IMG/VR virus record: IMGVR_UViG_2728369183_000006
Direction: 5' to 3' (one strand)
DNA: 12,421 bases
Source of the DNA: a virus
Taxonomy: Duplodnaviria > Heunggongvirae > Uroviricota > Caudoviricetes
Both the position numbers and the translations under genes were made by a program. The notes under the pieces are model-generated. The model was not told the DNA's origin. It worked only from the letters and a program-made list of their open reading frames with translations, and ran no database searches. Positions 1-12,421 of the stretch are shown piece after piece. Numbering within the stretch: the first letter of the stretch is position 1; the number at the start of each line of letters is the position of its first letter.

Positions 1-240
1 ATGCGCGGCTATGCCACCGGCGGTTATGTCGGTACACAGGGCAGCATGGCGGACAGCCGGTCGCAGGCGTCCGGGACGTTTGAGCAGAATAACCATGTGG
101 TGATTAACAACGACGGCACGAACGGTCAGATAGGGCCACAGGCACTGAAGGCTGTTTATGACGTAGCCCGTAAGGCGGCAATGGATGTTGTGACCGGGCA
201 GATGCGCGATGGTGGTCTGTTCTCCGGAGGTGGACGATGA
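1..240 (+). CDS. H: Tail tape measure protein H, C-terminal fragment (5' end lies outside the window)
   Basis: The 79-aa translation resembles the C-terminus of lambda gpH as I recall it. Its TGA stop (238-240) overlaps the ATG of the next gene (237-239) in an ATGA arrangement, as between lambda H and M. Confidence 0.8.
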   Translation: MRGYATGGYVGTQGSMADSRSQASGTFEQNNHVVINNDGTNGQIGPQALKAVYDVARKAAMDVVTGQMRDGGLFSGGGR

Positions 241-566
241 AGACCTTCCGCTGGAAAGTGAAACCCGGTATGGATGTGGCTTCGGCCCCTTCCGTAAGAA
301 AGGTGCGCTTTGGTGATGGCTATTCCCAGCGTGCGCCTGCCGGGCTGAACGCTGACCTGAAAACGTACAGCGTGACGCTTTCTGTCTCCCGCGAGGAGGC
401 CACGGCACTTGAGTCGTTTCTGGCTGAGCACGGGGGCTGGAAATCCTTTCTGTGGACGCCGCCTTATGAGTGGCGGCAGATAAAGGTGACCTGCGCAAAA
501 TGGTCGTCGCGGGTCAGTATGCTGCGTGTTGAGTTCAGCGCAGAGTTTGAACAGGTGGTGAACTGA
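237..566 (+). CDS. M: Minor tail protein M
   Basis: 109-aa ORF (MKTFRWKVKPGMDVASAPSVRKVRFGDGYSQ...) closely matches lambda gpM from memory, with the same length and position. Its stop overlaps the L start (TGATG at 564-568). Confidence 0.9.
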   Translation: MKTFRWKVKPGMDVASAPSVRKVRFGDGYSQRAPAGLNADLKTYSVTLSVSREEATALESFLAEHGGWKSFLWTPPYEWRQIKVTCAKWSSRVSMLRVEFSAEFEQVVN

Positions 567-1314
567 TGCAGGATATCCGGCAGGAAACACTGAATGAATG
601 CACCCGTGCGGAGCAGTCGGCCAGCGTGGTGCTCTGGGAAATCGATCTGACAGAGGTCGGTGGAGAACGTTATTTTTTCTGTAATGAGCAGAACGAAAAA
701 GGTGAGCCGGTCACCTGGCAGGGGCGACAGTATCAGCCGTATCNNNNNNNNNNNNNNNNNNNNNNNNNNNNNNNNNNNNNNNNNNNNNNNNNNNNNNNNN
801 NNNNNNNNNNNNNNNNNNNNNNNNNNNNNNNNNNNNNNNNNNNNNNNNNNNNNNNNNNNNNNNNNNNNNNNNNNNNNNCACCGGGATGGCGGAAGATCTG
901 CAGAGTCTGGTCGGCGGAACGGTGGTCCGGCGTAAGGTCTACGCCCGTTTTCTGGATGCGGTGAACTTCGTCAACGGAAACCGTGACGCCGATCCGGAGC
1001 AGGAGGTGATCAGCCGCTGGCGCATCGAGCAGTGCAGCGAACTGAGCGCAGTCAGTGCCTCTTTTGTACTGTCCACGCCGACGGAAACGGATGGCGCTGT
1101 TTTTCCGGGACGTATCATGCTGGCCAACACCTGCACCTGGACCTATCGCGGCGATGAGTGCGGTTATAGCGGTCCGGCGGTCGCGGATGAATATGATCAG
1201 CCGACGTCCGATATCACGAAGGATAAATGCAGCAAATGCCTGAGCGGCTGTAAGTTTCGCAATAACGTCGGCAACTTTGGCGGCTTCCTTTCCATTAACA
1301 AACTTTCGCAGTAA
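566..1314 (+). CDS. L: Tail tip protein L (Fe-S cluster-binding), interrupted by an N-run at 744-878
   Basis: The N-terminal part (MQDIRQETLNECTRAEQSASVVLWEIDL...) and C-terminal part (...CKFRNNVGNFGGFLSINKLSQ) both match lambda gpL from memory. The two parts are in different frames across the N-run, consistent with an unsized gap. A C-terminal cysteine cluster is present. Confidence 0.88.
744..878. other. Run of 135 N (assembly gap or masked segment) inside gene L
   Basis: Directly visible as N characters. The flanking L reading frames do not join, so the gap length is probably arbitrary. Confidence 0.95.
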
Positions 1315-1318
1315 TCCC

Positions 1319-2062
1319 ATGACAGAGACAGAATCAGCGATTCTGGCGCACGCCCGGCGATGTGCGCCAGCGGAGTCGTGCGGCTTCGTGGTGAGAGCGC
1401 CGGAGAGGGAAAGATATTTCCCCTGCGTGAATATCTCCGGTGAGCCGGAGGCGTATTTCCGTATGTCGCCGGAAGACTGGCTGCAGGCAGAAATGCAGGG
1501 TGAGATTGTGGCGCTGGTCCACAGCCACCCCGGTGGTCTGCCCTGGCTGAGTGAGGCCGACCGGCGGCTGCAGGTGCAGAGCGATTTGCCGTGGTGGCTG
1601 GTCTGCCGGGGGGCGATTCACAAGTTCCGCTGTGTGCCGCATCTCACCGGGCGGCGCTTTGAGTACGGGGTGACGGACTGTTACACACTGTTCCGGGATG
1701 CTTACCATCTGGCGGGGATTGAGATGCCGGATTTTCATCGCGGGGATGACTGGTGGCGTCACGGTCAGAATCTCTATCTTGACAATATGGAGGCTACTGG
1801 TTTTTACCGTGTCGCACTGACAGAGGCGCAGCCGGGCGATGTGCTGCTGTGCTGTTTTGGTTCATCGGTGCCGAATCACGCCGCCATTTACTGCGGCGAC
1901 GGTGAGCTGCTGCACCATATTCCTGAACAACTGAGTAAACGAGAGAGGTATACCGACAAATGGCAGCGACGCACACACTCCCTCTGGCGTCACCGGGAAT
2001 GGCACGCATCTGCCTTTACGGGGATTTGCAACGATTTGGCCGCCGCATCGACCTTCGTGTGA
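1319..2062 (+). CDS. K: Tail tip assembly protein K, with MPN/JAMM and NlpC/P60 domains
   Basis: ATG at 1319 lies 4 nt after the L stop. The translation carries an intact JAMM motif HSHPGGLPWLSEAD (HxHx7Sx2D, about 1520-1561) and NlpC/P60-like residues (TDCYTLF, NHAAIY). The classical lambda K start corresponds to the internal ATG at 1463 (MSPEDW...). The 3' end overlaps I by 103 nt, as in lambda. Confidence 0.85.
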   Translation: MTETESAILAHARRCAPAESCGFVVRAPERERYFPCVNISGEPEAYFRMSPEDWLQAEMQGEIVALVHSHPGGLPWLSEADRRLQVQSDLPWWLVCRGAIHKFRCVPHLTGRRFEYGVTDCYTLFRDAYHLAGIEMPDFHRGDDWWRHGQNLYLDNMEATGFYRVALTEAQPGDVLLCCFGSSVPNHAAIYCGDGELLHHIPEQLSKRERYTDKWQRRTHSLWRHREWHASAFTGICNDLAAASTFV

Positions 2063-2601
2063 AAACGGGGGCTGAAGCCATCCGGGCACTGGCCACACAG
2101 CTCCCGGCGTTTCGTCAGAAACTGAGCGATGGCTGGTATCAGGTACGGATTGCCGGGCGGGATGCAGGAGAAACCGAATTATCATCCCGTCTTAATGAGC
2201 CGCTGGCAAATGGTGCCGTGATCCACATCGTGCCGCGTCTTGCGGGAGCAAAAAGTGGCGGTGTGTTTCAGGCGGTGCTGGGTGCGGCGTTGATTGCTAC
2301 GGCAATCTGGATGCCGGGGATCAGTATCGCTTTCAGTGACATTCTCTTTTCAATGGGTGCGGCGATGACGCTTGGTGGTGTGGCGCAGATGCTGGCACCG
2401 AAAGCCAGAACTCCCCGTACACAGACAACGGATAACGGCAAACAGAACACCTATTTCTCCTCACTGGATAACATGGTTGCCCAGGGCAATGTCCTGCCTG
2501 TTCTGTACGGTGAAATGCGCGTGGGGTCACGTGTGGCATCTCAGGAGATCAGCACGGCAGATGAAGGGGATGGTGGTCAGGTTGTGGTAATTGGGCGGTA
2601 A
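1960..2601 (+). CDS. I: Tail assembly protein I
   Basis: 213-aa translation (MAATHTLPLASPGMARICLYGDLQRFGRRIDLRVKTG... ...VAQGNVLPVLYGEMRVGSRVASQEISTADEGDGGQVVVIGR) matches lambda gpI from memory at both ends. Confidence 0.88.
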   Translation: MAATHTLPLASPGMARICLYGDLQRFGRRIDLRVKTGAEAIRALATQLPAFRQKLSDGWYQVRIAGRDAGETELSSRLNEPLANGAVIHIVPRLAGAKSGGVFQAVLGAALIATAIWMPGISIAFSDILFSMGAAMTLGGVAQMLAPKARTPRTQTTDNGKQNTYFSSLDNMVAQGNVLPVLYGEMRVGSRVASQEISTADEGDGGQVVVIGR

Positions 2602-2673
2602 TATTATTTACTCATGTTCTAACTGATTTAATATTTATATCGAACACTGATAATTATTCTATTGGTTAGCTAT

Positions 2674-3012
2674 ATGAACAAAACGATTTTATTCTGCACG
2701 ATTATTGCCTTAACAGGATGTAAGTCTTTGGATTACGTAAAATCCGGAAAACCTGTAATGGAAGGTAATTCATTAAAAAATATTGATGAATTGTCAGGCT
2801 GCATATCCAGACAATGGGCTGGTAATGGAACACCTATAACATCCCTTCCTATTGAGAATGGGGTAAGCCTTTTAGTTCCACAGGCTATGGGGGGATATGA
2901 TGTTGTGCTTGATATCAAAAAAGCAGGAAATGGCAGTAGTTTTACTCTTTATGAACGTGTACCAGCATTAACGCCAAAAATTTTTGCTGATAGTGTTAAT
3001 GCATGTAAATAA
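2674..3012 (+). CDS. Putative outer-membrane lipoprotein, a moron inserted between I and J
   Basis: ORF with the lipoprotein signal MNKTILFCTIIALTG|C (lipobox LTGC; the +2 residue is Lys, not Asp). The longest ORF starts at TTG 2662, but ATG 2674 gives a canonical signal peptide. The segment is markedly AT-rich compared with the flanking tail genes and is followed by an intrinsic terminator. I recognise no homolog. Confidence 0.6.
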   Translation: MNKTILFCTIIALTGCKSLDYVKSGKPVMEGNSLKNIDELSGCISRQWAGNGTPITSLPIENGVSLLVPQAMGGYDVVLDIKKAGNGSSFTLYERVPALTPKIFADSVNACK

Positions 3013-3036
3013 TAGTTAATCCTGCCGTAACTCATG

Positions 3037-3064
3037 AGCCGCCTTTTGGGCGGCTTTGTTGTTT
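3037..3064 (+). terminator. Rho-independent terminator after the lipoprotein moron
   Basis: Stem agccgcc (3037-3043), loop ttttg, stem ggcggct (3049-3055), then the T-rich tract ttgttgttt. Confidence 0.6.
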
Positions 3065-3078
3065 ATGGAGTGTGAGGA

Positions 3079-6000
3079 ATGGGTAAAGGAAGCAGTAAGG
3101 GGCATACCCCGCGCGAAGCGAGGGACAACCTGAAGTCCACGCAGCTGCTGAGTGTGATCGATGCCATCAGCGAAGGGCCGGTTGAAGGTCCGGTGGNNNN
3201 NNNNNNNNNNNNNNNNNNNNNNNNNNNNNNNNNNNNNNNNNNNNNNNNNNNNNNNNNNNNNNNNNNNNACCGGTGCTGGACAGTGAGGGGAATACTAACA
3301 TCTCTGGTGTCACGGTGGTGTTCCGGGCAGGTGAGCAGGAACAGACACCGCCGGAGGGATTTGAATCATCAGGTTCCGAGACGGTACTGGGTACGGAAGT
3401 GAAATACGACACGCCGATCACCCGGACCATCACGTCGGCAAACATTGACCGACTGCGTTTTACCTTCGGTGTGCAGGCACTGGTGGAAACCACCTCAAAG
3501 GGGGACAGGAATCCGTCGGAAGTTCGCCTGCTGGTTCAGATACAACGTAATGGTGGCTGGGTGACGGAAAAAGACATCACCATTAAGGGCAAAACCACCT
3601 CGCAGTATCTGGCCTCGGTGGTGGTGGGTAACCTGCCGCCGCGCCCGTTCAATATACGGATGCGCAGGATGACGCCGGACAGCACCACAGACCAGCTGCA
3701 GAACAAAACGCTCTGGTCGTCATACACCGAAATCATCGATGTGAAACAGGGCTACCCGAACACGGCACTGGTCGGCGTGCAGGTGGATTCGGAGCAGTTC
3801 GGCAGCCAGCAGGTGAGCCGTAATTATCATCTTCGCGGGCGCATTCTGCAGGTGCCGTCGAACTATAACCCGCAGACGCGNNNNNNNNNNACGGTATCTG
3901 GGACGGGACGTTTAAACCGGCATACAGCAACAACATGGCCTGGTGTCTGTGGGATATGCTGACCCACCCGCGCTACGGCATGGGGAAACGTCTTGGTGCG
4001 GCGGATGTGGACAAATGGGCGCTGTATGTCATCGGCCAGTATTGCGATCAGTCAGTGCCGGATGGCTTTGGTGGCACGGAGCCGCGCATCACCTGTAATG
4101 CCTACCTGACCACACAGCGTAAGGCGTGGGATGTTCTCAGTGATTTCTGCTCGGCGATGCGCTGTATGCCGGTATGGAACGGGCAGACGCTGACGTTCGT
4201 GCAGGACCGACCATCAGATAAGGTGTGGACCTATAACCGCAGTAATGTGGTGATGCCGGATGATGGCGCGCCGTTCCGCTACAGCTTCAGCGCCCTGAAG
4301 GACCGCCATAATGCCGTTGAGGTGAACTGGATTGACCCGAATAACGGCTGGGAGACGGCGACAGAGCTTGTTGAAGATACGCAGGCCATTCTCCGTTACG
4401 GTCGTAACGTCACGAAGATGGATGCCTTTGGCTGTACCAGCCGGGGGCAGGCACACCGCGCCGGGCTGTGGCTGATTAAAACGGAGCTGCTGGAAACGCA
4501 GACCGTGGACTTCAGCGTGGGTGCAGAAGGGCTTCGCCATGTACCGGGCGATGTCATTGAAATCTGTGATGATGACTATGCGGGTATCAGCATCGGCGGG
4601 CGCGTGCTGGCGGTGAACAGCCAGACGCGGACACTGACGCTCGACCGTGAAATCACGCTGCCATCCTCCGGCACCACGCTGATAAGCCTGGTTGACGGAC
4701 AGGGGAATCCGGTCAGCGTGGAGGTCCAGTCCGTCACCGACGGCGTGAAGGTGAAAGTGAGCCGTGTTCCTGACGGCGTTGCTGAATACAGCGTGTGGGG
4801 GCTGAAGCTGCCGACGCTGCGCCAGCGCCTGTTCCGCTGCGTGAGTATCCGTGAGAACGACGACGGCACGTATGCCATCACCGCCGTGCAGCATGTACCG
4901 GAAAAAGAAGCCATCGTGGATAACGGGGCGCACTTTGACGGCGACCAGAGCGGCACGGTGAATGGTGTCACGCCGCCAGCGGTGCAGCACCTGACTGCCG
5001 AAGTCACCGCAGACAGCGGGGAATATCAGGTGCTGGCCCGCTGGGACACGCCGAAGGTGGTGAAGGGCGTGAGCTTCCTGCTCCGTCTGACCGTAACAGC
5101 GGATGACGGCAGTGAGCGGCTGGTCAGCACGGCCCGGACGACGGAAACCACATACCGCTTCAGGCAGCTGGCGCTGGGGAACTACAGGCTGACAGTCAGG
5201 GCGGTAAATGCCTGGGGGCAGCAGGGTGATCCGGCGTCGGTATCATTCCGGATTGCCGCACCGGCAGCACCGTCGCGGATTGAGCTGACGCCGGGCTATT
5301 TTCAGATAACCGCCACGCCGCATCTTGCGGTTTATGATCCGACGGTACAGTTTGAGTTCTGGTTCTCGGAAAAACGGATTGCGGATATCAGGCAGGTTGA
5401 AACCAGCGCGCGTTATCTTGGTACGGCACTGTACTGGATAGCCGCCAGTATCAATATCAAACCGGGCCATGATTATTATTTTTACGTTCGCAGTGTGAAC
5501 ACCGTTGGCAAATCGGCATTCGTGGAGGCTGTCGGTCAGCCGAGTGATGATGCATCAGGCTATCTGGATTTTTTCAAAGGCGAGATAGGGAAAACCCATC
5601 TGGCTCAGGAGCTGTGGACGCAGATTGATAACGGTCAGCTTGCGCCTGACCTGACTGAAATCAGGACGTCCATAACGGATGTCAGCAATGAAATAACACA
5701 GACCGTCAATAAGAAACTGGAAGACCAGAGTGCAGCGATCCAGCAGATACAGAAGGTTCAGGTTGATACAAATAATAACCTGAACAGCATGTGGGCAGTG
5801 AAGCTGCAGCAGATGCAGGACGGACGCCTTTATATTGCGGGTATCGGTGCCGGTATTGAGAACACCCCTGACGGCATGCAGAGTCAGGTGCTGCTGGCAG
5901 CAGACAGGATTGCGATGATTAATCCTGCGAATGGCAACACAAAGCCGATGTTTGTTGGTCAGGGCGATCAGATATTCATGAATGAAGTGTTCCTGAAACG

Positions 6001-6601
6001 CCTGACGGCCCCCACCATTACCAGCGGCGGTAATCCTCCGGCATTTTCCCTGACACCGGACGGGCGGCTGACGGCGAAAAATGCCGATATCAGCGGTAAC
6101 GTGAATGCGAACTCCGGGACGCTCAACAACGTCACGATTAACGAGAACTGTCGGGTTCTGGGAAAATTGTCCGCGAACCAGATTGAAGGCGATCTCGTTA
6201 AAACAGTGGGCAAAGCTTTCCCCCGGGACTCCCGTGCACCGGAGCGGTGGCCATCAGGAACCATTACCGTCAGGGTTTATGACGATCAGCCGTTTGACCG
6301 GCAGATTGTTATTCCGGCGGTGGCATTCAGCGGCGCTAAACATGAGAAAGAGCATACTGATATTTACTCCTCATGCCGTCTGATAGTGCGGAAAAACGGT
6401 GCTGAAATTTATAACCGTACCGCGCTGGATAATACGCTGATTTACAGTGGCGTTATTGATATGCCTGCCGGTCACGGTCACATGACACTGGAGTTTTCGG
6501 TGTCAGCATGGCTGGTAAATAACTGGTATCCCACAGCAAGTATCAGCGATTTGCTGGTTGTGGTGATGAAGAAAGCCACTGCAGGCATCACGATTAGCTG
6601 A
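3079..6601 (+). CDS. J: Tail tip host-specificity protein J (central tail fibre), interrupted by N-runs at 3197-3268 and 3881-3890
   Basis: N-terminus [34 protein letters not shown] and long internal stretches match lambda gpJ from memory. The three ORF-track pieces (3079.., 3273.., 3935..6601) are one gene whose frame is broken only at the N-runs. The C-terminal region appears divergent from lambda. Stop is TGA at 6599-6601. Confidence 0.9.
3197..3268. other. Run of 72 N inside gene J
   Basis: Directly visible. From my recollection of lambda J, roughly 11 codons are missing here, so the N count is not a true gap size. Confidence 0.95.
3881..3890. other. Run of 10 N inside gene J
   Basis: Directly visible. 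The J frame shifts by one across it, so the true gap is probably 9 or 12 nt. Confidence 0.95.
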
Positions 6602-6620
6602 ATTTTATAACCCAGATACG

Positions 6621-6647
6621 GGCACCAGAAATGGTGCCTTTTTTATT
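6621..6647 (+). terminator. Rho-independent terminator downstream of J
   Basis: Stem ggcacc (6621-6626), loop agaaat, stem ggtgcc (6633-6638), followed by ttttttatt. Confidence 0.55.
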
Positions 6648-6668
6648 GCAGAAAAGCGAGAGGTAATT

Positions 6669-7268
6669 ATGCGTAAAGTTTGTGCAGCCATTTTGTCCGC
6701 AGCCATCTGTCTGGCCGTATCCGGTGCGCCTGCATGGGCGTCTGAGCAGCAGGCCACACTGAGCGCAGGGTATCTTCATGCCCGTACGAACGCTCCCGGC
6801 AGCGATAATCTGAACGGGATTAACGTGAAATACCGTTATGAGTTTACGGACACGCTGGGGCTGATTACGTCATTCAGTTATGCCAACGCTGAAGATGAGC
6901 AAAAAACGCATTACAGCGATACCCGCTGGCATGAAGATTCCGTGCGTAACCGCTGGTTCAGCGTGATGGCGGGGCCGTCTGTGCGCGTGAATGAATGGTT
7001 CAGCGCGTATGCGATGGCGGGTGTGGCTTACAGCCGTGTGTCGACTTTCTCCGGGGATTATCTGCAGGTGACCGACAATACGGGGAAAACGCACGATGTG
7101 CTGACCGGAAGTGATGACGGTCGCCACAGCAACACGTCTCTGGCGTGGGGGGCTGGCGTGCAGTTTAACCCGACAGAATCCGTGGCCGTTGATGTCGCTT
7201 ATGAAGGCTCCGGCAGCGGTGACTGGCGTACCAACAGTTTCATCGTTGGTGTCGGTTATAAATTCTGA
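6669..7268 (+). CDS. lom: Lom outer-membrane protein (Ail/Lom/OmpX family beta-barrel)
   Basis: 199-aa translation ([26 protein letters not shown]... ...FIVGVGYKF) matches lambda Lom from memory. It has an N-terminal signal peptide, a C-terminal aromatic residue, and GAGAGG-like RBS upstream. Confidence 0.9.
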
Positions 7269-7294
7269 TTAGCCAGGTAACACAGTGTTATGAC

Positions 7295-7322
7295 AGCCCG
7301 CCGGTTCAGGCGGGCTTTTTTG
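7295..7322 (+). terminator. Rho-independent terminator after lom
   Basis: Stem agcccgcc (7295-7302), loop ggttca, stem ggcgggct (7309-7316), running into tttttt (7316-7321). Confidence 0.65.
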
Positions 7323-7332
7323 TGGGGTGAAT

Positions 7333-10300
7333 ATGGCAGTAAAGATTTCAGGTGTACTGAAAGACGGCACAGGAAAACCGGTACAGAACTGCACAATCCA
7401 GCTGAAAGCAAAACGTAACAGCACCACGGTGGTGGTGAACACGCTGGCCTCAGAAAATCCGGATGAAGCCGGGCGTTACAGCATGGACGTTGAGTACGGT
7501 CAGTACAGCGTTATTCTGTTGGTGGAAGGATTCCCGCCGTCACATGCCGGGACCATCACCGTGTATGAAGATTCCCGACCCGGTACGCTGAATGATTTTC
7601 TCGGTGCCATGACGGAGGATGATGCCCGTCCTGAGGCACTGCGCCGCTTTGAACTGATGGTGGAAGAGGTGGCGCGTAACGCGTCCGCGGTGGCACAGAA
7701 CACGGCAGCCGCGAAGAAATCAGCCAGCGATGCCAGCACATCAGCCCGTGAGGCGGCAACCCGTGCGACTGATGCTGCAGGCTCAGCACGAGCAGCCAGC
7801 ACGTCAGCCGGACAGGCCGCTTCGTCGGCTCAGTCTGCGTCTTCCAGCGCAGGAACGGCATCAGCAAAGGCCACTGAAGCATCAAAAAGTGCTGCCGCTG
7901 CAGAGTCCTCAAAAAGCGCGGCGGCCACCAGTGCCGGTGCGGCGAAAACGTCAGAAACGAATGCGGCAGCGTCACAACAATCAGCTGCCACTTCTGCATC
8001 CACCGCGACCACGAAAGCGTCAGAAGCAGCCACCTCAGCCAGAGATGCGTCGGCTTCAAAAGAGGCGGCAAAATTATCAGAAACGAGCGCAGCCTCGAGC
8101 GCCAGTAATGCCGCTTCCTCGGCAACGGCGGCAGGAAATTCCGCGAAGGCGGCAAAGACGTCTGAGACAAACGCTAAGTCCTCTGAAACGGCAGCAGCAC
8201 AGAGTGCCTCCGCAGCAGCAGGCTCAAAAACAGCGGCTGCGTCGTCTGCCAGTGCAGCGTCAACAAGTGCCGGGCAGGCCTCAGCCAGTGCTAGCGCCGC
8301 CGGAAAATCGGCAGAAAGCGCCGCATCGTCCGCTTCAACAGCCACAACGAAGGCTGGCGAAGCCACTGAACAGGCCAGTGCAGCAGCGAGGTCTGCTTCC
8401 GCAGCGAAGACATCGGAGACGAACGCGAAAGCGTCGGAGACCAGCGCAGAATCCTCAAAAACGGCTGCCGCATCGTCCGCCAGTTCGGCGGCGTCATCGG
8501 CATCATCGGCGTCTGCTTCAAAAGATGAGGCGACCAGACAGGCGTCAGCAGCGAAGGGCAGCGCCACGACAGCATCCGCGAAGGCGACAGAGGCAGCTGG
8601 CAGTGCGACGGCGGCAGCACAGAGCAAAAGTACGGCGGAATCCGCGGCAACGCGCGCCGAGACAGCGGCAAAACGGGCAGAGGATATTGCATCCGCCGTG
8701 GCGCTTGAGGATGCAAGTACGACGAAAAAGGGGATAGTACAGCTCAGCAGTGCGACCAACATCACATCTGAAACGCTTGCCGCGACACCGAAGGCAGTTA
8801 AAGCAGCGAATGACAATGCGAATGGCAGGGTACCATCTAACCGAAAAGTTAACGGGAAAGCACTGACTGCGGATATAACATTAACACCGAAAGATATTGG
8901 CACTTTAAATTCAGTAACGATCTCTTTCTCTGGCGGGGCTGGGTGGTTCAAACTGGCAACGGTTACCATGCCACAAGCGAGTTCCATCGTTTACATCGCA
9001 TTGATTGGTGGCGCTGGTTACAACGTCGGTTCCCCACATCAGGCAGGCATTTCAGAACTGGTTCTACGAGCAGGCAATGGAAACCCCAAAGGAATTACCG
9101 GGGCTTTGTGGAAGCGTACAGCCGTCGGATTAACGAATTTCGCCTGGATCAACACATCCGGCGATACATATGATATTTACGTTGAGATTGGCAATTATGC
9201 GACGAGTGTAAATATCCATTGGGATTGTACTGCAAATGCGTCAGTTTCTATTTATACCTCGCCAACATATTCAGCGAGTAAGCCTTCCAGCGTTACCGGT
9301 GGTGTTGTTTATACGATGTATAGCTCACATCAGAAACCTACACCATCAGATATTGGAGCGCTGCCAACGACTGGAGGGACTATTTCAGGTCCGTTGTCTG
9401 TTACTGATGGGATCACCGGGGCACTGAAGGGGAACGCCGATACCGCGACGAAACTTGCGGCAGCCCCAAAAATTAACGGTGTTAAGTTTGATGGCTCGGC
9501 GGATATTAACCTCACGCCGGAAAATATTGGTGCATTTGCCCGACGTTCGACGGGGGCTTATGCGGATTCGAATGGAGCCGTTCCCTGGAATGCCGAATCA
9601 GGCGCTTACAATGTCGCCCGCTCTGGCGACAGCTATATTCTGGTTAACTTCTATACCGGAGTCGGAAGTTGCCGGACCCTGCAGATGAAGGCGCATTACA
9701 GAAATCGTGGTCTGTTCTACCGTTCTTCAAGAGACGGTTATGGTTTTGAGGAAGACTGGGCAGAAGTTTATACCTCGAAAAATCTTCCACCAGAAAGCTA
9801 CCCAGTTGGCGCACCAATCCCGTGGCCATCAGATACCGTTCCGTCTGGTTATGCCCTGATGCAGGGGCAGACTTTTAACAAATCTGCCTACCCGAAACTT
9901 GCAGCGGCTTATCCGTCAGGCGTGATCCCTGATATGCGTGGCTGGACGATTAAGGGCAAACCCGCCAGTGGCCGGGCCGTATTGTCTCAGGAACAGGACG
10001 GCATAAAATCGCACACCCACAGCGCCAGCGCATCCAGTACGGATTTGGGGACGAAAACCACATCGTCGTTTGATTACGGCACTAAATCCACGAATAACAC
10101 CGGGGCGCATACGCACAGTCTGAGTGGCTCTACGGGGTCTGCCGGTGTTCATACTCATGGTAATGGTATTCGTTGGCCAGGAGGCGGCGGTTCTGCGTTA
10201 GCATTTTATGATGGCGGTGGGTTCACTTATGTCCAGAATTCACAGTATCAAGTAAGCCCGGAGACTTCTTCCTATAGATCGTATTATCAACGTATTCAGA

Positions 10301-10503
10301 CACAGTCAGCAGGTGCTCATACCCACTCGCTGTCTGGTACTGCAGCAAGTTCTGGCGCACATGCACATACTGTAGGTATTGGTGCGCATACGCACTCCGT
10401 TGCGATTGGTTCACATGGACACACCATCACCGTTAACGCTGCGGGTAACGCGGAAAACACCGTCAAAAACATCGCATTTAACTATATTGTGAGGCTTGCA
10501 TAA
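7333..10503 (+). CDS. stf: Side tail fibre protein Stf (long form, about 1056 aa)
   Basis: N-terminus [37 protein letters not shown] and C-terminus ...[31 protein letters not shown] match lambda Stf from memory. ATG 7333 is preferred over the GTG at 7327. It contains an Ala/Ser-rich repetitive shaft, [22 protein letters not shown]-type fibre repeats and His-rich HxH motifs. Confidence 0.88.
7680..8720 (+). repeat. GC-rich Ala/Ser/Thr low-complexity coding repeats within stf
   Basis: Reiterated AAKTSETNA-type units recur at about 7943, 8152 and 8404 with differing synonymous codons. The region produces long spurious ORFs in other frames on both strands. Confidence 0.6.
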
Positions 10504-11087
10504 TGGCATTCAGAATGAGTGAACAAGCACGGACCATAAAAATTTATAATCTGCTGGCCGGAACTAATGAATTTATTGGTGAAGGTGACGCATATATTCC
10601 GCCTCATACAGGTCTGCCAGCAAACAGTACCGATATTGCACCACCAGATATTCCTGCTGGCTTTGTGGCTGTTTTCAACAGTGATGAGGCATCGTGGCAT
10701 CTCGTTGAAGACCATCGGGGGAAAACGGTTTATGACGTAGCGTCAGGGGACGAGTTATTTATTTCTGAACTCGGTCCGTTACCGGAAAATGTTACCTGGT
10801 TATCGCCGGAAGGGGAGTTTCAGAAGTGGAACGGCACAGCCTGGGTGAAGGATACGGAAGCAGAAAAACTGTTCCGGATCCGGGAGGCGGAAGAAACAAA
10901 AAACAACCTGATGCAGGTAGCCAGTGAGCATATTGCGCCGCTTCAGGATGCTGCAGATCTGGAAATTGCAACGGAGGAAGAAACCTCATTGCTGGAAGCC
11001 TGGAAAAAGTATCGGGTGTTGCTGAACCGTGTTGATACATCAACTGCACCTGATATTGAGTGGCCTACGAACCCTGTCAGGGAGTAA
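10503..11087 (+). CDS. tfa: Tail fibre assembly protein Tfa
   Basis: 194-aa translation ([54 protein letters not shown]...) matches lambda Tfa from memory. Its ATG overlaps the stf stop (TAATG at 10501-10505). Confidence 0.9.
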
Positions 11088-11137
11088 TCATTGGGATTAT
11101 GCCGCAGCACGTCTTAAGCAAGAACGTGCTGCGGTTG
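10922..11137 (+). repeat. Direct repeat copy A: tfa 3' end plus downstream hairpin
   Basis: About 216 bp that align by eye with 11971-12186 at roughly 85-90% identity. No computed alignment was made. Confidence 0.7.
11102..11134. terminator. Hairpin between convergent tfa and methyltransferase genes, a possible bidirectional terminator
   Basis: Stem ccgcagcacg (11102-11111) pairs with cgtgctgcgg (11125-11134) around a 13-nt loop. A T-run follows at 11145-11150, overlapping the methyltransferase stop. Confidence 0.45.
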
Positions 11138-11141
11138 GATG

Positions 11142-11810
11142 CTATTTTTTCCCTGAAGCGGAAAACATTACTACAGTACCTTGAACCTTGGTTTTAACAT
11201 TCTCGAAATGCTCTGAGAGTATATGTGTTAAGCCTTCTTCGGAATCTTTTGTGTTTGAAAAGATGCCTTTCTGATTGTAAATGCGCATCAGTTTTTGACC
11301 GAAGCTATTGTGCACAACTCCATCGCCAAGAATTGTGGCTCCGTATAGAGTTCCATCGTCAGTTAAGGCCTGCGCCGCATTGCGTATTACACAGCTTTTT
11401 GTAGATATATTTCCAGGCAGGCAGTGAAGAAGGTAAAACATGGAAATGGAATCAAATTGACCATGTAACGCCGCGGGATAAGGTTCAAAAACATCATGGC
11501 TAATTTTATGTTTAATTTTTGATTCCCCAGCCCTTGTAGATGCCGCGTTCAGGCTAGCTTCGTTCAAATCCATTAAAGATATCAGACTACTCTCAGGTAC
11601 GTGAGTAAGGTAAAACCCAGTTCCAACACCAATATCCAGATGGTTGTTACCTACATGTTCCAGAAAGTGTGGAAGAAGGTGTTCCTTTGTAGGACATCCC
11701 CATGCAAGCCGATTTGATACTCCCAAAACCCACCAGTCATAAAGCTTTAGGGTAAGTGGTGTGTAAATTTTAGCCCCATCATCTGTGTTTTTTTTCATTG
11801 ATTTCACCAT
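11142..11810 (-). CDS. Class I SAM-dependent methyltransferase, unknown substrate (accessory cargo gene)
   Basis: Minus-strand ORF of 222 aa. An alternative start at 11798 (MKKNTDDG...) has a GGTGA-like RBS. Rossmann motif I is present (HLDIGVGTGFY), with an acidic residue after beta2 (SLMD) and a FDSISMFYLLHCLP-type motif. No DPPY/NPPY motif is visible, so a DNA N6/N4-methyltransferase seems unlikely. The segment is AT-rich. Confidence 0.7.
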   Translation of the reverse strand: MVKSMKKNTDDGAKIYTPLTLKLYDWWVLGVSNRLAWGCPTKEHLLPHFLEHVGNNHLDIGVGTGFYLTHVPESSLISLMDLNEASLNAASTRAGESKIKHKISHDVFEPYPAALHGQFDSISMFYLLHCLPGNISTKSCVIRNAAQALTDDGTLYGATILGDGVVHNSFGQKLMRIYNQKGIFSNTKDSEEGLTHILSEHFENVKTKVQGTVVMFSASGKK

Positions 11811-11866
11811 GTTATAGTTTTATTTGTGAATTAAATCAATTATGGCGATGAATTACAAGGGGTTAA

Positions 11867-12136
11867 ATGCTGCCGCAGCATAGCGATATTGAAATAGCCT
11901 GGTATGCTTCGATACAGCAGGAGCCGAATGGCTGGAAGACCGTCACCACACAGTTCTACATCCAGGAATTCAGTGAGTATATTGCGCCACTGCAGGATGC
12001 TGTAGATCTGGAAATCGCAACGGAGGAAGAAAGATCGTTGCTGGAGGCATGGAATAAATATCGGGTATTGTTGAATCGTGTTGATACATCAACTGCACCT
12101 GATATTGAGTGGCCTGCAAACCCTGTCAGGGAGTAA
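11867..12136 (+). CDS. Tfa-like ORF (89 aa): novel 36-aa N-terminus fused to a conserved Tfa C-terminal domain; possibly a functional mini-Tfa or a remnant
   Basis: The C-terminal 54 aa ([54 protein letters not shown]) differ from the tfa C-terminus at only about 5 positions. An AAGGGG RBS lies 4 nt upstream of the ATG. Confidence 0.5.
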
Positions 12137-12186
12137 TCATTGGGATTATGCCGCAGACACGTCGTATGCAGGAACGTGCTGCGGTT
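11971..12186 (+). repeat. Direct repeat copy B: tfa-like 3' end plus downstream hairpin
   Basis: Aligns by eye with 10922-11137. It includes an imperfect copy of the hairpin (ccgcagacacgt...acgtgctgcgg at 12151-12184). Confidence 0.7.
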
Positions 12187-12250
12187 AGTTTGTGAGCTTT
12201 CGATAGTGGTTGTTATTTTTGCCCTTATTTGTTCCGGAGGCCATGGTTCA

Positions 12251-12421
12251 ATGGTCCGTCTGCCCCCTGTGGTGATGTCAGCAAAATCAGCCACTGCGCG
12301 AACCACAATAGCCCGGGAAGATGCTGAAGATCACCAGGTAAAGCTGTCAGCGCAGAAACTGGAAGAACTGCTCGCATCAATGGTTAAGGATGAGGTTGAT
12401 CGCAATGATGGGATTTATTGA
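12251..12421 (+). CDS. Small hypothetical protein (56 aa) ending exactly at the window edge
   Basis: ATG at 12251 is preceded by GGAGG (12236-12240) and an AT-rich stretch with a weak TTGTGA-N17/18-TATTTT promoter-like pattern (12190-12219). The translation MVRLPPVVMSAKSATARTTIAREDAEDHQVKLSAQKLEELLASMVKDEVDRNDGIY is hydrophilic and charged. I recognise no homolog. Confidence 0.35.
   Translation: MVRLPPVVMSAKSATARTTIAREDAEDHQVKLSAQKLEELLASMVKDEVDRNDGIY

Follow-up and report, generated by a model that had tools for sequence, protein, structure and literature searches.

The I/J junction of a lambda-like Escherichia coli prophage carries an insert that encodes a small lipoprotein of the phrog_914 family, which we interpret, with a probability of about 90%, as an exported, outer-membrane-type protein carried as mobile accessory cargo. 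The 12,421-nucleotide stretch of DNA that we analyzed (the window) corresponds to the tail module of this prophage. The lipoprotein gene is real and under purifying selection, and its relatives occur between I and J, between K and I, upstream of the tape-measure gene and outside tail operons altogether. Because the position of the family varies in this way, we regard its members as mobile cargo that is not functionally tied to J, and a Cor/Llp-style lock on J's own receptor is not supported by the data. By analogy with other phage-borne genes, the protein is most likely an envelope lipoprotein of lysogenic conversion, and possibly a general phage-exclusion factor.

The insert and the I/J junction

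The window is 99.5–100% identical to a prophage of E. coli strain AR_0017 that adjoins ompW'/yciE/trpA, and Pfam searches of it identified K (JAB and NlpC/P60 domains), I (Lambda_tail_I), Lom (Ail_Lom) and Tfa. On the left, the insert is flanked by the tail assembly gene I (1960–2601, + strand; Lambda_tail_I, E 4e-24), annotated in AR_0017 as “tail assembly protein,” and on the right by the tail tip/host-specificity gene J (3079–6601, + strand), which has the N-terminus of lambda J. The spacer between them measures 477 bp (2602–3078) compared with 60 bp in lambda, and its GC content of 0.361, falling to 0.222 across 2602–2673, lies well below that of K/I (0.579) and J (0.563). The first-pass annotation of this DNA, which had described about 470 bp of extra, AT-rich sequence at this junction, was therefore accurate on this point. 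Junction alignments with lambda, O157:H7 and strain ST3, together with an empty-site search, place the DNA that is extra relative to empty I/J junctions at approximately 2602–3032 (+ strand), where the alignments show it replacing a 17-nt stretch of the empty junctions. Both edges of the insert carry the 8-mer TTGGGCGG, at 2594–2601 within the last codons of I and at 3047–3054 in the 3′ arm of the downstream hairpin, and the corresponding left-edge position reads GGTCGC in empty sites. This repetition could represent microhomology for insertion, or chance.

The AT-rich leader of the insert (2602–2673, + strand; GC 0.22) has a weak Shine–Dalgarno match and contains TGATAAT at 2648–2654, which had been put forward as a weak promoter. 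A promoter scan returned no + strand promoter, and the regions upstream of three relatives likewise yielded no consensus promoter. When the 72-nt spacer was shuffled, 93% of the shuffles held a 5/6 match to the −10 consensus TATAAT, and the best combined −35/−10 sum in the spacer (8/12) was equalled in 90%. As 90–93% of shuffled sequences match equally well, TGATAAT has no support as a promoter.

The proposal that the insert ends in a terminator of its own is not clearly borne out. A terminator scan identified a terminator-like hairpin with a T-rich tail directly before J (3036–3064, + strand), consisting of a 9-bp, G+C-rich hairpin at 3036–3056 followed by TGTTGTTT, with a dG of −15.4 kcal/mol versus −16.5 for lambda. 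Alignment shows that the insert-free junctions of lambda, the O157:H7 prophage and strain ST3 contain a homologous hairpin at an equal distance from J. Furthermore, a synthetic empty-junction query matched 8687 places in 4297 genomes, and the one-piece matches that we sampled (379 bp, for a query of 362 bp) continue right through the hairpin. Since approximately 8300 empty E. coli junctions as well as lambda carry the homologue in place, the hairpin is a resident feature of the I/J junction that is now used by the insert, and is not demonstrably the insert's own. Relatives of the lipoprotein gene at the K/I and T/H positions are each followed by a hairpin and T run, as confirmed by scanning for Klebsiella, and the phiKO2 record annotates a putative terminator there.

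Several further features of the window deserve comment. The sequence contains three runs of N, at 744–878 (135 nt), 3197–3268 (72 nt) and 3881–3890 (10 nt), whose lengths do not preserve those of the underlying DNA; in comparison with AR_0017, the 135 N represent 85 real bases and the 72 N represent 31. In the window J appears split into three frames (3079–3402, 3273–3962 and 3935–6601), whereas in AR_0017 it is one intact gene of 1159 aa. Because the N runs fail to preserve length, the frameshifts in J are only apparent, and we rejected them as biology. Between J and stf, as in lambda, lies a full-length gene for an Ail/Lom outer-membrane beta-barrel (6669–7268; Pfam E 3e-125), a second envelope-directed accessory gene of the tail module that is missing from some similar lipoprotein-carrying prophages (loci L017 and L019 of our survey). 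Directly after tfa, Pfam identifies a class I SAM-dependent methyltransferase on the − strand (11142–11810), flanked by the two copies of a 216-bp direct repeat (10922–11136 and 11971–12186; about 90% identity) that consists of fragments of tail-fibre-assembly genes. This region looks like either another cargo insertion or the remnant of a tail-fibre cassette exchange.

The lipoprotein gene and its family

The insert's single gene product is a 112-aa prolipoprotein encoded at 2674–3012 on the + strand (ATG at 2674, stop codon at 3010–3012), as defined by translation and a profile match to phrog_914. Its N-terminus reads MNKTILFCTIIALTG followed by CKSLD, with a basic K3 preceding an uncharged hydrophobic stretch. 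The predicted signal peptide comprises residues 1–15 (2674–2718), and the lipobox LTG/C spans residues 13–16, with the codon for Cys16 at 2719–2721. A charged n-region, a hydrophobic h-region and a lipobox of the form [LVI][ASTVI][GAS]C with its cysteine within the first ~35 residues are thus all present, and the PROSITE-type lipobox pattern is matched here as well as by 124 of 135 family proteins, in agreement with the first reading of this gene as encoding a lipoprotein. In E. coli, the Lol system sorts lipoproteins by a +2 rule, under which the absence of aspartate after the lipidated cysteine leads to the outer membrane. The residue at +2 is lysine in the window protein and A, S, T, K, V, G, E, L, Y or M across the family, but never D. 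An outer-membrane location is therefore predicted for the protein under this rule.

Several lines of evidence confirm that this open reading frame is a genuine gene. Homologues with 50–62% identity in Klebsiella, Enterobacter, Kluyvera and Jejubacter retain its signal peptide with the lipobox, as well as two more cysteines. Between genera, pN (0.09–0.34) lies far under pS (0.64–0.82), variation among the E. coli alleles is synonymous at 11 codons and non-synonymous at 6, and 62 of the 65 copies of the E. coli type are intact. The conservation of the N-terminus and cysteines, the excess of pS over pN and the high proportion of intact copies together establish a constrained gene under purifying selection. 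The codons of M72-G73-G74, the best-conserved motif of the lipoprotein, include a run of six G (2889–2894). Of the 65 copies of the E. coli type, two lose their frame straight after this run, and a third frameshifted copy breaks elsewhere. The frameshifts after the six-G run could be the result of sequencing error, decay or slippage.

RefSeq is inconsistent in its treatment of this gene. WP_001332187.1 is the full 112-aa protein (for example at locus L016, 5074–5412), while WP_001300316.1 is an 84-aa fragment that starts from Met29 and has no signal peptide (locus L001, 12259–12513, equivalent to 2758–3012 of the window). We favor the long form because its N-terminus is conserved across genera, and the annotation from Met29 conceals the lipoprotein signal.

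The match to phrog_914, whose PHROG label is “unknown function,” covers residues 1–112 on profile positions 1–118 (E 7.3e-33), and all 54 aligned relatives match the same profile. An exhaustive profile search gave 125 clusters at 50% identity, with proteins of about 110–120 aa, and members are found in the cultured Escherichia phages Fraca and LMessi, Serratia phage OS31 and Klebsiella phage phiKO2. A scan of genome contigs for the lipoprotein family returned one locus. In the alignment of 54 diverse members only C16, C43 and C111 are invariant, with P27, W48 and G63 nearly so. C43 and C111 both fall in the mature domain of ~96 aa, and their invariance suggests a disulfide that probably locks this exported domain.

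Searches of Pfam, NCBIfam and PADLOC assigned the lipoprotein to no family. The sole NCBIfam match, VirB7, covers the signal peptide at a score far under the cut-off and was rejected, as were profile matches to PDB sequences, which were at chance level and confined to signal peptides; a Pfam search with other family members gave nothing beyond three isolated chance-level matches. A confident AlphaFold2 model built on 12 sequences (pLDDT 83.7, pTM 0.76) begins with a short helix and a strand, continues with a long helix and four strands, and ends in a C-terminal helix. The best viral structural match of this model is an uncharacterised protein of Pseudomonas phage phiAH14a, with a TM score of 0.83 on the target. 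We found no mention in the literature of the lipoprotein accessions, phrog_914 or XCC2962, and no published experiments on any member of the family.

Positions of the family in phage genomes

Annotation of 92 loci by tblastn with the AR_0017 tail proteins revealed that the I/J position is occupied at 63 loci, all by the E. coli allele. A further 14 loci place the gene between K and I (Klebsiella, Kluyvera, Fraca/LMessi and metagenomic phages), and phiKO2 and Serratia phage OS31 have the same K/I placement according to their own annotation. At seven loci the gene lies just upstream of the tape-measure gene H, at the T/H position of Enterobacter that corresponds to the HK97 gp15 slot. The survey of homologues and synteny envisaged in the first-pass annotation thus recovered a mobile family, in keeping with its use of the term moron, although not one confined to the I/J junction. 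A search of 5426 complete E. coli genomes at an identity of at least 95% located the insert in 337 of them, at 349 places, compared with approximately 8300 empty I/J junctions. Six enterobacterial tail-operon relatives show a GC dip similar in kind to that of the window, with values of 0.39–0.43 versus 0.51–0.56.

More distant members occupy quite different surroundings. In a Burkholderia gladioli prophage (L093, 6125–7342), the gene follows a cI-like HTH_3 gene of the same strand at a distance of ~400 bp, opposite a YdaS/Cro-like gene. A position beside a cI-like gene is a classic place for genes expressed in the lysogen. Further downstream, this prophage contains bAvd and reverse-transcriptase genes, which suggests a diversity-generating retroelement. 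Other distant members are found in the early/replication region, on the strand opposite their neighbors, or in a genomic island. In the metagenomic prophage L082 (1063–5911), the K/I junction holds a cargo block of about 4–4.8 kb in which the lipoprotein gene comes directly after an HTH regulator and is followed by the gene for another, unrelated lipoprotein (phrog_3152, 149 aa). The block also includes a 133-aa minus-strand ORF and ORFs of 238, 242 and 309 aa, the last three of which are KilA-N/ANT-like as judged by eye alone. The K/I junction looks like a hot spot for cargo. HK97 has a K–I gap of 321 bp (L101 6513–6835; HK97 13512–13834) that ends in an annotated putative terminator and contains no annotated gene, and this gap, at the position occupied by most relatives of the lipoprotein, could be a moron slot that is empty or has decayed. 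A copy of the whole tail module, including the lipoprotein gene, is present on plasmid pMS20655A (L019, a 150 kb record annotated as a plasmid), which points to a phage-plasmid or to a plasmid with an integrated prophage.

Tail-operon morons were reportedly described by Juhala et al. in 2000. The term denotes extra DNA of deviant GC content with its own promoter and terminator (PMC3594210). The insert is extra DNA that separates two genes lying side by side in related phages, and it deviates in GC content, although neither the consensus scan nor the shuffles gave it a promoter of its own. The closest precedent is Gp19 of phiKO2, which likewise matches phrog_914 (E 2.5e-23), aligns with the window protein at an hhalign probability of 98.8% and shares its length, lipobox, cysteines, lambda-like tail operon and a predicted terminator after the gene. 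Gp19 differs in its position, at K/I and not I/J, and in sequence, with ~24% identity in the profile alignment. Its GenBank note reads [quoted passage not shown] HK97 shares the architecture of the window, having extra genes in the T/H and I/J junctions of a lambdoid tail operon; its record lists “moron product” genes at T/H (gp15) and at I/J (gp22, with a reverse moron, gp23) and a putative terminator just before J. The gp15 slot is the one occupied by Enterobacter relatives of the window lipoprotein, and gp15 itself is a proven superinfection-exclusion protein of the inner membrane (Cumby et al. 2012, PMC3594210). Homology to gp22 was rejected, as this protein has no similarity to the lipoprotein family and no lipoprotein signal. 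It had been noted at the outset that finding the same ORF at I/J in a well-studied phage, with a known and unrelated function, would speak against a protective role. No such case emerged, with phiKO2 Gp19 lying at K/I and HK97 carrying a different moron. The insert is an additional member of an already described family and architecture, a routine tail-operon moron.

Candidate functions of the lipoprotein

Cor (of phi80, N15 and HK022) and T5 Llp are outer-membrane lipoproteins that inactivate FhuA. The window protein resembles them as a small phage lipoprotein encoded near tail or receptor-binding genes, a group that includes lysogenic-conversion and exclusion factors (in part from PMC4936722), and the first reading of this locus had accordingly suggested a receptor-specific link to J. 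On this explanation, the protein would block the outer-membrane receptor used by J or the side tail fibre, shielding the lysogen from superinfection and progeny phage from debris. The presence of a small, outer-membrane-type lipoprotein next to J in E. coli fits such a role, as does the earlier proposal for a lipoprotein gene at K/I in Pseudomonas phage AH14a, which was likened to cor by its position (PMC4936722). Moreover, among loci with a complete J, 22 of 28 share the J tip type of the window, the remainder falling in four other clusters. However, this tip type is the commonest in E. coli prophages, occurring at 7466 places in 3378 genomes with up to nine per genome, and is ~20 times more frequent without the insert than with it. 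Set against 349 places for the insert, the apparent association is a base-rate effect and was rejected. In five E. coli genomes the lipoprotein is 98–100% identical, yet the C-terminal 150 aa of the adjacent J proteins show 96, 91, 65 and 40% identity to that of AR_0017, and 41% to that of lambda. The tape-measure protein also varies, with 27% identity at L018 beside a 99% identical lipoprotein, and the J proteins found with relatives of ~50% identity range in length from 1186 to more than 3300 aa. With no co-variation with J, the case for a receptor blocker loses its usual genomic basis, and the family's presence at K/I, T/H or outside tail operons in other phages argues in the same direction. 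Nor is there homology to Cor beyond the signal peptide: hhalign aligns the Cor family (phrog_1119) over just 31 columns of signal peptide and lipobox, only two of 54 family members touch phrog_1119 (E 5e-4), and the mature domain of ~96 aa is larger than the whole 77-aa Cor precursor of phage Fraca, which encodes a separate cor gene in addition to its family member. Linkage to one receptor-binding type, as would be expected of a Cor/Llp-like protein, is missing from the window lipoprotein family, and we consider a blocker of this kind improbable.

The other candidate roles are likewise constrained by the distribution of the family. A host-interaction or virulence lipoprotein of the Bor/Iss or Flpp3 type, contributing to serum resistance, adhesion or survival in an animal with no effect on phages, is unlikely, as the hosts also include environmental and plant-associated bacteria (Burkholderia gladioli, a mine-biofilm Serratia phage and a rotten-tomato phage) and no similarity to Bor or Iss was detected. 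The structural resemblance to Flpp3, a Francisella tularensis lipoprotein, is weak (TM 0.52, 6–9% identity) and comes with no Pfam DUF3568 match, so that we rejected this relationship; the fold class is a common one, with DUF302, KA1 domains and the BamC N-domain scoring almost equal to Flpp3. The 84 copies in tail operons all point the same way as the late genes, and this, along with the lack of an own promoter detectable by scanning, would suit a lytic-cycle helper that acts from the late tail operon only, conditioning the envelope for lysis and release or protecting the virion, with no role in the lysogen. Such a helper is rather improbable, given that ~96% of I/J junctions lack the insert and the gene is therefore dispensable, that other phages have copies adjacent to a repressor gene or on the opposite strand from early genes, and that K/I and T/H copies are followed by a terminator-like hairpin, as expected of an independent unit. 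It is very unlikely that the protein is an immunity or inhibitor lipoprotein directed against an envelope-attacking enzyme or toxin, such as a peptidoglycan hydrolase (for example the NlpC/P60 domain of K), a bacteriocin or a type VI effector. A periplasmic or outer-membrane location, as predicted, fits this role, and in most non-E. coli phages the gene does follow directly after K (JAB and NlpC/P60), but this adjacency is lost in E. coli, Enterobacter and Burkholderia, and searches of Pfam, NCBIfam and PDB gave no similarity to known inhibitor families.

We therefore return to the reading of the lipoprotein as mobile envelope cargo, for which the following model can be proposed. A moron-type cassette would have been inserted horizontally at the I/J junction, just upstream of the resident hairpin, and would be expressed by late read-through, from a putative non-consensus promoter, or both. 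Following the sequence rules, the prolipoprotein would be cleaved by signal peptidase II at LTG/C and lipidated on Cys16, after which the Lol pathway would carry it to the outer membrane. There, the mature protein would present a compact domain of ~96 aa, predicted to consist of a strand, a helix, four strands and a helix. It would represent cargo that benefits the lysogen, as opposed to a component of the virion or of tail assembly. In this model, the modified envelope may exclude incoming phages or other envelope-crossing agents, with the target being a conserved host envelope component or a general periplasmic entry step, and not the receptor of the neighboring J.

The exclusion step in this model, acting at the level of the envelope and independently of J's receptor, is tentative, with somewhat less than an even chance of being correct. 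Its basis is the parallel with phage lipoproteins and with other morons in tail operons, together with the contexts beside repressor or regulator genes seen in relatives (the cI-like gene in Burkholderia and the HTH regulator in L082), which hint indirectly at expression from the repressed prophage. Searches with the Cor profile, PADLOC, Pfam and NCBIfam found no homology to any characterized exclusion protein. On a broader scale, it is conceivable, if doubtful, that phrog_914 comprises widespread, unrecognized envelope-level protection factors that hop as cargo among lambda-like and other temperate phages of Proteobacteria and act independently of receptor specificity, for example by masking a conserved component of the envelope or, in the periplasm, by intercepting the tail tip or tape-measure protein.

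Our results indicate that proximity to J should not count as evidence for receptor blocking in this lipoprotein family. About 6% of complete E. coli genomes, O104:H4 and ExPEC strains among them, contain the insert, and the lipoprotein has relatives in Klebsiella and Enterobacter. If the lipoprotein does function in phage exclusion, this would add a common prophage-borne resistance determinant, with relevance to both host-range prediction and phage therapy.

Follow-up and report, generated by a model that had tools for sequence, protein, structure and literature searches.

A lambda-family tail tip protein J with two exchanged distal modules and a tip that most likely binds OmpC

The tail-tip end of a lambda-like E. 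coli prophage

The DNA analyzed here, a stretch of 12.4 kb that we call the window, is the tail-tip end of a lambda-like E. coli prophage, as judged by its open reading frames (ORFs) and their Pfam matches. It contains, in order, the end of H, then M, L, K, I, a small inserted ORF, J, lom, stf and tfa, followed by a methyltransferase gene on the opposite strand and a tfa remnant (Table 1). Several complete E. coli chromosomes match the window at 99.6% identity over 98% of its length. At the L002 locus, on one of these chromosomes, the counterpart of the window forms the right end of a complete head-tail prophage that adjoins a truncated ompW and the trp operon; this position next to a fragment of the OmpW gene agrees with the name "PPompW" used for prophages of O157 and O145 strains. 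ORF order, Pfam matches and the L002 annotation together place J within the tail block M-L-K-I-J-lom-stf-tfa. The stf and tfa genes, which show partial DNA matches to lambda stf/tfa (78-92% by blastn), form a second adsorption device of the same virion.

Two runs of N (3197-3268 and 3881-3890, together 82 bases) preserve neither length nor frame and split the J reading frame of the window into three ORF pieces; with a third N run at 744-878, the L reading frame is broken as well as that of J. Because the L002 counterpart, in a locus 99.6% identical to the window, is an intact gene of 1159 aa, we infer that J of this prophage is intact too. Stops are absent from the 902 readable C-terminal codons, and the NCBIfam model lambda_TipJ matches the last 400 aa (E = 2e-200). 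Two other signals were set aside: the N run at 744-878 produces a spurious dip in GC at 501-1250 of the composition profile, and ORFs in other frames within 5560-6601 (5968-6264 on the minus strand, 6105-6383 on the plus strand) lie inside a conserved, well-supported coding frame.

Table 1. Features of J and the genes downstream of it, in window coordinates
Feature	Position	Strand	Basis
Gene J, tail tip attachment protein / central tail fibre (~1159 aa)	3079-6601	+	ORF pieces, translations
Lambda-like part of J, hub domains and two FNIII domains (residues 1-820)	3079-5581	+	Identity to lambda; ends in DFFKG
Fibre-shaft module, alpha-helical shaft followed by beta-prism straight fibre	5582-6097	+	Lambda alignment, blastn, Pfam
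Receptor-binding module (residues 993-1159)	6098-6598	+	Pfam, match to graft of gpJ chimera 1A2, VT1-Sakai identity
Terminator-like hairpin and T run between J and lom	6620-6639	+	Consensus scan, sequence reading; pattern match only
lom, Ail/Lom outer-membrane beta-barrel, downstream of J	6669-7268	+	Pfam Ail_Lom, E = 3e-125
Side tail fibre stf (1058 aa)	7327-10503	+	Pfam phage_tail_N, Collar and Caudo_TAP, for stf and tfa together
Tail fibre assembly gene tfa	10503-11087	+	Pfam, as for stf

The gap between I and J holds a 477-nt insert of low GC that encodes a 112-aa lipoprotein with the lipobox LTGC. Neither Pfam nor NCBIfam has a family for this protein, which belongs to PHROG 914 (function unknown) and gave no tblastn match among 50,697 deposited phage genomes. 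We found it in 337 complete E. coli genomes, and Klebsiella, Enterobacter, Kluyvera and Jejubacter have homologues that are 49-62% identical; its place in Klebsiella prophages is between K and I, with a very different J of 3100-3400 aa lying downstream. A part for the lipoprotein in superinfection exclusion can be no more than guessed at.

J departs from lambda gpJ at residue 820

A preliminary description of this DNA, made from the sequence, had claimed that the C-terminal receptor-recognition region of J diverges from lambda while the rest is near-identical. Aligning window J with lambda gpJ (1132 aa, from NC_001416) bore this out. Residues 258-818 are identical at 547 of 561 positions (98%), and the two N-terminal pieces that can be read match lambda just as closely, showing that the hub and FNIII region is homologous to that of lambda. 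From residue 819 to 1159, by contrast, only 167 of 341 positions are identical (49%, with gaps counted as mismatches), and within the Pfam Ig_GpJ_C domain the figure is 53 of 131 (40%). The C-terminus is thus far less conserved than the sequence upstream (Fisher's exact test, p = 5e-71). Both peptide strings quoted in that description are present in the J translation; the C-terminal end of lambda gpJ reads ...VMVIKKQALGISVV, and window J ends differently.

The position of the break could be placed closely. In sliding windows of 30 residues, identity to lambda is 93-100% up to lambda residue 797, then 77% (798-827), 14% with an insertion (828-857), 53-63% (858-917), 90% (918-977), 53-57% (978-1037) and finally 23-40% (1038-1132). 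The last shared motif, DFFKG, occupies residues 816-820 (nt 5567-5581), at the end of the second FNIII/Ig domain, where the Pfam match to Ig_J_second stops at nt 5575, and the first divergent residue begins at nt 5582. The start originally assigned to the divergent region, 5560, was therefore accurate, whereas the residue given for the break, about 830, moves to about 820.

Upstream, J is only 92-97% identical to lambda in DNA, and codon changes across residues 258-818 comprise 64 synonymous versus 14 non-synonymous differences, indicating a diverged relative under purifying selection rather than a recent copy of lambda. Identity then falls sharply in the interval 5543-5640 (64%), and the blastn match ends at 5618, so that the break lies at nt ~5582-5618. 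Further along, blastn against lambda found nothing at 5619-5787, a stretch of 76% identity at 5788-6151 and again nothing beyond 6151.

Modular structure of the distal fibre

Past the break, divergence is uneven. The alpha-helical part of the shaft is longer than in lambda by 28 residues, which lie within residues ~836-866 (nt ~5627-5719), and the prism is 67% identical to that of lambda, with the 60-residue island at lambda 918-977 lying within the beta-prism straight fibre. Pfam Phage_Tail_Tip (PF09327) matches nt 5735-6121 (E = 5.6e-32), and Ig_GpJ_C (PF12421) matches over its whole profile at nt 6206-6598 (E = 1.1e-37), marking the Ig-like receptor-binding domain proper. Both matches are full-length and above the gathering scores, identifying the C-terminal fibre domains, and, as Ig_J_second is matched too, the fold family is kept. 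Of the region flagged in the preliminary description, receptor recognition falls to nt 6098-6598 alone, ~167 residues; 5582-6097 encodes fibre shaft.

Structural work on lambda has resolved an alpha-helical shaft, a beta-sheet prism (the central straight fibre) and a receptor-binding domain with four distal loops (PMC11101478). Window J and LamB-binding lambda gpJ (PDB 8IYK, 8XCJ, 8XCK) have 98% identity over residues 1-820, the three C-terminal Pfam domains and the same domain order (hub, two FNIII domains, alpha-helical shaft, beta-prism, Ig-like receptor-binding domain); they differ in the length of the shaft, in the receptor-binding domain and, for lambda, in the use of LamB as receptor. 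With 46% identity over the last 167 residues and 40% over the Ig domain, the window module is not, by sequence identity, the LamB-binding allele of lambda (lambda ~985-1132). Core motifs are conserved in the window Ig domain (WPSGT.TV, DD..FDRQI, DMPAG.G and KK...GI), and the differences fall in segments that carry indels among natural alleles, at about lambda residues 1012, 1048, 1077 and 1107, sites to which Maddamsetti et al. tied the evolution of host range (PMC6646904). Among the 1207 natural homologues of that study, most variation is found in J residues 960-1132, a module that recombines independently of the rest (PMC6646904, Evolution 2018). Window J fits this pattern; that work left the receptors of natural alleles unassigned and excluded, by default, insertions like the 28-residue one in the shaft (PMC6646904).

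We compared the modules of window J with those of nine other phage and prophage J proteins. VT1-Sakai (Sp15) has both window modules, with a shaft 94-98% identical and an Ig domain identical at 131 of 131 positions, and shares the gene order I-J-lom-stf, although the annotation has its J cut short by a mutation. In JLK-2012 and Stx2a_JNE122137 the window receptor-binding domain (97%) sits on another shaft (60-66%), and in Lambda_2G7a and ev099 the window shaft (96-99%) bears other receptor-binding domains (62% and 41%, respectively). Such shuffled pairings indicate that shaft and receptor-binding modules assort independently. The long shaft is present in six of the ten natural J sequences compared (lambda and the nine others); within so small a set, the short form, that of lambda, is the less common one. 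The PPompW prophages of E. coli O157 and O145 are also close relatives, with 96.8% DNA identity over 5560-6601 and, in the PPompW records, 99.2% identity to window J over the last 249 aa. The distal region is thus made up of two recombination modules, joined to their neighbours near residue 820 and at ~990-1030.

The terminal module matches an OmpC-targeting gpJ graft

Brödel et al. (Nature 2024) redirected lambda gpJ from LamB to OmpC by joining to it the C-terminal portions of gpJ variants from natural E. coli phages (PMC11338833); A8 and 1A2 are among these fusions (PMC11338833). We found that the 1A2 graft, which begins after ...AKNADISG, encodes the terminal module of window J (PMC11338833 supplement). 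Scored as frame-independent exact 4-mer coverage against three-frame translations of the machine-read supplement, which has dropped bases, at least 191 of the last 200 residues of window J are matched exactly in the 1A2 text, compared with 64 of 200 for the lambda control, all of them in the shared shaft. Up to 9 of the 200 positions are unread where the supplement text loses bases, and at one of them, in VAFSG, the two proteins may really differ (F versus L). Window residues 993-1159 are thus the 1A2 graft at the resolution of this comparison. The two proteins have in common this C-terminal stretch of ~167 residues, whose OmpC-dependent, LamB-independent specificity has been characterized experimentally in 1A2. 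They differ upstream: 1A2 is engineered, with lambda J up to residue ~964 (short shaft and prism) and a recoded graft, whereas window J has a natural, longer shaft and native codons.

In a delta-lamB delta-ompC host supplied with plasmid-borne OmpC variants, 1A2 gave more than 75% delivery for 20 of 23 variants (PMC11338833) and 2% or less for the other three, among them the OmpC of MG1655 (2%) (PMC11338833). On wild-type MG1655, in which LamB is present, 1A2 reached 5.2% at an MOI of 50 and wild-type lambda 97.7% at an MOI of 174 (PMC11338833). 1A2 has likewise served as the gpJ for targeting O157 strains, by way of the OmpC that they carry (EB003 preprint, doi 10.1101/2025.02.28.640725). Because the 1A2 graft is the terminal module of window J, these published data are direct evidence that the module specifies OmpC, in an allele-dependent manner, and not LamB. 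The preliminary description had left a choice between another receptor and another epitope on LamB; the former is supported, with OmpC as that receptor, and the latter is not, given that 1A2 works in a delta-lamB host. By analogy with this chimera, whose shaft is that of lambda, the native protein with its own shaft would behave in the same way, and OmpC is most likely the receptor of the prophage.

A search of PDB sequences returned A8 gpJ 713 as the best match (9wca/9wcb, E = 1.7e-155), with lambda gpJ at E = 1e-134. Of the solved structures, A8 is thus the nearest in sequence, and the homology of window J to solved structures is beyond doubt from sequence. Entry 9wcb also contains three OmpC chains and is thus a gpJ-OmpC entry; A8 uses OmpC and has a receptor-binding domain from the family to which that of window J belongs. 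A8 and window J have a C-terminal tail in common; their Ig domains, however, are identical at only 76 of 131 positions (58%), with indels at two loops, and A8 accepts K-12 OmpC, which 1A2 does not. The window allele is a sister of the A8 allele and not the same one. In the alignment, A8 shows no difference from Salmonella phage SPF_0923 across its last ~205 residues.

Three other comparators were considered and rejected. The J distal domain of Gifsy-1, a candidate OmpC-binding comparator, gave no meaningful alignment to the window Ig domain. Phage 21, considered as a model for the tip, natively uses LamB and has a J that is ~94% identical to lambda in DNA. For the phiR phages from the ECOR collection (PhiR55_1 has 97% DNA identity over the region), the source paper reports dependence on ManYZ and no outer-membrane receptor data. 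In the literature we found neither a receptor test on a natural phage carrying a window-type J with its own shaft nor receptor data for VT1-Sakai or the PPompW prophages.

A model for J-mediated adsorption, and the alternatives

J of this prophage is a mosaic of the lambda family, in which 820 lambda-type residues are followed by two separately acquired distal modules, and we propose that it ends in a tip that most likely binds OmpC; to this reading as a whole we assign a probability of roughly 0.85. Residues 1-820, the hub and FNIII domains that build the tail tip, are of lambda type, and the longer shaft and the Ig-like module of "1A2 / VT1-Sakai" type were each taken up from the gene pool of lambdoid prophages. 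On the basis of homology to lambda gpJ and to the A8 gpJ-OmpC complex, the J trimer is predicted to end in three Ig-like domains whose distal loops dock on the extracellular face of a trimeric outer-membrane porin, most likely OmpC rather than LamB. Recognition would be specific to the OmpC allele, taking in most natural E. coli variants and leaving out the OmpC of K-12. Binding would then be relayed up the shaft, opening the tail tip for DNA ejection; in lambda, LamB binding spreads the bases of the domains, and the change passes the beta-prism, flips the helical shaft and opens the tail tip (PMC11101478).

One alternative is that the 1A2 data tell only part of the story, because the native J, with its long shaft and its own side fibres, uses OmpC together with one or more further receptors, or because the shaft alters which OmpC alleles trigger ejection. 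The J of Gifsy-1 is reported to bind OmpC, OmpX and BtuB, and a lambda-like J with several receptors means that OmpC need not be the sole receptor here either; the distal domain of Gifsy-1 is, however, unrelated in sequence. An effect of the shaft would be in keeping with the role of that part in lambda, where it transmits the binding signal (PMC11101478), and the window shaft is unlike the lambda shaft of 1A2 in both its 28 extra residues and its prism. Against this, the same receptor-binding domain is found on at least two natural shafts, which argues for interchangeable modules, and we regard this alternative as improbable.

We consider it very improbable that the divergence reflects decay in a defective prophage whose J is no longer functional. 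The window J cannot be read through its N runs, and J genes of related prophages are sometimes broken (VT1-Sakai, JLK-2012), but L002, at 99.6% identity, has an intact 1159-aa J within a complete head-tail gene set, no stop interrupts the 902 readable C-terminal codons, the upstream changes are mostly synonymous, and the receptor-binding domain varies little from phage to phage (97-100% conserved) and works when grafted. That the diverged domain still binds LamB, through another epitope or LamB allele, is scarcely credible: it belongs to the same Pfam receptor-binding family as that of lambda, and phage 21, a lambda relative, natively uses LamB, but the domain is only 40% identical to lambda's, the 1A2 graft delivers to just 5.2% of LamB-positive MG1655 against 97.7% for wild-type lambda, and 1A2 works in delta-lamB given a suitable OmpC.

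Frequency of the receptor-binding allele and its implications

DNA like the window receptor-binding domain is present in 3378 of 5426 complete E. coli genomes (62%), with 994 records at 99% identity or more and 1148 at 95-99%; RefSeq annotates the allele as gpJ. Lambda's own domain occurs in 98 of the 5426 genomes (2%), in every case at 99% identity or more, with K-12 and B/BL21(DE3)-type strains of the laboratory heading the list of records. Lambda is therefore the unusual one, and not this prophage. The window allele is already known and very common, having been cloned, tested and used in engineered delivery particles, and modular exchange of the J specificity region was documented in 2018 (PMC6646904).

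Given the frequency of this receptor-binding family and the discrimination among OmpC alleles seen with 1A2, it is possible, though we think it unlikely, that the family is a major selective force on OmpC that drives the polymorphism of its surface loops in natural E. coli, and that the independently exchanged long shaft, whose 28 extra residues would span ~4 nm if fully helical, tunes reach or triggering on encapsulated or smooth hosts. For this prophage family, dependence on OmpC and not on LamB is to be expected, and laboratory hosts of K-12 type would probably serve poorly as indicators, since the 1A2-type domain does not recognize their OmpC. Among natural E. coli prophages, the LamB-binding tip of lambda is the rare form.

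Sequence gaps and ORF fragmentation

Genes L and J are broken in the window by three N runs. Compared with lambda or with the E. coli chromosomal locus that is 99.6% identical, these runs keep neither length nor frame, and the ORFs listed for the window are consequently fragmented. These runs also make the GC profile around them artificially low.

Coordinates and properties of features in the window
Feature	Position	Strand	Details
N run	744-878		135 bases
N run	3197-3268		72 bases
N run	3881-3890		10 bases
Terminator-like GC-rich hairpin, then T run	6620-6639	+	just 3' of J
Terminator-like GC-rich hairpin, then T run	7295-7316	+	just 3' of lom
Long repetitive Ala/Ser/Thr-rich stretch	7700-8750		within stf (7327-10503), 1058-aa Stf
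Class I SAM-dependent methyltransferase	11142-11810	-	Pfam Methyltransf_12/23/25; PHROG 2132
89-aa ORF, tfa remnant	11867-12136	+	Tfa repeat, lambda tfa DNA match

Organization of the genes downstream of J

Terminator-like hairpins lie on both sides of lom, making it possible that this gene forms a separate transcription unit. The number of such hairpins in the window (2) is not above the shuffled expectation (mean 1.0). The side tail fibre protein Stf is far longer than the fibre ORFs of lambda (orf-401 plus orf-314). Its repetitive stretch has a GC content of 60–62% and a strong AT skew, reaching 0.43, and gives rise to spurious long ORFs at 7730-8737 (+, in another frame) and 7830-8987 (-).

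Downstream of stf, the methyltransferase gene is flanked by tfa and a tfa remnant, runs opposite to the tail genes, and sits in a segment of 42–44% GC; it has the look of a moron. In the 89-aa remnant ORF, the second half is a repeat of the last ~60 residues of Tfa (10503-11087). At the DNA level, the ORF shows 85% identity to the 3' end of lambda tfa. Its equivalent is labelled in RefSeq as an incomplete tail fibre assembly pseudogene, and the ORF is possibly what is left of an alternative or invertible fibre-tip cassette.

An A8-type J tip in a Salmonella phage

Comparing positions 3201-3950 of the Salmonella phage SPF_0923 sequence with the sequence of A8 gpJ (PDB 9wca), an engineered lambda gpJ chimera that uses OmpC, we found that the two J proteins are identical at every residue over the aligned last ~205 residues, indicating that the A8-type OmpC-binding tip circulates in both Salmonella and E. 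coli phages.

What the first reader, a model, noticed from the sequence alone, without database searches (positions are those of the whole stretch)
8790..9790. Mosaic middle module inside stf with lower GC and T4-like fibre repeats
The Ala/Ser-rich shaft (7680-8720) is very GC-rich, whereas the following ~1 kb is visibly more AT-rich. That segment encodes motifs absent from my recollection of lambda Stf: two KxNGxxFDGSxDIxLTPxxIGA-type fibre repeats ([43 protein letters not shown]) and a domain [12 protein letters not shown]...[10 protein letters not shown]. The lambda-like receptor-binding tail resumes at GAPIPWPSD (about 9810). This indicates intragenic module exchange.
Basis: partly seen in the sequence, partly recalled or inferred. 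Interest (0 to 1): 0.45.

Follow-up and report, generated by a model that had tools for sequence, protein, structure and literature searches.

The report
Swapped middle cassettes in prophage tail-fibre gene
The middle of this E. coli prophage side-tail-fibre gene is built from two swappable cassettes shared with T-even, P2/Mu and plasmid-phage fibres instead of lambda's elbow and distal rod; this is a clear but ordinary case of the long-known shuffling of phage tail-fibre genes.

Summary
All quoted motifs are at the stated coordinates. The shaft is 62% GC and 8790-9790 is 48.6% GC. The segment has no counterpart in Ur-lambda Stf. Homology to lambda stops at 8801-8803 (after TPKAVK) and resumes at 9808 (GAPIPWPSD).

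- **GC contrast.** It is mostly an amino-acid effect. Codon position 2 drops from 0.80 to 0.53 because the shaft is 75% Ala/Ser/Thr. Position 3 differs only marginally (p=0.04). The lower GC3 continues through the rest of stf and tfa.
- **Two cassettes, not one module.**
  - Cassette A (8820-9426) is a degenerate fibre repeat plus a beta-sandwich bead. It is shared with T2 gp37 (46% aa) and with the 108-kb phage Cyrano (94% nt).
  - Cassette B (9483-9807) is gp37_C / Mu S' / P2 H-like. It is also present in K-12 Rac StfR (89% nt).
  - The join between them lies in the T4-gp37-like GNAxTATKL...FDGS motif.
- **What they replace.** Together they replace lambda's hinge and distal coiled coil (about aa 386-529), exactly where functional engineered lambda-STF chimeras were fused (aa 393 and 528).
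- **Frequency.** Cassette A is in 587 and cassette B in 1843 of 5426 complete E. coli genomes.

Verdict: real, well explained and already known in kind, so of low interest.

The parts
7333..10503 (+). stf, side tail fibre gene (1056 aa), annotated in RefSeq as WP_021537919.1 'prophage tail fiber N-terminal domain-containing protein'
   Evidence: PHROG tail-fibre families
7333..7734 (+). N-terminal tail-attachment domain (Pfam PF08400 phage_tail_N, aa 1-134)
   Evidence: E 1.4e-71; 90% nt identity to lambda, 98-99% to StfR-type genes
7735..8700 (+). Ala/Ser/Thr-rich proximal coiled-coil shaft. It is about 101 aa longer than lambda's: 8242-8545 has no lambda counterpart.
   Evidence: lambda domain map from PMC12617516
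8701..8819 (+). Conserved cap motif ([18 protein letters not shown]...[13 protein letters not shown]) that ends the proximal rod. It is the left recombination joint: homology to lambda ends at 8801-8803, and homology to StfR, Turner, PhiR30_1 and phage 204576 ends at 8819.
8820..9426 (+). Cassette A. No DNA homology to lambda, StfR, Turner, PhiR30_1 or phage 204576; 94% identical to the phage Cyrano fibre. Present in 587 of 5426 complete E. coli genomes, with 117 places on plasmids.
8842..8904 (+). Fibre repeat 1 ([21 protein letters not shown]), a degenerate copy lacking FDGS
8908..9315 (+). Beta-sandwich (jelly-roll-like) bead domain ([12 protein letters not shown]...[10 protein letters not shown]...). 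No Pfam model covers it. 46% identical to T2 gp37 residues 821-924.
9404..9482 (+). Junction zone between cassettes ([42 protein letters not shown]). Homology to Cyrano ends at 9458, homology to Turner and PhiR30_1 starts at 9427, to StfR at 9478 and to phage 204576 at 9482. Many E. coli matches to cassette A end at 9404-9410.
9469..9534 (+). Fibre repeat 2 ([22 protein letters not shown]), T4-like gp37 type
9483..9807 (+). Cassette B: gp37_C (PF12604) / Mu S' / P2 H-like domain. 87-89% nt identical to K-12 Rac StfR, Turner, PhiR30_1 and phage 204576; absent from lambda. Present in 1843 of 5426 E. coli genomes.
9808..10500 (+). Receptor-binding region: Collar domain (PF07484, 9808-9951) plus a His-box needle homologous to the T4 gp37 tip (PDB 2XGF, E 6e-83). 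Lambda-like, 68% aa identity.
10133..10305 (+). Third swapped patch, inside the needle. No DNA homology to lambda, StfR, Turner or PhiR30_1; 99% identical to phage 204576.
10503..11087 (+). tfa, tail fibre assembly chaperone (PF02413)

Best explanation
Bases about 8803-9800 of stf encode the elbow and distal-shaft part of a trimeric lambda-type side tail fibre. That part is assembled from two independently exchangeable cassettes.

Cassette A (8820-9426) is a short fibre repeat followed by a jelly-roll-like beta-sandwich 'bead'. The same bead occurs in the distal half-fibre of T2 gp37, in Felix-O1-like fibres and in fibres of about 110-kb phage-plasmids. Cassette B (9483-9807) is a T4-gp37-type repeat followed by a gp37_C / Mu S' / P2 H-like domain that sits just before the collar and needle-shaped receptor-binding tip.

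Together they replace what in Ur-lambda is the hinge (aa 394-422) and the distal six-chain coiled coil (aa 423-525).

Shown: the cassette boundaries, the incongruent relationships of neighbouring segments, and the occurrence of the same cassette in unrelated fibre backbones.

Inferred:
1. The exchange happened by recombination at the short conserved DNA stretches that encode the boundary motifs (ATPKAVK..DNA; GNAxTATKL..GVxFDGS; GAPIPWP). These coincide with structural domain boundaries, so chimeras still fold.
2. The cassettes act mainly as structural spacers and registers. They set fibre length, knobs and flexibility, and they present the T4-gp37-like tip, which with Tfa does the actual receptor binding.
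For: **Breakpoints**
- Lambda homology covers 7327-8241 and 8546-8801, then resumes at 9808.
- Homology to StfR, Turner, PhiR30_1 and phage 204576 runs to 8819 and resumes at 9427-9482.
- Cyrano homology covers 7863-9458 only.
- The junction alignments show the decay of identity inside the conserved motifs.

**Per-segment identity matrix**
- Cassette A matches only Cyrano (94%).
- Cassette B matches the StfR group (87-89%) and Cyrano (71%).
- The tip patch matches only phage 204576 (99%).
- The N-terminus is 98-99% identical to the StfR group and has no match in Cyrano.

**Cassette mobility**
- phmmer over 1.84 billion cluster representatives finds only 180 clusters carrying the bead. At least 14 different 50%-identity clusters carry a copy 93% or more identical, at positions from residue 68 to 543.
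- These proteins have different ends: PF08400+Collar, Phage_fiber_2+Gp34_trimer, Peptidase_S74 and Gly_rich_2.

**Homologies**
- T2 gp37 821-924, 46%.
- RB3 gp37 55-129, 48%.
- Mu S' PDB 8ju3 residues 321-409, E 7e-21.
- P2-like H, 55%.
- PF12604, 24.0 bits against a cut-off of 22.5.

**Fold of the bead**
- AF2 gives a beta-sandwich with pTM 0.70.
- In BFVD it matches gp37 proteins and EPS depolymerases.

**Structural context**
- The Ur-lambda Stf domain map comes from PMC12617516.
- Functional engineered chimeras fused lambda STF 1-393 to P2 H and 1-528 to a K5 fibre (PMC11338833). These are the same two junctions: lambda MDETNR ends at 393 and GAGENS at 528.

**Prior knowledge and mechanism**
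- Exchange of stf segments among unrelated temperate and virulent phages is described as well documented, and lambda recombines with Rac and Qin stf/tfa in the laboratory (PMC3945230).

**Tip**
- The tip is homologous to T4 gp37 2XGF, E 6e-83.
Against: - No trimer model could be made. The bead model is only moderately confident (mean pLDDT 69.5) and the cassette B model failed (pLDDT 48).
- The direction and age of the exchanges are not determined.
- A purely structural role for the bead is inferred from its position in T2 gp37 and from its pairing with many different tips. It was not tested.
- Composition gives only weak support: the GC3 difference has p=0.04.
- PMC3945230 attributes the ancient inter-family stf exchanges mainly to invertase-mediated site-specific recombination, not to homologous recombination at motifs. 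No invertase gene lies in this window, although Rac has pinR.
Confidence: 0.8

Rival explanations
1. The beta-sandwich bead of cassette A is not just a spacer. It is an accessory carbohydrate-binding site on the fibre shaft for O-antigen, capsule or other surface glycan, which would give the fibre a second receptor specificity besides the needle tip.
For: - Side tail fibres can recognise glycans. Gifsy-1 Stf binds an LPS core galactose (PMC12312913). Ur-lambda side fibres let the phage overcome unmodified O16 antigen, and some lateral fibres carry two receptor-binding domains (PMC11990801).
Against: - The same bead, 93% or more identical, is combined with very different distal tips. In T2 gp37 it lies mid-shaft, about 420 residues before the C-terminus, and in T2 a separate host-specificity tail fibre protein is annotated immediately downstream of gp37.
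- In WceF the jelly-roll is described as part of the intertwined trimer-stabilising C-terminus, not as a binding site.
- Similarity to lectins is at background level for beta-sandwiches.
- No binding-site residues could be identified.
Confidence: 0.15
2. There was no exchange. The middle of stf is homologous to lambda's but has diverged beyond recognition, and the GC shift is only an amino-acid-composition effect.
For: The GC contrast with the shaft is indeed mostly at codon position 2, and the GC3 difference is marginal.
Against: - Flanks are 79-88% identical to lambda at DNA level and identity collapses within a few bases.
- The lengths differ: 332 aa here against 144 aa in lambda.
- Predicted architectures differ: beta-sandwich plus gp37_C here against hinge plus helical bundle in lambda.
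- The same cassettes are 88-94% identical in genes whose other parts are unrelated or differently related.
Confidence: 0.02
3. The mosaic is an assembly artefact: a chimeric contig that joins fibre genes of different prophages.
For: E. coli genomes carry several stf paralogues (up to 6 places per genome), which can confuse short-read assemblies. The window also contains masked N runs.
Against: - The 1001-bp segment is 100% identical and contiguous in at least seven independent complete genomes, and 80% or more of it is covered in 407 genomes.
- The reading frame is intact across all junctions.
- The N runs lie outside stf.
Confidence: 0.01

Closest known systems
Ur-lambda side tail fibre Stf (774 aa)
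   Same: - Gene position after lom and before tfa.
- N-terminal PF08400 anchor and Ala/Ser-rich coiled-coil shaft (80% aa identity over aa 1-352).
- The [10 protein letters not shown]...TPKAVK cap motif.
- Collar and His-box needle tip (68% aa identity).

   Different: Lambda aa 386-529 (hinge plus distal coiled coil, PMC12617516) are replaced by 332 unrelated residues (cassettes A and B). The shaft is about 101 aa longer. The tip patch 10133-10305 differs.
E. coli K-12 Rac prophage StfR (1120 aa) and StfR-type fibres of phages Turner, PhiR30_1 and 204576
   Same: The N-terminus, shaft and cap are 90-99% nt identical. Cassette B and the collar are 87-98% identical. The architecture is the same: rod, middle cassette, FDGS repeat, gp37_C domain, needle.
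   Different: Slot A holds an unrelated cassette of about 290 aa (GCFLNNINAVSKTDF...), itself found in two variants (98% and about 63% aa identity), instead of the 200-aa bead cassette.
T-even long tail fibre distal subunit gp37 (T2, RB3 / T4-like)
   Same: - Bead domain 46% identical to T2 gp37 residues 821-924.
- The GGTIxGxL...GNAxTATKL...INGxxFDGSxDIxLTP motif is 48% identical to RB3 gp37 residues 55-129.
- The tip is homologous to T4 gp37 PDB 2XGF (E 6e-83).

   Different: The attachment is different (lambda-type N-terminal collar and coiled coil, not the gp36 joint). The order and number of domains differ. Similarity is confined to separate cassettes.
P2 gpH, Mu S/S' and P1 S-like tail fibres
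   Same: Cassette B is 55% identical to P2-like H proteins (about 160 aa before their C-terminus). It matches residues 321-409 of PDB 8ju3, a chain labelled 'Tail fiber protein S,Tail fiber protein S'' (attributing this entry to phage Mu is my own knowledge). The KAVKxxxDNAN cap motif is also present there.
   Different: These are contractile-tail baseplate fibres with other N-termini and other tips. No invertible segment or invertase is present in this window.
Post-beta-helix jelly-roll domain of WceF (PDB 6tgf) and of Acinetobacter phage tailspikes
   Different: Only 11-12% sequence identity. Here the domain is mid-fibre with no beta-helix enzyme domain. The aligned range was not reported by the tools.
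Engineered lambda-STF chimeras (Broedel et al. 2024, PMC11338833)
   Same: Fusion points lambda aa 393 and aa 528 coincide with the natural left and right breakpoints found here.
   Different: Those chimeras replace everything distal to the junction with foreign tips. Here only the middle is replaced and a lambda-like tip is kept.

Membership tests
Lambda-type side tail fibre (Stf) | N-terminal prophage tail fibre domain (Pfam PF08400) that anchors the fibre to the tail | tested here: met
   239 bits against a cut-off of 26.6, aa 1-134
Lambda-type side tail fibre (Stf) | Gene order J - lom - stf - tfa in a lambdoid tail operon, with a Caudo_TAP assembly chaperone immediately downstream | tested here: met
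Lambda-type side tail fibre (Stf) | Lambda-type hinge and distal coiled coil between the proximal rod and the tip (lambda aa 394-525) | tested here: not met
   No similarity by BLASTP, even at E up to 10 with word size 2. The region is replaced by cassettes A and B. This feature is variable within the family: StfR also lacks it.
T4 gp37-type needle tip | Collar domain followed by His-x-His repeats homologous to the solved gp37 tip | tested here: met
   PF07484 45.7 bits, PF03335 24.9 bits; PDB 2XGF E 6e-83 covering chain residues 27-242
Pfam gp37_C (PF12604) | Score at or above the gathering threshold | tested here: met
   24.0 bits against a cut-off of 22.5 on the excised segment, aa 263-320 of the segment. 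This is marginal, but it is supported by Mu S' 8ju3 at E 7e-21 and by precomputed PF12604 hits on close relatives.
Pfam Phage_fiber_2 repeat (PF03406) | Score at or above the gathering threshold over the KxNGxxFDGS-type repeats | tested here: not met
   15.2 bits against a cut-off of 22, and the hit lies on segment aa 1-16, not on either repeat. The repeats are therefore not PF03406 members. Their T4-like nature rests on the RB3 gp37 alignment.
T4-like gp37 proximal fibre motif | GNAxTATKLxxxRxI(N/S)GxxFDGSxxIxLT consensus | tested here: met
   Repeat 2 plus its upstream GNADTATKL matches fully and is 48% identical to RB3 gp37 55-129 (E 3e-15). Repeat 1 matches only the second half (xNGxxL..xDIxLTPxxIG).
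Tailspike / WceF post-helix jelly-roll domain | Eight-stranded two-sheet beta-sandwich following a triple beta-helix and intertwined in the trimer | tested here: inconclusive
Invertase-switched (G/C/P-segment) tail fibre genes | Adjacent site-specific invertase and inverted alternative 3' exons | tested here: not met
   There is no invertase ORF in the window. The downstream genes are tfa, a methyltransferase on the minus strand and a direct (not inverted) tfa 3' remnant.

The most novel reading that the evidence does not exclude
The beta-sandwich bead of cassette A is a shaft-borne lectin. It would give this class of side tail fibres (about 10% of complete E. coli genomes) a second, glycan-directed receptor specificity that can be swapped independently of the needle tip. 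Fibre shafts, not only tips, would then be host-range determinants.
Probability: 0.12. Interest if true: 0.45.

Novelty: already known. Interest (0 to 1): 0.15.

Why it matters
It matters little for discovery. Mosaic tail fibres that link lambda Stf, T4 gp37, P2 H, Mu S and P1 S have been known since about 1989-1994 (cited as well documented in PMC3945230). This exact allele is annotated in many RefSeq genomes.

The practical value is a clean natural map of permissive junctions in a lambda-type fibre: about 8803-8822, 9404-9482, 9800-9808, 10133 and 10306. Two of these coincide with fusion points that worked in engineered delivery particles (PMC11338833). The other junctions, and the bead cassette for which Pfam has no model, could guide further fibre engineering and annotation.

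Tried and rejected
- **Domain libraries.** NCBIfam gave no family for Stf. Pfam has no model over the bead, even at E up to 10.
- **PF21446.** It is listed for some relatives, but it lies downstream of the bead in other cassette combinations, not on the bead.
- **AF2 of cassette B.** Run with a shallow alignment, it gave pLDDT 48 and pTM 0.39. It was judged unusable and was not fold-searched.
- **Literature.** A search for the junction peptides MDETNR, GAGENS and ADAKKS found nothing relevant. The junction residues were instead recovered from the methods of PMC11338833. The Mu(-) fibre structure paper (Virology 2024) is not held, so the role of the 8ju3 321-409 domain could not be read.
- **RNA families.** The Rfam scan found nothing in 8790-9790; its only hit is IS009 inside tfa.
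- **DNA repeats.** The direct-repeat search found no DNA-level repeat between the two fibre motifs. They are similar only as protein.
- **Minus-strand ORF.** The 385-aa ORF at 7830-8987 (-) is the mirror image of the Ala/Ser-rich coding strand (its translation is likewise dominated by Ala) and was not pursued.
- **Composition as evidence of foreign origin.** Rejected after the per-codon-position analysis.
- **Data handling.** One Python run mixed several loci stored in one file and was repeated correctly.
Full report
**Context**

The 12.4-kb window is the tail end of a lambdoid prophage. The gene order is M, L, K, I, a small low-GC ORF, J, lom, stf, tfa, a methyltransferase on the minus strand, and a tfa remnant. 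The finding's 1001-bp segment is 100% identical to the chromosome of E. coli AR_0017, where the prophage lies next to an ompW remnant and the trp operon, and the whole stf gene is 99.97% identical to it. stf is 7333-10503 (+), 1056 aa, annotated in RefSeq as WP_021537919.1 'prophage tail fiber N-terminal domain-containing protein'.

**1. The observation**

- [21 protein letters not shown] at 8842-8904
- [12 protein letters not shown] at 8935-8970
- [10 protein letters not shown] at 9169-9198
- [22 protein letters not shown] at 9469-9534
- GAPIPWPSD at 9808-9834

The composition contrast is also real: 62.1% GC for 7680-8720 against 48.6% for 8790-9790 (p=1.5e-9). Splitting by codon position changes what it means:
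- Position 2 falls from 0.80 to 0.53 (p=2e-13), because the shaft is 38% Ala, 25% Ser and 12% Thr.
- Position 1 does not differ.
- Position 3 differs only from 0.52 to 0.44 (p=0.04).

GC3 stays low after the segment (0.48 in the lambda-like C-terminal part, 0.45 in tfa; p=0.42 against the segment). All distal fibre sequence is far below J (0.66). The AT-richer look is therefore mostly a consequence of what the shaft encodes. It marks no boundary at 9800.

**2. Absence from lambda, and the breakpoints**

I took Ur-lambda Stf (774 aa, intact frame) from record LC730321.
- At protein level, aa 1-352 are 80% identical and the C-terminal 230-250 aa are 68% identical.
- The cap motif [45 protein letters not shown] is 79% identical.
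- Window aa 491-822 and lambda aa 386-529 give no alignment, even at permissive settings.
- At DNA level, lambda homology covers 7327-8241 and 8546-8801, and resumes at 9808.

**3. The 'module' is two cassettes**

| Comparison | Homology runs to | Homology resumes at |
|---|---|---|
| K-12 Rac stfR | 8819 (95%) | 9478 (92%) |
| Phages Turner and PhiR30_1 | 8819 | 9427 |
| Phage 204576 | 8819 | 9482 |
| Phage Cyrano fibre (108 kb, 1341 aa, 'P1 S homolog') | covers 7863-9458 (88%), then stops | a weaker copy of 9468-9759 (71%) lies elsewhere in that gene |

The per-segment matrix is plainly incongruent:

| Segment | Matches |
|---|---|
| N-terminus | 98-99% to the StfR group, none to Cyrano |
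| Cassette A (8820-9426) | 94% to Cyrano, none to all the others |
| Cassette B (9483-9807) | 87-89% to the StfR group, none to lambda |
| Tip patch (10133-10305) | 99% to phage 204576, none to all the others |

In slot A the StfR group carries an unrelated cassette of about 290 aa, itself found in two variants (98% and about 63% identity).

Junction alignments show identity decaying inside the sequences that encode three conserved peptide motifs: ATPKAVK(A)xxDNA on the left, GNAxTATKL...GVxFDGS in the middle, and P.GAPIPWP on the right.

**4. What the cassettes are**

*Cassette A* consists of repeat 1 followed by a domain of about 140 aa.
- Neither Pfam nor NCBIfam has a model for the domain. 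PHROGs place it in tail-fibre families.
- It is 46% identical to T2 gp37 residues 821-924.
- It recurs at 42-55% identity in T-even gp37 proteins, in Felix-O1-like fibres and in SJ46-type plasmid-phages.
- An AlphaFold2 model built on 30 homologues is a beta-sandwich (pTM 0.70, core pLDDT 75-91).
- Among predicted viral structures it matches gp37 proteins and EPS depolymerases.
- WceF has a 137-residue eight-stranded jelly-roll (residues 531-667) after its beta-helix, intertwined in the trimer (PMC7949094). That this is the matched part is my inference from size, because the tools do not print aligned ranges.

*Linker and repeat 2.* The stretch [66 protein letters not shown] is 48% identical to residues 55-129 of T4-like RB3 gp37. 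The 'T4-like repeat' label is therefore justified. It is not a member of Pfam PF03406 (15.2 bits against a cut-off of 22, and the hit lies elsewhere). In Cyrano's fibre the same motif occurs four times between different globular domains, so it behaves as a generic joint.

*Cassette B* matches:
- Pfam gp37_C (24.0 bits against 22.5);
- residues 321-409 of PDB 8ju3, labelled 'Tail fiber protein S,Tail fiber protein S'' and which I take from my own knowledge to be phage Mu's G(-) fibre (E 7e-21);
- P2-like H proteins at 55%, about 160 aa before their C-terminus.

An AF2 model of cassette B failed (pLDDT 48).

*Downstream region.* From 9808 the protein is a Collar domain plus a His-box needle homologous to the solved T4 gp37 tip (2XGF, E 6e-83). 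It is followed by the Tfa chaperone gene.

**5. Frequency and mobility**

- Cassette A occurs in 587 of 5426 complete E. coli genomes. Of its 709 places, 117 are on plasmids, and most plasmid records listed are about 110 kb.
- Cassette B occurs in 1843 genomes. The whole segment is 80% or more covered in 407 genomes.
- No phage record in the phage collection carries the complete stf allele.
- A full HMMER pass over 1.84 billion cluster representatives finds the bead in only 180 clusters. At least 14 distinct 50%-identity clusters carry a copy 93% or more identical, at residue positions from 68 to 543.
- Those proteins end in different ways: lambda-type anchor with Collar needle, Phage_fiber_2 with Gp34_trimer, Peptidase_S74 chaperone tips, or a Gly-rich domain.

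The same cassette is therefore plugged into many fibre backbones.

**6. How it most likely works**

Yu et al. 2025 (PMC12617516) map Ur-lambda Stf as follows:
- collar domain, aa 1-91
- linker, aa 92-101
- proximal coiled coil, aa 102-393
- hinge, aa 394-422
- distal six-chain coiled coil, aa 423-525
- receptor-binding domain that is predicted to fit into OmpC

The natural replacement found here removes exactly the hinge plus the distal coiled coil. In its place it installs repeat, bead, beta-rich stalk and gp37_C domain. The breakpoints therefore sit at structural domain boundaries.

Brödel et al. 2024 (PMC11338833) made functional particles by fusing lambda STF 1-393 to P2 H and 1-528 to a K5 fibre. 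These are the same two positions: MDETNR ends at 393 and GAGENS at 528. This shows experimentally that these junctions tolerate foreign distal parts.

I infer that the cassettes are structural. They set length, knobs and bending, and they present the needle tip. I also infer that they were acquired by recombination at the short conserved motif-coding patches. Relaxed homologous recombination between lambda and the Rac and Qin stf/tfa genes has been demonstrated (PMC3945230). The same paper attributes the ancient inter-family exchanges mainly to fibre-associated invertases, and none is present in this window.

A minority reading is that the bead is an accessory glycan-binding site. It is suggested by the fold's company and by glycan recognition by other side fibres. 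It is weakened by the bead's promiscuous pairing with many tips and by its mid-shaft position in T2 gp37.

**7. Comparison with the known, and novelty**

This is a member of the lambda Stf / Rac StfR family of side tail fibres by anchor domain, gene context and tip. It lacks lambda's own hinge and distal rod, as StfR does. Sharing of fibre segments among lambda, T4, P2, Mu and P1 is textbook knowledge; PMC3945230 cites Montag 1989 and Haggård-Ljungquist 1992. I found no paper describing this particular cassette combination, but it is an ordinary instance and is already annotated in hundreds of genomes. Interest is low.

**Limits**

No trimer modelling was possible and there are no experimental data. 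The direction of exchange is unknown. The fold-match range is inferred. Population-wide breakpoint statistics were not computed, because only summary counts were available.

Noticed in passing
window 10133-10305: A 173-bp patch inside the needle-shaped receptor-binding region has no DNA homology to lambda, Rac StfR, Turner or PhiR30_1, but it is 99% identical to phage 204576. It looks like a third swapped cassette, probably the receptor-contacting head of the T4-gp37-like tip (aa about 934-991, [29 protein letters not shown]...).
   Followed up: partly
window 8242-8545 (shaft): The Ala/Ser/Thr-rich coiled-coil shaft is about 101 aa longer than lambda's; this stretch has no lambda counterpart. 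Degenerate DNA repeats in the shaft are spaced by multiples of 42 nt (14 aa), which suggests length variation by repeat expansion.
   Followed up: partly
window 2662-3012 (+): A low-GC ORF (36% GC, GC3 0.26) is inserted between tail genes I and J. Its N-terminus MNKTILFCTIIALTGCKS looks like a lipoprotein signal. It has no Pfam hit and matches phrog_914 (unknown function). It is a typical moron and may be a surface or exclusion lipoprotein.
   Followed up: partly
window 10846-11044 (+): The Rfam family IS009 (RF02111) matches at 225 bits (gathering score 117), entirely inside the 3' half of the tfa coding sequence.
   Followed up: no
window 11142-11810 (-) and 11867-12136 (+): A class I SAM-dependent methyltransferase gene (phrog_2132) on the opposite strand lies between tfa and an 89-aa remnant that duplicates the tfa 3' end (PF02413, about 90% identical C-terminal peptide). 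This suggests insertion or recombination within a former tfa region.
   Followed up: partly
window 744-878, 3197-3268, 3881-3890: There are runs of N (masked sequence) inside genes L and J. They break the ORF calls there but do not touch stf.
   Followed up: no
P0087 (791 aa): One database protein carries two copies of the bead domain (two matched stretches, 81% identity). The cassette can therefore also be duplicated within a single fibre.
   Followed up: no
window 7830-8987 (-): A 385-aa antisense ORF overlaps the shaft. It is Ala-rich like the sense frame and is most likely a by-product of the biased GCN/NGC composition, not a gene.
   Followed up: no

Follow-up and report, generated by a model that had tools for sequence, protein, structure and literature searches.

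The ybcY-tfaX prophage cargo module is located behind the tail-fibre genes of the window analysed here, a stretch of 12,421 nucleotides of phage DNA. The module is common and already annotated in the DLP12 prophage of E. coli K-12, and the locus is for this reason an ordinary case of phage mosaicism. It appears to have arisen by non-homologous fusion of a divergent methyltransferase/X gene pair to the tail fibre assembly gene tfa, and to have spread by homologous recombination in its arms. A probability of about 0.78 is given to this reading. In the literature searched for ybcY and tfaX, only list-type mentions, an RpoD SELEX table and papers on the tfaX/appY spacer were retrieved. Searches joining tail fiber assembly, methyltransferase, moron and prophage returned nothing relevant, and no paper was found that uses 'exchangeable effector loci' together with the module terms.

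Direct repeats of the tfa 3′ end

On the plus strand, the side tail fibre gene stf (7327-10503; Pfam phage_tail_N, Collar and Phage_fiber), annotated at the identical locus L001 as 'prophage tail fiber N-terminal domain-containing protein', forms the upstream context of a full-length tfa gene (10503-11087, plus strand, 194 aa; Pfam Caudo_TAP, E 1.9e-44). The tfa product is identical to WP_000885577.1 and shares 94% amino acid identity with lambda orf-194. In full-length or near-full-length comparisons it is constrained at the protein level (pN/pS 0.13-0.17). A G+C-rich stem-loop (hairpin 1, 11101-11135) lies between the convergent tfa and methyltransferase genes and folds on both strands (-25.6 kcal/mol, z -3.6, on the plus strand; -23 kcal/mol, z -6.3, on the minus strand). 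A T-run follows it on the plus strand only, and none on the methyltransferase strand. Hairpin 1 is probably a bidirectional terminator.

The original prediction held, from an estimate by eye, that 10922-11137 recurs at 11971-12186 in the same orientation with 85-90% identity, and both coordinates and estimate were accurate. In a repeat search of the window, direct repeats were obtained at 10911-11107 and 11960-12156 (197 nt, 89%, 21 mismatches) and at 11108-11136 and 12158-12186 (29 nt, 90%, also direct), the two blocks being parted by a 1-nt indel. When the window was aligned with itself by blastn, a single 227-nt HSP of 89.0% identity was seen. Copy 1 (10911-11137, plus strand) thus comprises the last 177 nt of tfa and the terminator hairpin, and copy 2 (11960-12186, plus strand) a tfa-derived 3′ segment and hairpin 2 (12150-12185). 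On analysis at the nucleotide level, the tfa-derived sequence of copy 2 truly begins at about 11970. The length and identity of the repeat exclude chance as its cause.

As had been proposed, a minus-strand methyltransferase ORF (11142-11810), confirmed by Pfam matches, and an AT-rich spacer (11811-11866) lie between the copies. The unique cassette core (11138-11969) contains the methyltransferase gene, the spacer and the first ~34 codons of a gene referred to as X. Its GC content is 41%, compared with 27% in the spacer and 48% in tfa. To the right of copy 2, the flank that is common with cassette-less sites (12187-12421, plus strand) carries a further tail-fibre/DUF4376-type pseudogene remnant, which at L001 (7834-8103) is a PGAP pseudogene, 'DUF4376 domain-containing protein, internal stop'. 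Residues 34-93 of the ORF at 12140-12421 match phrog_1141 and phrog_7703. The same flank was found in L020-L022 and L040-L043, and beyond the window it is followed by an ompW fragment and then by yciE-trp, at the prophage end.

A duplicated Tfa C-terminal coding sequence beside a tail-fibre gene recalls the invertible G, C and P segments of Mu, P1 and e14, and gene X is found near a Pin-type DNA invertase gene in HK225 and vB_EcoS-716R3. The repeats could on these grounds be taken for a programmed tail-fibre switch worked by a site-specific recombinase. However, they are direct and not inverted, and no alternative fibre C-terminus lies ahead of copy 2. The crossover-site sequence of the invertases was unmatched in the window even with 3 mismatches, and no recombinase ORF is present between the repeats or downstream to the prophage end. 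An invertible segment of the Gin/Cin/Pin type is contradicted by repeat orientation and gene content, and switching of this kind is highly improbable here.

The methyltransferase and the divergent spacer

The 222-aa ORF on the minus strand encodes a YbcY-family class I SAM-dependent methyltransferase (Pfam Methyltransf_12/23/25/11). Residues 5-222 match phrog_2132, and the true start is probably Met5, at 11798. The protein has 98.6% amino acid identity with K-12 ybcY over 216 residues, and the annotation of PhiR26_1 names its copy YbcY. Since Escherichia-only substitutions were too few for dN/dS to be informative, both for this gene and for the N-terminal part of the neighbouring ORF89, more distant relatives (61-90% identity) were used for the methyltransferase. 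The pN/pS values of 0.19-0.29 indicate purifying selection on a gene that is very widespread and conserved.

The AF2 model of the protein (pLDDT 89) was compared with the PDB by Foldseek. The best 50 matches listed were small-molecule, lipid, natural-product or unassigned SAM-dependent methyltransferases with TM scores of ~0.55-0.65; they were only generic class I small-molecule enzymes, and no particular substrate was singled out. NCBIfam gave sub-threshold matches only (CpaM, RquA, PmtA), and a sequence search of the PDB gave weak matches to JHAMT and UbiG (E ~1e-3). From fold and family the enzyme is predicted to be of the small-molecule or lipid type. A DNA methyltransferase, whether of a restriction-modification system or an orphan, was considered and rejected: the (D/N/S)PP(Y/F/W) or PC motif is absent from the translation, which was read directly, and the Foldseek and Pfam matches are to other types. 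When the locus was searched with the PADLOC defence models, just mad2 was returned (12.9 bits, E 0.009), with no passing stretch.

In the spacer (11811-11866), promoter-like hexamers can be read for both divergent genes, and they abut both start codons. The sequence TTGATT-17-TATAAC at 11811-11839 on the minus strand has the same hexamers as listed for K-12 ybcY, and an alternative -35/-10 pair occupies 11866-11839. In a scan with the promoter consensus, promoter-like sites were no commoner than in shuffled sequence. The K-12 hexamers are given in an RpoD genomic SELEX table, in which the K-12 spacer bound RpoD holoenzyme and was marked HNS (PMC3946193). The promoter assignment rests on these K-12 data, which are of low resolution, together with the consensus hexamers. 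Transcription of the methyltransferase gene probably starts at a sigma-70 promoter of its own within the spacer and ends at the shared hairpin.

ORF89 and the X::tfa junction

The ORF divergent from the methyltransferase (ORF89; 11867-12136, plus strand, 89 aa) is TfaX-like and falls in phrog_2341. Its codons 1 to ~34 (11867 to ~11969) are derived from gene X, residues 3-37 matching phrog_3893, and the remainder (~11970-12136) is the Tfa C-terminal domain. Nucleotide mapping placed the in-frame X::tfa junction at ~11968-11971. Pfam Caudo_TAP covers residues 31-86 only, corresponding to profile positions 75-130/131, and Caudo_TAP_N is not matched. ORF89 thus lacks the N-terminal plus Caudo_TAP architecture of a full-length Tfa, its N-terminus being derived from X, and the earlier suggestion that a second Tfa C-terminal module was left behind as a remnant agrees with this partial match. 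Intact X is an 80-aa protein in Citrobacter L031 (phrog_3893, E 7.6e-38) and is also found in phage HK225, beside tfa and DinI, and in many other phages. The left junction of the cassette is the foot of the tfa terminator hairpin.

The same X::tfa junction is common to every E. coli copy, an indication that one non-homologous event founded them all. A search of 5,426 complete E. coli genomes yielded no methyltransferase gene beside an intact X; the matches stop at the same point. Of 800 homologues, the best 120 listed included no full-length Tfa with the N-terminus of ORF89, and all those of near-full coverage were 82-142 aa long.

The second copy might instead be retained for its protein, a functional, selected mini-Tfa that acts as a chaperone or regulator of fibre assembly. 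The reading frame is open in the window and in an 83%-identical P2-type variant, ORF89 has a PHROG family of its own (88 aa), a Shine-Dalgarno-like GGGG was read directly ahead of its ATG, and the C-terminal part has a pN/pS of 0.06-0.24. However, low values are expected there if the variation was imported from functional tfa genes by recombination, and the N-terminal part shows 2 synonymous and 5 non-synonymous changes in the only within-Escherichia comparison that has substitutions. The N-terminal part of Tfa, reportedly its fibre-binding domain, is missing. Copies differ widely at the C-terminus or are truncated there (82, 101, 108 and 142 aa, and 61 aa in K-12); several genomes have the ORF flagged as pseudogene or frameshifted by PGAP, and in Nissle it is deleted. 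A selected mini-Tfa is thus quite unlikely, and ORF89 most probably arose as a by-product of the fusion and has no function. For annotation, this would mean that short TfaX-type 'tail fiber assembly proteins' are better treated as scars of X::Tfa fusion than as chaperones.

Matches to the Rfam family RF02111 (IS009) raise the alternative that the repeat unit is a duplicated small-RNA gene conserved for RNA function. By cmscan, 10846-11044 scored 225 bits (gathering score 117) and 11890-12093 scored 112.5 bits (E 1.3e-26), the latter falling under the gathering score. Yet on the coding strand the matches fall entirely within the tfa reading frame, which is also the case in K-12 tfaD, lambda orf-194 and L022, and tfa shows constraint at the protein level. 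In copy 2 the match begins with ~80 nt that derive from X and not from tfa, and that copy folds no better than shuffled sequences (z +0.58, compared with -2.25 for copy 1). A duplicated RNA gene is very improbable, and IS009 matches appear to indicate 3′-terminal tfa coding sequence.

Direct repeats around a foreign segment of lower GC could also be produced by a transposition-like or integrase-mediated insertion that duplicates its target. A duplication of ~220 bp, however, far exceeds the usual target-site duplications, and the copies differ by 11%. The core and its ends are devoid of transposase, integrase and terminal inverted repeat, and the right junction falls within the truncated gene X and not at the end of an element. 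An insertion of this type is exceedingly improbable.

Occurrence of the module and mosaicism of its arms

The core was detected at an identity of at least 95% in 3,844 of the 5,426 complete E. coli genomes, in up to 4 copies per genome and ~4,900 copies overall. The module is found behind Stf/Tfa of lambdoid prophages at ompW, in DLP12 at argU and also at potB. The cargo had been assigned to lambdoid phages, but the module is also carried by Nesevirus 2G7b/IAI39 and, behind tail-fibre and Tfa genes, by P2-like elements at smpB. In Citrobacter (L031/L032) the core occurs alone (window 11130-11953, 92%) and the tfa arms are absent.

The core keeps 98-100% identity whether its context is lambdoid, Nesevirus or P2-like, the arms are 48-99% and 70-83% identical, and the outer flanks are unrelated (~35-45%). 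In one comparison pS was 0.014 for the core, 0.28 for Tfa and 0.38 for the C-terminal part of ORF89. Homology breakpoints cluster within the arms, which are patchworks of tfa alleles. From patterns at diagnostic sites, the right end of copy 1 (~11067-11137) travels with the cassette; copy 2 is mosaic among loci from ~12091 rightwards.

The methyltransferase was predicted to be accessory cargo, and collinear prophages that lack it exactly were found at the same ompW/trp attachment site. Comparison of related prophages for 11138-11970 recovered both states between the same flanks: an uninterrupted cassette-less junction in 20 genomes, whose flanks are identical, and the cassette in ~410. At cassette-less sites the single copy is of copy-1 type up to 11027/11069 and of copy-2 type beyond. 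These sites may represent the ancestral state or a secondary deletion, both being compatible with the sequences.

The module fits the 'mosaic plus HR trace' pattern defined by De Paepe et al. (2014), a segment of >90% identity with flanks of lower identity that is still above background (PMC3945230). The same authors reported that lambda takes markers from the stf/tfa regions of Rac and Qin via diverged homology at ~2e-6 (PMC3945230). Their mosaics have a >98% identical segment between flanks of lower but clear homology (70-93%), as in the module. In contrast to those mosaics, the two flanking homologies of the module are copies of one sequence in direct orientation, and loop-out and re-insertion are additionally permitted for this reason.

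The original prediction attributed the locus to recombination between tfa genes. The sequences support such recombination as an explanation for transfer of the module between phages, given the 98-100% identical core and the mosaic arms. They do not support it as the source of the duplication, since the X::tfa join is non-homologous; homologous exchange between two tfa genes did not make the second copy.

Proposed origin and transfer

In the favoured reading, the ancestral core would be an ordinary divergent accessory pair, a class I SAM methyltransferase gene and the small gene X, which Citrobacter still has in intact form. A single non-homologous join in an Escherichia phage, at a few bases of microhomology, may then have put the middle of the Tfa C-terminal domain in frame behind codon ~34 of X, and the 3′ end of the methyltransferase gene would have been brought against the terminator hairpin of a tfa gene. 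The outcome would be a core between two direct ~220-nt copies of the tfa 3′ end and hairpin. The X::tfa and hairpin junctions are present in the sequence; we infer the single founding event from them, and the arrangement could equally have been founded in two separate steps or by an insertion with a long duplication.

Since temperate phages that are otherwise unrelated share a conserved C-terminal region of Tfa, the arms offer homology for relaxed homologous recombination, which may be of the phage Red/RecT type or RecA-dependent. Recombination in the arms could bring the core to lambdoid, Nesevirus or P2-like phages at their tfa loci, replace parts of the arms by the tfa alleles already resident there, or remove the core again when one arm recombines with the other. 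The pattern of conserved core and patchwork arms is evident in the sequences, and this mechanism of spread is suggested by analogy with the experimental precedent of lambda with Rac and Qin. A bolder proposal is that ybcY is a homology-guided hitchhiker, which would loop out and re-insert behind any Caudo_TAP-type tfa of siphoviruses and myoviruses and owe its 71% prevalence in E. coli to a lipid or small-molecule modification that helps the lysogen or the phage. This extended form is speculative and rather unlikely.

Comparison with known loci

The tfaD-ybcY-tfaX genes of DLP12 in K-12 MG1655 (b0561-b0563) have the gene order and strands of the window, with 96.9% nucleotide identity over window positions 10649-12113, and the X::tfa junction and spacer hexamers are shared. 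The DLP12 locus differs in that ybcY is a pseudogene (indel), tfaD is 5′-truncated and the annotated tfaX measures 61 aa. On the right, DLP12 continues into appY-ompT at argU and the window into the DUF4376 remnant at ompW. In the HK225-type region (tail fibre, tfa and minus-strand DinI, divergent from plus-strand X, invertase and attP), X and a divergent spacer also lie directly downstream of tfa. There, unlike in the window, X is intact, no methyltransferase is present and tfa is not duplicated.

Morons and exchangeable accessory loci are reportedly found downstream of tail-fibre genes in lambdoid prophages. The cassette resembles morons in being an extra gene between conserved neighbours, with lower GC, a promoter-like spacer and a terminator-like hairpin; presence or absence between collinear phages and a base composition unlike that of the neighbours were both found here. 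In position, the accessory region directly downstream of tfa is equivalent to the lambda b region at its left end (tfa/orf-194, hairpin, ea47), in which a minus-strand accessory gene directly follows the same tfa terminator hairpin. Lambda is similar to the cassette-less state, although the sequence after its hairpin is ea47 and not the DUF4376 remnant. A second copy of the hairpin, missed by the repeat search, was located past ea47 by alignment. The lambda cargo gene is unrelated, and its repeat consists of the hairpin only (~35-60 nt), without tfa coding sequence. Accessory genes of enterobacterial prophages seem to be joined repeatedly at the conserved Tfa C-terminal region and its terminator hairpin. 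In other strains, the slot after the tail-fibre genes holds ipaH-like and katN-yciEFG-like cargo.

Organization of the tfa-distal region and the direct repeat

The window contains the right end of a lambda-like prophage, including J, lom (6669-7268), stf (7327-10503) and tfa (10503-11087). A minus-strand ORF of 222 aa (11142-11810) follows, encoding a class I SAM methyltransferase (Pfam Methyltransf_12/23/25/11). A 56-nt spacer of 27% GC separates it from a plus-strand ORF of 89 aa (ORF89; 11867-12136), which starts between the repeat copies and whose residues 31-86 match Caudo_TAP, limited to the last 56 profile positions. The original prediction placed the methyltransferase gene as cargo between diverged direct repeats of the tfa 3′ end, and the repeat was confirmed. 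A repeat search aligned 10911-11107 with 11960-12156 (89% identity over 197 nt) and, offset by a 1-nt indel, 11108-11136 with 12158-12186 (90%), both in direct orientation; blastn returned the entire repeat as a single HSP of 227 nt at 89.0%. Copy 1 comprises the final 177 nt of tfa, followed by a stem-loop of high stability (11101-11135; -25.6 kcal/mol, z -3.6; z -6.3 for the opposite strand).

An invertible tail-fibre segment is excluded, as the repeats are direct, an invertase crossover-site sequence had no match, and no recombinase ORF lies between the repeats or downstream to the prophage end. Insertion by transposition is without support: transposase, integrase and terminal inverted repeats are all absent, and target-site duplications are far shorter than the 220 bp duplicated here. 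Rfam RF02111 (IS009) matched the 3′ part of tfa at 10846-11044 (+; 225 bits, above the gathering score) and the second copy at 11890-12093 (+; 112.5 bits, just under it), and also matches inside K-12 tfaD, lambda orf-194 and the tfa of a cassette-less site (L022). At every locus tested the matches fall within the tfa reading frame in sense orientation, so IS009 hits are markers of tfa. The RNA reading was rejected; no RNA structure common to both matching copies was shown.

The locus is the ybcY-tfaX module of E. coli

The segment 10400-12421 is 100% identical in E. coli AR_0017 and several further strains, where the prophage ends a few hundred bases beyond the window at an ompW fragment adjoining yciE-yciF-trpA. 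At least 80% of its length is collinear in 1,113 of the 5,426 complete E. coli genomes. The unique interior (11138-11959) occurs in 3,844 of them, always at 95% identity or higher and in as many as four copies per genome. The gene arrangement recurs in DLP12, a cryptic prophage of E. coli K-12 MG1655, as tfaD, ybcY (minus strand, a pseudogene) and tfaX, with 96.9% identity to 10649-12113, and the annotation of phage PhiR26_1 names the methyltransferase 'YbcY'. Thus, the locus is a common accessory module and its cargo has already been described, at least as annotation. It fits well-known kinds, the moron in its presence or absence among collinear prophages and its base composition, and the mosaic with recombination traces. 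In the literature searched, no paper treating the methyltransferase cargo as a cassette was found, and neither the chimeric structure of TfaX nor a function for YbcY appears to be documented there.

Occupied and cassette-less sites

Collinear prophages were compared, as the original prediction had proposed, and cassette-less sites with the same flanks were found. A synthetic cassette-less query, joined through the repeat, aligned in one piece with three genomes (99.0-99.3% identity). These prophages share the ompW site, stf, tfa, the DUF4376-type pseudogene and the ompW fragment, and lack the methyltransferase. With a 600-nt junction query, built so that occupied sites stay below 80% coverage, 20 cassette-less genomes were retrieved (94-100% identity); in about 410 genomes the two flanks enclose the cassette. 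Lambda and seven sampled empty sites have one tfa 3′ end each, of copy-1 type through 11027 and of copy-2 type from 11067 on (from 11107 in L022). As the L022 Tfa protein has the same accession as that of the exact-match locus, L022 is a good candidate, by sequence, for a site that lost the cassette secondarily when its arms recombined; empty sites of greater divergence may represent the ancestral state.

The sequence to the right of the cassette (12140-12421, +, running past the window end) is another remnant related to tail fibres, the third here, which PGAP annotates as a DUF4376 pseudogene interrupted by an internal stop. Within its ORF, residues 34-93 resemble phrog_1141 (tail fibre protein) and phrog_7703, and the remnant is common to occupied and empty sites.

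TfaX is a fusion of gene X to tfa

ORF89 falls into its own PHROGs family, phrog_2341 (88 aa), and its residues 3-37 additionally match a different 79-aa family, phrog_3893. All homologues with near-full coverage among the best 120 listed by score are short (82-142 aa), and none of these 120 is a Tfa of normal length with the ORF89 N-terminus. Two Citrobacter freundii loci carry a 90%-identical methyltransferase; their nucleotide homology is limited to 11130-11953 (92%), with tfa sequence absent from both sides. Divergent from their methyltransferase gene lies an intact 80-aa gene, X, a full-length member of phrog_3893 (E 7.6e-38), whose first ~34 residues form the ORF89 N-terminus. X thus accounts for the double PHROG match.

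Base-by-base comparison of the right junction showed X homology to ~11968 and tfa homology from ~11970, joined in frame at a short stretch matching both. At the left junction, similarity to the core of Citrobacter starts at ~11131-11137, by the base of the tfa hairpin stem. A query of the Citrobacter methyltransferase 5′ end plus complete X gave 4,887 matching places in E. coli, of which none reached 80% coverage, so that no genome with intact X was found; the 15 matches listed all stop at the X::tfa fusion point. Most simply, all Escherichia copies would descend from an ancestor in which a single non-homologous event founded the module. That event could, for example, have been an illegitimate crossover between X of a phage with the order tfa-hairpin-methyltransferase-X and tfa of a second phage or sister genome. 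The founding may also have taken two separate steps.

Intact X is present in many enterobacterial siphophages. The gene order is tail fibre, tfa, DinI (minus) and X (plus) in HK225, and DinI, methyltransferase and X (opposite strand) in Citrobacter. Intact X repeatedly adjoins DinI (Citrobacter locus L031, 3307-3606 and 4745-4996; locus L038, 3165-3452), Citrobacter X also adjoins an ORF resembling UmuD/LexA by eye, and X carries the label 'DNA polymerase V' in some phage records. The gene may be part of an SOS-related set of accessory genes.

Low pN/pS in the C-part of ORF89 would suit a functional mini-Tfa, but import from functional tfa genes explains it. The N-terminal part of normal Tfa is absent, the C-termini are variable or frameshifted among copies and the gene is lost in Nissle, making a mini-Tfa unlikely.

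Probable shuffling of the module through the tfa-derived arms

The module is found in Stf/Tfa lambdoid prophages at ompW (E. coli, E. albertii), in DLP12-type remnants at argU (including Nissle, where tfaX was lost) and in a remnant adjoining potB. It also occurs in Nesevirus 2G7b and strain IAI39, with different fibre genes and only the last 120 nt of the left tfa, and in P2-like myovirus elements at smpB, after baseplate J/I, a tail-fibre gene and a 194-aa Tfa. Across these contexts the core is 98-100% identical, copy 1 48-99% and copy 2 70-83%, and the outer flanks are unrelated. Synonymous divergence between the window and the P2-type copy is 0.014 for the methyltransferase, 0.28 for Tfa and 0.38 for the Tfa-derived part of ORF89. 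Homology breakpoints on the left (10875, 10967/10971, 11096/11102) and right (11893, 12091, 12113, 12208) lie mostly inside or adjoining the arms. Diagnostic sites show two arm segments moving together with the core, namely copy 1 at its hairpin-1 end and copy 2 near the junction, and the distal arm parts are patchworks of tfa alleles.

De Paepe et al. 2014 (PMC3945230) described this pattern as a 'mosaic with traces of homologous recombination', and in their experiment lambda acquired Rac/Qin stf/tfa-region markers via diverged homology at ~2×10⁻⁶. The module was probably formed by one non-homologous fusion and later shuffled among temperate phages via its tfa-derived arms. Of the original prediction, the accessory cargo, the Tfa remnant and recombination at tfa are supported; the duplication itself, attributed there to recombination between tfa genes, probably originated in the non-homologous X::tfa fusion.

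In O157-type strains a katN-yciEFG-like block is inserted between tfa and hairpin 1. In E. coli ERL06-2497 (L024, 1156-3958) four genes, for a manganese catalase, two ferritin-like proteins (yciE/yciF-type) and a general stress protein, are located upstream of the module, after the tfa stop codon and before hairpin 1; the slot after tfa has therefore gathered further cargo. In Shigella-type genomes the left arm is replaced by an ipaH-like LRR gene and an IS element. In three such loci, from Shigella flexneri and Shigella-like E. coli (L007/L009/L010, 6985-8913), the ipaH-like gene (LRR_TTSS domain) and a DDE transposase gene stand directly 3′ of the methyltransferase gene in place of that arm. 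The lambda b region has a second post-tfa hairpin beyond ea47 (L003 5287-5345, lambda ~24161-24219; window 12150-12208), with a 35-nt stem-loop identical to window hairpin 2. Thus ea47, too, is bracketed by two copies of the element, and accessory genes may have been joined repeatedly at the post-tfa hairpin.

The methyltransferase and its putative promoter

The methyltransferase family is widespread in Enterobacterales (56-90% identity), with chromosomal or island-borne members in Enterobacter, Salmonella and Citrobacter; all sources name it only 'class I SAM-dependent methyltransferase'. Purifying selection acts on the gene (pN/pS 0.19-0.29). Its start is likely at 11798, since alignments to homologues and phrog_2132 begin at Met5. 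The AlphaFold2 model is confident (pLDDT 89). Its best PDB neighbours (TM ~0.55-0.65, 12-21% identity) are phosphatidylethanolamine/phosphoethanolamine N-methyltransferases, juvenile-hormone acid methyltransferase, NodS and natural-product O- and C-methyltransferases. The sequence shows no motif of DNA methyltransferases, none of the 50 best PDB matches listed is a DNA methyltransferase, and a comparison with defence-system models gave no significant match. Together these comparisons suggest, with low confidence, a small molecule or lipid as substrate.

On the methyltransferase strand, the spacer contains TTGATT-17-TATAAC (11811-11839), with hexamers identical to those given for K-12 ybcY in genomic SELEX with RpoD holoenzyme, where the ybcY/tfaX spacer is a divergent promoter site marked HNS (PMC3946193). 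Its assignment as the methyltransferase promoter is tentative because the hexamers abut the start codons and consensus promoter scans showed no enrichment over shuffled sequence.

Other features of the window

A plus-strand ORF of 116 aa (2662-3012), with a lipoprotein-like signal (MNKTILFCTIIALTGCKS...) and a match to phrog_914 (unknown function), sits after the ORF 1960-2601 and ahead of the J-type tail-tip gene and is probably an additional moron. Runs of unknown residues in translations at ~740-880, 3195-3270 and 3885-3896, presumably masked bases, break the ORFs called there (e.g. 566-964, 3079-3402, 3273-3962). Long overlapping ORFs in several frames and antisense at 7700-8990 (both strands), within the Ala/Ser-rich repeats of stf, appear to be artefacts of composition, not genes.

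Follow-up and report, generated by a model that had tools for sequence, protein, structure and literature searches.

Gene content of the locus

The window analyzed here, 12,421 nucleotides long, is the tail end of an Escherichia coli lambdoid prophage and carries the tail genes M, L, K, I and J, lom, a side tail fiber gene (7327-10503; 1,058 amino acids [aa]) and the tail fiber assembly gene tfa. Convergent with tfa lies an intact open reading frame (ORF) for a methyltransferase on the minus strand (11142-11810; 222 aa in the ORF list), and on its other side follows a truncated second copy of tfa, which RefSeq labels a partial tail fiber assembly pseudogene (Table 1). Positions 11811 to 11866 form the 56-nt spacer upstream of the methyltransferase ORF, so that the stretch from 11142 to 11866 comprises the gene together with its promoter region. 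The E. coli AR_0017 genome contains an exact match to the window, and there the prophage extends for another ~1 kb, up to a truncated ompW that adjoins yciE-yciF and the trp operon.

Table 1 Coordinates of features at the methyltransferase locus
Feature	Position	Strand	Basis or remark
tfa (tail fiber assembly)	10503-11087	+	Convergent with the methyltransferase gene; ORF list, RefSeq
Left direct repeat: 3' end of tfa plus hairpin	10911-11136	+	Repeat families D1 and D2, 89-90% identity
Hairpin between the convergent stop codons	11101-11135		15-bp stem; folding of both strands
Methyltransferase coding sequence from the probable start M5	11142-11798	-	218 aa plus stop; ORF list, homologues, PHROG, RefSeq
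ATG followed by A8 run (ATGAAAAAAAAC)	11787-11798	-	Site of the 2-bp deletion in K-12 ybcY; pairwise alignment
Four additional N-terminal codons (MVKS) of the 222-aa ORF	11799-11810	-	Holds a GGTGA Shine-Dalgarno sequence (11808-11804); probably 5' untranslated region
Promoter candidate 2: TTGATT, 17 nt, TATAAC	11811-11839	-	Proposed for ybcY (PMC3946193, Table 1)
Promoter candidate 1: TTAACC, 16 nt, CATAAT	11839-11866	-	Consensus scan, 9 of 12 matches; CATAAT at 11844-11839
Truncated tfa fragment, tfaX-like	11867-12136	+	56-nt spacer between it and the methyltransferase gene, which is divergent
Right direct repeat: 3' end of the truncated second tfa (tfaX equivalent) plus hairpin	11960-12186	+	Repeat search

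The true start of the methyltransferase is probably not the first codon of the ORF but M5, the ATG at 11798, which would give a product of 218 aa. This assignment rests on the invariance of M5 in our alignments of 36 and 54 homologues, on the majority of homologues starting there, and on the alignment to the PHROG 2132 profile, which begins at residue 5 of the 222-aa ORF. The predicted protein has a mass of ~24 kDa and a pI of 6.9 (family median, 8.9), and no transmembrane or signal-like segment was seen in it. The initial annotation had described the gene as low in GC, and it is: the ORF has a GC content of 41.1% and a GC3 of 35.6%, against 53.5% for the window. The enterobacterial homologues are low in GC as well, with 39 to 47% in all copies examined. 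We note that RefSeq also calls a 45-aa "hypothetical protein" on the plus strand at 11060-11197 ("nucleocapsid protein" in K-12 derivatives), which overlaps the end of tfa, the hairpin and the 3' end of the methyltransferase gene and looks like a spurious gene call.

The stop codons of tfa (11085-11087) and of the methyltransferase gene (11142-11144) are separated by a 54-nt gap that holds a stable hairpin, with free energies of -25.6 kcal/mol on the plus strand and -24.1 kcal/mol on the minus strand (z scores of -3.6 and -3.9), and none of 200 shuffled sequences folded as well. The initial annotation had the two genes converge on a shared hairpin. The convergence stands, but the hairpin is part of the 3' module of tfa, because a second copy of it follows the tfa fragment at 12146-12186. 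We rejected a role in intrinsic termination for both genes: despite its stability, the stem has no U-run directly after it on either strand, a terminator scan made no call, and the structure is repeated after the second tfa copy. The two direct repeats, each made of a tfa 3' end and its hairpin, flank a methyltransferase cassette of ~0.8 kb.

The site downstream of tfa is a variable cargo site in related phages. Cargo found nearby in related phages and prophages includes lom, ompT, an alpha/beta hydrolase gene and a block of yciG, yciF, yciE and Mn-catalase genes. In E. coli PA11 (locus L100, 2290-4503) and RM14516 (L101, 2283-4496), tfa and the methyltransferase gene are separated by a block of yciG-, yciF- and yciE-like genes with a Mn-catalase gene, on the strand of the methyltransferase gene. 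The window prophage lacks this block, and chromosomal ompW'-yciE-yciF adjoin it just past the right end of the window (L001, 14325-15543). Imprecise excision of a phage integrated at ompW may at some time have carried along the yciGFE region of its host.

An intact allele of ybcY

The protein is a 100% match to RefSeq WP_000240999.1, annotated as "class I SAM-dependent methyltransferase", and it matches the catalogued phage protein family PHROG 2132 over its full length (E = 4e-157), with no difference between the two. K-12 ybcY (b0562, in the DLP12 prophage) has 98.9% nucleotide identity to the window gene, and the gene order tfaD-ybcY-tfaX of K-12 (MG1655 b0561-b0562-b0563) is the order found here. 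The window gene is therefore an intact allele of a known, named and already annotated gene, ybcY, an identity that the initial annotation missed, RefSeq-annotated and present in most E. coli genomes as the gene is. ybcY belongs to the cargo ("moron") genes that DLP12-type and lambdoid prophages carry, and here it lies between tfa and the truncated second copy of tfa.

The window and K-12 loci share the upstream spacer, the downstream hairpin and the arrangement of tfa, opposite-strand gene and truncated tfa. They differ in the state of the gene: whereas the window copy is intact, the MG1655 ybcY (b0562) is a pseudogene, marked as frameshifted in RefSeq, and our pairwise alignment places the lesion in a 2-bp deletion at the A8 run that removes the M5 ATG. 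The A8 homopolymer directly follows the start codon in the window, at the exact place of the inactivating deletion in K-12, and may be a slippage-prone site. The loci also differ in their surroundings. The window gene belongs to a prophage whose tail genes are complete from tape measure to tfa, next to ompW and trp, whereas K-12 ybcY lies in the DLP12 remnant at argU, upstream of and beside appY-ompT-envY, neighbors that the window prophage lacks.

We searched complete E. coli genomes for the 725-bp region at a threshold of at least 95% identity and found it in 3,798 of 5,426 (~70%), in up to four places per genome, which makes ybcY one of the most widespread cargo genes of E. coli prophages. 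The frameshift allele of the K-12 type, the only allele that was counted, matched at 99% or more in 379 genomes, the K-12 laboratory strains ER1709, RP437 and MC4100 being the three among the matches listed; the other genomes sampled have a gene of intact length. Fourteen lambdoid phage records carry the gene at >99% identity, including Nesevirus 2G7b, ev243 and ECOR-derived PhiR phages, and the protein cluster at 90% identity has 6,589 member sequences. Two records at 99% identity are labeled Bacillus, one a Bacillus thuringiensis CT-43 plasmid record (HM037272.1, H71) and the other a metagenome-assembled genome of a Bacillus sp. (L014); these are most likely E. coli contamination or mis-binning. 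The standard laboratory strain K-12 is a natural null for ybcY, which may be why the gene has escaped functional study. A literature search for WP_000240999, phrog_2132 and c0651 returned nothing, and the papers on ybcY give only its location, a deletion, a microarray line and a SELEX promoter/H-NS entry, with no function assigned.

Promoter region and expression

The initial annotation had proposed that the gene has its own promoter, on the strength of a CATAAT-like -10 element. This element is present, as part of one of two promoter candidates that overlap in the 56-nt spacer (Table 1). However, shuffled sequences contain 2.8 ± 1.5 promoter-like sites and the region itself has 2, so that the sequence match alone is no better than chance. 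Outside support comes from K-12, where Shimada et al. (2014) located a genomic SELEX site for RpoD holoenzyme in the divergent ybcY/tfaX spacer (PMC3946193); the same table flags an H-NS site in that spacer (PMC3946193). The K-12 spacer differs from that of the window by one base, and carrying the in vitro results over from K-12 makes a stand-alone sigma-70 promoter plausible for the window gene. By the same analogy, the H-NS site suggests that the promoter is likely silenced rather than constitutively expressed. The proposal of an own promoter thus gains a bound RpoD site, while the sequence match on which it was based lies within the range of shuffles and the H-NS site points to silencing. 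Free phage genomes have the gene in the orientation of int and the leftward early operon, so that read-through from PL might express it during lytic growth.

Fold and enzyme class

The class I Rossmann motifs quoted in the initial annotation are all present, with DIGVGTGFY at residue 59, SLMD at residue 78 and FDSISMFYLLHCLP at residue 119. The glycine-rich loop of motif I (D/E-x-G-x-G-x-G) is DIGVGTG at residues 59 to 65, in which D59, G61 and G63 are invariant among 36 homologues; the acidic residue at the end of strand 2, which binds the ribose hydroxyls, is D81, invariant in both alignments; and the acidic residue after strand 3 lies in an H105-D106 pair that is invariant among the 36 Enterobacterales homologues. 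In the wider set of 54 sequences G61 and D81 are still invariant. Four Pfam families scored above their cut-offs (Methyltransf_12, 23, 25 and 11; best E value, 4e-9), among them Methyltransf_12 with 37.5 bits against a cut-off of 30. An AlphaFold2 model computed from the 36 homologues (pLDDT, 90.5) has the seven-strand class I fold, with strands at residues 56-60, 76-81, 99-104, 119-125, 149-160, 202-210 and 213-221, the last two forming the terminal antiparallel β-hairpin; residues 18-52 make up a helical cap at the N terminus, and residues 169-180 an inserted helix. Motifs, profiles and model together confirm the predicted assignment to the class I Rossmann SAM-dependent methyltransferases. 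A comparison of the model by Foldseek, which the initial annotation had suggested for placing the protein in a subfamily, returned mostly small-molecule, lipid and natural-product enzymes as neighbors.

The initial annotation further held that the protein does not look like a DNA methyltransferase, since it saw no DPPY/NPPY-type motif IV, and this view is well supported by the sequence and the predicted structure. A regular-expression search of the protein for [DNS]PP[YFWH] returned nothing, as did one for DPPY/NPPY; the protein lacks the C5-type PC dipeptide; and its sole ENV, at residue 203, falls in the C-terminal β-hairpin, outside the context of C5 motif VI. The protein matched no DNA-methylase family in Pfam, NCBIfam or PADLOC (E ≤ 0.1-1), and none appeared among the NCBIfam matches of 54 family members. 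There is no target-recognition domain, the protein being a 218-aa core and cap without an extra domain, and no DNA methyltransferase is among the listed fold matches.

Enzymes acting on small molecules, lipids and natural products make up most of the listed sequence and fold neighbors; methyltransferases of tRNA and of the mRNA cap account for a few, and none of the neighbors is a specific relative. The best PDB sequence matches are JHAMT (profile E = 7e-6) and UbiG, identity to characterized enzymes is 10 to 21%, and every NCBIfam score is far under its cut-off. Among the 54 relatives the commonest weak NCBIfam match is BioC (38 of 54), followed by CpaM, UbiE and NodS. We therefore rejected any specific family name by way of NCBIfam, for which the scores of both the protein and its relatives are far too low. 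In the case of BioC (TIGR02072), the window protein gave no match at E ≤ 0.1, against a best value of 8e-10 for other family members, and no bio genes were found near the gene in 80 loci. For JHAMT (PDB 7ebs and 7ec0), BioC and Tam, which are carboxyl O-methyltransferases of the Methyltransf_11/12 type, the likeness is confined to the SAM-binding core; as far as tested, they have no counterpart of the cap motif of the window family, YDWWVL..SN..AW.C. High-ranking fold matches also include PmtA (8ys9) and Plasmodium PMT (3uj7), with query TM-scores (TMq) of 0.62 to 0.68 at 15 to 19% identity. The cap motif may resemble that of some fungal and actinomycete natural-product methyltransferases that methylate carboxyl groups. 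A small-molecule methyltransferase is the best-supported class for the protein, with an RNA or protein substrate as a less likely second. Of the initial suggestion of a small-molecule, protein or RNA enzyme rather than a Dam-like one, the rejection of Dam is borne out and small-molecule matches dominate, whereas the RNA and protein options are less supported. Within the small-molecule class we lean weakly toward carboxylate O-methylation, as in BioC, JHAMT and Tam.

Conservation and distribution of the family

In an alignment of 36 Enterobacterales homologues with 56 to 90% identity, 60 columns are invariant. These include the cap motif Y24-D25-W26-W27-V28-L29, together with N33, W37 and C39, and a C-terminal block, Y178-N179-K181-G182-I183-F184-N186-D189. 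Against homologues of 79 to 90% identity the dN/dS ratio is 0.11 to 0.21, which by these sequence comparisons indicates that the family is under purifying selection. The initial annotation had named a confident DNA-methylase profile, a frameshift and a lack of conservation as outcomes that would speak against it; none of them was found, the copy being intact and its family under purifying selection.

The family extends far beyond the Enterobacterales. A profile search of 1.84 billion cluster representatives matched 1,757 clusters at E ≤ 0.001 and 414 at E ≤ 1e-30, among them fungal proteins from Postia, Endocarpon and Escovopsis, and a scan of species-representative genomes found relatives in at least 600 bacterial species. 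Those with 41 to 57% identity come from Pseudomonas, Dyella, Burkholderiaceae, Acidobacteria, Nostoc, Vibrio, Oceanobacillus and Pseudarthrobacter, among others. Throughout the contexts examined it is a stand-alone gene, and long noncoding stretches often flank it; among the closer homologues, which lie in Salmonella, Enterobacter, Yersinia, Citrobacter and E. coli islands, no two surroundings are the same. When we clustered the ORFs within ±4 kb of the gene in 80 loci of different species, no conserved neighbor was found. The recurrent neighbor families are all ubiquitous ones (SDR in 13 of the 80 loci, ABC ATPase in 9, LysR in 8), and two further clusters, with members in 41 and 11 loci, consist of ORFs that lie in other frames of the methyltransferase gene. 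Guilt by association was dropped as a route to function, as only ubiquitous families recur near the gene in these loci. Domain fusions were likewise set aside as a clue: longer relatives carry no informative extra domain, and a single fungal gene model fused to an RCC1 repeat protein is probably a gene-model artifact.

Proposed function and alternatives

We consider it reasonably probable that intact ybcY encodes a cytoplasmic small-molecule methyltransferase, carried as prophage cargo under its own sigma-70 promoter, that confers a trait on the lysogen. The product would be a soluble class I SAM-dependent enzyme, its fold shown by profiles and model and its activity inferred, with an aromatic-rich N-terminal helical cap placed over the active site. 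With SAM as the methyl donor, its most likely acceptor would be a small metabolite or xenobiotic rather than DNA. The gene would probably be transcribed on its own, from a sigma-70 promoter within the AT-rich spacer that separates it from the divergent tfa fragment, a step for which the K-12 promoter provides partial in vitro support. Expression in the lysogen would probably be low or conditional, because the spacer is also an H-NS target. The gene would then provide the lysogen with a metabolic or chemical-tolerance trait, in the manner of the cargo genes lom, bor and ompT, and the stress and envelope cargo found nearby fits such a role in lysogenic conversion, without naming a substrate. Four observations tell against this reading: all likeness to characterized enzymes is at low identity, with NCBIfam scores far under the cut-offs, the family median pI of 8.9 is compatible with a nucleic-acid or protein substrate, the promoter matches are at chance level on sequence alone, and K-12 manages without a functional gene, so that any benefit must be conditional.

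A further proposal, which we offer tentatively and hold to be rather doubtful, is that the YbcY family forms a functionally distinct clade of small-molecule methyltransferases, marked by YDWWVL..SN..AW.C, that was captured by lambdoid phages and turned into a chemical-defense or metabolite-modifying trait of the E. coli lysogen. If true, the trait could be, for example, the detoxification of a gut compound or one derived from a competitor, and it would explain why an intact copy is kept in ~70% of E. coli genomes. Knowing the substrate would add a further function to lysogenic conversion and give an annotation to a conserved orphan family found in many phyla. As a sequence finding, ybcY is otherwise ordinary, with a correct RefSeq annotation, a catalogued phage family and no sign of an unusual mechanism.

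The alternative that survives best, unlikely as we judge it to be, is that the enzyme methylates RNA (tRNA or rRNA) or protein and so changes translation, or a protein, of the host, either in the lysogen or in the course of infection. In its favor are the basic median pI of the family and the weak matches of a few members to RlmA, RsmC and PrmC. The window copy itself has a pI of 6.9, however, and consists of a minimal core and cap with no RNA-binding or accessory domain; its best sequence-level matches are small-molecule enzymes, and no NCBIfam model for an RNA or protein methyltransferase matches it at E ≤ 0.1.

It is quite improbable that the enzyme N-methylates phospholipids or their head groups, in the manner of PmtA or PMT, and so modifies the membrane lipids of the lysogen. 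The second-ranked Foldseek match is a phosphatidylethanolamine N-methyltransferase (8ys9; E = 3e-11), several phosphoethanolamine N-methyltransferases come next in the list, and the N-terminal helix (residues 18 to 36) is rich in aromatic residues, of which Y24, W26, W27 and W37 are invariant in the Enterobacterales set; the gene also sits amid envelope-related cargo, lom and ompT. Yet the TM-scores of ~0.62 are no better than those of unrelated small-molecule methyltransferases, and the weak NCBIfam match to PmtA (NF045882) reaches 15.7 bits against a cut-off of 390 and recurs in just 6 of 54 family members.

We give similarly little credence to ybcY as a functionless passenger, an AT-rich relic silenced by H-NS and hitchhiking in a recombination hotspot of tail fiber genes. 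Such an origin would agree with the tail fiber gene fragments all around the gene, with the H-NS site in its promoter spacer and with the frameshifted pseudogene in K-12, where one screen reported no phenotype for a ybcY mutant, though the allele was already broken. Against it stand the low dN/dS, the 60 invariant columns and conservation out to other phyla and fungi, the 6,589 members of the 90%-identity cluster, and the counts of the frameshift allele, at ≥99% in 379 genomes (the three listed being K-12 laboratory strains), and of the gene, in 3,798.

There is a slight chance that YbcY is an anti-defense factor or toxin, methylating, for instance, a defense signaling molecule or a host target in lytic growth. 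The int-like orientation makes early read-through from PL conceivable, and the position downstream of tfa is a variable cargo site, but a partner gene is absent, and most relatives stand alone in chromosomal, non-phage contexts across many phyla, which fits housekeeping-type chemistry borrowed by phages. PADLOC gave no significant match either, its best being mad2 at E = 0.009 and a chance-level 12.9 bits, and assignment to a defense system was rejected. Finally, a DNA methyltransferase for anti-restriction or epigenetic control is hardly credible: orphan enzymes of this kind are often carried by phages and the SAM-binding fold is present, but (D/N/S)PP(Y/F/W) and PC motifs, a target-recognition domain and any DNA-methylase profile or listed fold match are all missing, and the lone ENV is misplaced.

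Other features of the window

Between tail assembly gene I and gene J, the window contains an ORF on the plus strand (2662-3012) in a region of ~34% GC (2601-3000). Its N terminus resembles a lipoprotein signal (MNKTILFCTIIALTGC), RefSeq has a shorter hypothetical protein there, and the ORF is probably another cargo gene. The window contains 217 N in total, with masked bases at ~740-880, 3200-3270 and 3880-3895, and tail genes L and J look split in the ORF list because these masked bases interrupt them. Within the side tail fiber gene, positions 7700 to 8750 on the plus strand encode Ala/Ser/Thr-rich repeats at ~60% GC with an AT skew of up to 0.44, and this repetitive, skewed stretch accounts for the long spurious ORFs in the other frames.

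Follow-up and report, generated by a model that had tools for sequence, protein, structure and literature searches.

The closest described relative of the locus examined here is the gene pair ybcY (b0562) and tfaX (b0563) in DLP12, a cryptic prophage of E. coli K-12, where a tfa gene is followed by ybcY on the minus strand and then by a small ORF on the plus strand. Lambdoid phages are also known for carrying morons and for the mosaic boundaries between their modules (the Hendrix/Juhala concept). The Tfa proteins (Pfam Caudo_TAP, PF02413) are themselves modular, and PMC9608196, in its summary of North et al. 2019, describes a variable N-terminal domain that binds the tail fibre and conserved C-terminal helices that trimerise. 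The sole relative with a solved structure is TfaU of phage Mu (PDB 5YVQ).

The window, which is the whole 12,421 nt stretch of DNA that was analysed (IMG/VR record IMGVR_UViG_2728369183_000006), is the right end of a lambdoid E. coli prophage and includes tail genes, J, lom, stf and tfa. Beyond tfa it carries the same gene order as DLP12, ending in an ORF of 89 aa that is referred to below as the mini ORF.

The ybcY-tfaX cassette in the window and in other genomes

The features of the locus are as follows.

7327–10503: stf, the side tail fibre gene, immediately 5' of the resident tfa
10503–11087, plus strand: resident full-length tfa, 194 aa (ORF list; 151 bits to Pfam Caudo_TAP across the full profile; PGAP 'tail fiber assembly protein')
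10922–11137, plus strand: left direct-repeat copy, with tfa codons 141–194, the stop codon and a hairpin (ungapped alignment with 11971–12186)
11101–11135, plus strand: hairpin 1, separating the stop codons of tfa and ybcY (RNA fold –28.5 kcal/mol, z –4.85)
11142–11810, minus strand: ybcY-like class I SAM-dependent methyltransferase gene, 222 aa (Pfam methyltransferase domains; PGAP; K-12 ybcY in the same place)
11811–11866, no strand: AT-rich spacer of 56 nt between the divergent ybcY and mini ORF, holding the Shine-Dalgarno (SD) motif of the mini ORF and a promoter-like site for ybcY
11867–12136, plus strand: mini ORF, 89 aa, from ATG at 11867 to TAA at 12136 (ORF list; orthologue of K-12 tfaX, b0563)
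11867–11977, plus strand: 5' end derived from another gene, orfX (described below), codons 1–37, including SD and ATG (identity to locus L064; orfX family alignment)
11971–12186, plus strand: right direct-repeat copy, with tfa-derived codons, the stop codon and hairpin 2 (alignment; RNA fold)
about 12150–12184, plus strand: hairpin 2 (–24.1 kcal/mol)
12233–12421, plus strand: gene remnant, a DUF4376 fragment with an internal stop (PGAP on the identical locus L001)

A mini-Tfa ORF with a good ribosome-binding site had been reported at 11867–12136 in a first-pass annotation made from the sequence, and both the ORF and the site were found, the latter as a Shine-Dalgarno-like motif, AAGGGG, located 4 nt ahead of the ATG. 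PGAP treated 11960–12136 as a pseudogene ('tail fiber assembly protein, incomplete, missing N-terminus'). The same program called a 45-aa hypothetical protein at 11060–11197 on the plus strand, across the tfa stop codon and the hairpin and into the 3' part of ybcY, and this call is most likely an annotation artefact. Hairpin 1 has a T-run on its 3' side at 11145–11150 and is likely to be a bidirectional terminator.

The methyltransferase gene and the mini ORF correspond to the ybcY-tfaX pair of DLP12, and the K-12 TfaX protein (61 aa) is identical to residues 1–61 of the mini ORF. However, codon 62 of K-12 tfaX has been changed from TGG to a TGA stop, after recombination with another tfa allele, whereas the window retains a complete Tfa C-terminus and the hairpin. 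The ybcY-like gene, for which NCBIfam matches are weak, is intact in the window and a pseudogene in K-12. The spacer between ybcY and the mini ORF is about 56 nt, compared with 68 nt to the annotated end of the ybcY pseudogene in K-12, and the downstream DNA also differs, with appY and ompT in K-12 but fragments of a DUF4376 gene and of ompW in the prophage studied here. The K-12 ybcY/tfaX spacer is listed with an RpoD-holoenzyme SELEX site that bears an H-NS mark (PMC3946193). In the window, a promoter-like site for ybcY was located on the minus strand at 11866–11839, in a scan that returned sites no more numerous than those in shuffled controls.

The DUF4376 fragment continues beyond the window (L001, 13834–14450) and is followed by the ompW fragment, so the right end of the prophage is a row of remnants. 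An identical locus is present in strain AR_0017, in which the prophage ends at the ompW fragment beside yciE and the trp operon, and this fragment was read as attR.

The cassette spacer together with the N-terminal part of the mini ORF was found in 3,437 of 5,426 complete E. coli genomes (about 63%). The same cassette is carried by the plaque-forming lambdoid phages ev243, 2G7b, the PhiR series (PhiR29_1, PhiR68_2), Turner and Kati, and was also found in O157:H7 and, at ssrA, in P2-like prophages. The GC content is 41% in ybcY and 27% in the spacer, against 48–54% in the tail-fibre genes, and the low values are a typical moron signature. Like lambdoid morons, the cassette is low-GC cargo on the opposite strand after the late operon and comes with a hairpin and a promoter-like site of its own. 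It also resembles mosaic module boundaries in that the conserved flanking sequence is common to otherwise different phages. Unlike the usual boundaries, however, the patch of homology is here a duplicated coding fragment, which is apparently open as an ORF by chance.

Two parent genes of the mini ORF

The C-terminal part of the mini ORF is related to Tfa. The match to PF02413 scored 88.3 bits (cut-off 22.1), but covers only mini ORF residues 31–86 and profile positions 75–130 of 131, and residues 38–89 share 90% identity with the C-terminus of the resident Tfa. The homology to tfa extends ~50 nt past the stop codon and through a shared G+C-rich hairpin, hence the repeat unit is ~216 nt long (10922–11137 and 11971–12186). 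The two repeat copies differ at 15 positions in the first 107 nt and at 4 in the last 81 nt.

Unlike a genuine Tfa, which is encoded in the slot after stf, the mini ORF lies away from the fibre gene, 780 nt beyond the resident tfa and behind a gene on the opposite strand. It is fused to a foreign N-terminus and has no counterpart of Tfa residues 1–141, so that both the N-domain that binds the fibre and the opening ~15 residues of the conserved C-terminal domain are missing. Mu TfaU could be aligned only with residues 127–191 of the resident Tfa.

The 36-aa N-terminus had been described as unique, and in the protein database it was found on such mini ORFs only. However, the homologue search among IMG/VR loci identified the same 5' end on a separate ORF of 80 aa, here orfX, located upstream of a humD-like gene. 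A family alignment revealed that orfX represents a conserved 79-aa family across Enterobacteriaceae, and an orfX query retrieved the mini ORFs at E about 1e-9, indicating that the N-terminal half of the mini ORF is homologous to the N-terminus of this family. At locus L064, a ybcY homologue adjoins an intact orfX of 80 aa, which is followed by the humD-like gene, and window positions 11130–11953 share 92% nucleotide identity with this locus. Homology to orfX covers the SD, the ATG and the first 37 aa of the mini ORF. The mini ORF differs from orfX in that the conserved R23 is replaced by W and in that it lacks the motif YVTTFRDVSTQEGENRTFQLFNPNGGL, which is found in the C-terminal half, the best-conserved part of orfX, and in place of which the mini ORF has Tfa sequence. 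It also has no humD/umuD-like neighbour, as neither the ORF list nor PGAP includes a humD-like gene downstream of the mini ORF in the window. Searches of Pfam and NCBIfam with the mini ORF N-terminus and with orfX matched no family.

In the loci where orfX was seen (L063–L077, for example L064 and L067, both at coordinates 3001–3243), it encodes 79–80 aa, is carried by enterobacterial prophages and lies upstream of humD/umuD-like genes and beside a dinI-like gene. In L076 and L077, orfX and the humD-like gene form a single in-frame fusion. The NCBI sources label orfX as 'DNA polymerase V', which looks like a misnomer by adjacency.

The mini ORF is chimeric, as had been proposed, with codons 1–37 derived from orfX and codons 38–89 and the hairpin derived from the 3' end of tfa. 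From the alignments, it can be written as an orfX(1–37)::Tfa(143–194) fusion that has taken its SD and ATG from orfX, with the join located between 11954 and 11974 and probably at the shared AGTGAG (11969–11974). As the N-terminus is a piece of another gene and not a dedicated module, it lends no support to a role for the mini ORF as a functional adaptor.

Synonymous divergence and disruption of the mini ORF

The first-pass annotation had estimated that the two tfa-derived copies differ at about 20 nucleotides and about 5 amino acids, and the values obtained were close to this. In an ungapped, stop-anchored codon alignment of the mini ORF with the resident tfa, 17 nt and 5 aa differences (H38Y, A46V, T56R, K63N and T84A) were found over 54 codons. 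By the Nei-Gojobori method, Sd was 11.5 over 37.7 sites and Nd 5.5 over 124.3 sites, corresponding to a dS of 0.39, a dN of 0.046 and a dN/dS of 0.12, a ratio that is not near 1 (Fisher p=4e-5). As the transitions-only test also gave p=0.007, the excess of synonymous differences is real and not due to chance.

This ratio is one of several observations that would suit a functional mini-Tfa held under purifying selection, in which the trimerisation domain, behind a borrowed leader, is made late and acts with the full-length Tfa of its own phage or of a competitor as an adaptor, co-chaperone or poison subunit. Conservation extends to the SD and ATG, in the orfX context as well, and the intact 89-aa form was found in about 1,100 E. 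coli genomes and in E. albertii, with an 83%-identical version of it in P2-like prophages. AlphaFold also predicted two helices in the mini ORF product (residues 29–47 and 53–70) with moderate confidence (pLDDT about 75–85). However, a product of this kind would have no fibre-binding domain, would be short of the ~15 residues that open the conserved C-terminal domain and would consist of two halves that are each a less conserved or an incomplete part of the parent protein. Together with the polymorphism and truncation described below, this makes a functional mini-Tfa unlikely.

The 17 differences were polarised against 16 distinct full-length tfa alleles. At 10 of the 17 sites, 8 of them synonymous, the mini ORF state was also present in intact full-length tfa genes. 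These shared states therefore reflect selection on the full-length genes, and the purifying selection that had been proposed for the C-terminal domain of the mini ORF is not upheld. The remaining 7 states, 4 of them synonymous and 3 nonsynonymous, occur only in the tfaX lineage, and this split, though in the direction expected for a functional product, is within the neutral expectation (p about 0.13, binomial by hand) and so does not discriminate.

The dS of ybcY among the sampled fused cassettes reaches a maximum of 0.07 (≤0.049 in comparisons with the window), which is far below the 0.39 found between the two tfa copies. This ceiling dates the common ancestor of the sampled cassettes and not the fusion event, and the stem leading to the fusion is bounded by L064, in which ybcY differs from that in the window at a dS of 0.22. 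Between the window and the cassette of a P2-like prophage (L088), divergence is 1.2% in ybcY, 6.5% in the N-terminal part and 17% in the tfa part (dS 0.57). The tfa parts are also mosaic. A mini ORF of the L054 type is only 2 nt away from the full-length tfa allele of L082, and the mini ORFs in L013, L037 and L038 combine the core of the mini ORF haplotype designated type A (Y38, R56, N63 and four synonymous states) with other tails. Given the shared polymorphisms, the low ybcY dS relative to that between the tfa copies and the mosaic tfa parts, most of the synonymous excess can be said to have been made by selection on intact tfa genes and was then either inherited at the fusion or imported by recombination. 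A low dN/dS between a fragment and its intact paralogue is no proof of function if the two copies stem from selected alleles that had diverged beforehand and if they continue to recombine with intact genes.

The mini ORF was also found to be frequently disrupted in related prophages. The common forms were counted in the 5,426 genomes as matches to diagnostic junctions with at least 80% coverage, and the categories are approximate, with some genomes carrying multiple copies.

Window-type arrangement: 1,113 genomes
101-aa form, last 14 Tfa residues exchanged for unrelated read-through (foreign tail): 904 genomes
61-aa form, K-12 type, W62stop: 829 genomes
82-aa form, O157:H7, IS66-family element inserted: 314 genomes

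The Tfa C-terminus is cut short by the stop codon, the IS66 element or the foreign tail in about 2,050 of the 3,437 genomes that carry the cassette (~60%), and the phages affected include the plaque-forming ev243, PhiR29_1, PhiR68_2 and Turner. All of the common forms keep, at minimum, the first 61 codons. However, nonsense and frameshift variants occur inside this part as well, as W12stop, Q29stop and a 7-nt deletion were additionally found in a sample of 70 loci, whereas ybcY, which is 2.5 times longer, had no nonsense changes and a single 2-nt deletion event in the same sample. The N-terminal 36 codons have 9 synonymous, 15 nonsynonymous and 2 nonsense polymorphisms in the 70 loci, and the pN/pS of 0.43, compared with 0.33 for ybcY (low power), could be taken to favour a function, such that this part may be under weak constraint. 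When transition bias was allowed for by counting transitions only, the polymorphism fitted neutrality (p=0.18–0.27; low power).

Of the alternatives left by the first-pass annotation, the recombination product that it had offered as a fallback is retained, whereas the functional second chaperone or adaptor is disfavoured by the inherited polymorphisms, the truncations and the borrowed N-terminus.

As the mini ORF has an SD and is on the same strand as the late genes, it could be transcribed by read-through and translated, conceivably from the Q-modified late transcript. Judging from its domain content, the product would be unable to recognise a fibre alone and could at most co-oligomerise with Tfa. 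It is a long shot that a tfaX-type product of at least 61 codons, made from the late transcript, forms mixed oligomers with full-length Tfa and thereby tunes the side-fibre assembly of its own phage or poisons that of co-resident or superinfecting phages. If it did, the mini ORF would represent a small competition factor carried together with the ybcY moron.

A probable junction remnant and proposed recombination between the tfa repeats

The best explanation, to which a probability of roughly 80% is assigned, is that the mini ORF is a tfaX-type junction remnant and not a maintained chaperone. A tfaX-type remnant is a known kind of feature that has already been annotated, and the annotation of the mini ORF is settled as an allele of tfaX with a full-length tail, i.e. 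an orfX::tfa chimera. A new biological question would arise only if the fragment were expressed and active.

To account for the arrangement, a ybcY moron would have come to lie after the tail-fibre genes, with a copy of the conserved tfa 3' end on each side. One illegitimate crossover would have joined the 5' end of orfX (the promoter-proximal region, SD, ATG and 37 codons) in frame to a tfa allele, probably from a different phage, that contributed its last 52 codons and terminator hairpin. The product would be a ybcY cassette lying between direct repeats of the tfa 3' end, and the two copies would from the outset have been diverged alleles of intact tfa genes under selection. The right copy also continues to trade sequence with full-length tfa genes through homologous recombination. 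The repeat would then probably act as a DNA homology arm, via which the ybcY cassette and the cargo downstream of it are moved between lambdoid and P2-like prophages, and recombination between the repeats could delete the cassette. Hence, the tfa 3' homology that brackets the ybcY-tfaX cassette probably mediates both its spread and its loss. Any translated product would include only the two-helix trimerisation part of Tfa, with no fibre-binding domain, and would be dispensable.

A conserved RNA or DNA element, with the open frame being incidental, was also considered. This could be the IS009 candidate sRNA or a hairpin that stabilises or terminates the 3' end of the late transcript. The Rfam model RF02111 (IS009) matches the resident tfa at 10846–11044 on the plus strand with 225 bits (gathering threshold 117) and the mini ORF at 11890–12093 on the plus strand with 112.5 bits, the strong hairpin after the stop codon is kept in both copies, and the homology carries on into non-coding DNA. 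However, the match in the mini ORF is below the gathering threshold and has several broken pairs, the bias to synonymous substitutions is a signature of protein-coding sequence, and the tails including the hairpin have been replaced in about 60% of carriers. The IS009 match simply tracks the tfa coding sequence, and the model appears to represent the 3' coding sequence of tfa and not an independent RNA gene. An RNA or DNA element is therefore a highly improbable explanation for the conservation.

As a further alternative, the tfa 3' end would have been duplicated in tandem recently and in this genome itself, with the copies now drifting or being homogenised by gene conversion. This would agree with an inserted ybcY flanked by direct repeats and with the last ~80 nt of the repeats being much more alike than the first ~107 nt, but is scarcely credible. 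The same junction is found in 3,437 genomes and several phage types, so that relative to this genome it is old, and the haplotype of the right copy is distinct from all resident alleles. In addition, the divergence of 9% between the copies compares with a diversity of ybcY in the cassette of at most about 1–2%.

The model in which a junction remnant recombines through the repeats fits the tails and joins seen in other loci. In the roughly 50 sampled loci in which a left copy was detected beside ybcY, this copy has a tail of the (T/A/V)NPVRE type, with three single-residue variants, whatever the tail of the right copy. In the right copy, the type-A core beside the orfX-derived part is always present, and the tail varies with the downstream context. 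In five metagenome contigs (L097–L101), the 5' part of a full-length tfa gene is joined to the 3' part of a mini ORF and its downstream DNA, and ybcY is missing. Between them, these contigs cover all three tail types, with W62stop and the VALG read-through alongside the window type. Such joins may be the products of rare deletions by recombination between the two repeats or may be chimeras of the assembly, the latter being possible because coverage is given only for L101 (1.39x) and L097 (2.77x), and L101 alone could instead represent the donor state.

The type-A haplotype was also sought on full-length tfa genes. With a chimeric query, the best full-length match in the 5,426 complete E. coli genomes was 95.8%, and nothing above about 89% was found outside cassettes in the phage collection. 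A pattern scan of GTDB representatives for type A on a full-length tfa returned two matches, both of which were mini ORFs. The strict chimeric type-A pattern had 0 matches in metagenomes, and a gapped version of the pattern matched the 5 metagenome contigs without ybcY described above and 0 viral contigs. As type A is absent from full-length tfa in the sets searched, low-coverage contigs excepted, the donor allele is unsampled, and part of the divergence could consequently post-date the fusion.

A Campbell-type circle model, in which a tfa tail always precedes ybcY, was found to hold in most loci but not in all, and is kept only as a plausible route. The homology on the left is reduced to half a hairpin in some loci, and, as the left boundary is not always tfa-derived, further routes exist.

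Elsewhere in the window, runs of N (masked bases) are present at 744–878, 3197–3268 and 3881–3890, in the tail genes L and J and the neighbouring region. Between J and the tail assembly gene I, at 2662–3012 on the plus strand, lies a small ORF carrying a lipoprotein-like signal (…LTGC…). For this region, PGAP annotated a hypothetical protein of 255 nt, and the small ORF may be another moron.
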